This document shows, in pieces, positions 1 through 64,000 of a stretch of 64,000 bases of DNA; position 1 is the stretch's first letter; each line of letters opens with the position of its first letter. The stretch lies in NCBI GenBank assembly GCA_030295235.1, contig AP026125.1:682001-746000 (forward strand). Reading direction: 5' to 3'. The notes beneath the pieces are model-generated. The model was not told the DNA's origin and ran no database searches. It saw nothing but the letters and a program-made list of their open reading frames with translations. Position numbers and translations under genes: made by a program. Source of the stretch: Fistulifera solaris (taxonomy: Eukaryota).

Positions 1-753
1 TTGGCTTTGACCCATCCATTCGCACTACAGATACCTGATTCTTCATCTTTCTGTTTGTATTTCGCGAAGTTGTAGTTGATGGCAAACGCTTTCGAGGATT
101 GTGTCGTCTGGATGGCGTTGATCCACTTTTTGGCCGCGGGATTCGACTTGGGAAGCATGAAACCGTCCGTTTCATTCTTTTTCTTCTGAATTTCAGTTGC
201 GGTCTTCTCTTCTTTGGAAGGAACTTTTGTTTCATCTTTCTTCGACGAAGTATTCTTTGCGGTCGGCACGGAGAATGAGGCGATGGGGAGATTCAAATTA
301 AGGAATGGGGGCGTGGTCGATTCCACAGGGGTTTTGGGTACCTTCTTTTGCTTGTTATTATTCAAAGGTGTAGTAGAGCTGGGGTTGACAGTCGTTTCGA
401 CTTTGACTTTCTTTTGGGGTTGGCAAGGGGAGGTCGTCCTCGGAGCGTTTTCCCCTGCGATTTTTTCTTTTTTGCGGCGCTATCTTCGCCTCCCTTATTT
501 CTCGGAGGAGCGAAAGGATCATTCTTGTCGTCATTCTGTTTCGACTTACCCATTTCTGGTTCGCTTTCCGAGCTCACCACAGAACCGTGCTCGGTAACTT
601 TGTGAATGTCGTCGGACGCGTTCACTTCGTGAGAAAACTTACATGAATCACCGTGTCGACAGCCAGCCGCCGTTACAAAAAGGCACACGGCGCCTTTTTC
701 CCGTCAGCTGGTGCAGCGAAAAGCTTGTATTTCTTGTTGCTCATTGTTGACAT
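1..753 (-). CDS. CCCH zinc-finger protein, 5' part (runs off the window start; apparent frameshifts)
   Basis: ATG at 753 (MSTMSNKKYKLF...). After a one-base shift in the T-run near 680 it reads C-x-F-F-VTAAG-C-RHGDS-C-KFS-H (C-x8-C-x5-C-x3-H), then Lys/Pro-rich low-complexity sequence that continues past position 1. Confidence 0.65.
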
Positions 754-1430
754 GTACGTAGTATGCTGTTTATTATCGAAAAGATCTTCGAAATGGGTAC
801 GAAAGAATTTTTTGTTGATCGATGCATGCTTTTATTGGTTGGCCCGCCCTTTCCCGTACAAATGACGGACGGAACAAGGCCGATTGTCTATCCGGTACTA
901 CTATCTCTAGGTCGGAAACAGCTTCTGTACAGCATGTGCCGCATTGGCTTTTGGTCTTGGCACGCGTTCATTCACGCGGGTGACAAAGCGCGCAAAAATC
1001 CTACGCACCCATTTCTGTGATACTACATTGTCTCCTATACAAAGAACAGGAGGCCGCGAAATTGACAAGCACGATTGACGGCGTCGTTCCTTTGTCCATG
1101 AAAATCGTACACTAGCTTCCGTGTAATTTTCCGTTGGAAGATGTTTTACGTTCCGTTCGCACGCTTTGATAGGACTGATTTTCGGTAACAGTAATAAATA
1201 ATTTGAGTCCTCCGAGGAAAACTGTAGTCCGTGGCAGTACTATCGCGCGACTGTTCGCTTTTCTCGTCCGCAACGAAAACCAAAGCTGAACAAACAAGTC
1301 CACTTTTCGGCAGCTTCCACCGCCAAATCAACACAACTCCTTTTGGCTTTTGGACGAAAGGTTGATCCTCGGAGCCGCCAAGCCACACAAAAAAGCTTGT
1401 CATTTCCCCTTTCATCCTCTAAATTCGAAG

Positions 1431-2842
1431 ATGAAGTTTGCGTTAAGAACTACCGCCTGGTTGCTGGCTCTCGGCATCGCCTCGTTGGCTTCCGCTCAAT
1501 CGACGGGTGCCTGCGTCGAAACGATTAACGATATTGCGCTCCGCGAAAGCTTGGTGACGGATACGTCGCTTCTTCGAACGTACACGTTATGCTCCCAAAT
1601 CACTCACACAATTGGGACACTCGACTTGAACTACGATCTGGTTGACGGACAAGTCATGTTGCCCTTACGACCGAACATGAAAATCCAATGCGGCGTCGAC
1701 GGAAAGAAGGAAAACAATTGCTTGATCACCGGAGGAGATATTCAAGTCGACGGCACGTCGCGCTTTGGGATTGGTGCTGACGTGCCTCTGGATAACATTG
1801 AGTTTCAGGGTATCACCTTTCAAAGCAGCTCTCAGTACAGTGTATGGCTGACGCGTCCTGGATCGGTTACCTTTACGGACTGTGTGTTCCGCGTAAGTTC
1901 CTTTCATTGTTGATTAACGGTCGCTGAGTGCTGTATCTGACCCTTGTTGTCTTTCTCTTTTCGTGGTTTCACAGGACAACTCCCAGGCAATTACACCCGT
2001 CTTTCTAGATTATTTCAATCCCTCGAATGCGGCCAGTGAGCTTTCGGTCACCTTCAATCGCTGCCTCTTCGACGCCAACCGATACTTTGGTGAACCCGCC
2101 CAGCCTGCCCTCGTGGTTGGAAATGGAAGACAAAACCGTCTCATCTTTGATAGAACCAAATTTACCAACAACAATATGAAGACTGACTTGGTACGGTTGT
2201 GATGGTTGACTTTTTGCGTTTCGTGTTTTTCTTTTTTAAAAATTTGCTCATCTCCTGCGCTTACAGAATGCAACTATTTCCAGAACCTACAGAAGCTATT
2301 TGGTAGAGACCAACGGTCCCTTGACTATGACGAATAACTGTTTCGAAAACAATCAGATTGGCATCGCACCCGTCGGAGTCTACGGCGGCGAGAATCTCTT
2401 TGCCGGAAACTTTGAATCCATGTCGACCGGTGATATCTGTCCCTTTGTGAGCAACTTTGAAACGGACGAACAATTCGAAGCCAACATGCCCCGATGCAGT
2501 GCATTTGAGTTGAGCGGAACCGGAGCCACTTGTCAAGCCGACGTTCCACCGGGTCCCACGGCCACACCGACTTCGATGCCCAGTTCCTTTCCTTCGTTGG
2601 TGCCCACGGATACGTTTGCGCCTTCGAGTTCGACGGATGCCCCCACGCTGGCTCCTACAGGGAGCCCGGTGGTGGCGCCAGTGGCGGTACCCAATGCCGC
2701 GCCGGCTCCGGATGGCGCTGGACCGGAAGCAGTATTGACTTCTACTCCCACGACAACTTTTGACGGTTTCCCAGACACTTCGAACGCTCGTTCTATGCAG
2801 TCTTTGTCGTTGTTGGGAGTTGCCCTTTTCATTTGGTTGTAA
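1431..2842 (+). CDS. Secreted, probably GPI-anchored cell-surface protein with Pro/Thr-rich stalk (2 introns)
   Basis: Signal peptide MKFALRTTAWLLALGIASLASA; Cys-containing beta-rich region; PT/APV-rich linker; hydrophobic C-terminus (SNARSMQSLSLLGVALFIWL). GT-AG introns at about 1893-1974 and 2191-2266 join three ORFs. Confidence 0.75.
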
Positions 2843-3454
2843 ACGGAGCTTTTTTTGAAGACGAGGCCAAGTGAGAGAAATATAAGTTTTCTTTTAGTCG
2901 CTTGAAGCACTCTATGATAAGACATAAACTATAATACACCAATTGGCGCCTGGTTTTAGCTAATACTCCGTATGATTCAATTGTGAAGAGAAGGATAGAA
3001 TTAGAATGGAGGGAATAATAGCTAAAGCAGGAGCATCATGACACGGTAAAACGAACTGATGTCTCATAGCGTTCCACTTACAATAAGGGATATAGTAGCG
3101 ATCCGTGAGCGCGAGTCATACTCCCAATGTGCCCACAAAGTACAGTACACCGTCTACGTAGCGGACCCGCAAGTCCTTTGTGACCGAGAGGCATTTGCGC
3201 TTTTCGCACCGCGGATGGTGGCCGGAGAGGTTCGGTGTTATTGTGTTGCAAGAACATTGCGCTCTCTATCACCTCAGCCGGTCTGAGACCCTTGTGAAAC
3301 ATCGTGTCAATAGCAGAGAGGCGTCATTGCCGCAGTTGCCCGGGAAAATTCTTGATTTATCAGCTTGGTGGCAGTCATTAATTTCATTGCATTCATTCAT
3401 TGCATTCGAACTCTGTAACCATCGTCGCGTCGATTCCGGCTTCTTGAATTAAAA

Positions 3455-6400
3455 ATGGATTTATTTTCTAAATTAAAAAAGAAAAGCAACACGAATGAGA
3501 AAGGCGAAGATTTGAGAGAAGCGGAAGTTACGCAGAAATTACCAGCATCAAACAAAGATGACGATTTTTGCAATTCGATTGATGCTCTGGTAGATTCGGA
3601 TGCGGAGGGCGCTGATATTTTCGACGACGATGACGAGGATGAAGTCGCGTCAGCAACTCATACCGGAAGCATTCACAGTAAGACGAGCAGGACGAATGAC
3701 TCGGTTACGGCCGAAACCAACTACACCGAGGTCGTTCAGAATTTAGCAACCTCCCCATTTTTATCGCCTTTAGCGGCTAGGGGGAGACCTCAGTACGGGT
3801 TCGTTAGATCTTGATATCAATTTATCTTCGAGGCATTCAAAGCAGTCCATGTCGTCAAAACTTTCATCAAAGGACTCGGTAGTACATGGACTGTCAGAAC
3901 GTTTCGAAGAGCTATCCGTAAAAAGCGATGGACACAACAAAGACGATGACAATGAGTCGAAAACATCTCAAAATGATGACAGAGGTAGCGACAGTGCTGA
4001 GGATTATTCCGACGATGAAGACGAAGGACAGGACGGATACAAACCCGGCGGATATCATCCTGTTAAAGTTGGCGAAGTGTATAATCAAAGGTGCGTGCGT
4101 TTGTGACTATTGAAACACTACATTCGACCTTGCTCAAACACATTTTTTAGATACGTCATCATTAAGAAGCTGGGTTGGGGACATTTTTCCACTGTGTGGA
4201 TGGTGAAAGATCGAAAGGCTATGAAATCGGGCAATAGTGCTCCTTTCTACGCTTTAAAGGTTCAGAAGTCAGCCGAGCATTACACCGAAGCAGCTGTCGA
4301 TGAGGTAGAGTTATTAAACTGCATCGCAACAGAACGAAAGAAAGCGGAATTGAAATTGGCGAATGGGGCATCGAAAGAAGCGGCGATCACTGTAGATCGA
4401 TCTCGTTTTGTGGCCACGTTGCACGATTCGTTCTTTCATTCTGGACCAAATGGGCGGCATATGTGCATGGTCTTTTCCATGCTCGGTTGCAATTTATTGA
4501 CTGTGATCAAAGCTTACAATTATCGTGGTATCCCTGTCGACGCCGTTAAAGTAATGATCCGTGGAGTTTGTAAAGGACTTGATTTTCTGCATCGTAAATG
4601 CCAGGTCATCCACACCGACTTGAAGCCGGAGAACGTCCTGCTGCAATTTCCACATCAAATTGATAAAGACGAAGACTTCGCTTTTGGAGTAGCGGCGCTT
4701 GCTATGGAAAATTCGCACAATATTGAAAGTCACACCGTTGGAACGTCTGTTGAGGATTTAGAGGCAGCTTTAAATGATACGACACTAACACCAGAAGAGC
4801 GCAAAAAGTTGAAAAAGCGTTTGAAGAGGAAGCGGCAAAAGAAAGAAAACAGGCATTTAATAGCAACGACGATTCAGATGACGACGATGACGAGAGTGTC
4901 TCGTCCTTTATCCAAGACTTAGCAGATGAGATGTCCGGCAATGCTAGCTACGCAACATCTGACAAAGAACTCAGCAATTCAATAGGAAAGGAAGCAGAAC
5001 TGATCTTGTCACAAAATCATGTTAGACGAAGAATCGAACGCAATCGCTTTCTCGCGACTAATTTCGGGCCGCAACGGTTAGTTGAATCTGCCTTAACGAG
5101 TATCGCAAAAAAAAGAATAATTGCCAGCAAAGCAGACAGCCAAGAGCTACAGAGATTTTTTTGAAGAAGTTGGTGAATCTGAAATTGCAAGAATATGTAT
5201 TATTTTAAGACAATTTTCGAGCGATGAGGAGCTTTTCGACGCACTGAACTGCAGCCTTGGCGGTGTAAGTTTTGATGGCGTGGGCCAGGAGAGAGAGTGG
5301 CCAATTAAGCTTTCACTGTGTGCTCCGGAATCGACGGACTCGAGTTCACATACATACATCAAGCTCACACAATCATCACCGCTCGATGTTGCCGAAAGTC
5401 AGTATTTCACGGAGCTGGTACATCTTCTCGGAGAAAATTTTAATATCAATGAAGAATCGAATGCATCGGAGTTACCAGATAATACTACTGAAGCACTCTC
5501 TGGTGCTTTTGAAGCGTTTCCATTCGCAATTCTGTCATTGCAGTGTCCAGCTTCGTCGACAATGGTCGGGTTAAGCTTTCTTGAATCCAAACTTCCCGGG
5601 GTGGCTTTTTTGACGTATCGGCGAGATGACGGAGTTCCAAATCTTGACAAGCTAGTTTTTGGGCATCACAACATGAAAATATGCGATCATCCTTTGGCCA
5701 TGCGAATCAATGACGCTCTGTCGCAACCCTTATGTAGCAAGGGAAGTAGCATTTTCGGGTTTGACATGCGGTTGGTCTCCAGTCTTAATGCTTCTCCAGC
5801 GATAGATGATTCCGGACTGACATTTGCCCTGACAGCTGACAATGACGAACTATCTGGAATGTGGGGGCTAGGAATCCGTTGGAACAGCGTGTCCAATCTT
5901 TCTGTGCTATTGATTTGTCAAGCCAACTTATCAATTTAGTGGGTCCAGAAGGTGCACGAGAGTCCCGTAAATTATCTCAAGACACTGACGCAGGATTTCA
6001 GGAAGGCGAAAAGAAATCGCCTGTTGCCGAGATTCAGACCGCTCCTTCGTCGTTTGAAAATTCGACGAATTCTCCGACACCATCCATAACCCAGGTTCCA
6101 GACTTGAAAGATGTCGACATGCTTACGTCTTGCCGGGCAGTAATCGTTGATCTTGGAAACGCATGTTGGACCTACCGCCATTTTAGTGAAGACATTCAAA
6201 CGAGGCAGTACCGTGCACCTGAGGTGCTGATTGGAAGCAAGTATGATACTTCCGCCGATATTTGGTCTCTTGGTTGTATGGTGTTTGAGTTACTGACTGG
6301 CGATCTTCTCTTCGATCCTCGGGCTGGAGAAGACTATGACCGTGACGAGGATCATTTGGCCATGTTCCAGGAGCTTCTTGGTCAAATGCCAAAAAGACTC

Positions 6401-6634
6401 GCTTTAGATGGTAAATATTCCAGGAACTTCTTTGATAAGAAAGGCAATCTACGGCACATCAAGCAACTGAAGTTTTGGCCGATGGAAGACGTATTATCGG
6501 AAAAATATCACTTTCCACGAGATGAAGCAGTAGCAATAGCTGATTTTGTAAGGCCTCTGCTCGATTTCGATCCCAAGACAAGAATGACGGCAGAGCAAGC
6601 TCTTCAATCCGACTGGCTACAATCCATCCCGTAG
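3455..6634 (+). CDS. SRPK: SR protein kinase (SRPK/Sky1 family), split kinase domain
   Basis: Motifs DYKPGGYHPV-like (GYKPGGYHPV), KLGWGHFSTVW, ALKVQKSAEHYTEAA, IHTDLKPENVL, DLGNACW, IQTRQYRAPEV, DEDHLA. Intron about 4091-4150. Long spacer between the lobes; several apparent frameshifts. Confidence 0.93.
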
Positions 6635-6738
6635 CTCGGCAGGCCACGAGTGGATAATTAGTAAAGCCTTTCGTACTTGTCTAAAAAATTAATGAGATAG
6701 TGAAGCGATAGTTGTTTCTCTAAATAACAGGTAAACCT

Positions 6739-8106
6739 TTAAAAATCATTCCTATGCAAGATCCTCGCACCATGTTCTTCATACTCCGCTCTCGAAACCC
6801 ACATGTCCTTAAATGTTGCAAGGCTAGCCAAGATCGATCCACCGACGTAACATGAGTATAGACGCTCCGGAGGTGCTGAAATCCGTATGCGAGTATGGGA
6901 AGGAGACCGTGCCTTCACTTCATACAGTAGACGCTCGCCGAAACCTGGTGTCAGAGTGCTCCCACCGGCAAGAACAATCTGGGAGAAGAGCTTTGGACGC
7001 AAGTCGATGTCACTCTTTTAATAGAATCGACCAGTAGTTCGGCTGCACCGGGTTCTTCGGAACCAAGAAGTGATGGGTCGAAAAGAACACTTGGAGCCAT
7101 GTAGCGCTCCGATGCTAGGGAAATAGCCTGCCCATCAGGGAGTTGATACTGCGTCTTTGACTCTTTCTCGGTTGCGTCGTCGTAGTGGCCAGATGGTGCC
7201 AAATAGCACACCTCTTCTTTCATAAGCTTTACCAGGTCAGCCTCTGCTGTGGTTGTAAAGCTAAGTCCTGCTTTTCGAAGTAAAAGCTGCAGGTGACGAG
7301 TGACTTCTCGTCCGGCAATATCGCTACGAGAAACCGAATGCTGCAGGGCAAACCCTTCATATACGGGTACCGCGTGTGCCACCCCTTCGCCAATATCCAA
7401 AACGACACCCGTAGTGCGACCCGATGCGTACAAACTCAACACCGATGGGGGCGAGAAAAACAAAGCGGGTGCACGAATTGACTCGAAGAAAACTTCCGCG
7501 ATTTTGTCACGATTTCCTCTGTGGTTTAATGGGGCCTCTGTCATCAAGACGGGGTGCTCTTCACGCTTTGCGTTCAGTGACTGCTTCGAATAAACGTGCT
7601 AAACAGAGATTTTGGCAATGTCAGACTGGGCCTTTTCCAGCAGGTCGCAACAAACACTGCATTGAATCTTCCACCTACCTCCCACAAACGCTCCATAGAG
7701 TCCCAACCATTTTCTGTGACAACCCCCTTGTCCATAGGATATTCCAACACGAAAGCACCGCGGTGCTCGTCGAGTTTCCGTCCAACAAAAACAGACGACG
7801 GTCCCAAATCCTGTTCCCCTTCCAAAGCACCGCCCGGCATGATACGCATGTGTTTCGGTCGTCCCACTTTTGTACCTAGAACAAGCTAAAGATACAGCAG
7901 AACGCGTGTGTTAGCTAATGATGAAAAATTCTTACAAGAACGAGGCTATTCCGTTAAAGAGAGGTATTTCTAACATTGCTTACCTTGGGTTTCGAGGACC
8001 CGGCGAAGCCAGCTTTGATAGACGAAGTGCCATTATCAATAACGATCGGCTGATTCAAAAGAAGAGAGCCTACGTCTCCGCCGGTTCCAGGATCTTTATT
8101 ACTCAT
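6739..8106 (-). CDS. ARP1: Actin-related protein 1 (centractin, dynactin subunit)
   Basis: [73 protein letters not shown]. Two introns (about 7983-7887 and 7675-7591); frameshift near 7015. Confidence 0.88.
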
Positions 8107-8506
8107 GGTTAAGTTTGACGTCGATGTTTTGAGGATTGTAGTCTACCTGGTAGCTGGTAAATGAAGTATAATCTGCCTCTCCGATGAACTCGACAAAATA
8201 ACAACGTCCTCCGCCGCCATTATTATGCGCGCCCACGCCATGGCGACCATATTATGTACTCCGTAAAAGTAAATTATGTCCATCCGTTACTCGCATTCCC
8301 CGTAAACGAACTTTCAAGACGACAGTACATTACCGAACGGACATTCCTTGATAAAGCAGGGACGAAAGTAAAAATAAGTGCCGGAGCGATTTACTTGTAC
8401 CAGGTACTTCGGTGGCAACTACTTGCATTCACTTCTTTTCACAACTAACGTGATAAACAAAAGAGCTACGGAGAAACGCTTATTTGACCTGAAGAGACGC
8501 CGCATA

Positions 8507-9121
8507 ATGAAACTGCTCTCTTCAATACCTTTATTCTTAGCTGCGGGATACAGTTGCGCTTTCTCGGTTCGCCCAACAAGTGTTTTCATCAAGTCAATTG
8601 ATTTGACAAAGGACCTTTCGGCGCTTGGCGCACCTCGCCCCTGTGGCTTCCACAGTCGAAGTTGTAGACAACTGGCACGTCAAAGGAATGAGTCTGGTGA
8701 AACTTCAAAGCTAAGCACTCCATTGGACCGCCCAGTTCTCGCCTTGGTCGATGTGGTTTCTCTGCTCACATTTGCGGCGGTCGGTAAAGCAAGTCACACA
8801 CCCGACGGAGCTATTGATCCTATCGCCACAGCTACAGTGGCTTTTCCTTTTCTACTGTCTTGGTTTGTAACCGCTCCTTTTACCGGAGTTTATGCGGAAG
8901 ACGAGCGAGAGGGCAACTTAGTTCTTGAGACTTTTCTGAAACCGGGAAAAGGTTGGATTGTCGCGATTCCCCTTGGCTGCGTGATCAGAGGCATCATTAA
9001 AGGATACGTACCACCAGCACCCTTTGTTATTGTGACGATGGTTGCTACTTTTGTGATTCTTGGCCTGGGTAGACTTCTCTTCGCTATTTTGGAAGATTTC
9101 TTTGTTGAACTTGCTAACTGA
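8507..9121 (+). CDS. Plastid-targeted DUF3054-like membrane protein
   Basis: Bipartite leader (MKLLSSIPLFLAAGYSCA-FSVRP); D...L.FAAVGKASH, TVAFPFLLSW, 4 TM segments, the pattern of DUF3054. Confidence 0.7.
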   Translation: MKLLSSIPLFLAAGYSCAFSVRPTSVFIKSIDLTKDLSALGAPRPCGFHSRSCRQLARQRNESGETSKLSTPLDRPVLALVDVVSLLTFAAVGKASHTPDGAIDPIATATVAFPFLLSWFVTAPFTGVYAEDEREGNLVLETFLKPGKGWIVAIPLGCVIRGIIKGYVPPAPFVIVTMVATFVILGLGRLLFAILEDFFVELAN

Positions 9122-9930
9122 CGCAAAATATAATATTCCTTTTAACCGAACACGACATTAGCCCGAAGCCGCGCTTCTGTGGTATACTTCTGTAAAAAAG
9201 ATACCTAGCAGCATAATTACTTATCATAACAGCATTTTAGTCGAAGTTAGGTATTCGAGGGAACCGTCAAGGAACCGTCATCATCGGGTTCGTGCATGGA
9301 AGCCTAAAAGACCGTCTACAGTCAGTATTTTATAACTTGGAACAAGCGTACATGTGATGCTGTTAGCGGTTAATCAAGTTTACATTGATCAACGCGTGTT
9401 TCGCCTAGACGACTTGACTAGGTTCTAACGTTTACATTCCCTTGACTGGTCCATTCAGGCATGAGCTTTCAAGGTTTCTTTCCGCGTCGTAACGGTTTTA
9501 CTGTTTAATTGCAGAAAGCAGAAAAGCAGCAAGCACGCAGCACACGCACTTTATAAACAAACATGACGACGAGCAAAATCGCCGCATTTATTGCTGTATT
9601 GCAGCGTTGTTGCTCTTCATACTTGTTTCAACAAATATTGATCGCTTGAAGAGGCATTTTCTTTTTACGGGAAAGGATTTTCGCGAATGATCGATTGGGC
9701 AGTATAGTGAACCACGACACCTTCAGTGTGACATTTGTTGTACCTGTCGAAACTTGCCACCGAAAATCCGAGGCAAAGTCAAAAATTAGTCGCCACAAAT
9801 CATGTTGCCTCTAAACCGTGAGGCTTCACCGTCAGCAAATGAATGATTGTAACTAATCCAAGCCGCGAATAGGTTTATCACTTTCATCTCGTCGTCCTGT
9901 CAACTGCTTGTCGCGCAGAAATCCTTTCAA

Positions 9931-11462
9931 GATGTCATCATTGCGAAAGAAGAAAATCCACATCCCCACCGAGAAGCGAAAGAAGACGCTGGAAGTCGCT
10001 TTGAACAACGAAGGAAAATCTCTCGGTGATGATGGTATCAGTTCGGGTGGTGTTCTTTCTCGTTCTGCAAACAAGCGAATTGGAGATGGGCTAAATAATG
10101 CGCTGTCGCTCATCAGCCCTGAGGTGCGCTCGATCTTGTCAACGCCAGCAAAAACCACCCATTCGAAGTCGAAGTCCTTTGTTGAAACTACAATGGAGAT
10201 GATCAACTTCTTTTCGAAGGAGGAGCCAAGTCTCATGGGATGGGGAGACGATGGTCAGCATTTCTATGTCAACACACATGCAAATTTGGGAAGAGTTAGC
10301 TCGGCGATGAAGCCGTTCTTTGATCGTAAGTACCAATGACATATCTGTTGAAAGTCTCATAGTGAACGGACGTCTAATTACTTCTTTGTTGTGAAGATGG
10401 TAATTTCTCTTCGTTTCGTCGTCAGCTTTGTGCGTACAACTTCATTCGCTTACAACAAGGAAGGTAAGTGAAGCAAGTCAATGCTGTTGCCGCAAAAACT
10501 GCATTCTCACGTATCGCACCCTTCTAGATACCGCGGCCACTGGTATCATCCATTATTTCATCGCTTTTCAACCGCGCAAGACATCCTCGAAATACAATCT
10601 AGCCGACGTCGTCGCGGCCAAGGTGTTCGCACATCAGATACTCTATCGGAGCGTTCACGTCGAATCAAAATTCGTCGACCAGGCGACCTTGAACAATCTG
10701 CCCAATCTTCTGTTGAACCGGATGAACAAAGCGGCTTGTGTGATTTTCCAGGATCCGAGTATGCGCACATGCTCGTTCTTGATTCGGTGGCATCGCTTTT
10801 CCCTCTGGAGAGTTTGCAGAAAGATGAAGTCCTCAACGGAGGCTTCGTCAAAAACGTCAATAACGTCTCTTCCGATGTCATTCAACAATCGCAGGAAGGA
10901 CCGAAAGTTGTTGAAAGTGACGGAAGCCGCACGTCTCATGTTATTCCTGTATCTCAGCTGAAAACGGAATTGGTCGAAGACCGCCCTCTTCTCAAGCTAC
11001 CTGTCATGTACGCCGATAAAGCCAAACATCTTCAACCTTCCAATGTTACGCAGTGCGTTTAGTCCACCTGTAAGCCAAGCTGGTGTGTCTGGATTGGTTG
11101 ATTGCTGTGGAGACACTGACGGCGACAAAGAGAACTCGATGGAGGAGTCGAATCTTTATCAGAGCGCATTCGGCCAGTTTTCACCCGCAACTCCAGGCAA
11201 CCTGCTGCCTATGTTCCGTCGCTCCTCTCCATTTGGGTATGAATTTGAACTGACTCGGTTGTTTTGCAGTCCTTGTCGGCAGTGCCCTGGAGCTATTCCG
11301 ACTGAGACTCATAAGCCTATCATGTTTTCTTTCCATGGCAATCCTCCCGCTACCGAACTCACTTCTCCAAATATTCTAATAGAACTGCCAGGCAATCAAA
11401 CGGAGTCGAAACGCGACCATGAATCGGACTCGAAGCCAGCTGCTGTGAAACCCATGGATTGA
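9931..11462 (+). CDS. Heat-shock-factor (HSF)-type DNA-binding protein
   Basis: Splicing introns 10326-10396 and 10464-10527 gives LMGWGDDGQHFYV...PFFDHGNFSSFRRQLCAYNFIRL...GHWYHPLFHR. The C-terminal extent (11062 or 11462) depends on a possible frameshift near 11050. Confidence 0.8.
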
Positions 11463-12135
11463 TGGAATTGTACCCATGCAATGATGACAACGCATGCTCC
11501 CGTGAATGCAAGTGCCTTTCATCGTTTTTTCATAGAACGATTTCTTACAAATCGATCGTATAGCGCACTAAAAATGTCTAGAGTTGAACCTTGAAGCCTT
11601 TTGGAGTATTTCTTAATTCCGTTTTCCTTTCTCCCTAGACCGCGGAGGCGGAGAGACTTGCCTAATAGACCTACAGCTAGCCGTATTTTTTCTAGCCTAC
11701 AGTACAGACCTAGCGTACTAGATTAGTACCGAGTACTTAACTACCTATAGAGAAATTCAAATTGCGCAACCGCTATGTTTCCAATTAGTTCAGTATGTTT
11801 CGAGGACGTTATTGCTTGGTACATCCAGCAAGGTGAACGGAAAAGCCGATCTATGTTTTAGTACCGCTTTGGGAGTGGTGCGCGCGCGATCTCCCTCCTC
11901 ACGAGCTTTGGCGCAGACAACGCGCAAACGCGAGAAGGTCGTCAAAGCGCTTCCTAAAAGCAATCCAAAGAATCCATTCCTGCAAAGCCTCTTTTCCATT
12001 TCCATCCTACATCTTGATTAGGCAGCTTTCTTGGACAACAAGATCTGACAACAACGGGATTTCTATTGGCTTCTGAAGTAATATTCGCTTAGACACAGTT
12101 TGGGATTACTCACAAAGAGAGGATACAGATTGAAC

Positions 12136-13432
12136 ATGTCGCACGATGAGACTGAGCAAACATCTGATGATGGACGCAACTCCTTTCCTGTACTTTTTCA
12201 TCGCTTACTAACAACCGTTTCGAAGAAATCTCCTCATCTCATGGGATGGGGGGATCGCGGAACAACGTTTTACATGGTGTGCTCCGGCAATGAAGAAGAA
12301 ATGCAAAAGGCCATCACCCCTTTCTTTGCGCGTGAGTGTGAATTCTCTTTTAAACTTTTTTCGATAATCTTCTCCTCACGCATGTTATGTATTTGTTTCT
12401 CAGATGGAAACTTCGCATCCATGCGGAGACAGCTTAGTTCATACAGATTTTCGAGAGGAAAGAATGGTCATTGGTATCATCCACGATTCCACAAGAAGTC
12501 AACACCTGCGGACCTTTTCTTTATTCAAGGAAACCGGCGAAAACGCAATGAATATAGAGAACAATTACAACAAAGCAAGAAAGAATCGTTCAATTCAAAC
12601 GCGCGAACAGGGAGATCGGCCTTTGCACCACGAAACATGAAGGGGAACGGTCCGCTGTCGAATGTCGATATCAACGCAATTAATGCTCACGAAGCGCATG
12701 AACAGGAGAGAGCCTTTCCAGAGAAACTTGGTGAAATGCTGGATAGTCTGTCCCCTAAATACCCTCGCCTTCTTGGGTGGTCTCGTGACGGAAAAGCCTT
12801 CTTCATCGACCGGAGATTGTTTGAGGATCATCCTTCGAAAGTCAAAGTATTTTTTCCTCGTAAGTTGCCATGCCCACGCTGTTCGTCATTTCTACGCAAT
12901 CTAACATTTACTTTTCAACCAGGCGATAATCTGAGGAACTTTCAACGTCAACTGAGTGCTTGCGGTTTTCGCCGGCATCCCAGTGGAACGTAAGTCACAT
13001 CTTTCGACCTCGTTTCAAACTGTTCTTGCATCCTCTTACAAGCTAGGCTTTCCTTTTATATCTAGTTTGGAGGGTTATTGGTACCATCCGCATTTCTCGT
13101 CAAAGCAAACGATTCTGCCTTCGTCAGCGTCAAATCCGTCAGATCCAACATCTTTTGAGTCAGCCGATTTTGACTCTGACGACTCGGATGTCATTGACGA
13201 ATCGCCTGTGTTCCTCGGTAGTACCTGTCCTCTTACGACGGTTATCGATGGAATGCGTGCAGCAGACATCACGAAACGAAACATTCTAGGTGCTTTTTAC
13301 TGTAAAAGATGTCTCTATATGGAAGGCAAGGTGTGTTGTGACAAGTGCCCTAGCCTACATCATGGAAATTGCCACACTAGTCGATGTGTTAGTCATGTTC
13401 AACATGCCGATTTCGTGCATCTTACGACATAA
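12136..13432 (+). CDS. HSF-type protein with two tandem DNA-binding domains and a Cys/His-rich tail
   Basis: DBD-A: SFPVLFHRLL..MGWGDRGTTF..HGNFASMRRQLSSYRF..WYHPRF. DBD-B: AFPEKLGEML..LGWSRDGKAF..NLRNFQRQLSACGF..WYHPHF. Introns 12332-12403, 12860-12922 and 12990-13065 all splice in frame. Confidence 0.82.
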
Positions 13433-13447
13433 ATATATTAAGAGCCT

Positions 13448-14688
13448 TTATAATAAAAAAATCTTTGATCTTTGTTTTATATATCTGACTGGGGTTCCGT
13501 CTTCTTCTCGATTACCAGCCCCCGTCGCTTCAGCTCTTTTCCCATTCACGGTCTTCGCCAAGGTCCTTTTCGTGGATCCATCCATGCGTTTCGACTTTAT
13601 GCTGCCCAACGTAGGGGAGAAGTCCCAAGCTACGAGCACGTTTTACCAGCTTTGCTACGCGGCGCTGGTCACGAGCTCCGAGTCTCGTTTGAATGCGATG
13701 TTTAATCTGACCCGTTGGGTTCAAAAAGCGTTGAAGGAGAGGAATGTTATTGTGGTGCAAAACGTTTACAGGAATTTGCTTGGCTCTCTTGCGATTCACC
13801 AGCCGAGATGGACTTAAATCTCCAGGCATGAGATCCGAATATGGGTTGTCATCGAGAAAGTCGTCCATCTGTCGCTGCGCCCTGGCGGTGAGCCATTTCA
13901 AAGCCAACTCCTGTTCATCGGGATCCAAGTCATCGTCCTTCTTCTTTTGAGGTGCAGAAGAAGCAGTAGGAATGTGATCTTCATCAATTTCTAGCTTAAA
14001 CTCCTTTTTCATGAACTTGGAAAAAGCTTTGAATTCCGATCCTGAAAGCGGCTTTGTAAAGCTTTCACCAGAAGACTGCTCAATATCGGCACTTTGCGGC
14101 GCACTGCTGGTCGAACGAGGGCTGCGACCGAGAACGTTCAGCCCTAGATTTGTCTTGCGAATTCGTTCACCAAGCTTATTGAGCTCAACGGGAATCCCAA
14201 TCTCATCTGTTCCCGACTCTTGCCAGTGCTTCTCAAGGCTTTTGAGAAGCCATTTCTCTTGATCGATAGGATCCGCTTTCAAAATGCGCTTTTCCTCTTC
14301 TGTAAGTTCCTTTTTGATAACACCCGTCAATCTACCGGTTGTGGCATCTCGTTCGTAAATGGGAGGAAGTTCTTTTTCGGGGCCGATCCTTCCCTCACCG
14401 TCTTCGTAATTCAATCCGAATGGATCGTCCCAGGTGTCTTCGGCGGAGACTGCGTCTTCCGCGACGTCCGGTGGTAAAGCGTCTTCTTCTTGAAATTCCT
14501 CATCAAACGCTACTTTCACTCCTTTTCGTCCCTTTGGCTTTTTTATCGTCACTAGAAAAGAACCGCTTGCTGGCGGTAAGTGATTGCAAGGTAAACGATC
14601 GATGGGTATCAACAATTCGAAGATTTCCGAACGAGGACGACGAAATTGAAACCCGAGCGAGTTTGGTTAAAAGCGATCGAGTTGCCAT
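13448..14688 (-). CDS. MRPS18: Mitochondrial ribosomal protein S18 (bS18m), extended
   Basis: Arg/Ser-rich mitochondrial presequence; S18 core NIPLLQRFLNPTGQIKHRIQTRLGARDQRRVAKLVKRARSLGLLPY. Apparent frameshifts near 14520 and 13535. Confidence 0.8.
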
Positions 14689-15020
14689 TTTGATTTTAGA
14701 AATAGATGGCTAATAATCAAATGAAGAAGTCAGTTCACAGCGATCTTTCCATCATGGTGTGTTGACGATGCTGGCCAGCCGCTCATTCGTTATGTGAGTG
14801 TGCGAAAGCGGTTCGATGAACAGGCCGAACGGTACTGCATTGCTTATTGACATAACCAAAGTATGTCTCACCGTGAAACGTAACCTCAGCTGTAATGCGG
14901 TACAAGTACCGCATTTATTTTGTGGTCTTCCAAAAGCTAGCGAGAGAAGTAAACGAAAAGCAAGTTTGAATCTGGTAAAATACAATGCATCATTATATAA
15001 TAAATATAGCGGGGAACTAA

Positions 15021-17348
15021 CTAATTTGAATCCTTGTAATCCGCTCGGAAATGATCAGCAGCGTTCGGAGGAAGGTGCGCTAAGTGATCCAAGTCCACGG
15101 CATTGCATTGATCAGAATGGGACCAATGGTAGGTAGTAGCAAAGACAAGAAAATGTAAAACAAGAACATAAAAGAACAGAGCAGTTCGCATCTCACGGGT
15201 GGCTTGCGTTATAATAAGAACGTTCTTTGAGTAAAACCGTGCAATAGATCAATTTTTATCCCGCAACAAATGACGTACCTAAGACTGTTTTAGCGACAAC
15301 AAACACTGTTCGCTCCATTGGAGGCATTTCGTTTAGCTTGCGTTGACGCTCCGCTCTACTAAATTGGCGGAAAGGATCAACAGAAGCTTCATAGCGCTGC
15401 TCTAATGCCTCTAGATCCATATCATGATCAGGCTTAAAGCCACGGTTGTTTTTGCTGGAGAAATTTTGCAGATAGCGAACTTTTTCGTAAAGCTTGGTGT
15501 TATCCGCCTTAAGAGAATCAGAGGCGGATACTTGTGCTTGTAGTTCACGCTTGAATGAGTCTCGTTCAGCTTCGAGAGCTTCGCATCGCGCTCTCAGTCT
15601 ATCTCGCTGTGCCATAACAATGGTCGCAACCGAATGGTCGTCTTCGGATTGTTCTGTCGACTTTTTCGAGACAACGGGTTCTTTTGCTACAACTTTGGAA
15701 CTTGGCCGTTCAGCTGATGCCTCCAAAACACTTTGAAGAATATCGGAGTTCTCAGTTTGAGGGACCAGGAGTGCTGGACTGGCCTGTGGTGGCGTACGAG
15801 CTGCGATAGCTCTAGCCAAATCGGCTTCTAGAGAAGCCAACAACTTCTCTTGCTCCTTCTTCGTATTCTCCATCTCTTTTAATTGGGCTTGTAGCTTCGT
15901 ACATTCCTTTTCCAGTTCATCTCGACTTACACGCTCCGTCACGAGCTCTGACTCTGCTTTCTTCAGCTTCGACACTAACACCGATTCTAGGTCTGTCACA
16001 TCATCCTGGTTACCAGCTATTTCAGGGTTCTGATCAGTGTCGGCGTTGTACTCTAAGCGCTTCAAAATACGGAGCTCTCGTCTCATCGTTTCCACAAGTT
16101 GTGGACTCCGGAGCTGTAGCCAGATCTTGTTGCAAAGAGTCCAATTTCAGTTGCATTTGTCTTTTCTCTCGTTCGTAGGAATCCATTTTTGTCCTGGAAA
16201 TTCGTCTTTCTTCCGTAAGTTCATCATCCTTTTACGTAGCTCCTCTCGAAGTAGATTGGCTGTTTGGGCTAGTTCGGCAACCTGTAAAAATAGTTGAGAG
16301 CCATCTAACTATGTGTTGATGTAAGGACATGGAGACGATAACTTACCTCGGCTTCGTACGCGTCACGCTCCAAGATGAGTTCCTCAACTTGATTTCCGCC
16401 TGAAAAGTGCGCGTCACCACTTTTGCCTTGCAGCGCAGCCACTTTCAGTTGCAATTCGTCTTTTTCCTGCGTTGTGATTTGAACGACTTCTCTGAGACGT
16501 TCCAGATCGTCCGTGAAAATTTGCTTTTGTGCCTCCCACGCCGCCTCTCTTTGCGAAACACCTTCGTCTGCATCAAGCAGATGAGCCTGGGTTGCTTCAC
16601 GTCCCGCACGTTCCGCTTTCAGCTCTAGTTCCAACTTTTGCACTTTTCGTGCCATTGAAGCCTCGCGCTCTAAAGCTTCTGCAGCTCTGCGTCCTTCCGT
16701 GTCGATCAGTTCCTCCCGCGCTTTGGCGAGTTGCTCCTGTAACTGTTCCTCAGCTACCGCTTGTAATTCAACAATCTTCGCTTCAAGTTTACGGATGGTA
16801 ATATCTTGGTTCTTCAGCGACCGAAACTCTACTTCGTATTCCGCTACTTCTCGGCGTAATTCCATCAGTTCATCCCGTTCTTGCGTCGATAAGCCGCTAC
16901 TTGACTGGGGCGCCTTTCGCGTCTGCACTTCTTCAGCGCACGACAGGAGTATGATCGCCGGGTCGGGGAGCTCTTGAAGAGTCTGAGCAAGCGAGGTGTA
17001 AGCGCTTTCTATCGATTTGCACCGACGCGTAAGATTGTCAATTTCCTCTTTGTACGAGTTGACGATACGTTTCGCATCACTTGTGACACTGTCGACGGCT
17101 TGAATAGCTGTCGCTACATTTTCTGGCGTGGCCTCTTCGGTCAACGATGACCCAGTCTGTGACAGCGTCTTAATGGATTTTTTGAATTGTTTTGTAACAT
17201 CCGCCAAGTTCTTACGAGCAGCTAGCGACTGTTCACGGGCCTCAACGCTCGCTTGAAGCGTCGGCTCAATTTGCGACTTTTGTGATAGGTTCCATTCTTT
17301 CCATTTCTCCGCGGCTTCGGAAATTTCTTGCAAGGGCACTGTCCGCAT
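15021..17348 (-). CDS. CASP: Golgin CASP / CUX1-like (COY1) coiled-coil tail-anchored protein
   Basis: SLAARKNLADVTKQFKK, YKEEIDNLTRRCK, LKNQDITIRKLE, QRDRLRAR..LE, LKADNTKLYEKVRYLQ, YEASVDPFRQF, and a C-terminal TM with Y...H (FFYVLVLHFLVF). Introns near 16346-16283 and 15277-15200. Confidence 0.88.
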
Positions 17349-18123
17349 TTTTATCTAATCCAATTTTCGGTGCAATCAACGGCAGCTTAGAAAGATAATG
17401 TCAATAATGCAATCGAACTTGTGCAATGACCGTTTCGATTTTGAAGCTCACGTTGGTTTTATACAGTAAGGGTTAGCCGTCTCTACATGCTGACGTCGAC
17501 TATAGAAGAGATAGTAGAATTATTTCCAGTCACGGTTTCCCAGTTTTGTCACGAGTCTGAAAGTGGGTCCGGTCTGTCCGTGCGTCCCCAAAGACATCTT
17601 TCGACAAACGCTCCGACATGTCGCACTTGATAAGTACCGCTCCGAGCCCAAGGCTACTTACTTCATCCACATTGGCTTAGAACCTACTTTACGATGCTAG
17701 TGTATCAAACCGTGAATTTTTGCTCCAAAATGCAAGGGGGTTGCCCATGATTTTGGCCCATTCCTTTGCACCCACTTCATTGAATCGCAACAATCGATTT
17801 TGGGACGGAAAATCTTTCGTTTCGTGGCAGTTCTTTCGTGAACATTATCTTTCTTCCTCAATACGATGGTATGACGACGGAATGACGCCGAAGGCACGTA
17901 AAGTTAGCAAAATACAAATGGTTGTCAAGCTGTGAACAGTGAACACAACATGGTATATTCATTCATGGTCATTAACGCACTCAAAGCCCAGTTATACAGT
18001 CTATGCTACATCTGGTAGTCTGAAAAGAAGCGTCAATGGGAGTCATTGCCAATTCCTTACGAAAACCAAGTATCGAGAATGCTGCGAAAACGTCTCCTCT
18101 AGCAACCGGAAATATATCGACGC

Positions 18124-21100
18124 TTATGCAGACGGAACCAAATCACGAAGCATTGCATTAACCACGGCCTTCCTTGACAGTGGGGAGCTTACGAGCGCAA
18201 ACAACGCCGAACGACTGTCACTTCGGAAATAGAGGGCTTGTCTTCCAGGGTTGTTTCCTTGATCATCTGATACTGCGAATATACACAAAATATGATGACC
18301 GGAGAGAGTAGAAAAGGCCCATGCGCTGGCAGCAAATCCGCCGGGGATAGCCTCTCCGGGCCAATTTAGCTTGGACATGGTAGCAATCTTTTTCGAAATA
18401 GGGTCATTTATCTCTTGTTGTGGACGACTTTCTTCTTGGTCCTTTCGCTCAAGTTTCACAGGAGGTAGCTGATGTGTCATCCGAAACCAGAGAAACCGAA
18501 ACGCTTCGTAGTCACCACATCGATCCACAAAAAACACCAATCGGCAAGGTTGCAAACCAGCCATTGGCGGCAGTTGAAAAAGATCGCCTGCAACTACAAC
18601 TTTTGTAAACTTAGGGGTGTCTGCTTGCGAGCCATTTTCACTCGTAATAAGAAAATCATCTTCGCCGCTTTTACTCCCCGTTTCAACGACGCTTTCAGAG
18701 GAAACAGTAGCACCCGTATTGATGTCCAAGCTCACTCTCACGAGACCGCTTTCTTCGGGTTCAATATTCATCTTCGGGTAAATTACAGATGGTCGCAATT
18801 CCAGAGCGCAAGAAGAAGATGAATATTCTTGACCCAATGCAATGGCCCACGTAAGCGAATCCCCAGCTTTAACCTCCTGGCGGTAGACAGTTGATGTAGA
18901 GAATGGAAGCGGTGCCTCAATCATGAGTTCGCCGAACGACATGTTCAACGATTCAGCGAAGTGCTTTCCAACTGTATCATCGGCTGGTTCGCACAACGTC
19001 GAACTAACTTCCAAGCAAATCCCTTCCATAAAATCAATCGCCGTCATGTTGAAAATGCGGATAAAAATTCCGATCCGAAATTCGTCTTCGCCGTCAAGTC
19101 GTAAAAGTCGTTGGGGCGTAGCTGCCATTGTTATTTGAGTAGCATCCGATGCAGCAGAGCAAGATTTGACCCAAACATCAGACGCTGCCAGCGGATTCCC
19201 AAACGTTCCTAACTGACGGCCGTCGCGTGCGTCATTCACAGGTGGTATTGTCAGGCGCATCGGAGAAATTGCACGAGCGTACACATTCGAATCGACGGTA
19301 GTAGAGGAATAAATTGCGTGCCGGGTTCGAGAAATAACAATCTGGCGACAAAGCTGCATCCAGAAGCCTCGCTGAAAAGCATCTATAGAAACAGGAGCTG
19401 GTTTGGTCGAAGAAATAAGAGGCTTTATTTTTGTTTTGACTGGCTGGATGACCAATTCAGACAAAGAAAACTCGGTGCCACCTTCTGGACCGCTTTCATA
19501 GTGACTTTGGATCCGTCTGATTGCCGCTTCGCTGACAGGAAGAATAATTGTGGTAACTATCTCTTCGGAAAGCATATCATCTGCCTTTGCTTGTAAACTC
19601 GCGACAGCAGCTGATATTAGTTGCTTGGCATCTGACCCACCGAAACGTCGTCTCCACCCCACAGCGGTCAACGCGATGTTTTCAATGCATGCAACACACA
19701 TTTTGACTGTCTCTCCTGCTAATTTTTTCACCGAATCTCTCTTTGGCCGCCCGTCAGGGTTGACAATGGGAACGTGTGATGCATAAATAATTTTCACAAT
19801 GCGTTGAGGACTGAGGGCAGTAATGATATCCTTGCCGCTTTTTACATTGAGACTTGTTGTACCAGTACCAGTGACGGCCTCGAAATCACTTTGAGCGGCT
19901 GAAACCATATACTGTACCCAGTGATCGGCCGCCAAAGTTAACAAGAAGAGTCGCATGTGGTGCGAAGGGACTCCATGATGCAGCTCTTGTGCCACAAGCT
20001 CGTCCATCAGTTTTGTTGTTGCGACAGGGGGCCTTTATCACTTGTCTCAAATTTCGATAGTAGAGCAGCTGAATCCATCATACGGTCCCAAAGTACATGT
20101 GGGGGACAAGCATTCGTAGCTAGCTTCAAGGAAACAGATGTAGAAGGCTCTAACAATCCCACGCCGTGTAAGTAATCTTGAAGGAGCTGCACGTAAGCTG
20201 TCAATCCTGCAGTAGTCAGCGTAACGTCCTCATCGAGATAGGCTAATTTGGGACCCGACAAAACAGAAGGCACAAATGCCCTGAGTATACTCCAACTAAG
20301 ATAAAACCATTTTTCAATGCTTCACTGTTCGTCGACGCAGGAGTTCCATCTGGAGCAAGCCTAAAGCTACGGCCGATATCGAGAGCAACCGTAGCCAAAA
20401 CTAGGAGCATCTCATCTTTAATGGGTGACAAACTCCCTTCGTCATCGTCTATATTTTGTATAGCAGCGGATAGGAAAGTCTCGAAATGATCCGACGCCGC
20501 TGAAGAATCGTGATCATCCACAAAAAAGCAGAGAGCCATTTCAGTAAATAGGCCAACGCGAGTTGGAAGCCGATATCCTTTCCAGCCTTGCCAAGAAATC
20601 AGCAGTCCTGCCGTAGAAACAGACGATGATATCGACATAGACGCTGGTAGCTTGACCAGCTGCTGCACCAAAAACACCAATCGCGCAGTTCGTTCCGCTA
20701 ATGGCAATGCGCGACAAGCGATGACAGCAGCTGCCAGTCCAGCTAGTTTCTGCTCGAGCGGCAGGTCTGTCTCCATCAGATCTTCGCACAGAACGACAGC
20801 GCTATATTGATTAATGATAGCTGCCCATGGCGTGTGAGGGCAGGCATTGGCTAGTCGTAAACCGGAGAGTGCCGCCGCCCGCGCCACTGCGCCGTCTGTA
20901 CTCGTTTGCAAGAGAGGCAGAACCAGCGCGTTGACTGCCGTGTCTACCAGATTCCTCGCATCCACTTCTGACCATCGTTTCGAAAAGACTGCACGGTCCA
21001 TAAGACTCAATGTGGCCGGTGTGGTACGTACTATATGAATGAGACAAGCGGTTACGCAAGGCAAGGCGGCAGCAACAAAGGCGGTATCCGAGTATTGCGA

Positions 21101-21892
21101 AATTCGATCCAGAATTTGTAGTAGCCTCGGTGACAAAACATTTTCTTGAACTCGGATTTGTAGTTCCGCCATGGGTATGGACGGGTCTTCGTCGACAACG
21201 GCCCGAAGTGTCGGCGCATAGGGAGACGAGCGTCCAAAAGCAATGCTTTGGATCTGATAAAGTAGTTCGTCGTGAACGACGGTTCCAGGAATCGTAGAAG
21301 ACGACAATATGAGCGTTCCTATGGCTTCCATTGCCGAAGCAGAGACGCCGTCATCTTCATCGTCCAAAACCACAGTAGCGAGGGCAACTGTTACATCCGT
21401 GCCGATTTCATCTTCCAACCGATTGACGGCTGGATCGCGAACGGAATACAAGAGCGGCGAATGCCTGATTCTGGCGTACGCAGAACGAGCGACAATTGCT
21501 AAGGTCTCACATGCTAATATGCGACATCGACGGTCTTTGTGACTTTGCATGCATTCCTGAAGCGCAGCGATGCACGTGGAAATGGATGTAACATACGATG
21601 GGTCATGGAAGAGATCCGAAGAAGCATTGTTTGTTGTATCCTGAAAGATCGTATTCGACCCGTGCCCAGCAAATTGACAAAGCTGCAAGCAAGCCTTTGC
21701 GACGGAAGCGTATGCAGATTGGTCATCTCTAAGCGGAGTTAGGCATGACGATGGATCTGATGTTCGAGCAGGAAATTCCAGCTCCGGCTGTATCAATTCA
21801 CTCTCGTCTCGCTTCCCTGTACCAGCTCCAGCATTTTGATTCTCGTCATTGAGTTGATTGGAAGCAAGGGGAGTTGCGACTTGAGCACTCAT
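18124..21892 (-). CDS. Large HEAT/ARM solenoid protein with beta-COP/TPLATE-like C-terminal appendage (about 1250 aa after joining frameshifted ORFs)
   Basis: Three consecutive ORFs (21892-20243, 20273-20007, 20007-18124). Helical HEAT-like N-terminus; the C-terminal motif order matches coat large-subunit appendages (see findings). Confidence 0.6.
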
Positions 21893-21996
21893 CGTTTATT
21901 TAGCATTTGTTGCACTTTGGCAACTTGTTGCTTTTTGTTGCATATGAAAAAAAAAAGGTCCGCGTGTGTGTGCGGCGAACATGCGGCTGTGTACCG

Positions 21997-22012
21997 TACC
22001 AGGTACCTGGTA
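21997..22012. promoter_or_regulatory. 16-bp perfect palindrome TACCAGGTACCTGGTA (two overlapping TACCWGGTA motifs) in a divergent promoter
   Basis: Seen directly. The same 9-mer recurs upstream of other genes at 8144, 8398, 22289, 24912 and 52313. Function is inferred. Confidence 0.45.
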
Positions 22013-22486
22013 AGGGGGCAACTGCGGAAACTGCGGATACTATCGTCCAACATGTAGGCGACAAATATTATGATGACTGGATTTCAGTCATGAAACGAAT
22101 ATTGTAATCTTTACTTTTTTGTTGCTCGCATCCACCATGACCATTGTAAGCATTCCTTAATCGTTTGTGCTATTCTTCTGCAAAGCGTTTACGTTCTGAA
22201 CTGAAACTGAAACTGAAGCAATAAAATACGCCGAATAGGAGGGTCAAACTTTCCAAATTTGAAATTCAATATATTGATGTCCGAGTGGTACCTGGTAGTT
22301 TCCTGCTATACGCTATCGTGTACCGTGTTCGGGTTCTGATCGAGTGTCACTTTTTCGTAAAAACAAAATGCGAACACGGAACGGAGAATAATGGTTGGCA
22401 CACTTGTTCTGCGACTTCAAACTATTTACGAGAATGACACCATCATTAATTTCGTAACAACCAAACAACAGCAAAACATAAACAAA

Positions 22487-24618
22487 ATGGCCGAAGAGCC
22501 AATGACAGAAGCCGAGCCCATAGTGGGAGAGGACGCCACCCACGATGAGACCATTCTTTTGGACGACGCGATTCATTTAGATGACACGAGGCACACAAGA
22601 GGGGGAGGTCCACCCGATCACTCGACAAGAATTGGTCGCATTTACCATGTTACCTCCCAAAAAGTGATCACACCGGCTCATTCGTTTACTTCGGAAGCTC
22701 AGCGTCAACTGAAAGCGAATAACAAAGAGGAAGAAGAGAATGCAACGTGGAGAGATGTTGCGGCTGCCTGCTTTTGCCATTCTGCTGCACAATGGAGAGA
22801 TATTTTCCTGGGCGCTATTCTTCTCTGTGGTTTTCTATACTTCTTTCTCATCGGATTGGATTTGCTTGGCACGTCCTTTCAAGTCGTCGGAGGATGCACA
22901 GCAGGCTCATTGCTCGGCAGCGACACGAATCCATTGGCAAGTCTAATGATCGGAATAGTCGCCACCGCTTTGTTGCACTCGTCTGCGACGGCGACGGCAA
23001 TCATTGTATCGCTCGTCAACGGAGGACTGGATGTGGATCAGGGAATTTACATGGTAATGGGAGCAAACATCGGGACGAGTGTGACCAGCATGATCGTATC
23101 GCTTGCGCACATGGGTGATGGCGAGGAGTTGGAGCGCGCTTTCGGTGGATGCTCCACGCTATTTGTGTTCAATTTTTATACCGTGCTGGTGCTGTTTCCT
23201 CTCGAAATAGCAACGAAGTATTTGTATCATCTCACCAAGGCGATGCTACCTTCGTCCAGCAGTCGGCAGGAAGGTGAAAGCTGGGAAAGTCCTATCAAGA
23301 AAATCATTTCACCACTGACCAAAAAGGTACTTATCGCCAACAAAGGACTGATAGATGACATATCAACGGGAGAATTGGAGGGATGTGGATCCGTGTACCC
23401 AACTTTTTGTGAAGGTGGCGATGTATCCTACGCTTCGTGCAAACAAGGCCTTATTGCCTGCGACAAGAAGACGAATAAATGTCCGACTTTGTTTCAAAAT
23501 GGGGCGGACAAACGAGACGACATGGTTTCAGGATGGGTATGTCTTTTCATTTCGTTATGTCTGCTCATTACTTGTCTCCTTGGCCTCGTAGCACTACTCC
23601 ACAGAATGCTAGAGGGCGCTTCGAAGCGAATCATATACAAAGCGACAAACATCAACGGCTACTTCTCTATTGCCATTGGGTGCGGAGTCACGGCTGTGGT
23701 CCAGAGTTCTTCGGTCACTGTCTCTGCGCTGGTCCCTCTGGTACGTAAAACAAAGTGAACAGTGAACTATCGTTCAACACCAGTCTCTGACGATCACTCT
23801 TCTTTCAGGCCGGTGTAGGGATTCTCTCCTTGGAACAAATGTTCCCTCTCGTTATCGGGGCAGATATTGGAACAACGGTTACTGCATTAATGGCTTCCAT
23901 GGTGAGCAGCAAAGTCGAAGCGTTACAAATAGCTTTGGTGCATGTATTTTTCAATATAACCGGGGCGGTGCTGTGGTATCCTGTCCCATTTTTGCGACAA
24001 ATACCACTTAAAACGGCTCGTAAACTGGGACGAATTACAAGAGAGTGGCGAAACTTCCCTGTTCTCTTCATCTTGGTCGTCTATCATCTCCTTCCGATTC
24101 TGATTCTGGGTATTAGCAGTTGCTTTGAAAGAGACAGCAAAGGATTCCGAGCGTTGGGAACTTTCCTGACAATTATCATTGCTGCAAGCATTCTGTACTT
24201 AATTTACTGGTGGAATTTCAATCGGGGCCGAGAGAAGACTCGAGCATGGCAAACCCGTCGACAACGACGCCGTGCCGCTTTAGAGCAACTAGCCGACGAC
24301 ATGGATTATTGCAAGTGCGATATTGAGTACGTGAAGAATGAAGTTGGGCGCCTCAAGGATCTGGCGGGTATCAATGTTGAAGAAGGTGTCGCTTTGCAAG
24401 AAAAGCAATCGTCTCATCGACGAGTCGGTAGCCACGGGCAGGATATGTTGACCGGAGAAGACCACGTGTCCCTCTATCATTCCTGTCAATCGCAATCTTG
24501 GGCCAATGTCATTGCTTCTGCCGGCGGATCTTTGAGAGGATCTTTGCATTCCATATTCGAGCCTACGAATGCGTCAGCGGTGCAAGAAATTGATGATACT
24601 TATGATGATGGCAAGTAG
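22487..24618 (+). CDS. Sodium/phosphate cotransporter, SLC34 (NaPi-II/NptA) family
   Basis: NPLASLMIGIVATALL-HSSA-TATAIIVSLV, MGANIGTSVT, VQSSSV, GADIGTT.TA, ALQIALVHVFFN. Intron 23741-23808. Confidence 0.92.
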
Positions 24619-24932
24619 AAATAACGATCATTGTAACAAGCGGTGGAAAATGACAGCGTCGTCGGTCGTCCTATAAAAAAAATACGGCGTGCTCACTCCG
24701 TACTCCTATAAGAGGAGATGACTGTAAAACCTTAAGTGCTTTCCCTGTCATACAGCTTCCTTTTTATTAAGTGTAGTTTCTGCTCATTACCGGTAGTAGT
24801 ATCGGTCAGAAAGTATTGTAATTGCTTTCCGAACTCGCAAGAGGGTCGTCACCGCGAAGCGCCTCTCTCTCGTGTTGTCATTTCCCGGTTGGATTCTCGT
24901 GCGATCATAGATACCTGGTAACTCTTGAAACC

Positions 24933-27857
24933 ATGGACGACGGGGAAACGCAAGAAAGCTTGACAATGTCTCTATCCAACGCCGAAGACGCTCCGCCGTC
25001 GCTACCGAAAATGCATTCCTTGGTACAAAGCGGAACCGAGAATTATTGGGAAATTGAATCGTCGGGTGAGAATTGGCTGCGATTCATCAAGGCGAGTTCA
25101 AATCCTCCTTTCGAAAGTCAAGCATCCGATGAAAGCGAACAAGAAAGCAACAAGTCAAAAGTTTTTGCGACTATTGCATCAACGGAACCTCGAACTCAAG
25201 CATCAATTGACAGCGCGGCAAAGGAGATGATTATCCAGCTGGAAGTCTGCTCTGTGACAGATATCGGATACTTACTGGCGGTCAAAGCCATGGAAGATTC
25301 CCATGGAAAACTCTACGCCGTTCGAAAGGAGGATTACACGACAAGATCTCGGAAGTTGTTGACGCATCGAAAGCTACATCTCATGAGACCTGGGGACAAG
25401 ATTTGTTATGTACAAAGCGGCGACGAACTCTTGATGGAGTACAAGTGCGAGACGGTCATCGAAACGTCACCCTCGCAGAATCTTGGGCGGGAAAGTTTGT
25501 CGTATTTGGTTAATACCCAAGAAACGGAAGTTCCGATTACACAGCGCGACGTTCGAAAAAGCCACGATGGCGTGTTCTTCACACAAGATCCAGATCCCGA
25601 CGACCCCTATTCACAACCGACACAGGAGGCTGTTGTGCCTCCGAAAACTGACATTTCATCACATCAAGCAATTGAAAATGTGGAAGCCATTGACGATGCA
25701 AACATGAGTCAAGCAAGCTCCGGCGATACAACAATAGACCCTGATGAGGTTCAGGAAGACAAAATTTCGCCAAAGGTGCCCAATCGCTAAAGCGCGCACG
25801 AGAAAGTCCCATGTCTGTTGACACCGAAGATGATAACGGTGAATCTGGTCCAAAATCGATGCATAAAGAGCCACCGCGGAGCGCAAAATCGTTGAAACCT
25901 TCAGCGCAATCGTTGAATGATCAAGATACTCCCGCTAGAGATGAAATGAAAGAAAGTTCAGGTTCCCAAACTGTACAAAGTGTGAAAAAGACTCCCATCG
26001 GCGATGAGGTCGAAGATATTAGTGATCTAATTGTTTGTGATCACAACGGATCATTGAAAGCCGCACCTACGCTGGAGCAACCGCCTGAATTGATGAATGA
26101 CCGTGAGCCCCCCACGAAAGATGACTTTGCAAAACGTGCTTGTGCCCAACCCCAACGTGAGAACGCGAATAAATTTATCTTGAGTGATGAGATCGAAGAA
26201 AGTAGTGATATACTGGTTTCGGAATTGGTAAAGAATGATACTTCGAAAGTCGTAGATCATGTGAAGCATTCGCCTGCAGTGATGAAAGATCGAGAGACAG
26301 AACCGTCGGGGTCCCAAACTGTACGCGACAAAGCGAAGGAGACTCCCAAAAACGATAATTTATCCAACGCCGTGAAGGACCCAGTGACTCCCGGTGGTGA
26401 AGTCGAGGAAAGTCCTGGTTTGTTCGCCCCAACGCAACCTGCCGACTTGTTCAGCGAAAAATTACTAAATCCTTCAGCTCGATCGTTGAATGATCACGAG
26501 ACTCCAGCTAGAAAGGAAACGAAGGAAAGTCCACGTTCCCAAACTGTACAAAGTGTGAAAAAGACTCCCATTGGCAATGCGGTCGAAGATATTAGTGATC
26601 TACTTGCTTTTCAGTTGTTGCACAATCACAACGGATCTCCGAAAGCCGCACCTACGCCGGGGCAAGCGCCTGATTTGATGAATGATCGTGAGACCCCCAG
26701 TAAAGTTGACTTTGCAGAAAGTCCTGGTGCTAAACCTCAACTTGAGAAAGCGAAAAAACCTTCTTTTGGTGGTGAGACCAAAGAAAGTGAATTACTTGTT
26801 TCGGAACTGGTAAAGGGTGAAGCTTTGAATGCCTTAAATCTGGTGAAGACTGGAGTGATGGAAGGTGGCGAGACAGAAACGTCTGGATTCAAACCTGTAA
26901 AACGTGAGAAAGCGAAAGAAACTCCCGTAAACGATCATTCACCTAACGCCAGGATCAACCGAGAGACTCCCGGTGGTGAAGTTGAGGAAAGTCCTGGTTT
27001 GTTCGCCCCAACACAACCTGCCGACTTGTATAGCGCTGCAACAAATGGTGAATTGGGTCATCCTTCGTCGCCTGATATTACGCAAATCAAGAAACATTCA
27101 GCCCAATCCTCCACGCCGAAACGAGCGTCTGTGGTTTCTGAGAAAATGACACCGCTTAAAAGCAGATCTGAACCTGTACGGATGACGAGATCGAGGACAG
27201 GATCTGCAGTTAAGCAACCTCGGAGTGGTGGGAAGAATGGTAAGGGTCCGCAGATCTTGGTGACTGGGTACGAGGTGGACAGCATTATGGAAGAGGTAGG
27301 TCCAATGATAACCATCAACCATGACCAGTATCCATTCTCTTCTTCTCATCCGCTTTGGAACCTAGCTTGTAAGCAAAATCGGAGGTACAATAATACATGA
27401 CCTGTCAGAAGCGAAGACAGCAACGCACGTCGTGGCGAAAGACTTGAAACGGACGATAAAGCTGATGATTGGATTATGTTGTACTGACAAGATTGTCTCC
27501 CTTGACTGGCTCCGTGCGTCTGCCGAAAGTGAAACACCACTTCCGTGCAATAGTTATCTCGTTATCGACAGAAAGCTCTCGAACAAGATAACCAAAAACC
27601 TCCAGAAAGGCAAGGTCTTGGAACAGCGCAGGTTTTACTTTTGCGACTCCATTACGAAGCCTCCGCCCAATGAATGCCGCTTACTGGTTGAAGCAGCTGG
27701 AGGTACTATGCTCACGGATCGGTTGTCGTCGGAAGATAAATCAATGGAGAACCTTTTCCTGATTAGGAAGGGTAACACTTTTTCGAAGAAAGAAAAAGCC
27801 CTTTGCATGTCTTGTATCGATGCTGGTGCGGCTGTATGGACGCTTGAGGACCTTTAA
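24933..27857 (+). CDS. MDC1-like DNA-damage protein: possible degenerate FHA, SQ/TQ-rich repeats, C-terminal tandem BRCT
   Basis: BRCT motifs THVVAKDLKRTIKLMIGL..IVSLDWL.AS and LLVEAAGG; many SQ/TQ sites; internal duplication. Intron about 27296-27365; frameshift near 25785. The 3' end is uncertain. Confidence 0.7.
25897..27030 (+). repeat. Intragenic tandem duplication, two copies of about 560-580 bp
   Basis: Copy 1 about 25897-26455, copy 2 about 26471-27030. Shared blocks include TCCCAAACTGTACAAAGTGTGAAAAAGACTCCCAT and GAGGAAAGTCCTGGTTTGTTCGCCCCAAC. Confidence 0.9.
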
Positions 27858-27941
27858 CCACGCTGATGACTCAGTCCCGCCCCTAATGAAAGCTTTACAA
27901 CTTCGAAAATTACTAAAAGTCTTTACTACATCCATTTGAAG

Positions 27942-30900
27942 TTACAAGTCGGCTCTGTCCACTGTCCCACTTCGAACGTGGCGAGTGTTCTGAATTTCCT
28001 CACTATCGTCAAAGTCTTTGTCTATGCTTTCAACCATCGCCATGCCTGTCAGTGGACATTCAGCTGCAATCAGACCGTCCAACTCCCCTTGAAACTCGGA
28101 CCTCGCTTTTTCTTTATCATTCAGACGTCCCAAGTGATCGTCCAGTTCTGCAACACGAAATCGTTGTTTGTCGTTGAGATGGGGTATAACGAGAGACCTT
28201 AGTGAGCTGGAAAGGAAAACATATCCAGAAGGGAAAACATAGAAGGGTTCGCCTGAACCAAGCACTGGCTTGTTTGTCACCGCACAGCGGGCATCGCTGC
28301 TGAGTTTCATATGATGGTTTTGAAGTCTTTGGATTTCCGCTCGATACAAATCGCACGTCCGATCGCATTCACCCATCTCATTCAGTAAACGGTCGATTTT
28401 CGTTGAATACGAAGTAAGCGCTTCGCATATTTCGTCTTTGATTTCGTCAATCCTTGTAAAATCAGGCCTGTCGATTACAAATGTTAGCCATGCTTTCAAC
28501 TGAAATAAAAGCACGCGATTTACGTACAGAAATGGAAGCACATCTTCAATCGAAAGTACATCGGGTCCGCAATCCTTCAACACGCTGACAACTCTGGCAA
28601 CGACCTCTCTTCCATGTAAACTACCATCAGACGCGGCATTCTTTGCAATCATGAGCCACAGTCGCTTCCGTTCTTCGAGTTCTACACTTTCTTGAGCCAA
28701 CTCACGCGCTAATTCGGGGTCGACTTTCAAACAAAGTTCCACAGCTTGGTACCTCATCCCAAAACCCATGTACAGCTTGACAGCAGAGCGGAAATGACGA
28801 CCCGAGCTTAACACAGTACGTAGCGCATATGACATGTCAAGTGGTCCCATCTCATCGGTTGAGATGGAGAGACTGTCTTCATTGAGCATGGCTTGCTTTG
28901 TAGCTGAAGACGTTTCAAAGGGAACATATTTTGTGAGAAAATGCAGCAATGGTTCTTCGTCGTCAAGCTTGATGTAGAGCGACAAAAGGTAACTGAAGAT
29001 AGCACTATTTCGGCATCCTTGCTGAATAACTCCTTCGAAATATTTGATTAAAATGCTCGAATCCTCAACGAATGAAGAGGCGTGGTGAAGACTTGATTCA
29101 ATTTTTAGTTCGTAGCCTTCGGAGGAAAGGGTCGATCCGTCGACATGAATATCTAATGCTTCTTTGCTCTCTTCTTTTCCAAAGGAACTTTTCGCTCGCT
29201 CCTCCATAGCTCGTCGTACCTGAAGACGCTGGCACCTCGTCCTTTCATAGTTCATCATTGAAGGAAGCAACTTCAGGGGACTCAATCCCTTTGAGTATTG
29301 TACTAGGAAGCTTTCAACCGCCTCTACAGGTATCCATGTTAGAAATGTCAGGGCGTGTTTGTAGTAAAGTGGTTCCGCGAGATCAAATGGAGCGTCGTTG
29401 AGGATTTTTAGGGCCGAAGATGCTCCAGTCTTTCAGTATAAAAACTGTTAGAAGGGCGTTCATCCAAACCAATATTTTCTAGATGATGAACTTACTGATT
29501 GAGATCCGATACTAAGAGAAGCATTCACCGCGGTGCTTAAATCGCCACTCTTTGCTGCAAAAGCAGCGCACTCACTGGCTCCAATGTCATGCGAAGCAAG
29601 AATTTTTAGTACCGTCTTCGCGTCCATAATCTCGATGTTAGCGTCAAGAAACTGTGCCAGCATTCCAGTACCTCCAGTGGACATCGGTCCGTTGTTGCAA
29701 TCCATCATCTCTTCTCTTTCATGGAGAATGAGTTCAGTAAGCCACGCACCAATCATCGTACAAGTCATTTTATCATCCTTCACACGGCCCGCTCGCATTT
29801 TGTCGTTCAAGTATGTTATGAGAGGCACATTTGAAGTGGTAAGGCAATCAAGAGCTTCTGGTGAAAGGTCCAGAGAGCTGCTGTCGTCAATACCAAGTCT
29901 TGGTAAAGCAAGTCGAATAGATGAATCCGCGAAAGGCTTCAAAACAGGAGGACATTGGGCCATGTACTTTGCTGCCAATTCTGCACGGCCGTGACTTAAA
30001 TGATACTCTGCTCTAACTGCAGTGACGACGGCTTTCTGAGCATTGTTGGTGCACAAAGTTTTAGCCTGTTCAAAAAGTGCCTCTTGAGCCTTTTTCTTCA
30101 GCGGTTAAAACCGTCGGAACATTGTTCCTTGCCCGAGCCTCTTTTGCACCAGCACCATGAGACGGGGTAGACGGCATACTTTTATTTTTTGATTGTAAGT
30201 CCAGACACTTTTTCAGGGTAAATTTCCAAACGTCACGATCTTCTTGCGTTGATGATATGTGCACCAGAGATCGCCCCTTCCGGAGCCACACTTGATCCGG
30301 CCGTCGAACATCCATCAAAAGCTCACCGACGCCAATCAACGTCTCGTCGGCGTTACCTTGAGAACCAACATCAACAAGTTCTTTCTGGATCATCTTTTGA
30401 GCTACGCGACTCAGGAAACGAATCTCGTTCAACTCATTCAAGGTAATCAAATGGTGCGGAGTAAGTGCGAGCGACACAGGCGTGTCCGAAATCGACTTGC
30501 TTCCACCTTCGTACGGCATTATGCCAGATTCAATTATCATGCCGCTACTGCTGCCTGTAAGCACAGCCGAACTCGACAGTGATCGATCAATAGTGCCATA
30601 AAATATTCCTGTTGCAGTGCGCAATCCGAAATGGTCGTTACAAATGCGCAAATCCGCAAAATCGACGGATCCTGGAAGTTCCATCAGAGAAGAATGCTGT
30701 TGATCTGCCATGACCATCGCAAAAGACGAATTGTGTGCAGAGTAAAATGTATAAAACCGCGTGCGTTTGCTTCTTCCAGATGTAGCTGCCATAACCAACA
30801 ATCCCGTCCTCAAGCGTTCGAAATGAATTCCTGTAACGGCAGCACCAACTTCTGTTAGATCCGCACTATCGCTTGCATACAGCTTGTGCAAGAGAATTGG

Positions 30901-31879
30901 TTGAGATAGCATCTCCTCCTGGTCTTCGCTGTTGGAGGAAGCGAGAGAATACTCGTAAATCTCGCCATAGCTCGTTCCAAGTAGTATTCGCTTACTGGAT
31001 CCTTCAGTTCCCCGTTCATTATCCCAAGCGACTGCCGTCACGTACGAGCCTGTTGTTAGACCCTTTTGGATTTTTGGACTGAAGGGTTTCATCTCGACGC
31101 CCTGCCACAAAACTGGCAGAAATACCCGTAAGAGCGTCTTTTGTCAAAAGACTACCATCTGCGTTCCGGCCAAAACCCGCAAGTTTACTAACTTGTCGTT
31201 GGCTACTGTGAAGATAATAAGCTTCACCATTGATTGCCGAAAGAAAGGTGTGACTCGCGGTAGGATCCACAAAGACGTGCGCAATGCGGCTATTTCCTTC
31301 CACCGGTGGCGGTAACGCGACCCACTGATCTGCCATGCCTCCGCGACGAACGTTCCAACGGCTCACCAGCCGCAATGTCGGTTGACCGGCGCACTCTAAA
31401 GCCGCAACAATCCATCCATTGGCGGCCGTCACACAGCCGGGCCGCGGCGGGCGGATCGGACGCGACGACCCGGCATCCACCATCTCGTCATCGGACTTTT
31501 CGGAAGCAGCGGATGTATTGAGCACGCGACTCATGAAGCCAGATAAACCGTAGCCGCCGTCGCTACTGCGTCCATCTTCCGTCGTAGTAGCAGCTTGCGC
31601 GGTATCATTTTGTGAAGAAGCATTTGTCTTTCCCGTGCTGAAAGGAGTATTTTTGGTTATTCCAAGCTGCTGCCCGGCTTGTTTGCTTGCCTTGAGTAGT
31701 CGATTGTAATTCTGCAAAGACAAAGTACTCGGAATAGGCCATTCTACGTGGCGAGCGGCCCAAATGGGTGGTTCTCCCGGAGGAGCAGCTCGACGAGGAC
31801 GCCCTGACAGGATGCGGTGCTGTCGTGACGAGGCCGACGAAGCTCGAGTGCTTTCGTCGAAGGGATTTGTACTACTCAT
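27942..31879 (-). CDS. VPS18: Vacuolar protein sorting 18 (Pep3; HOPS/CORVET)
   Basis: IAHVFVDPTASH, VTAVAW, ILLGTSYGEIYE, EDRDVW, KRLWL.IA, LSIEDVLPFLPDF..IDEIKDEIC, FYVFPSG and IAAECPLTG (degenerate RING). Introns near 29493-29431 and 28527-28469; frameshifts near 31105 and 30090. Confidence 0.9.
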
Positions 31880-32785
31880 GGGTCCTCGTCAAGTGTACGC
31901 AAAGTAATTAGTTTTCTTTTGATGCGTTGCAATATGAATAACTACTTGCAATGCACGGATCACTTTCGACACATCGTTTATTATTGTTGTTGCGTCGTTG
32001 CATGTTGCGTGCAAAAGTGCAAAGCATGTGCTTAGTCCTACCGGTTTTACCTTCTTGATCAGTTCTGGTAAAAAGTAATCTACATTTTCCTCTATACTCA
32101 ATCGAGAAGACACCGATTAGTCCTACCGGTATTGAATTCGTGACACAAATAAGTCCCAGTCATGGTAAAAGTCGTATACATTATGCTCTATAGTCAATTA
32201 AGAAGAAACCGGTTCCCAAGGCATCTAGCATCTAGACCAGCATACATTTGTTTCTAGATGCTGAACGTTAACTATCGTCCATAGAAACAACCACACTTCC
32301 ATCGACAGCAATAATAAGGAGTGCAGCTTCGTCTACGGACGATTCGCGACGGCCGTTCCTCGCTCCGTGTGGGATGGGGAGATTGCACGCTGGGTTACTG
32401 TCGTTCAACTCACTTGCTGTCATCTGGAAATACGGATAGACAGCCGTGTTAGTAGCGTCTTACGTTTTAGTCTTTTGACTTGGTGATAAAAATAATTGAA
32501 GTGAGTTGCGATGTAGTCATAAAGGATTTTCGACGTCATTCGGTCCGCGTGAAGAGCTGTAGCACCTAATAGCACCGTCCTCTATCAAAGCAATTCGAAT
32601 GTATTACAAGTTTGAAACTTAGGATTGCGTTAACAGATTCAATTACATAAAAAATTAAGGATGTATGATTCATCAACGAATCAGTAACAGTTTATCAACA
32701 AAAGAAAGTACTGGAACCGATCTGAACGAACGACGGAAAAGCTGGAACCATTCTATTATCCTCAACTAGCTGGCGCAATATCCTA

Positions 32786-33139
32786 TTACATATCCCCTTG
32801 TCTCTTTTGAAGCGCTTCCTGTACGTGCGCTCTCGTTTCTAGGTAGCGGTCTTGGCAGGCACCCATACAAGCCTGTTCTCGACTGTCCAATCGGTCACCC
32901 TTTTGTTCAATCACACGCAAAGACAAAATAATAAGATCCAGTTCACTACATCTAGAAAAGATTGTCGCCTATCAAAAGTTACTTACCGACTGTCCCACGC
33001 AAAGATTGAAGCAATTCGAAACCATTTGCTTCATCATCTCTTGCATGACTTGCTGATTCGCTTCTTGCTGCGCCTTGACCATAATTGCCTGACGCTGTTC
33101 AGGAGACAGCTGACTAATTTGAGCTCCGAGGTCTGCCAT
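32786..33139 (-). CDS. TIM13: Mitochondrial small Tim chaperone (Tim13-like)
   Basis: Twin CX3C: CFNLC...(intron 32986-32900)...GDRLDSREQACMGACQDRY; stop at 32786. Confidence 0.85.
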
Positions 33140-33601
33140 CTTGGAATTAATCAAACGGGAAGATATGTAAAGGCACGATAGAACTTGATGAATAACACAA
33201 TTATTAAGAAATGATAGCAAAATGTTTATTTTCTGCGTGTGCAGCAGTACAGTGAGTGCGTGCACTTTCTCCCGGTCTGTCCCCCCGTTCGTGCAATTTT
33301 ATGTGTTTAAAGTTTTAAAGTTCGACAATGAAACAAACGCTAAATCAAGCACACCTTCTAAAAACAGCAACATCGAAAGAGAAAGGCACCTTTCAAATGC
33401 TGCTATGTTACACCGAAGAAGGATAAAAGGATACAACAAAACCTAACATCGCCATTCACGACTGAAACCAGTCGGACACCCTTACAGTTGGGATTTATAG
33501 TAATATTGAAGGCGACAAAAATGAAGCGATGCGACGTGCGACGATGCGTGATGTGACGATGATGAGCGGTGACGAATCAATTCATTCATTCTTTCAGAAC
33601 C

Positions 33602-34342
33602 ATGAGATCGTTGCGCTGCTCTTCTCTTTTGACGGCGGCTCTTACTGTTGCCATTCATGCATTCTCCGCACCCAAATCAACATCCTTCCGCATTGTCGGC
33701 GATTTTCGAACGGGGACCCAATACCTGCCGACATCGTACGCTTTACGTTTCGTCCGATGGGAACTGGACCGAGAAAGCCACCTGATTCGAACAGATGACC
33801 AACCATTCACTTCACAATCATCCGATGGTGTATATATCCGACCGACGATGGACTTTGTGTTGAAAGGGGGCGTTCCGGCGTATTGTATGGTGGGCTTACA
33901 AACCATCTCCTCCAGAAGTAATGCCGGTTCTCTGCATTCATCAACCATCGCCCAACAGTGGCTACCGTTTGACATGATTGTAGAACCTAATATGCGGCTA
34001 CTCGTCTTCCGTGGAGAAGGGGATGGAACTGACGAAAGACTGGCACTCTTTGGTCCGGATGATGTCGGTATGACTTTACAGCGATTGGGCGTTGCCCTTT
34101 CCATGGAATCGGAACACAGTGAGCAGCTCAATCAGGGATTTCATATTGTTTCCATACCGATAAATGACGAATGGATCAGTGTTACGAAAGATGAAGGATC
34201 ATTCCCAACAACAACATGCATGGTTACGGCAGAACCGGAGCCCAGAGAACTGCTCACCCTTGACGATTCTCTTCTCGAACTCACGGCGACGTCTCTACTT
34301 CAATTTAACCTGGAAAATACCATTCAAGAACGCATAATGTAA
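33602..34342 (+). CDS. Hypothetical plastid-targeted protein
   Basis: Intact ORF of about 246 aa with leader MRSLRCSSLLTAALTVAIHA-FSAP (ASAFAP-type). Confidence 0.65.
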   Translation: MRSLRCSSLLTAALTVAIHAFSAPKSTSFRIVGDFRTGTQYLPTSYALRFVRWELDRESHLIRTDDQPFTSQSSDGVYIRPTMDFVLKGGVPAYCMVGLQTISSRSNAGSLHSSTIAQQWLPFDMIVEPNMRLLVFRGEGDGTDERLALFGPDDVGMTLQRLGVALSMESEHSEQLNQGFHIVSIPINDEWISVTKDEGSFPTTTCMVTAEPEPRELLTLDDSLLELTATSLLQFNLENTIQERIM

Positions 34343-34473
34343 CACTTTACATGAATCGCAAGTTTCACAATCTGTCGAAGCAATTAAATAAATCTCTACG
34401 ATTTTTGGGAGAATCAATGTGGAAATGCAAATTAAACACATATGAGTTATAAAATGATTAACGATACATCCTA

Positions 34474-37400
34474 CTACCTGAAATACACAATGGATCTCTT
34501 CTCTTCTAATTCCAGCTTCTTCTCGAGCAGTTCTTTCCGTCTCCTTTCTAATTTCTCTCGTATTGCGCGTTTCATCTCATCGCCGTTTGCGTCAGGTGTT
34601 GTACCTTTCGTTGGCGGAGCAGATTCACGTGGGACGTTTGATAAGTTGTTGCTGGCAAGCTCAGTGTTATTGGATGCCAGAGATGCAGTGTCTACCAGCT
34701 GCAGCGCAGATTTTTGATCCGTGTTTCCTTCTTCTGACTTATTGTTCAAGGAAGGTTCAGAACCAACATCGTTGGCAGCGGCGTCACTTACACTATTGAA
34801 CTGTTCTTTGTAGGCTCGAGACATTTCGCTGATTTCTGTACGCCGTTCTCCCCCAAATCCGTCTAAAACAATCTCAACGTTTTTGGTAGGTCCATCTTTC
34901 ATGGAAGTGTCCGATGTTCCTAGACTCTCGTCTATTGAAAAAAGAGACGACCCGGAATAAGCCGATGTCTTTCGTGGCTGAAGATCAGCATTCGGGTTCG
35001 CATCGTTAAATGGCAGACTTTCTAAATCGTCAGAAAGATGACTCAACACTGGGCCCTCCAGGCCCGATATTCTCGTCGTCCCGATGTGCTTTACATTGAA
35101 CCTGCTGCCATTTGCGCTTCCTGCCGTTGCATCTGTTCCTTGTCTTCCACCGTTCTTCCTGACCTTGTATGCTTGAATAATCATAGGCACGTAAATAAGT
35201 AGCTGCATCGACATGCTTATGGCAAAAACAAGAAAAACCTGAAGAAAATATCGAGCCGTAGGGTTATCACTGTCAATCAGAAAAAGCATAGGAAATCCGA
35301 CAGCAATCAGCTGAAACCAGCTGAAGAGTCCAACGCCCATGTTTTTAGCTTCGCTGAATTCGTCGCTTATATTTCGGGCTTGATAGGCCTGCTTACAAGC
35401 AACGAACAATGCCACAACATTCACAGCGCCCACTAGCATGGTCATCGTAAAAGAAATAGGTGTGCGACTGCCATCGTCGCTACTTTGACAGCTTCCGTAT
35501 GTGTTCCACGGCTCCCCTGCGATTTCGAGCCGTACAAATCGTAAGGGGTCAGCGAGAGTCCAGACAAGCATGAACGTAAAATTCAATGTAAACAACAGAG
35601 CAAACGGGGCCATGACGTCTACCTCCCTGACTCTCATTCGGCGCGAAGTTGCCCCAAAGAGCTTATTGATGCGCCATAGCTTTGAGAACAAAGCAGACAT
35701 AGCGACCGTGAATCCCATACTTAAGAGCCATGGCGATGCCATACAAGCGATGTCGCAACCGCGCTGCGAGCTTGTTCCATCGTCAATACTCAGGGGGATA
35801 ATCGCAAGCGCCATAACCAGCATCCCGGTCGAAATCGTCATGAGAAAGAAAGGCTGAAGAGTTTTCACAATTCGCAGGTTGCGGTAGTACCATACCCATC
35901 CGGATAGAAAAAGGGACGTGATGACAGCAACAGCTGTAAGAGTAAAACCAAGATACTTGATCGGCCCAAGATGGTTGAGGTTTTCCACCGGAGAAACACG
36001 CATTAAAACCTCAAAGGTTGCATCCTGGCCAGCACAGCCGGGGAAATTGCCACCATTTAGCACAGCGAATGCTACAGTACCTTGGGCAGTTCCAGGCTCG
36101 AGTTCTGAAGTAACAGCTTGAAAGGAATACTTAATTCGTCCGCCGGAGGGAACGGAAATTGCTTCGCCTTCCACTACTTGGACGGTGTCGCCTGATTCAA
36201 ACTTAGCAGTAGAGTAGTTGAGCCAAGCTGGTTTTGACTTGGGAACAACCATCACCTGATCAAGCTCGCTGTTGACCATCGAAATCTGGCCACTAGCCTC
36301 GTCCTTGGAACCTTGAAGTCCATCAAATTCTAATGCTTCACTTAAGAACGAAACTGCAATTCTTTCCGGGCACTTCTCACATATCGATAATTCTGGTTGC
36401 CAGAAAGTACCCGGAACACAATCGTCTGCAGTCTGAATAAAATTAAGAACTGTATCCGCGGAAGTATCGTTCACAATCCGACCGTTAATCGCAGCCTCAT
36501 AAGGAGAATCTAGATCCTGCAAGTAGTCTGTGACAATATCCTGCAGCAGAAGCGCATCAGAAGTCTTTCCAGGCTCCTCTCCTGGTGTAACAAGCTCGTC
36601 AACTAAAAATTCAGGGAACGGATCGAACCCTCCGCACATGAAGCTGTCCGTACAAAACTTATAAAGCTTCAATTGCTCAAGCGGTGCATATTCTTCTGCC
36701 TCAGAGTCCCATACTTCGATAGCCACAAGTCTGTCACCCTCTCTTTCCTTGTTAAAAACGACCTTCAAACCGGATACTTGTAGAAGCCTATCGCCGTCAT
36801 TCGTGTTCATTCCCTCAAAAGTGGCCACATTAATGGAGTAATTGAACATTTTGAAAACCGAAATACCATTCATAACGCCAGTACATGGGTTGTTTGGAAA
36901 TGGAAAGCCAGCCCAGATATCCGAGACACGTACATCGCCAGCTTCCCAACCCGATCCACGATATCCTCCGCTACTTGTAACAGCAAAGTCGGCTTTTGAC
37001 CACCACCGAAGCGCATCGGTAAACAGGTTTCCCAATTCACATTCACCGGCTTTACAGCGTCGATAGTCTTCCTCGCGACTGGCAGGCATAAAGGTAGCCT
37101 GGCCAACGACTGGATCATTCGCGGCTGCCTGGTTCGCTTGCTCCCTCAAAGCGTCAATGTTTGACGCGTACTCTTCATCTTTCAATGTAGCATTTAGGGT
37201 ATCCAGGCCATGTCGAATAAACTCGACACCGGTCACATTTTTCCCATCTGGGCTAAGCGTAAGTTTATGATGATAGTATTCTTCCGCACTGAGTGCGACG
37301 CTCGTCACCCATACGTTGCCAACTTTTTGAGGAGTCTCGAAAGCTGGGTCGTTTCCATCGACATCGATAAGAAGTGCGGGAGGATTTACGTGGTTGGTGA

Positions 37401-38163
37401 CGGCTGTCTTGAATGCTTCGTATTTTTCGAAACTATCAGCAAAGACCACAACAGGTATCCAACATCGGCTGTCACTATGGTCTGTTCGGTTCAAAAACGT
37501 ATCATAAATGCCGTATATTTCACCAGAGCAACCGTTCTGAACGTTGACACGGGCAATATAATCAAGTACACCCAGAGTTGACTCAATTTGATTGAAAGTC
37601 ATTGGCTGACCGTCATTTATATTGACGAGAACTGCCAAGCGAGTTTCGTCGTCAAAAAAGACAGGTATTGTGTATCGCGACCAACTTATACTGGGAGGTA
37701 TCGCTACATTTGTAAGCAAATAAGGAAAGTCTTCACTTTGCAACCCCGACAAGTCTCGCTGAGAAATGTCAAAATCTCCATTGTGTTGTGTCAAAAGACT
37801 CGGAGGGGCCGTGAAGACACGAAAACCGAAAATGTCCTGAAAGACTAATCGATTGACATTCCATACCAATGGATGCATCTGCACAAAGGGACTGTCTCTA
37901 TCCGCAAACGGCAGAACCAGCGAGGGCTCCCCTTTTCCGTAGTATCGCAAGAAAGCCGTAACAGCAGCCACTCCGCCCACGCAAGATTCGTCCTGTGCAT
38001 CCGCACAATCCGTCAACTCTCCGCTCAACAAAGGCGCTCCCGAAAGAACGAAATGAATGGTTTCGTTCGCCATCGTATCATTCACGTTGTCTTGTTCGCT
38101 CATGGTGATGAGAACAAAAAAGCTCGTTTTGAGGAGAATGTCTTCAAAGCGAAACACCCCCAT
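34474..38163 (-). CDS. Class C (GABA-B-like) GPCR with a 5'-nucleotidase-like ectodomain
   Basis: Single ORF over 1200 aa. 5'-NT C-domain (GECELGNLFTDA, SGGYR, FPF, LLQVSG), Cys-rich CVPGTFW..CEKCP, beta-rich linker, then 7TM with QPFFL, CMASPWLLSMGF, ALFSKLWRINKLF, DPL, AYQARNISDEFSE, P. Confidence 0.88.
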   Translation of the reverse strand: MGVFRFEDILLKTSFFVLITMSEQDNVNDTMANETIHFVLSGAPLLSGELTDCADAQDESCVGGVAAVTAFLRYYGKGEPSLVLPFADRDSPFVQMHPLVWNVNRLVFQDIFGFRVFTAPPSLLTQHNGDFDISQRDLSGLQSEDFPYLLTNVAIPPSISWSRYTIPVFFDDETRLAVLVNINDGQPMTFNQIESTLGVLDYIARVNVQNGCSGEIYGIYDTFLNRTDHSDSRCWIPVVVFADSFEKYEAFKTAVTNHVNPPALLIDVDGNDPAFETPQKVGNVWVTSVALSAEEYYHHKLTLSPDGKNVTGVEFIRHGLDTLNATLKDEEYASNIDALREQANQAAANDPVVGQATFMPASREEDYRRCKAGECELGNLFTDALRWWSKADFAVTSSGGYRGSGWEAGDVRVSDIWAGFPFPNNPCTGVMNGISVFKMFNYSINVATFEGMNTNDGDRLLQVSGLKVVFNKEREGDRLVAIEVWDSEAEEYAPLEQLKLYKFCTDSFMCGGFDPFPEFLVDELVTPGEEPGKTSDALLLQDIVTDYLQDLDSPYEAAINGRIVNDTSADTVLNFIQTADDCVPGTFWQPELSICEKCPERIAVSFLSEALEFDGLQGSKDEASGQISMVNSELDQVMVVPKSKPAWLNYSTAKFESGDTVQVVEGEAISVPSGGRIKYSFQAVTSELEPGTAQGTVAFAVLNGGNFPGCAGQDATFEVLMRVSPVENLNHLGPIKYLGFTLTAVAVITSLFLSGWVWYYRNLRIVKTLQPFFLMTISTGMLVMALAIIPLSIDDGTSSQRGCDIACMASPWLLSMGFTVAMSALFSKLWRINKLFGATSRRMRVREVDVMAPFALLFTLNFTFMLVWTLADPLRFVRLEIAGEPWNTYGSCQSSDDGSRTPISFTMTMLVGAVNVVALFVACKQAYQARNISDEFSEAKNMGVGLFSWFQLIAVGFPMLFLIDSDNPTARYFLQVFLVFAISMSMQLLIYVPMIIQAYKVRKNGGRQGTDATAGSANGSRFNVKHIGTTRISGLEGPVLSHLSDDLESLPFNDANPNADLQPRKTSAYSGSSLFSIDESLGTSDTSMKDGPTKNVEIVLDGFGGERRTEISEMSRAYKEQFNSVSDAAANDVGSEPSLNNKSEEGNTDQKSALQLVDTASLASNNTELASNNLSNVPRESAPPTKGTTPDANGDEMKRAIREKLERRRKELLEKKLELEEKRSIVYFR

Positions 38164-38786
38164 CGAATCTCCGCTGCAGAGACACCGGGGCACAAAAAAG
38201 CACGATAGGGGCGAGGATCGAGGATGGCATTTTCGAGATATTTCTTGGTCCTTTTTACTGTTTGCCTCGACCTCGGGCGTCGGAGTTCGGAGTTATTTAG
38301 AACGACACTTCCACATGTCGCTCGTGCACTTGGGTGCCGTTTCGGTACATTTCGATCAATACTGAATATAAAGTTTAACCGTTAATTAACTGTGTCGGAA
38401 CAGAGCTATAATGTAAAATTTGAGAGAACAATTATGACCCTTTGTCATAAGTCCTTTATCGCTCCTATACTGAGAGTATGGACTACTTTGTAGTTATGAT
38501 TTTCGGACTGTACCTTCTATCCAAGTGTTAGGCAGGCTAAAGGCTAAAATCTAAAATAGGTCTTCAGAGAGAGCTTGGGAGATTAGAAATTAGAAGCTAA
38601 AAAGAGATCAACATTTTTTGTCAATTTGACTATATCAGATGCCTTTATTAGCAACTGCTGTGCTAACCTGATACCGAATGTGACAATTTCCCATGTGCTA
38701 AACTACGGACTAGACCCGAAGGCAAGAACGCAAATGAAAGGGCTCGATGGTGTTACTTCACAAAGCGCAAGTCAATTCGTTTCAAA

Positions 38787-41700
38787 TTACGACGTCTTTG
38801 CACGCTTCGCACTCTGAATCTTCTCCTTTTACCTTCAGAACGGTACTTGCGTTTGAGCCTAGCCTTCCTCACGGCTTCTAGTCTGACTTCTTTTGAGCAT
38901 TCGACTTCTCAACCTGACTTTTTCGTTCCTCTTTCTTCGACTTTCGGATTGCCTGCTTCGCTTTGCGGATTGTATTCAATGCTTGGATAAAACTTTCCTT
39001 TCGTCTCTCATCGGCCTCCATTATGACCGCTCTTTTGGCTAGGTAACCTTTCTTGTTTCGCTGGCGCTCATCCTTAGGCTTGCTAGCATACGGTAAAGCT
39101 TCTTCGAGTTTTTTCGGCACAACGAGCTTTGTCTTGACTTGTTCAGGACGTTCGACAGGCTTATAAATTGAATCAGGATTCACTTCGATCGGAGTCTGAG
39201 TCTCAAGTTGTAACTGTATCAAGTAAAGCCAGTGAGTTACGATAGTCCTCTCCAGACAACTTTCACCGTCAAACTTACCTGTGTCTTCCCTTTCATGGAC
39301 CTCCACCCGCTCAACCCGTTCTCCGATATATGGTTAGTCACAGGGTTATAATAACGCTTGATATCTACCGGCATCCAAGTGCGACAGAATACGATATCTG
39401 ACATGAGAATCTTATCTTCAAAGGTCGCACGAAAAGATCCCGGCTGACCCTCCCGGAGCGCCTTTTTGATTGATCCTCGTATTCCGCTGACGGTTTTTAT
39501 ACTTGCGCCTTCAAATCGACTTACTTCTAGGTCGCTGTTAAACATCCCCGAAATAAAGGCAGTGTTCTTGTATATTTTCGAAGGGGTACCTACAAGCTTG
39601 AGCTTTTTCACAACAGGGAATGAAGCATTCAACTCCAAAACCACCCCGGTTGCAGCTATACGGAAGCCCGAAATATTATCTGTCACCCTTTGAATCGCCA
39701 AGATTCCTGTATTTGGTGGACATTGAGGGCCATAGAATGTAGCAAAACAGTGCATATGCTCGGGCGTATACTTGATATGTCTCTGGCGCCCATTAGTATC
39801 CTCAGTGGATCTGTTGATCACAGAGACTAAGTGTGAGAAAACCGCTTTTGTAGGGCATTGTGGTATGCAGCATACTTACAAAACTGGAATGCTCTGGAAA
39901 CGTCTCCAACCAATCGAAAACACGAGAGGGTCATTGCTTCGAAGAATTTTCTTGTGCCATCTATGCTTCTTAAACCGACATCTGGTAAGGGAGAGAGAGG
40001 TTTCCTGAGTTGTCAGTCCTCCTAAAACTAGAGGCATCTTTGGATCGAACCCGGTGACAAACCCCGACGGTATCCCTTCAATCTTCACTCTACAGTACAG
40101 TCCCTGACGGAAACCTTCATGGCGCAATCGTGACCGCTCTCCATCGATACCGAATTCTTCTTTGTTCCTAGCAAGGCGAGCTTCCTTTTCCCTTTTCAAA
40201 GCCTCGATATATTCGTTTTCAGCAGACTCATCATTCATGTCACCACCATCTTGCTTTTTCTCGTTGTCGTAGTCGTCGTCAAATTTACTTTTCTGCTCAG
40301 CCTTCTTTTTCGCATAAAAATCACGGAGCTCTTCGTCCGTCAGACCTTCTGGAGGTAAATCATCAATAGAACCAGTCGCATCCCGACCGGAGGAAGTAAA
40401 TTTCTCTCCACTTTCAAGATCTTCGAAGTCTCCGTACTCTTCTTCCTCTTCCTTTCCCCAGTTTCCGGTTACAAATTTGTTGCGAATGCTCTCAACCAAA
40501 CATCCATCGCTGTCTTCCAACCAAGGTGTAACGTTCAAAGGAGCTTCTACCATTCGACAAGAGTCTTCCTCGTCCAATACTAACGCCTCCACGTGGTTGG
40601 ACCCGGAAAGAGAGTTGTTGGCACGCGATCCAGTTACCTTTGGCTTGAAGAACTCGTCGTCATCATCGGATGAACTTTCGTCCTCGTCTTCAAGTGCCTC
40701 GTTGATCATGCTGGATTTTTGCGATTGACCGTAGACAAGCTCCTGAAGATTTATCATTCCTGATTCTCGCTCCAAAAATGATTGCTTAGCCCGTTCCGCG
40801 ATACTGGACTTCCAGTGATTAACTCCCAACGATGTTCCTTCGATTTCGTCTTCAGATAGATTTTCATCGTCGCTGCTTTCTGTGCCTTCTTCTTCCGATT
40901 CTTCATCAATTTCGTCATCCGATGACTCCTCGTCTTCTTCTTCGTCGTCCTTTTCATCGCCACTATCGCTTTCATTTTCGTCATCACTTTCACTTTCCAT
41001 ATCCTCATTTAAATCACCCAGAGCATCTCCTCGACGAGAAGACCGACGCCGATCTGTGTCAGATCCCTCTGATTCCGAGTCGTCATCGTCGTCCTCGCTC
41101 TCCTCTTCACTATAAGAAGATGATTCCTCAGCTACAATGGCTTTGCTGCCTTTAAAAATTCGAAACGACGACTTCTTCATTTTTTCATCGACACTTGTTC
41201 TAACATCTTGCAAATTCTTTAACATGCCAGCTGGTGCATCTGAATCGTACTCCACTTCTTCTTCCTCTTCCTCATCATTGTCGGCATCGCCATCGTCCTC
41301 TTTGCGTCTCGAAATTATGGCTAAATTTTCCTTCTTAGTATAGTTGGCTTGTCGAATGTCAATGTAGACAGCGTCCTTGTCGAAAGTGACAGCCCCTACA
41401 TCCGAAAGCGGAGCAAACAACAGTGCATCTTTCTTACTGAGTGTCGTCCGATCACGCTCCTTATCTGGTAGTGGACAAGGATCCGGTAAAACGCTAATAT
41501 CCGCCATGTCGTAATCCCCGACTCCAATGAGATGAACTTTCATCTTAGGATTCAGGTGCGTCCCTCGAACAAATCCATAAAAAACCATGGTTCGGTCGCA
41601 TTCGGGATCATTTTCCACATCGTTAGGATTTGTTATATCTTCATGCCGATCAACAACAATGTACGGGTGAGTATTTTTCCATACTAAAGGTCGGAACTGC

Positions 41701-42507
41701 AGATTGAATAAAAGAATCAGATGACCGCTTTCAAAGCCTTATATCACTATCATATCAAATGAACGTACCTTTGCTCGAGAAATAAAGAGAGTGAGTTGTT
41801 TCACTTCATGTTTCAAGTACTTTCCATTGATTACACCGGAGAAGTAGAGCATCTTTGCTCCATCGTAAATCTCAGTCCAGAACCGTTGCTTCAGCAGCTT
41901 CTTTGTCTTTCTCAGATTCTTTGCCGTTTTAAATTGATCCAGATGCGTGAAAACTCCCATGACTTTCGGAAAACCATGCGTTTGCAAAATATTGAGAAAT
42001 TCGAATGTCTCCATTTCGAACCCAAACTTGGCGTCGACGCACAAGAGAACGAGGTCGGCGATTTTGGCGCAATCCAGCATGCCCGCCGTATCGTTCGGAC
42101 ACTCGAGGAGAGTGATGCGTTTCTTCTTTCCCGTAACGACAGTAATGGGTCCAGTAACGGTAGTCAAGTTGTGATTGGTGTACATTTTGACGAGCGAACG
42201 AATGAGTGTTGACTTGCCGACGCCGGGCGGTCCCATGACAACCACCATGGTCGGAGGAGTCTCGTGTAATTCCGTAGCTCTGCGATCATGGAGCGGAACG
42301 TATTCTTTCTTCTGCGATCGGTCAAGGTTTCTTTGAATATTTCGTTTGGTACGAACGACATTGGCAACGGAAAAGGCTCGGTGATTGTGACGCTCAACGC
42401 GCGTGTTGTCCTTCTTTGCCTTTTTGTCTTTTTTTCTTTTCCTTGGCTCCGACACCGGCTTTCCGGCCCTTGTGCGAGTGGTGCTCGATCTTATCTCCTT
42501 TCTCCAT
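38787..42507 (-). CDS. BMS1: Ribosome biogenesis GTPase BMS1
   Basis: [92 protein letters not shown]. Three introns; frameshift near 42435. Confidence 0.95.
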
Positions 42508-42774
42508 GTTGGCAATTAGAATGGAACAAGAAATTTAGCGCATTGCTACCTTGTGCATGTGACGAGAAAGCTGAAAGAAAAAGAAAAAAATAAAAGCAGG
42601 GTGCTTTTTTGGATGGTGTCCTGCGCACGGTTGAACGGAGGACAGACGTACAGTGACCCAATGTGTACAGGGAGCTACAGTTGCTAAGGCGAATCAATTA
42701 GTTTAACCACTTTTAAATGCATGAACGATTTAAGGTAATGCGAGAACATTTAGGTAAAAAGTTCTCTGAAAAAG

Positions 42775-43773
42775 CTACTCGAAAGAAGAGCTTTTACTTT
42801 GTACATAGAGGCCCAGTCTTTCATCAATTGCTTGCACTCGCTGCACGAGACCTGGATCAACCCCACCAGGAATACCGCTGAATCCATTGAGAGCTTCGGT
42901 AGTCAAAGACTTCATCTCAGACGCAAAACTTAGCCCCCGTACCGTCAAGCCGGCATCCAAGACAGCCAAACACTCCGCCAAATCATCATACCCCACCAAC
43001 TGGCCAAGCACTTGCGCCGCTTCTCCTAAATCCCCACTCAGCTCTTCCACGACTCTCGCCTGAATAATTCGTAGTATTTGTAGCAATCGCGAGCTTTCTT
43101 TGGTTATCCGTGGAGAATTTGCTATTCGTTCGCATTCGCCCTCTAAGTGCCGGAGAAACCCGGCTGTCAAATTTTCCTGCGACAAGATGCGATCCAACGA
43201 ATCCTCACGCTCCCTTTCTGTCAAATTCTGATCCGAAATCGTTCGTATAATCTTGCCAAGAAGTTCCTTGTTGCTGTTATCAATTCCCACGGCTTCTTCG
43301 ACAAAGCCTTCCGCGAAGGAAAAAATAACATCAATGGCTTCGGACACTTGTTCTCCCGCTGCTTCTCCTTGTTCGTGCACCGTCTTGGCCAAAATATCTT
43401 GCACTATCCCAACACCGCGTTCACCATCCGACAAAATGTCCAGAACGAGCGGAATCTGCTTCGTCAGGTACGACGGAATGTGAGTCGGATCTTTCACGGA
43501 CAGTATCTGATCGACAAGAAGACGAAAATCTCGCTTTCGGTCTTCGAATTGGGACTCGTCTACTTCTTTGGGTGAGTATTGATGTCCGTCTGCGCCCAAA
43601 GAAGGACCGTATTTCGGTATTGCCGCCAATCGAATCCGAGGGTCCGGAAAATAGGTGCTACATCTCGCCGTCTCTCTGTGGAAAGGACGGCTCGGTGAAA
43701 ACCCTCGAACGCTTGGTTTCGCTACCAATAGCAATATTAATCTAATTGTAATTCTATTCATTCTCGACCGCAT
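42775..43773 (-). CDS. Hypothetical plastid-targeted helical protein
   Basis: Intact 332-aa ORF; hydrophobic leader ending SVRG-FSPSR; all-helical body. Confidence 0.65.
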   Translation of the reverse strand: MRSRMNRITIRLILLLVAKPSVRGFSPSRPFHRETARCSTYFPDPRIRLAAIPKYGPSLGADGHQYSPKEVDESQFEDRKRDFRLLVDQILSVKDPTHIPSYLTKQIPLVLDILSDGERGVGIVQDILAKTVHEQGEAAGEQVSEAIDVIFSFAEGFVEEAVGIDNSNKELLGKIIRTISDQNLTEREREDSLDRILSQENLTAGFLRHLEGECERIANSPRITKESSRLLQILRIIQARVVEELSGDLGEAAQVLGQLVGYDDLAECLAVLDAGLTVRGLSFASEMKSLTTEALNGFSGIPGGVDPGLVQRVQAIDERLGLYVQSKSSSFE

Positions 43774-44273
43774 TTTGATATATTTCTCGTTTGCTTTCTT
43801 TGTGATGAATCATCATCATCGCAATCCCGAAAATGGTGGATCCGGTTGTCGCGGGTCGTCTTCTCCCCCGCTTGCCGAGACTGGATTTTCAGTCATGAGT
43901 CAGAAAACAGCATGCCATTTTTTCGTCCAGCTTCTCATTTTGGCGGTATAGTCCGCGCCAACAACGGAAAGTGACTTCGACAAAAATTAGTATTAGAAAG
44001 TCTGTAGACTAATGACTCACCTCATCGTAGGTCTAACAAAAAGTACTTTGGACCCGGCACTCGCGCGTAGGAATGTCCCTCCTCCGCTTCCCTCATCTTT
44101 CCCCCCCATCTGAAACAGAAAACACGAGGAAAGACCTCGAACATCAAAAAGTCTTCGGTGAAATACAAGCATTCACCATTTTGGCTCAAAGAACCGAGGA
44201 AGAGAGACACCAAGGTGAAACGAGTGTTCCCTTACCCCAAAAGAATCACAAAAGAATAAGTCGAGAAGAAGAA

Positions 44274-45166
44274 ATGAGCTCCGAATCGGGCGAATACTCC
44301 TCAAACAGAATGAATTCACTGGACATTCTCGCTGCCACTTTCTTTGTTGTCGCTGGCGCCTGGCTGATCATCGCTTTGGTATATTCCTACTTTGTAATTA
44401 TATTTTTAAGACTGAGAGCACGAGGCGAGTTGAACTCGATCTACGAAGAAGACTTTGGTCGAGTGTACCTGTGTGGCAGCACTCGATTCTACATTTCCTT
44501 TGGTGGCATCTTCCGCCGATACATTCGCCATATACAACCCGAGCCTTCGCCGGGAGAACAAGTGATTCAATCCGTCAAATTTATGACCCGAGCGGAACGG
44601 CGAGAAGCCATGGAAATATTACTGTACGATTCAGTGGATAAGGGGTTTTCGAGGGTCGAAAATAAGCTCGAACAGGCGCTACCCACCGACGGGGACCTTG
44701 AACTCGGCCAAGCGAGTTCCGCATCAAATGATTATCTAGATGCCAATCCAGATACGACTTCTTCACAAGAACCAGTCTGCTCTATTTGTTTGGGTGAATA
44801 CGAATCGGATGACGATATACTGCGATCCAAAACATGTCCTCACGAGTTTCACAAAGAGTGTGTCATGGATTGGCTGCAACGCCAAATCAACACGGAATGC
44901 CTTGTTGCCGCTCGCCAATGGTAGACGAGCAGGATGTTTGGGCTACGGTGAAAAGGCAAAGAAAGTTCAAGAAAAAGGTATCACGACACGAAGTCATCTC
45001 CAAAGTCCTTCGGAAAAGGTCGGATCTTTCCGACACGGGGCGAAATAATACTAGTGATGGAAACGATTCCAACAGTAGTTCCGAATCCACCGTGCCCGAG
45101 TCACCGCCGCGACGTGATTTACGAATAGAGTCAAGCGATGCCAGCCAGGATTTGCCGGAACCGTAA
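44274..45166 (+). CDS. Transmembrane RING-H2 E3 ligase (ATL-like)
   Basis: N-terminal TM; CSICLGEYE...CPHEFHKECVMDWL...EC[P]CCR.P, with a frameshift at about 44902 inside the last CxxC. Confidence 0.82.
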
Positions 45167-45340
45167 ACATCGTTAGTTGTTAAGCTCCGTAGGAAGGAGA
45201 TACAACGTAGCTCCGTAACATTTATGGAAGATAATCTATGATTTAAGTAAATAGTCAGTAAGAACATAATGAATCAAAAGTTTCGGCACGACAAAGATTA
45301 GTAAAAAAGCTATCCAACGAGGACTAAATAATTTATTTAT

Positions 45341-46346
45341 TTACTCTTCATCAGCAGCAAGTTCAGCCTTCTTCGCATCCTTCTTGGCTTGCACACGAGC
45401 CTTGCGTTCGTCGTGAGTGAGCTTACTCTTGCGCTTGTAAGACTTGTCGGGAGTAAATTCCTTCTTCTCGGAAGGACTGGGATCCTCACGAATCTTTTCG
45501 TGCACTCCCTCGTACAATTCTTCCAAACCATCACCGGCAATATCGTTTTCAAGGAACGACTTGAAGTGCGATTGGTACTTGGCATTATCTTCCTCCTCCA
45601 AATATTCCATGTACTCGGACACGTGTCCACCAAAGATGCGTTCGCGGTGCATGTCGGCATCGTATTCCTTCGTGTCACGGTCGTATCCAGGGAATCGCTT
45701 CTCGGAGTGAGGAATGTCCAAACCACCGTCAGCGGCGCCCTTCAAGGCACCGAAAATACGGCAACCCGTACTGGTAGTGCGGCAACCCACATCCAAAAAA
45801 GCAACGGAAGGGCTTCTTGTCGTCATCGACTTCATCGACGTAGTACTTCTTATTGTCGTACTCGGTGCTGACAATTTGTCCATCGACTTCGGTGTTGCCC
45901 TCGTAAACATCATCGAGTCCGAGTTTCTGCAACACACGACGAGCGACCAAAAGACCCGTGCAGTAAGCGGCGGCGTAGTTTTTCAAACCAACCGAAAGAC
46001 CATAGCGGGCGAGTTCTTTCGAAGTGGCTTGAGCGAGGACGCGGTCACCGTCAATGAGCGAATACACAATCTGGCAAATGACTTGCTGGTTGGTGAATCG
46101 GACGACCAAACGGTACTTGGGCGACTGGTATTTGTTCTTGTCCTGGCAAACAAGTCTCTTGCGCTGACGGTAATCCGTTTTTCCTTCGCGGCGACGTCGG
46201 AACTTGACCTGATATCGCGAGAAGTACGCTTTGGTTTTGGTGGCTTGGACGAACGGCTGTTGAAAAGAAAAACGAGATATTTTGTTAGCTGATTGACTCT
46301 TTCTCAGATTTTACGGACGACTTAGACTCGAACAGATGCTTACCAT
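45341..46346 (-). CDS. RPL5: 60S ribosomal protein L5 (uL18)
   Basis: ATG-only first exon (46346-46344), intron 46343-46257, then PFVQATKTKAYFSRYQVKFRRRREGKTDY..., NYAAAYCTGLL.ARR, FGALKGAADGGLDIPHSEKRFPG. Frameshift at the A6 run near 45795. Confidence 0.96.
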
Positions 46347-46656
46347 GGTGAAAGAGTTGACGTTGAACTATAAAAGTTGTTGATATCAACAAATCTGTTT
46401 TCCTAAACAGAGCTATCGTTTTCGTTTCTTGCACTTTTGGGGAAGTTCATCCATTTTTTAGTAGAGCGGTAAACGACGACCCAACTGATACACGACTGTT
46501 TTCAGTCCCGCGTATGCTCCCACCATCACTCCCCATTTTATCCGTTGCGCAGCGTTTTGCGAAAAAAGGTCGACCCATTTTGCGAATATAAACAGTAATG
46601 ATTGATCGATCGCAATAGAAAAATAAACTAACAATAGAATCACAACAATTATAACT

Positions 46657-47319
46657 ATGACAAAATCACTGTTTGAAAAAGTCGCCAACGATATGCTCGA
46701 GGCCTCCGAAAAGCTCGTCAACGGCGTCGAAGAAGGCCTCGCCATTTTGTTTTCAAGCAAAAAGGAACCACCGCAATCAGCAGAAAAAGAAGAATGGGAC
46801 GACGAAAGCATGACCGAAGAATTCTTGACGCAATCATCACCCTTGAGCGGAATTGCCGAAAGTGTCATGGGCAATATTTTGGAGGGACAACAAACACCAC
46901 AAACGTTTCTAGAACACTTTCATGCGTTCCGGTACGCGATTACTTGGTCCGAACCCTTTGTCATGGGACTTATCGCGTTTCAAGTTGTCATGTTGTTGTT
47001 GACATTGTGGGTGTCACGCAAAAATCAAAGTTTGGCGCCGCGCGTCATTCTCATGTTACTGATATTGGGATTGGTGCGCTTGGCGGAACGATGGAATGAA
47101 CTGGGCGCTCGGCATTGGCGCAGTTTTGCTACACAGAATTACTTTGATCGACGCGGGATCTTTGTTTCGATAATGCTTTGTGCTCCTCTTCTGTTCGATA
47201 GCTTGATTATGATGATTTTGTTTCTGCGCGAGGCATCGCAGCTTCTAGTAGAAGTGAAGGCGGCGCAAATCAAACGGAAGCAAAAGGTAGACAAGAAGCG
47301 ATCAAAGAAGGATCAATGA
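46657..47319 (+). CDS. TMEM18: Transmembrane protein 18-like
   Basis: AITWSEPF..GLIAF, AER.NE.GA.HWRSFATQNYFD..G.F.S, basic C-terminus. Confidence 0.88.
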   Translation: MTKSLFEKVANDMLEASEKLVNGVEEGLAILFSSKKEPPQSAEKEEWDDESMTEEFLTQSSPLSGIAESVMGNILEGQQTPQTFLEHFHAFRYAITWSEPFVMGLIAFQVVMLLLTLWVSRKNQSLAPRVILMLLILGLVRLAERWNELGARHWRSFATQNYFDRRGIFVSIMLCAPLLFDSLIMMILFLREASQLLVEVKAAQIKRKQKVDKKRSKKDQ

Positions 47320-47707
47320 AGCACAATGGAAGTCAAATTCGGAGATAGGAGTTAGAGTTGAAGACTAGTCTAGCGTCTAGCGTCTAGCTATCTATTTGAG
47401 TTCGAATTCCGAAAAACTGTATGTATCTTACCGGGACCCGTTGCGCGAAAATATTCTTTCAAAGAAAAACAACACGCAACGGAGAAATAATAAACACCAT
47501 AAACACATCATCGGCATCATCGTCGTTATTGTTGATGTTGCTAACTGCTACCATTCATTATTAGTATATCATTCTTTAAAATACCTTAGGATGCATTCTC
47601 ATTTCATTTATAAAGATAAGAGAATTTAAGGTTTAGAGGGAATAACTTTGAAAGCCCGAGCACAGTAAGGTTGACCGAAAAGCAGCAGTGTCACAACGCA
47701 CGCAACA

Positions 47708-48512
47708 ATGTCCTCCAAAGCGCTCTACCTTCAACGCGTCGATCCATCTATCCTCTATCGTTACCAGAGTCCGCAGAAGAATCGACGATTCATCGAAATT
47801 TGGAAGACACCCTGTATTGTGAGCAAATTCGGCAAACAATCCGAAGCCAACTGCTCCATACTCGTCAACCCTGCCAATCCACAACTTTCCGGCGTGACCC
47901 AGTTTCCTTACTTTCCCCGAGGAGGACCTGTTCCGAAAAGACCGCCCCGTATTTCGGCCCACCATATCATGGGATACGTCACCGAATGGGGTGGTATGGA
48001 TGTGGGGAATGGTATGTTGTTTCCGGTTTCGGTGGTCGATGGATTGGTGCATCTGCACGGAGGATGGAAGCTGCAGGCCGAATGCAAATGGTTGAACATG
48101 AAACATGGGGAGAACCTTGTCCCGTCGGTTCTGCTGTAAAGACATCGGCCGGAAATGCGACGCTGGCTGAACATTACGATACGATCATTCATACGACGCC
48201 ACCGTTCTATCAGCATCATGAGGAATCGGAACGACGGTTGGCAGACTGCTACCAATCCGCACTGAAAATAGCATTTACACAGCATAAGAATGGCGTTCGC
48301 CGCGTGGCGATTCCGTTACTCGGAGCTGGAGCACGTGGTTTTCCATTGGATGTGGCGGTTCAAGTTGCCGGAGAGAATGTATGGAACTGGTGCAACCAAA
48401 AGATACAGCATCGCTGTATCACGATGAGCAAGTAGCTGCGATGGGTGTTTTAGAGGAGACAGTAGCCGAAGAGCTGATCAAGGTTTTGTCTTCTATGAAA
48501 GCCAATGATTGA
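47708..48512 (+). CDS. Macrodomain (MacroD/YmdB-like) ADP-ribose-binding protein
   Basis: LVNPAN, VDGLVH, CPVGSAVKTSAG, IIHTTPP, LADCYQSAL, VAIPLLGAGARGFP. Frameshifts near 48110 and 48400. Confidence 0.85.
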
Positions 48513-48696
48513 AGATGGCAAGATCTTATCGCTCAATGTCCTGCATCTGATGACAGAGTATTATTTCTTGTCCAGACGCAGTGCATTTTCCCGCTATTCT
48601 CGACATCTCTTGCCATATCATTCTCTCTGCGCTGTAACACTGCAATGTTAAATGCAAAGGAGGGACTGTCGAAAGCGCAAAGTGGCGAAATTATCG

Positions 48697-50309
48697 AGTT
48701 CAGAATTTCTGGACCAATGACAGAATTTTTGTATGATGAGATCGCGGTTTTCAAATTTTCTGAGATTTGCACAGAAATGCTGTTTGCTGAAAGCCACAGT
48801 GTCCAGACTTTCTGGAATTTTGCACCGAATCCTTGTATGATCCATTACAACGAGGGCCAAGGGTTTTTGAAGACGCACACAATTTCTGTGAGATGAAATC
48901 ACTTGGTCCAGACTTTCTGGACCATCAAACAGAATTTCTGTATGATGAGATCGCGGTTTCCAGAATGTCTGGAATTCGCACAGAAACGCTGTATGTGGAA
49001 AAATACCGTGTTTAGACTCTCTGGAAACAATACGGACTCATTGTACTGTAGTATGATCCATGACGCTGCTATACAAAGTATTTGGATTGTGCACACAACT
49101 TCTGTGAGATGAAAACACTTCTTGGTCCAGAATTTCTGGACCATCAAACAGAATTTCTGTATGATGAGATCGTTGTTTCCAGAATATCTGGAATTCGCAC
49201 AGAAACGCTGTTCGTTGAAAAATACCGTGTTTAGACTCTCTGGAAACAATACGGACTCATTGTACTGTAGTATGATCCATGACGCTGCTATACAAAGTAT
49301 TTGGATCGTGCACACAACTTCTGTGAGATGAAAACACTTCTTGGTCCAGAATTTCTGGACCATCAAACAGAATTTCTGTATGATGAGATCGTTGTTTCCA
49401 GAATATCTGGAATTCGCACAGAAACGCTGTTCGTTGAAAAATACCGTGTTTAGACTCTCTGGAAACAATACGGACTCATTGTACTGTAGTATGATCCATG
49501 ACGCTGCTATACAAAGTATTTGGATCGTGCACACAACTTCTGTGAGATGAAAACACTTCTTGGTCCAGAATTTCTGGACCATCAAACAGAATTTCTGTAT
49601 GATGAGATCGTGGTTTCCAGAATATCTGGAATTCGCACAGAAACGCTGTTCGTTGAAAAATACCGTGTTTAGACTCTCTGGAAACAATACGGACTCATTG
49701 TACTGTAGTATGATCCATGACGCTGCTATACAAAGTATTTGGATCGTGCACACAACTTCTGTGAGATGAAAACACTTCTTGGTCCAGAATTTCTGGACCA
49801 TCAAACAGAATTTCTGTATGATGAGATCGTTGTTTCCAGAATGTCTGGAATTCGCACAGAAACGCTGTATGTGGAAAAATACCGTGTTTAGACTCTCTGG
49901 AAACAATACGGACTCATTGTACTGTAGTATGATCCATGACGCTGCTATACAAAGTATTTGGATCGTGCACACAATTTTGTGAGATGAAAACACTTTTGGT
50001 CCAGAATTTCTGGACCATCAAACAGAATTTCTGTATGATGAGATCGTTGTTTCCAGAATATCTGGAATTCGCACAGAAACGCTGTATGTTGAAAGACACC
50101 GTGTCCAGACTTTCTGAAATTTTGCACGGAATTCTTGCAGATCCATTACAACGAGGTCCAACGGTTTTTGAAGACGCAAAAATTTCTGTGAGACGAAAAC
50201 ACCCGGTCCAGAATTTCTGCTTTCAGTCGGATCGCGGTTTCCTGAATTTCTGGAATTTGCACAGAATTTTCGTATGATCTCCAGAGTCCAGAGTTTCTGA
50301 AAAGACCCT
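48697..50309. repeat. Tandem array of about 7.5 units: five near-identical 217-219 bp units flanked by two about 208-bp variant units
   Basis: GGTCCAGA unit starts at 48905, 49124, 49343, 49562, 49781, 49998 and 50205, with a degenerate start at about 48697. Each unit has 8 copies of a CAGAATTTCTG-like core. Confidence 0.97.
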
Positions 50310-50583
50310 ATTAATTGCGCGCCAAACTTTATGAAAGATCCAGTCGGTCCGCTAGCTCGTTGAAAAAACTGGCAACGTCGCCGTGTTTCGCATTTACTAT
50401 AAGCCAAAATGTATATGACTTTTTTCACGACTGCATTCCAGTCATGAATCTTAGTTCAACGACTTCTTCCGACAACAACAAGGTTTGACTGCGTTGCAAT
50501 GCATTCGATCTAATTATCTTCCAATAAATCCCCTTTCTTATCTTAATACTCCATACCCTTAACTTATAAACTATTGAAGTGAG

Positions 50584-51872
50584 ATGGCGAAACGCAGTAA
50601 CGAAACGTTGCGGATGATGGAATTTTTCAGTGGGATCGGTGCGTGACGGGGGTGAAAGAAAACTGCCATATGCTTCACCCTGATTTTTTCGTTTCACTCC
50701 ACAGGCGGTATGCGTTGTGCCGTGGAACAGGTCCTTTCAAAGAAGAAACTGTTGTGTCGAGCGTTTGATATCTTTGAGGAGGCCAATGCCGTATATCGCC
50801 ACAATTTTAGGGACGATGAAAGCGTCGACTTTCCCACCGGAGTGAGCACAAAACTGGTGGAACAGCTTCGACCGGACGATATACCCGCATCTGATTTATG
50901 GACCATGTACGTTGTTCTATATATTTAAGAATCTTTCTCTTCGGCTGATTCAAATTTATTCTCATCAAGAATGGTAGGTCACCACCCTGTCAACCATTCA
51001 CAACCACACGCTTTGCCAAACAGAAAGATTTAGACGACAAACGCACGGCGGGCTTTCAAGCATTAATGAAACTTTTGTGTGCCTTACCGTCCGGGAAACG
51101 GCCCCGCTGGATTTTCTTGGAAAATGTTCCCGGTTTCTTGCAGAGTCGTGCCCGCATCTTTTTACACGAACATTTACGAACAGCGGGATATCCGACTTGG
51201 AGTGAATTTGTTCTTTCTCCGGCCGATCTGGGCATTCCCAATCAACGCACGCGTTATTACATCATGACGGAGTTCGGTAGTCGACGATTCGACAATCATC
51301 ACAGTACTTGTTGCGAGGAGCTGTCGCCTTTTCTGGTCACTGAGTGTTTTGACGCTATGCAGTCCAAGAAGCGAAAACGTGAGACGACTCCTCTTCGACG
51401 AAACTTAGCATCGTTTGTGGACAGATCATTACATCAACAGTCGCCTCGATGGAGTCAGTTCGTATTATCGGACGAAATACTTTCGAAAGACTGGGCTCGC
51501 GAACTACCGATTGTCCGCCTTTCGAATGACGACAACGACGACGATGAAGGATCAACTCGAACGACGTATTGTTTTACGGCCGGTTATGCCCGACAACTGC
51601 ACAAATCGACTGGAAGCATACTATATGTCCCGAAAGAACGTTCAAAGGACCAAAAGGAGCAAAGAATAAGCGATTCATCGATGGTGGAGCGATACAGCAA
51701 TCAACTCAGACGATTTTCACCCGAAGAATTAATTGGGCTCTTCGGTTTCCCTTCCAGTTTTGCGTTTCCCGCCACTACTGGATTGGAACACCGTTATCGT
51801 CTAGTGGGGAACTCAATCAACTTGTTCGTAGTCTCGGCACTGCTGAAGGAGCTTCTTGGAGGTGAAGCATAG
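50584..51872 (+). CDS. DNMT2: tRNA (cytosine-38-C5) methyltransferase, DNMT2 family
   Basis: Introns 50639-50704 and 50907-50977 give motif I EFFSGIGGM, motif IV SPPCQPF, ENV, GIPNQRTRYY, the Dnmt2-specific CFT(AGY), and LRRFSP.E...GFP...YRLVGNS. Confidence 0.92.
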
Positions 51873-52438
51873 GCGAAAAAGAATGGACCATCATGCTAAT
51901 GTAGGGTGTTGCATACAACATAGATCTACAATTTGAAGGGGGGGATAAGTTGAATTTTTTTCTTTGTAATAAATAGAACGAGTACGGAGTCAGTAAAACG
52001 AGTACGCAAAGTTTTGACGGATTGTCGCAAAGACTGGATTTTCAATCATGATCCACAACGTAAAAGCATCAATTCGCGTTTCGTGCTAACGTCATGGTCA
52101 ACCTTTCCCCTAAAATTATGACCTTTCTTTGATCAACTTCTTAAAAGCAACATTTGTTGCTACATGTACGATGCAAATAACCTAGATAACTGAAGCCTTC
52201 TTCACGTGAAATGGACTATCGTCCAGAGTGTAGTTCCTATCTCTCCAAGACTGAAATTTTGGTCACCAGTCATGAGTCATTAGACGGAACAAAATAATCG
52301 AAATACCTGCGGTACCAGGTACAGTACCAGTACGTCGAAACACACGCCACTACCCTTGTATCGTATTACTGTTACAATCGTTTAAGTCGACCTGCTAACG
52401 ATCTCATAATCAATCGTTTAACGATACAGAGGCGGAAA

Positions 52439-53243
52439 ATGGCGGACAACAATACAGCTAGTAGTTCTTCGAAAGGGATCGATATCCGACAAGCACTGGA
52501 AATTCTGTCGGCACGAGGAGACCATACTGGCCCCATTCGAGACGGTCCTCGATGCGGTTGTTGCGAAAAGCCGCCCAACTTTGCCTCCTTAGGACAGACG
52601 ATTCAATTGATCGATTCTGAAAATAATGGAAGCACCACTGATTTACAGGAAATTGAAGACTTGAGGAACAAAGTGAGCGAAGAACGTGCGAAGCGACGGA
52701 ATGAAATGGAGGAGAAACTAAGCAGCTTGAACAAAGAAGAGTTGATGAAATGCTTCTTTGAAGCACAAGAACAACGCGTTAAAACCTATCGGCTTTATGA
52801 TCAGTAAGTGTAAGCATCAATCTGATTTTAAGTGAGTGGTCTGCGTAAAATTCTCACAAGCTTTACAATGTAGAGGACTGGAACGTATCCTGAAAACGGG
52901 TCAGATCCATGAATATCCCTCCCTGTGTACGGAAACAACGGCGACCTTCTCGGTTCTTAGTGACAGCATTAATAATATCCGCAAGGTATTACTCGAGACA
53001 CTGAAACAGACATCGATTGCTGATTTGATCGCACAATTACAAGACAAGGAACGAACCAAATTGAATCTGACGGCAGCCCTACATTTAGAACGGATTCGTA
53101 TACAAAATCAGCAAGCTTCCGATGATCGTATTACAAAGCTTCTAGTGGAAGGTGCCGCTTCTTTGCGTTCACAAATGGGAGAGAACGTTGAAGAGATTAA
53201 TGGAATAATGGACGAGTTGCGGTGTTCTTTGGTAGACGAATGA
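52439..53243 (+). CDS. DNA repair REX1-B family protein
   Basis: FFEAQEQRVKTY...Y..LC.E.T.TF..LS...IADLIAQLQDKERTKLNLTAALHL, ending EINGIMDELR. Intron about 52804-52873. Confidence 0.7.
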
Positions 53244-53856
53244 AGGCGACTTGCTTCTTGGATTGTTTTCATTTTTCACTTGCGTCTAGAAAAGGAACAT
53301 TTATCGGAGAGACGGCAACTCGCGCTACGGAGTCCATGTTGCGGTCGAAGAAAGATCTCCGTTATTTCCACGGAAGACTATCGGAATGCATTCAAGACCT
53401 TAGTCCAACGTAATTAGTCGATACACTTACGAGAGTAATACGGAGATAAATTCGCTTTAGTCGACAGTTTACACACGCTAGTAGGCATTGAGGTGATTCC
53501 AGCGGACCTGATTTAGTTGATGTGGAACAACAGTATCGACAACTGTTAGTTTCTGTAGAGCAACCGTATCAACAACTGCGCTTCAAAACGATGCAATCTA
53601 AATATTATCTCATACCGAGCAGGAAACGCGGGTCAAACGTAGTTCGTGAAAGAGCAGGCTATTTCAGAAATAATAACGGACGTTTCTTGTCTTGTGACAT
53701 AAAACATCCGGGACTGACGTAAATTCTGAGTCGGTATTTCTCGCGACAAAAAGATTTTACGGAGTACTGTATGACAACAAAAATGGTGTACGTGGGAGAA
53801 AGGAATTTAATCATCAGTCAATAAACATGCTTACACAAACAAGAAAGAATGAATAA

Positions 53857-55650
53857 ATGAAACGCAATCATTATCGTTTAGAAACCTCCAACGGATGGAT
53901 TGGTTTCCTCGATACTGCAGAGGAGAACGCGCAAACGCAAAGCAGCGACAATTTGCACCTCGAAGAATCTATCGACGATGACGATGCAGAAACTATAACA
54001 AAAAGCAACAATCTGAATGCGGATAGGCGAACAGCAGAAGAAATTGAAGATGAACGGGAAGATGTGGATGTCAGAAAAACTAAAGGGGGAGACAGATGAC
54101 GACGATGACGAAAAGGTGCTCTGTTTGAACTGCTGTTGCTGTCGACTTTGCCCCCGGATCTCGCTGCTATTCATCGGTATTCTGTTTCCATTATGGACCT
54201 TAATATCCATCAGTACACTTTTTGGAATTGGCCTGTCGGCCATGGAATCTCCCGCGAAGGTACGTCCCTTAGATTCATGATTTATCTTTAACAAAGACAA
54301 TCGCACAGCTTATATCATCCTGAAGTCCACCTGAATGACCAATTCATGGCCAGTCGGACCGAAATATTACTATACTCATCCGGTGCAAAGAACTTTACAA
54401 GACGGATCCCTCGAATCTGCCTCGCAATATTTCTAGAAAAGTCGCGACAGAACAATGTGGAAGAGATTACCAAGTTGATCCAGACCCTCTATTTCAATGA
54501 CTCAAGCTTTGTTCCGCCTCTTATGGATGTGCTCAACCTCACGGAACTAGTATTGATTAACGTCACCGACCTCGACGAGCACATGACGGCGTGTGGGGTC
54601 GCGGCCGATCCTGTTGTGGAACGATTGCTGACTACTCTTCTCGATGCCTATCACAATCTTCCTGGAGCATTGACGTTTAACTGGATACGCTGTGTCAACA
54701 GGACAAGCGAGTTTGTCAACGTAACAAACATTCGTCCCGATTCTCAAAGGAAATATTACGAAAGAATATGGGAAACACACCAACAAGATTTATACAGGGA
54801 ATATTTAGTTGAAGAACTCGAGCGTGTCAACCGCTTTCCAGAATTGAATTTAACATTTGATGCGACCGCCCGATACCGCGCATTCAATCGGTCCATTCAT
54901 GACGCCACTGGTGGTACTGGTTGCGATAACAATATAGCCGCGTCCGGTACGTATGCAGTTCCCGTACTTGTCGCGCATTCGAAAATCTCCTAACGATGAT
55001 GTTCCTTTTCCTTAAAGTCTGGTTTTGGTTTACTGTTATGACCACCATGGGCTACGGAAACCAAGGTCCTGCCACATGGCAAGGGAAAGGGTTGATTTTC
55101 TCTCTGGGATTTATTTCGATTTTGATGTTTGGTGTGATTTTGCAGCGAGCGGGTCGTGTAATTAGTGCCCTTTTGATGACGTTTTGTCCCGTTTTCGTTT
55201 GCGAGTTTTAACCAGACCATGGTTTTTGTGCGCCGTATGGGGAATGATCTACTTTGGTTACATGACGATCAACGCATACTACATCAAATCATGGAAACTG
55301 AGTCGTTTAGGCGAGACATTCTCACTCGCGGAAGGCTACTGGTTTTCATTCATCAGCTTCACGACCATTGGTCTCGGTACGTTTCTTTGTCATCCAATGC
55401 TGATAAAAGTATCTTCGTGCGCGACCTCATTTTCTGAATTCATTTCTGGTTAGGTGATATCTTCATCGAGCCCGAGGTACTTATACCGGTAGACATGATC
55501 AATCTACCTTTCATCTACTTGGTCGGTTTCACATTTTTGCTGCCTTTATAGAGAATGTTGTAGCCTGCTTTCCCAAAGGTAAAAGGTTGAGGCTGTTGGA
55601 TGCTTTGATAGAGAGGATTCAAAAACGAAATAACAGTAAACACTAGCTTG
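53857..55650 (+). CDS. Two-pore-domain (K2P/TWIK-like) potassium channel
   Basis: Pore 1 WFTVMTTMGYGN and pore 2 YWFSFISFTTIGLG|D (split by an intron about 55377-55452), 4 TM segments, long loop after M1. Several introns and frameshifts; ends are approximate. Confidence 0.8.
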
Positions 55651-55940
55651 TAAAACTAAAAGACGTGTGGCTTGGTAGCGCCATAAATCAGTACCGATAC
55701 GATAAGTATTGCCATAGATTGGCTATGTCACTCGTGTCGGAATGGTTTATGCTCTGTCCTTCGTCCCATGTCCCAACGAAGAGCTGCAAAGAACTTGGAC
55801 GAAGGCTGCTGTTATTTGCGATCACGACGATGGCAAGCAACAAAACCTTTTCATTAGAAAGCTGGCATTGTGCAATCATTCGCCCTCATCATTGAATACT
55901 ATTCTTAACTTTCAAACGTTGGCTGTCACATCATATAAAA

Positions 55941-57546
55941 ATGGTGGAAGATACAAATATGACGGACGCTGTCGACACGGCTGAGCCCGTATCAACCGAG
56001 AAGAAAGAAGAGATTGAACTACCTCCTTTGGAGGCCGCAGCTCGGCGTCTCGAGAGACTTCTTGGCGGAGGTCTTTCGGATAAGGACAAAATGCTGGACT
56101 TTTATACGAACCCAGTCAAGGTTGTCCGAAGATGGTTAGGTACTTCCTCTGGTGCAGCGGATCAAGCGACAGCGGAAGATGTGAAAGCCTGCGCCGCCAA
56201 AGTATTGGATCCTAGCGGACCCTGTGCTGGAGGATACAAGCTTCTCGTGTCTGCCCAACAAACGCAAAATGAAGGGTCTTTTCTCTCAATGTCCTCCTGT
56301 CGTGAAGTAGAGAGCTGGTTGTTGAGTTTGGCGGTGAGAATTTTGTGGAAACAGGGTAGTTTCAGCGAAGCGCTCGATTTGTCGAACAAAGCGGTCGACA
56401 TAATGGTTTCCCATATGGAAGAAAATTCATTCCATGCCTCCACGGCTCCGGCGTCTTCGCTTTTCCCTTTGGTGGCGCGTATGTATCGTCTCCGCGCATT
56501 GGTTGCGGAGTCGATCAATGATGCCAACACATCCACGATGCTTCGCCAAGACATGGCTCATGCCTACAACATGGCCACTTTGCGTCGAGATGTCGATACG
56601 CAAGCAACGCTGTTGAATTGTATGCTGAGAGATCTGTTGAAGAATTCTCAAGGTGAGCAGGTTATGTTTTCAAATTGCAATTTCAGGCGAGATAGCATGA
56701 TTCTCACTTTGTGATCGTCTCTTTCATAATTTTTTAGTCGAACAAGCCGAAAAACTGCTTTCGAACTCAACTTTCCCGGAAACAGCCTCCAACAATCAGC
56801 TTTGTCGCTACTTGTATTACAGTGGGCGCATCCAAGCTATGCGCCTAGAGTACACCTCTTCGTATTCAAATTTAAGTCAAAGCCTACGAAAAGCTCCTAC
56901 AAACACAGGAACTGGTTTTCGCATTGCGGCACAGCGTCTTCTCATCGTGGTCCAGCTCCTCATGGGAGAGATTCCGGAGCGTCATGTGTTTTTTACAACA
57001 GGAATGAAGCAAGAAATGGGACCGTATCTTTCCATCACGCAGGCAGTGCGATGCGGAGACTTGGCCGTTTTTACAAAGGTGATCTCAGAACAGTCTGCGC
57101 GTCTACAGCGCGATGGCACCTACACGCTCATCTCGCGACTTGCCCATCAAGTGGTGAAGGCGGGATTACGTAAGCTTCATATGAGTTACAGCCGCTTATC
57201 GCTACAAGATGTTGCCGACCGCCTTGGCCTACCCAGCGCAAAGTCCGCTGAATACGTTGTAGCCAAAGCTGTCCGCGATGGTGTATTGGATGCAACGATC
57301 CATCACGAAGAAGGCTACGTACAGAGTCACGACTTGGTCGATGTCTATGCGACAAAGGAGCCAACGGAAGCGTTCCATCGACGCATTGCTTACTGTCTTA
57401 CAACCCACAACGACGCCGTGAAAGGTATGCGTTATCCTCCTGATGCATACAAGAAGCAGCTGGAGGCGAGTCGTGGTAACCGCCGAAAGAGAGGCGAAGA
57501 GAAGACCGACGAGGAACTCGAGGATGAGCTTGATGATGAATTGTAG
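55941..57546 (+). CDS. RPN3: 26S proteasome lid subunit RPN3 (PSMD3)
   Basis: ATLLNCMLR, FPETASNNQLCRYLYY.GRI.A..LEY, LLMGEIPER, ISRL...V.K.GLR...SYSR.SL, AKAVRDGV.DA, FHRRI..CL..HN..VK.MRYP. Intron 56653-56737. Confidence 0.95.
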
Positions 57547-57779
57547 CTTGCTGGTAATTACATAAGAACGATTTACGATTAACATTGGCCATGTACTATT
57601 GAAAGCAATTTTTTGCTTGTAGAATTGAAAGTAGGGTTCTAGGGAATTAACGTTTCTAGCTCCTACAAATGACTAACAAACAAGTATGTAAAACAAACTT
57701 CATGGCCAAAATTCCGGACTGAGCATACTCAAATCCAATTGTAACAGCGCCCTCCACGCAAGGCAGCTATCTTCGTTGA

Positions 57780-59519
57780 TCAGCCTTCTTGCGGTGGCCG
57801 TGCGCTATCCTCGTGTCCAGTCGGATCCGCATCATCTTCATGGTATCCCCCGGTCTTCCCCACGTGAACTCGTTTGTGTTGAACTTTGAGTCGCTTGTTT
57901 CCGATTTGAAATCCGTTCATCTGCTCGATGGCAGTTTCAGCCGAAATCACCGAATCGTAGGATACAAACCCTATAAACAACAACGTGTTAGAATTCCGCG
58001 AAAGAAACTTTTGATGAAGGTGTCAAGACTTACCGAAACCTTTACTTTCACCAGTAAACTTGTCAACAAATACCTTTGCGCTCAATACATTTCCAAACGG
58101 GTTAAAGGCTGTTGCCAAGTCTGCGTCTGTCAAGTCATGTGGAAGGTGGTAAACAAATAGATTAGCCCCTGCAGGACCCTCCCTTGGGCGAGGGTTCGGG
58201 GGTCGCATGTCTTGCCGAGTTTGATCGTACGCATACATGTGAGGAGCATAATGTTGCGGGTACATGTATGGATGAGCTGCTGGGTGTTGCCCAGGCGGCC
58301 CATATGTTGCAGCAGCGTATTGTGGATATTGAGGTGCAGCTGCTGCATGAGGATGCATCGGCATGTGTGGCATTGGAGGAGGATACACAGGGTAAGCAAC
58401 CGGAGGTTGCATCAACTCATGTTTTCGAACGCTTCTGATTTGGCGTTGTTGTCGCTGCTGTTTATTATCAGCGAACTTGACAATAAGCGGCCTTGCAGCT
58501 CCTTCCATCATGATATTGCCATTCAGGTTTTCAATGGCGGCTAAGGCGGATTCTCGGTCCACGAAGCGAAGGAAAGCCGCACATTTGCTAGTTCCGTCTG
58601 GATTCCTTATCATGTAAATCTCACGAATTTCACCAAATTGAGCAAACAACTCCTGGATTTCTTTTTCGCCTGCTTTCCTTGAGAGCATTCCGATGAAAAG
58701 TTTATTCTCTGGGACTAAATAAAGGAGTGTGTTGAGACGTGCAAGCAGATCACAGTGAGAAAAAAACGACAAAACGTACCTGATGGTTCAGCGGGCTTCA
58801 CCTGAGTAGATCTTCTTGCCCCTGGAAATGTGAATTTGTCATGCAATGCCTCCTGTGCTCGCTGTGCATCGGCAGAAGACCAAAACGTAACGAAAGCGCA
58901 ACCCCGATGGAGTCCGCTGTGTCGGTCTCGAATGATTGCCACATCCTTTAAGGGCCCAAACGAGTCAAAGGTAGGAAAAATTTCTTCTTCGTTCATGTTC
59001 TTAGGAACCTAGAGGATAAAGCGAACAGTTTTCTCATTAGACACAACATCTCGCGCAAGCCGAAAGCCTTGTCTACGGAAAAGAACTTTCAAGACAAGTA
59101 CTCACTACAGTGTCACTTACCTGCCCTACGAAAAGCTTCATTGGTGGATCTTCGTCATAATCTTCTGCCTCATTTTCCGTTTCTTCTGGATTGTTGCTTT
59201 CGCTGTTTGGCCCCGAGCTTGATAGCTGATCAGTTCCAATGCTATCATCTTGTTTAAAACCAAGTGACTGAAATTGATTCTCGAGACCCGCCATAGCCAC
59301 TGCTCCAGGAGGCATAACGGTCATACCCGAATTCACATACAATTGTTGCTGCGTTAATTCCCCATTCATTGATGGGTGCAATTGATGACTTTGCGCAGAT
59401 TCATGTTCGTAAGCGTTTGTTGCATTGATGAGCCCCTTCTGTGAATCATAAACGCTGGGCTCGTTTCCATCTCGAGGCACGTCGTGCGAGGGAAGAGCCA
59501 CTCCAGATGGCTGTTGCAT
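57780..59519 (-). CDS. CELF: CELF/BRUNO-like RNA-binding protein (3 RRMs)
   Basis: KLFVGQVPK..RGCAFV; KLFIGML..SKCAAF..PLIVKFAD; EGPAGANLFVYHLP..SKGFGFVSYD..MNGFQIGNKRLKVQ. Three introns. Confidence 0.92.
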
Positions 59520-60091
59520 CGTAAGTCCAATAATCATAAACACCGGTATTAACGTTAATTCTCAATCGACGCGACAATTCTGTTTTGCGGCAGAGCTTCA
59601 TTCAGCATTGCAGCGAAAGAGAGGTGCGCTGCAGAATCAAGGCAGAACTACAGTCAGATTTCGTAGCATTCGGTACACAACGCACGTCGGCCGGTTCACT
59701 TTGAAATTTTGACAGTTGTTGGGCGCGCTCGTCCCGCTTTCAACGTCTAAGTATCCTCGTAAAGAACTCGTCTAACTGAATGAATTTGTATTTGAAATCA
59801 AAACTGTGGATCACAGATAAGTATAGCCGTCTAAGTACCCAAACTGAAAGTCGCGGATCAGTTGGTTTCTTAGGTGCTTTGATGTGATACAAATGTGTAC
59901 AACAAGGTACTCTTGATGTCAGAATTCTTTTGATGGAAGGTGACATTGGACATTCTTTCTTCGATGCGCTGTCGCACGTGTATGAACTATAATCTAAGAT
60001 GTACAGATGATTACCGGATGAAGCTGGCGTCTACAGTTCGTTGGATTGTATAACAGAATTGCGTCGGCACCATATTCTAGAGAGCCCGTAC

Positions 60092-60405
60092 TAGACATGT
60101 GGCTTTTTCACTGTAACTTGCAACTTCACTTGAGCACCTGAAGTTTACTTTACTTTCACTTTACTTGAGACTTCGTTGAGTTTACTTGAAGTACCCAACC
60201 TACGTAAATGTACGTAGGACTGCGTAGATTAGGGATGAGAGGGAAAGGGCTAACTTTCATAAGCTCAGTGCGACACCATTTCCTACACAAAACACCATAG
60301 TAACTCATAACCGCTTAGTTCACTGTTCACTGCAAACTTCACTTGAAGACCACTGACTTTACTTTCACTTGACTTTCACGAAAACTTTGAAAAGTCACAT
60401 GTCTA
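60092..60405. mobile_element. 314-bp non-autonomous hAT-type element (MITE) with 8-bp target-site duplication
   Basis: TIRs TAGACATGTGGCTTTTTCA (60092) and TGAAAAGTCACATGTCTA (ends 60405); perfect direct repeat GCCCGTAC at 60084-60091 and 60406-60413; subterminal TTCACT/TTACTT repeats. Confidence 0.88.
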
Positions 60406-60600
60406 GCCCGTACCAGGGTACCCTAAAAGAAAAAATTGTTGTTTGATGGTGTGAACTCCCGCCCTCATTTTGCTTCATCTCCACTCAATTTGCTTCGTAT
60501 TAGCCACAAAGCAGCTTTCCTGAAGTCAGCTTTCTTATCCGTGCTATATCGCATTTATTTGTCCGGGTTTGTCGTCGCCGTCGAACAGAACATCAGTCGA

Positions 60601-61317
60601 ATGGGAGAAAACGATCATCACCCCACGAATCCGGATGCCAAAGCAGCTTTTTGGGTGGCAGTGAAAAACGGGTTTCAAAGATTTTACGAAGCAGCGCCTG
60701 AGGCATGGAGAGGGCCGGAGTCGCGCTTTTACAGAGATGAGCAACGAATGGTGTTAACTCATGTCGAACCGTTTTATTATGGGACGATGGTGGGTGTCTT
60801 CTTATTTGCGACATTCCGGATATCGGGGAGTCGGAGGTATCTTCAATTCCGGGATAAATTCATTTCTCGAAAAACCGCGAATGTTTCGCCGACTCAGGAA
60901 CACCAAAAGTCGAATTGGAAGAGTCATATTGAGAAGATGGAAGAGAAGCAGCAGTCTACTTTTGAAGAAGCGCTTAGTGGCCCCATGGACTTACTTTTGA
61001 GCGTTGTATGTGCTTTTTCTTCAGCAATGTGGCTGTCGAAGCCAAAGCGACTTGTCGAGGATCTCTCCCAATCCCCTTTACTTCCGGGACGGAGCCTGAT
61101 ATACACCTGCGCCTGCCCCGAATTCATTGATGTGTACGACAAATATTACGAAGAAGGAACGTCTCTACCTGATGGTGATGATCTCCTTGTGGCGTTTCAA
61201 GCGTTTGCCCTGAATTGCAAAGCTAGATCGCGCGTCATAGCCACACGCGAAGAGAACGGAAACGAGCAACCAGATGTCATACCTTACCCAGGAATAAAAG
61301 GAGTGCGACGGTTGTAG
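60601..61317 (+). CDS. Hypothetical two-TM protein
   Basis: Intact ORF of about 238 aa from ATG 60601; two hydrophobic segments; PLLPGRS...C.CP and NC..R motifs. Confidence 0.65.
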   Translation: MGENDHHPTNPDAKAAFWVAVKNGFQRFYEAAPEAWRGPESRFYRDEQRMVLTHVEPFYYGTMVGVFLFATFRISGSRRYLQFRDKFISRKTANVSPTQEHQKSNWKSHIEKMEEKQQSTFEEALSGPMDLLLSVVCAFSSAMWLSKPKRLVEDLSQSPLLPGRSLIYTCACPEFIDVYDKYYEEGTSLPDGDDLLVAFQAFALNCKARSRVIATREENGNEQPDVIPYPGIKGVRRL

Positions 61318-61584
61318 CACGATGTTCAATTTTTCGATTGCTTTCGCGCACACTTTTCCATCTTCTTTTGGGACCATTCCTAATCATCGGGTCAGAATCT
61401 TCTACAGAGAGCCGCGCATCAGGATTATACAAAGACTAAAGGATTGGCGATATGGTGATCATTTCAAGTTACTGGTGTTAAAAGCACTAAGCACCGGAAA
61501 CCTTTTCCTACCATAATCTACCGCTTGGAAAAGAGGATTGCAAACATCCGAATAACACCGGAGCAACCGCTCGAAAAACCAAGC

Positions 61585-62797
61585 TTAAAGGCACTGCGAG
61601 AAATACGTCGAGAATCTTTTACAGGTCAATCCCGAGCAACAAGGTCGCGAGCGGCAGTTCTGGTAACGGGGAACGCACGTCGTGGGAGCAGCAACGGGGG
61701 CCTTGACGGGAGAGCTGACAGGCGCCGCAACGGGAGCCTTGACAGGGGTAGTGACCGGGGCCCTCACTGGCGCCGCGACAGGTGCAGCCACGGGAGGAGA
61801 AGGAGACGAACCATCCAAGACCGCAACTAAGGAAGAAGTGGACGAACAGTGATTAGACGACACGCGCGGTGCTACGATCCCCAGATCAATTTTAGGACAC
61901 TTACTTTCGGCACAATTCCAGAATTGTTCAGGATATCCGAGACCGTCGGTCGAGTACGGGAGTGTGCACTGTCGCAACGAAAGGTTACTGCGGCCAATAT
62001 CGGCAGGGACGCCTGCATAGTAGTCAACGTATCCAGGAGGAAGGCAACTGCAAAGATCAAAGAACAAGCGAGGAGGACATGAGCGTGTGCACATAAATTG
62101 AACACAGATTCTTCGTTAAAATGCCAATATAACTTACGAGTTGGACGTAATGTAGCGCCACTGTTTTTGTTGACGGCAATAGTGGGTCAGGCAAATTCAA
62201 AAGCTTATGAGAAAGATCAAATTCAAAAGGGAACAGAGAGCATACTTTACAACGTACCTGAAGGAGGACTTGACTGCCCACCAAGTTGCTGGGCAAGCGA
62301 AACTTCATGGTGTACGCCAGGTGTCGACCGGCCAAGTAACCGCGTTCGGGATAATTGGGATCCTGGGGCAAACCGTAGTCCACATCCTGCACAAATTCCA
62401 ACGGGTACGAGTCCAAACAGGCCTGTGTCGACTGACGACCCTTGGGACAAGCACGAAGTTCAATGTGTCCCCAATGATGCGCCGTGATTTCGGTCTCGAC
62501 CGTTATGATTTGACCGCGCTGGTACGTGGCCTGCGGCTTCCAGGGCATCGGAACTCCGGTCGAGTCGAGCCACTTGTCGTAGTCGTTGGCCTCGCCTTTA
62601 CCGCAGACACCGCTGTTGCGGTTCAAGCAATGCCAGCAATACTCCTTGGGCGGCACACCCTGCTTGGCACCAGTGGTTCCTTCCGCGTTAGCAACCTCAT
62701 TGCGACTGCGAGGCGAAACAAGACCACCGTGCGACTCGACGCCGGGCATCAAAGTCACGAAGTACATCAAAGACGAGTAGAGAAGGAAACGAACCAT
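61585..62797 (-). CDS. Lytic polysaccharide monooxygenase (Chitin_bind_3; AA10/AA15-like) with Pro/Ala linker and CBM1-like tail
   Basis: Signal peptide ending VES|HGGLVSPRSRN (His1), TAHHWGH, LQWRYITSNSC (via a 23-nt exon at 62160-62138), EQFWNCAEI, PVAAPV repeats, C-terminal CCSGLTCKRFSTYFSQCL. Introns 62257-62161, 62137-62048 and 61904-61827. Confidence 0.88.
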
Positions 62798-64000
62798 GTT
62801 TAAGCTTTTGTTTATCTTTCGAGTGTTGATTTTGAATGAGGATTCTGTTTTATGAGTTGCAAATGGCAAATCATCGAAATTGTGAGATCCCAGCGGGATG
62901 AGACTTTTGGGAGTTGCTGCTAAAGACTATATGTTATAGTCTTTAGGTTGCTGATGCAGATCGGTCCAGGGATTTTGAGTTGCGACTCCGAAGGACCAAT
63001 ATTGACAAGAATGGCCATCGCGATGAACATAGTAAATCAGTGCGTTTCTAGGTCGAAATTTTGGTTGCTAGATTGAGGCTGTACGCGATTGCCATTTCCA
63101 AATACGCGGAGATGTTCAGTTGAACGGATGATGCGCCAAAAGATGACGGGACCGCAAATATTTGATGCCATTTTATTTCCCAAAAATTCATGTTGCTTCA
63201 TCAACCATCAATGAAAAAAGTCAACCTCAAGAAGCAAACGATGCAGGGCGCAAATGAGGCTCTCTTTCCCTGTCAGAATTCGACGCGGAGTAGGATCGGA
63301 GTTGTGCTGAAAGTACTTGCCCAATGCAAGGAATTGGTTGAATGAATTAGCTTTGAGCGTTTCAACAAGATTGTGACGATCCCATGAGATTGTTGCAGCA
63401 GTTCGACGGGTTCAAGCTTCTACAGGGGACAGAATGGGCTTATCTATATTTTTAGCGGCAATGGTAGAGCCCGTCCCGTCACCCAGGACCGCTGTCAAGG
63501 CAATTGCAAACTCATCGTTCTGACGTACAACTACATAGGCGTCTCGGAGATTGATTAGGGAACGAAGCGCTAAGATGAAGCATCATAGCTTTGGTGATGG
63601 TTCACAAGTACAAGTGAATGATATCAGTTCTAGCATCAACATCAACACAAACGCATAATCAACGAAAAAATAATAATGAGCCTGCAATCACGTCGTAACG
63701 TTATTGGGTGTAGATACGAAGTACAGTGTAGATCTGAATATTCAGAAAATTCGTACCGGGAATCAAACTGTAGAAAGCGGCACACGACAGTAGCTTTATT
63801 TGTAGACGGAACCGTGTTGCTGCCACGTCTTTGCGAGCTCGATGCTCGATGCTCGATGCACGATGTCCGTGGGCAAATAAGCAACAAAACGTTCACCAGC
63901 AACGCAGTCATAAAACAACACTGTCAAGAAGTTTGCTTTTGGGACAAACAAGAAGTACACATTGTAGCTTAACAATCCGCTCTCTCCTTTCGCTTCGAAC

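Follow-up and report, generated by a model that had tools for sequence, protein, structure and literature searches.

On the minus strand of the window, a 64,000-nucleotide stretch of Fistulifera solaris contig AP026125.1, lies a gene, confirmed as a real feature, that probably encodes a class C GPCR in which an inactive 5'-nucleotidase (5'-NT) fold, a pseudoenzyme, serves as ectodomain in place of the Venus flytrap. The broader reading, a sensor built on a pseudoenzyme, is held with good confidence; since the metal site has been lost, the ectodomain probably senses a small molecule rather than cleaving one. A first-pass annotation of the same DNA had proposed much of this. Its fold, single gene, seven-helix (7TM) domain, missing flytrap and missing dimetal site stand, whereas total loss of the metal ligands and a fully retained pocket do not, and the domain combination has precedents in print. 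The parts of the gene are as follows.

34474..38163, minus strand: whole open reading frame (ORF), 1229 aa plus stop, no intron seen
38101..38103, minus strand: Met21, possible true start codon (start position of relative P0003)
37174..38067, minus strand: N lobe, aa 33-330, calcineurin-like phosphoesterase fold (fold match of the model)
37120..37176, minus strand: inter-lobe helix, aa 330-348 (DSSP on the model; within the CD73-aligned range)
36460..37119, minus strand: C lobe, aa 349-568, 5_nucleotid_C substrate-binding lobe (Pfam, phmmer, hhalign)
36364..36426, minus strand: Cys-rich unit, aa 580-600, with C582, C595, C598 and P599 (conservation in alignment A1)
35989..36360, minus strand: Ig-like beta sandwich stalk, aa 602-725, PapD/ASH/MSP type (model)
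35185..35964, minus strand: class C (GABA-B-like) seven-helix domain, aa 734-993 (7tm_3, E 1e-31)
34477..35184, minus strand: cytoplasmic tail, aa 994-1229, low complexity with a charged helix-like end (translation)

Gene structure, domain layout and family

The frame starts with the ATG at 38163, ends with the stop codon at 34474-34476 and remains open throughout its 1229 aa in translation, as expected from the earlier claim of one uninterrupted ORF and a single gene; the range originally given, 35160-38163, covered aa 1-1001 (ectodomain and 7TM) and left the 228-aa tail outside. Contigs X2-X4, from runs classed as RNA by guess, tile 34426-38131 without joints, and under the same guessed class their depth is absent at 33400-34369 and 38250-38637. 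The transcript check proposed for the fusion came out in its favor, again with the RNA class guessed, as single contigs cross the borders without joints: X2 record 10 (35626-36228) spans that between stalk and 7TM, and X4 record 28 (35986-37249) that between lobe and stalk. Relatives P0021, P0023, P0087, P0095, P0196 and P0198, labelled as MMETSP transcript ORFs, contain both domains, and the label 'type:complete' is seen for P0021, P0023, P0087 and P0198. An artefactual gene model that merges two adjacent genes is therefore highly improbable; no positive point speaks for it, although the RNA nature of the runs is a guess, and against it stand the frame open over all domain borders, the border-crossing contigs, four labelled MMETSP transcript ORFs and a fusion shared by 106 of the 114 database relatives.

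Pfam assigns 5_nucleotid_C to aa 352-517 (E 2.7e-24, 86.5 bits against a cut-off of 23.6) and 7tm_3 to aa 734-993 (E 1e-31, 111 bits against 33.5), with no match in the window protein to Metallophos, ANF_receptor or PBP at E<=1. The proposed HMM search thus recovered two of its three domains, Metallophos being unmatched, and the claimed absence of a Venus flytrap agrees with both the Pfam result and the 5'-NT fold of the ectodomain. Every motif quoted earlier was located in the translation: CVGGVAA (aa 61-67), PFAD (aa 85-88), PPSL (aa 120-123), FPYLLTNV (aa 146-153), CKAGECELGN (aa 370-379), GGYR (aa 399-402), PF (aa 421-422), SF (aa 507-508) and GGFD (aa 511-514). PF00003 and PF02872 occur together in 106 of the 114 proteins from the database search, so the architecture is no chance ORF, and all fully named source organisms among the 114 are diatoms, making this a receptor family with more than 100 database members in that group. 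A search for shorter C-lobe proteins yielded eight fragments of the receptor family and nothing else, and a search with the alignment of cyclase-type relatives (described below) retrieved real 5'-NTs without enlarging the family. UshA relatives taken from genome_contigs shared 83-100% identity, too much to be of use for a profile.

The domain combination is already known from published work. In Port 2013 (PMC3727952), the legend to Fig. 4 lists 5_nucleotid_C with 7tm_3 among diatom GPCRs, and such receptors are counted there as being without the ligand-binding domain; the combination is given for Capsaspora protein CASP_EFW44378.1 in Krishnan 2012 (PMC3251606) and, together with Ephrin_rec-like, for choanoflagellates and other close animal relatives in eLife 2025 (PMC12716839). 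What these proteins share with the window protein is the Pfam combination. In the portions of the three papers that deal with it, the domain is listed uninterpreted, with neither metal-site loss nor cyclase-linked relatives mentioned, and PMC7452957 contains nothing about a 5'-nucleotidase-type receptor ectodomain.

Nucleotidase fold and metal site of the ectodomain

The two-lobed 5'-NT-like region proposed earlier is borne out by the structure model of aa 1-735 (pLDDT 88.7). It aligns with CD73 (6s7f, by VIA) at Z 25.3 over 461 residues (model 33..568, chain 26..551), and its best Foldseek matches are 5'-NTs (E 1e-26 to 1e-21, about 590-620 aligned columns). The suggested structural comparison with CD73 thus matched the whole two-lobed fold and revealed no non-5'-NT fold. 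That fold, including the inter-lobe helix, is common to CD73, UshA, Thermus 2z1a, NadN and the window protein (Z 22-25); model residues 31..352 match the N domains of YfkN and CpdB at Z about 18; and in the alignment two Cys pairs, C53/C61 and C370/C375, sit at CD73 disulfide positions.

At the sequence level, the signal is concentrated in the C lobe. By phmmer, this lobe matches CD73 and the Thermus 5'-NT (E 6e-9 to 2e-8), and hhalign of the family against seven real 5'-NTs gives probability 99.5 with aa 282-566 alone aligned, and against UshA aligns aa 282-551 alone. In neither hhalign comparison did sequence profiles detect N-lobe homology to the real enzymes, and a profile of 35 ectodomain fragments run against PDB sequences matched the C lobe, apart from one stretch that extended N-terminally as far as profile position 233. 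A forced low-threshold hhalign was colinear and non-significant (probability 3%), with the register of motifs I and III in conflict with the model strands. N-lobe homology to real 5'-NTs is accordingly a reading of the predicted structure, and because the lobe goes undetected at the sequence level, motifs I, III, IV and V can be assigned to individual residues only approximately.

The canonical dimetal set requires several His plus an Asn-His pair, and the invariant columns of the seven real 5'-NTs include NHEFD, the TH-type His and the GH His. In the family, a single N-lobe His column reaches at least 60% conservation (H97, 82 of 110 rows), and Metallophos is matched in 0/73 scanned relatives and in 0/35 at E<=10; on these grounds, a canonical dimetal site is excluded. 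From the Metallophos signature (Asp-x-His, Gly-Asp, Gly-Asn-His-Glu, His, His), just the Asp of Gly-Asp seems to be kept, as D88, the last residue of PFAD (94/110 rows), which is most likely the retained bridging Asp of motif II. The position of the motif IV His is probably occupied by D243, an Asp in 83/110 rows. The earlier claim that the metal ligands were lost is therefore right about the canonical set and probably too sweeping with regard to motif II. CD73-type 5'-NTs possess the canonical dimetal/Asn-His set, whereas the window protein lacks it, is fused to a stalk and 7TM, and would not be expected to show activity. Conservation at D88, H97, N104, N152 and D243 extends over the GPCR-type and cyclase-type sets alike, and the N lobe may hold a residual single-metal or other site.

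Stalk, seven-helix domain and tail

Between pseudoenzyme and membrane lie a Cys-rich unit and a beta-rich linker, both named in the first-pass annotation and both recovered here. C582, C595 and C598 mark the former, with C595 and C598 invariant in alignment A1; its equivalent matches Pfam Ephrin_rec_like in 6/73 scanned relatives, though not in the window protein. The linker was modeled separately (aa 566-735, pLDDT 90.2) as an Ig-like sandwich, whose best match by VIA wide is the CEP192 SPD-2 domain, 7ptb (Z 13.8, rmsd 2.2, 113 residues), with 2qsv at Z 12.9 and a Foldseek match to 6fvi at E 7e-7. A homodimer prediction with two copies of aa 330-735 scored 0.00 and gives no verdict either way.

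The 7TM domain is GABA-B-like, as had been claimed from the letters: besides the 7tm_3 match, GABA-B R1 and R2 chains are its best solved matches (E 3e-17 to 4e-11). The TM7 Pro-Lys motif is conserved in class C, though not universal; here P993 is present in 99/99 filled rows, followed, where Lys would stand, by M994 in the window protein and by I (41), M (15), L (12), A (12) or V (11) in the family. The helix bundle looks intact for its class, with shared features that include basic residues where TM3 meets the cytoplasm (K828 in 105/110 rows, R831 in 103/110), an acidic one at the corresponding end of TM6 (E938, 101/110) and the TM3-ECL2 Cys pair (C807 in 110/110, C892 in 105/110), the last described as a class C feature in section 9 of Port 2013 (PMC3727952). 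Whereas class C GPCRs typically bear a flytrap, the window protein carries a pseudo-5'-NT on a Cys-rich unit and an Ig-like sandwich. A flytrap is typical and not required according to the section of eLife 2025 (PMC12716839) on the Cache-type class C receptors GPR158/GPR179, which likewise combine a class C bundle with a different small-molecule-binding fold, theirs being Cache and that of the window protein a pseudo-phosphoesterase clamshell. Tails are unconserved over the family save among nearest relatives, and the idea of a C-terminal coiled coil was rejected for this reason.

Orientation, ligand and modular reuse

The ectodomain is also found outside GPCRs. Among the 73 scanned relatives, 19 combine it with one TM helix and Guanylate_cyc, as single-pass class III cyclases; named sources are Euglena longa and the kinetoplastid Papus ankaliazontas. 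The window protein lacks Guanylate_cyc, and the ectodomain is the sole part that it has in common with these relatives. This reuse of the degenerate ectodomain on the single-pass class III cyclases of other protists is newly described here, and a literature search for receptor-type cyclases bearing a nucleotidase ectodomain turned up nothing relevant. Its presence on cyclases in 19/73 relatives argues for a modular sensor, and the dead-enzyme module on Euglena and kinetoplastid cyclases suggests a general, overlooked sensor domain.

The side of the membrane on which the domain lies requires attention, as few signal peptides are found for a domain of about 700 aa expected to face outward. A signal-peptide-like N terminus is present in 7/89 diatom GPCR-type members, and in 64/89 no more than 15 residues precede the first strand. 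In the window protein, Met1-Thr20 is the sole hydrophobic stretch, weakly signal-peptide-like, and the nearest relative, P0003 (77% identity), begins at the equivalent of Met21, a hint that this codon may be the start of the window gene as well. These observations would suit a cytosolic N-terminal domain of inverted or unusual topology with an internal regulatory or nucleotide-binding role, which is nevertheless considered improbable. In P0001, the predicted inner side carries 17 K+R residues against 5 for the outer side, fitting the usual N-out topology; the Cys pairs at CD73 disulfide positions point the same way, as do the clear signal peptides in 16/18 scored cyclase-type relatives, in which one TM helix follows the domain, and the basal tree position, relative to the GPCR-type group, of the signal-peptide-bearing P0087 and P0136 (the latter outside the scored rows). 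An outward domain might instead still be an enzyme acting through a non-canonical site, the 7TM serving as membrane anchor or product sensor. The N-lobe residues conserved in both sets favor this, as does a model that, at equal Z, lies nearer to closed CD73 (rmsd about 5.5) than to its open forms (rmsd 11-13). It is nonetheless very unlikely, given one conserved His column where several His and an Asn-His pair are needed, a Metallophos profile unmatched even at E<=10, and two distinct signalling outputs, which suit a sensor better than a hydrolase.

If the ectodomain is an outward-facing sensor, its ligand must be sought in the C-lobe pocket. Invariant residues of real 5'-NTs were mapped to the 110-row family alignment via the phmmer and hhalign alignments. 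Motifs near the Arg, the Pro-Phe and the second aromatic are common to CD73-type 5'-NTs and the window protein, and the equivalents of CD73 residues had been named correctly in the first-pass annotation; across the family, however, just the Arg and the two aromatics of its pocket are conserved. R402 is kept in 90/110 rows, F422 as F or Y in 104/110 and F508 as Y, F, W or H in 106/110, and all three positions are retained in 19/19 cyclase-type relatives. The Tyr equivalent Y501 is present in 110/110 rows. At the equivalents of the ribose-binding Asp (D514), second Arg (K371) and Asn (S397), D is found in 41/110, K in 43/110 and N in 18/110 rows, respectively. A nucleotide or nucleoside ligand is a serious but tentative proposal. 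Somewhat more doubtful is a ligand of another kind (a different metabolite of anionic or aromatic character, phosphate in inorganic or organic form, a pheromone or a partner protein), with specificities differing among paralogues. Apart from the Arg and the two aromatics, the pocket positions differ widely from row to row in the 110-row alignment, as in diversified chemoreceptor families, the metal site that holds the phosphate in the enzyme is gone, and SoxB, a fold relative of the model (Z about 18), has a non-nucleotide substrate. Against this, the retained residues match invariant columns of real 5'-NTs and are what we take to be the base-stacking and phosphate-binding residues of CD73 and UshA structures.

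For the preferred reading, a receptor with a pseudoenzyme ectodomain, the following mechanism may be envisaged. The Cys-rich unit and Ig-like sandwich would hold the pseudoenzyme domain above the membrane, and a small extracellular molecule that combines a planar ring with an anionic group, such as a nucleotide, a nucleoside or a similar metabolite, would be bound at the inter-lobe cleft, in the pocket of the C lobe. Ligand binding would shift the arrangement of the lobes; the stalk could relay this shift to the seven-helix domain, which would in turn act on heterotrimeric G proteins. Both G alpha and G beta are recorded for four diatoms in Port 2013 (PMC3727952).

With a binding domain derived from a nucleotide-handling enzyme, the protein is a testable candidate sensor of extracellular nucleotides, nucleosides or organic phosphate, and it offers a clear case of an enzyme fold converted into a receptor domain. 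Diatoms account for a large share of ocean primary production and, to our knowledge, hardly any diatom surface receptor has a known ligand. More speculatively, the degenerate 5'-nucleotidase clamshell could be an old and widespread eukaryotic module that senses purines, nucleotides or organic phosphate outside the cell and has two outputs: in diatoms it would be coupled to class C GPCRs, in euglenozoans and other protists to single-pass cyclases. If so, lineages without P2X would have in these proteins their first candidates for a receptor of extracellular nucleotides or dissolved organic phosphorus; in the part of the PMC11085791 survey that concerns diatoms, a P2X receptor is reported from no genome examined. 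The two outputs resemble an arrangement known from animals. There, one flytrap fold is found on natriuretic-peptide-type receptor guanylyl cyclases and on metabotropic glutamate receptors, so that a single binding fold likewise serves a single-pass cyclase and a class C GPCR, whereas the protists described here have the pseudo-5'-NT module in this double role.

Gene model, transcript coverage and diatom relatives

The window gene encodes a class C receptor (P0001) whose ectodomain is a pseudo-5'-nucleotidase and very probably acts as a ligand sensor. The first-pass annotation had proposed a catalytically dead 5'-nucleotidase as the ligand-binding domain of a nucleotide receptor; its architecture stands, while the identity of the ligand stays at the level of plausibility. 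The range it assigned, 35160-38163, corresponds to aa 1-1001, beyond which the frame continues into a low-complexity tail of 228 aa.

Features of the window (protein coordinates refer to P0001)
34474-38163, minus strand: receptor ORF, one open frame of 1229 aa, ATG at 38163, stop codon at 34474-34476
aa 352-517: 5_nucleotid_C (Pfam, E 2.7e-24)
aa 734-993: 7tm_3 (Pfam, E 1e-31)
22391-23758, plus strand: Na+/Pi cotransporter-like ORF (PF02690, E 2.6e-23), about 11 kb from the receptor
39237-39755 and 39876-41588, minus strand: two ORFs of a BMS1/TSR1-type ribosome biogenesis protein, with AARP2CN and both halves of RIBIOP_C

All sequence motifs quoted in that annotation were recovered from the translation where it had placed them, and its report that a Venus-flytrap domain is missing agrees with the Pfam search of P0001, in which neither a flytrap-type domain nor Metallophos was matched at E<=1. 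Contigs from three small public sequencing runs cover 34426-38131 with zero joints, single contigs span both the lobe/stalk and the stalk/7TM border, and nothing covers 33400-34369 and 38250-38637 on either side. Since the runs are typed as RNA only by a tool's guess, this tiling is consistent with, rather than proof of, what looks like one intronless mRNA. Contigs of two runs (X2 and X3) both stop at 34426, 48 bases beyond the stop codon, one of them with a 27-letter loose end; this position possibly marks where the transcript ends on its 3' side, of which contigs are no proof. In another run (X1), contigs with clustered base differences within the ORF, at 36016-36058, 37026-37108 and 37837-37980, occur alongside contigs identical to the window, and probably derive from another allele or a closely related strain. 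Adjoining ORFs are ordinary eukaryotic genes, including a Vps18-like one and the BMS1/TSR1-type gene, the latter evidently interrupted by a short intron; in a eukaryotic genome, the nearby Na/Pi cotransporter ORF implies no functional link.

A word-indexed search, in which 8000 candidates were scored, returned 114 proteins at E<=0.001, 106 of which carry PF00003 and PF02872 together; the others are four partial forms of the same family and four flytrap-type class C receptors matching the 7TM only. Wherever the name is fully printed, the source is without exception a diatom (Cylindrotheca, Nitzschia, Seminavis, Thalassiosira, Cyclotella, Epithemia, Odontella, Skeletonema and a Bacillariaceae MAG). 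Four two-domain relatives among the 114, together with P0196 and P0198, bear the label of MMETSP transcript ORFs, and these, with the unbroken frame, bear out the earlier view of a single gene. In one GPCR-type relative (P0152, 1462 aa), the 7TM is followed at aa 1248-1457 by a 2OG-FeII_Oxy_2 domain; either this C-terminal fusion is genuine or two gene models have been merged. With aa 1-570 as query, an exhaustive HMMER search collected 1167 representatives at E<=0.001, of which 294 reach 1e-10 and 140 reach 1e-30. A Pfam scan of 73 of the 121 new proteins from the best 150 of these 1167 identified 7tm_3 in 28 (GPCR-type) and Guanylate_cyc instead in 19 (cyclase-type).

Predicted ectodomain fold and the N-lobe metal site

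AlphaFold2 prediction of aa 1-735 from a 49-row alignment gave a model with a mean pLDDT of 88.7, for which Foldseek against the PDB placed 5'-nucleotidases on top (Thermus 2z1a, E 9.8e-27; many CD73 entries, about 1e-25); with approximately 590-620 aligned columns, both lobes are matched. VIA-align superposed model residues 33..568 on residues 26..551 of CD73 (6s7f; Z 25.3, rmsd 5.5, 461 of 519 residues), with a Z of about 22 for the E. coli 5'-nucleotidase and about 18 across model residues 31..352 for the N-domain-only phosphoesterases YfkN and CpdB. The predicted structure thereby supports the two-lobed 5'-nucleotidase fold originally suggested. At equal Z, closed CD73 forms fit with an rmsd of about 5.5 and open forms with 11-13, and the model is therefore closed-like, a state that may be an effect of the predictor and is silent on dynamics. 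A second model, covering aa 566-735 (pLDDT 90.2), has a short Cys-rich unit and after it an Ig-like, PapD/ASH/MSP-type sandwich, whose top match is 7ptb (Z 13.8, rmsd 2.2, 113 residues). The Cys-rich unit is matched by Ephrin_rec_like in six of the 73 scanned relatives, with no such Pfam match in P0001.

Metallophos was matched neither in P0001 nor in any of the 73 scanned relatives, nor in any of 35 ectodomain fragments even at E<=10. In a family alignment of 110 rows (P0001 and its relatives P0003-P0111, with the identical P0002 left out), H97 is the only His column reaching at least 60% within aa 35-335 (82 rows), versus the invariant motif I Asp, Gly-Asp, Gly-Asn-His-Glu-Phe-Asp, motif IV His and Gly-His of seven real 5'-nucleotidases. 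For these reasons, the N lobe is unable to assemble the canonical set of dimetal and catalytic Asn-His residues, whatever the exact register.

This register against the real enzymes is only partly fixed. Structural alignments start with model residues 33-34 at CD73 26-27 and model residue 29 at UshA 27, from which the motif I Asp and His positions would correspond to A43 and L45, assuming no gap. D88, at or beside the motif II Asp according to a weak phmmer stretch to CD73 and a low-confidence hhalign alignment, is kept in 94 of the 110 rows and in 18 of the 19 cyclase-type relatives. Motif III falls at A119-S122 by strand position or at T125-N128 by low-confidence hhalign, with a conserved Asn-His at neither, and D243 (83/110) occupies the expected place of the motif IV His, as judged by strand position. 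The proposed loss of metal ligands thus holds in the main, the canonical set being absent, but is incomplete with respect to D88; a residual site built from D88, H97, N104, N152 and D243 is conceivable. Sequence profiles detected no homology of the N lobe to real enzymes, and the predicted fold is what points to their kinship.

Putative ligand pocket, cyclase-linked relatives and published precedents

The C lobe is recognizable by sequence: aa 368-526 align to CD73 with an E of about 2e-8 (phmmer), and aa 282-566 to real 5'-nucleotidases with a probability of 99.5 (hhalign). Pocket columns invariant in the real enzymes were mapped to P0001, and their composition was counted in the 110 family rows.

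Pocket positions: residue in real enzymes; residue in P0001; composition in 110 rows
First Arg; K371; K43, M18, Y12, Q11
Second Arg; R402; R90
Phe of Pro-Phe; F422; F89, Y15
Asn two residues after that Phe; N424; N92
Tyr; Y501; Y110
Second aromatic; F508; Y46, F37, W12, H11
Asp of Gly-Asp-Gly; D514; D41, V16, E10

In CD73 and UshA, the base is stacked by two aromatics, the phosphate is held by Arg residues and the ribose hydroxyls by Asp. Because the kept residues are the base-stacking aromatics and the phosphate Arg, the retained core suggests a ligand with a planar ring and an anion, and the variable positions suggest specificities that differ between paralogues. That the ligand resembles a nucleotide is plausible, though unproven.

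The 19 single-pass, cyclase-type receptor proteins (P0127, P0155, P0156, P0160, P0166, P0169, P0175, P0178, P0180, P0188, P0199, P0202, P0207, P0208, P0212, P0228, P0230, P0233 and P0236) have the same degenerate N-lobe motifs as the GPCR-type, and R402, Y501 and the aromatics at 422 and 508 are each present in all 19, with D514 as Asp in six. Among their sources are Euglena longa and a kinetoplastid, Papus ankaliazontas, and some others are annotated as 'class 3 adenylate cyclase'. In nine that were inspected, the Cys-rich unit and the cyclase domain are separated by one strong TM helix. The cyclase-type proteins have no counterpart of the Ig-like sandwich, the helix following directly after the Cys-rich unit.

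In a FastTree phylogeny of 135 ectodomains, with UshA as the one distant, long-branched outgroup, cyclase-type rows are basal. A single branch (support 55) sets off all 115 GPCR-type rows, two cyclase rows sit by its base, and the output label (7TM versus cyclase) changes twice on the tree compared with a shuffled mean of 18.9. Given the weak root, it is only suggested that the metal site had already gone when the module became joined to the 7TM. One binding fold on two unrelated signalling outputs would be as expected of a sensor domain.

The pairing of 5_nucleotid_C with 7tm_3 is already known. Port 2013 (PMC3727952) describes G-protein subunits from four diatoms and shows a '5-nucleotide-C' box on some diatom class C GPCRs, glossed as sugar degradation, with these receptors classed as lacking the ligand-binding domain. 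Two further papers place 5_nucleotid_C in a Capsaspora Glutamate-family receptor (Krishnan 2012, PMC3251606) and, with Ephrin_rec-like, in choanoflagellate Glutamate receptors and those of other close animal relatives (eLife 2025, PMC12716839). The portions consulted of these three papers do not discuss the dead metal site, the ligand or cyclase-linked relatives. Full-text literature searches, with subscription journals and supplements outside their scope, returned no further paper on this pairing and none on 5_nucleotid_C with Guanylate_cyc; within that scope, the pseudoenzyme-sensor reading and the sharing of the module with receptor cyclases were not found in print. According to a survey (PMC11085791), P2X receptors were detected in none of the diatom genomes it covered.

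Seven-helix core, export and tail

The 7TM is nearest to GABA-B R1 and R2, which together with the 7tm_3 match upholds the earlier assignment as GABA-B-like. Its Cys pair is kept (C807 in 110 and C892 in 105 of 110 rows), as are the TM3 Lys/Arg (105 and 103) and the TM6 Glu (101), whereas the Lys of the class C TM7 Pro-Lys motif is not retained in P0001.

Inner loops carry 17 Lys and Arg versus 5 in outer loops, fitting the usual N-out topology. This charge rule, conserved Cys pairs at CD73 disulfide positions and the clear signal peptides of cyclase-type relatives (16 of 18) argue for an outward-facing ectodomain. Of the GPCR-type members with an initial Met and coverage of the first strand, 89 in number, only seven have a hydrophobic N terminus and 64 have at most 15 residues ahead of that strand. 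The sole hydrophobic N-terminal stretch of P0001 is aa 1-20 (window 38101-38163 encodes aa 1-21), and in its nearest relative the protein begins at the residue corresponding to Met21. For an outward, disulfide-rich domain of about 700 aa, which would have to be exported, the lack of a signal peptide in most diatom GPCR-type members is odd.

GABA-B subunits pair via C-terminal coiled coils. The tail end of P0001 (34477-34580, aa ~1195-1229) is rich in Lys, Arg, Glu and Leu, with a helical or coiled-coil-like look; this charged end is common to P0001 and its closest relative, P0003, and faint in only a few near relatives.
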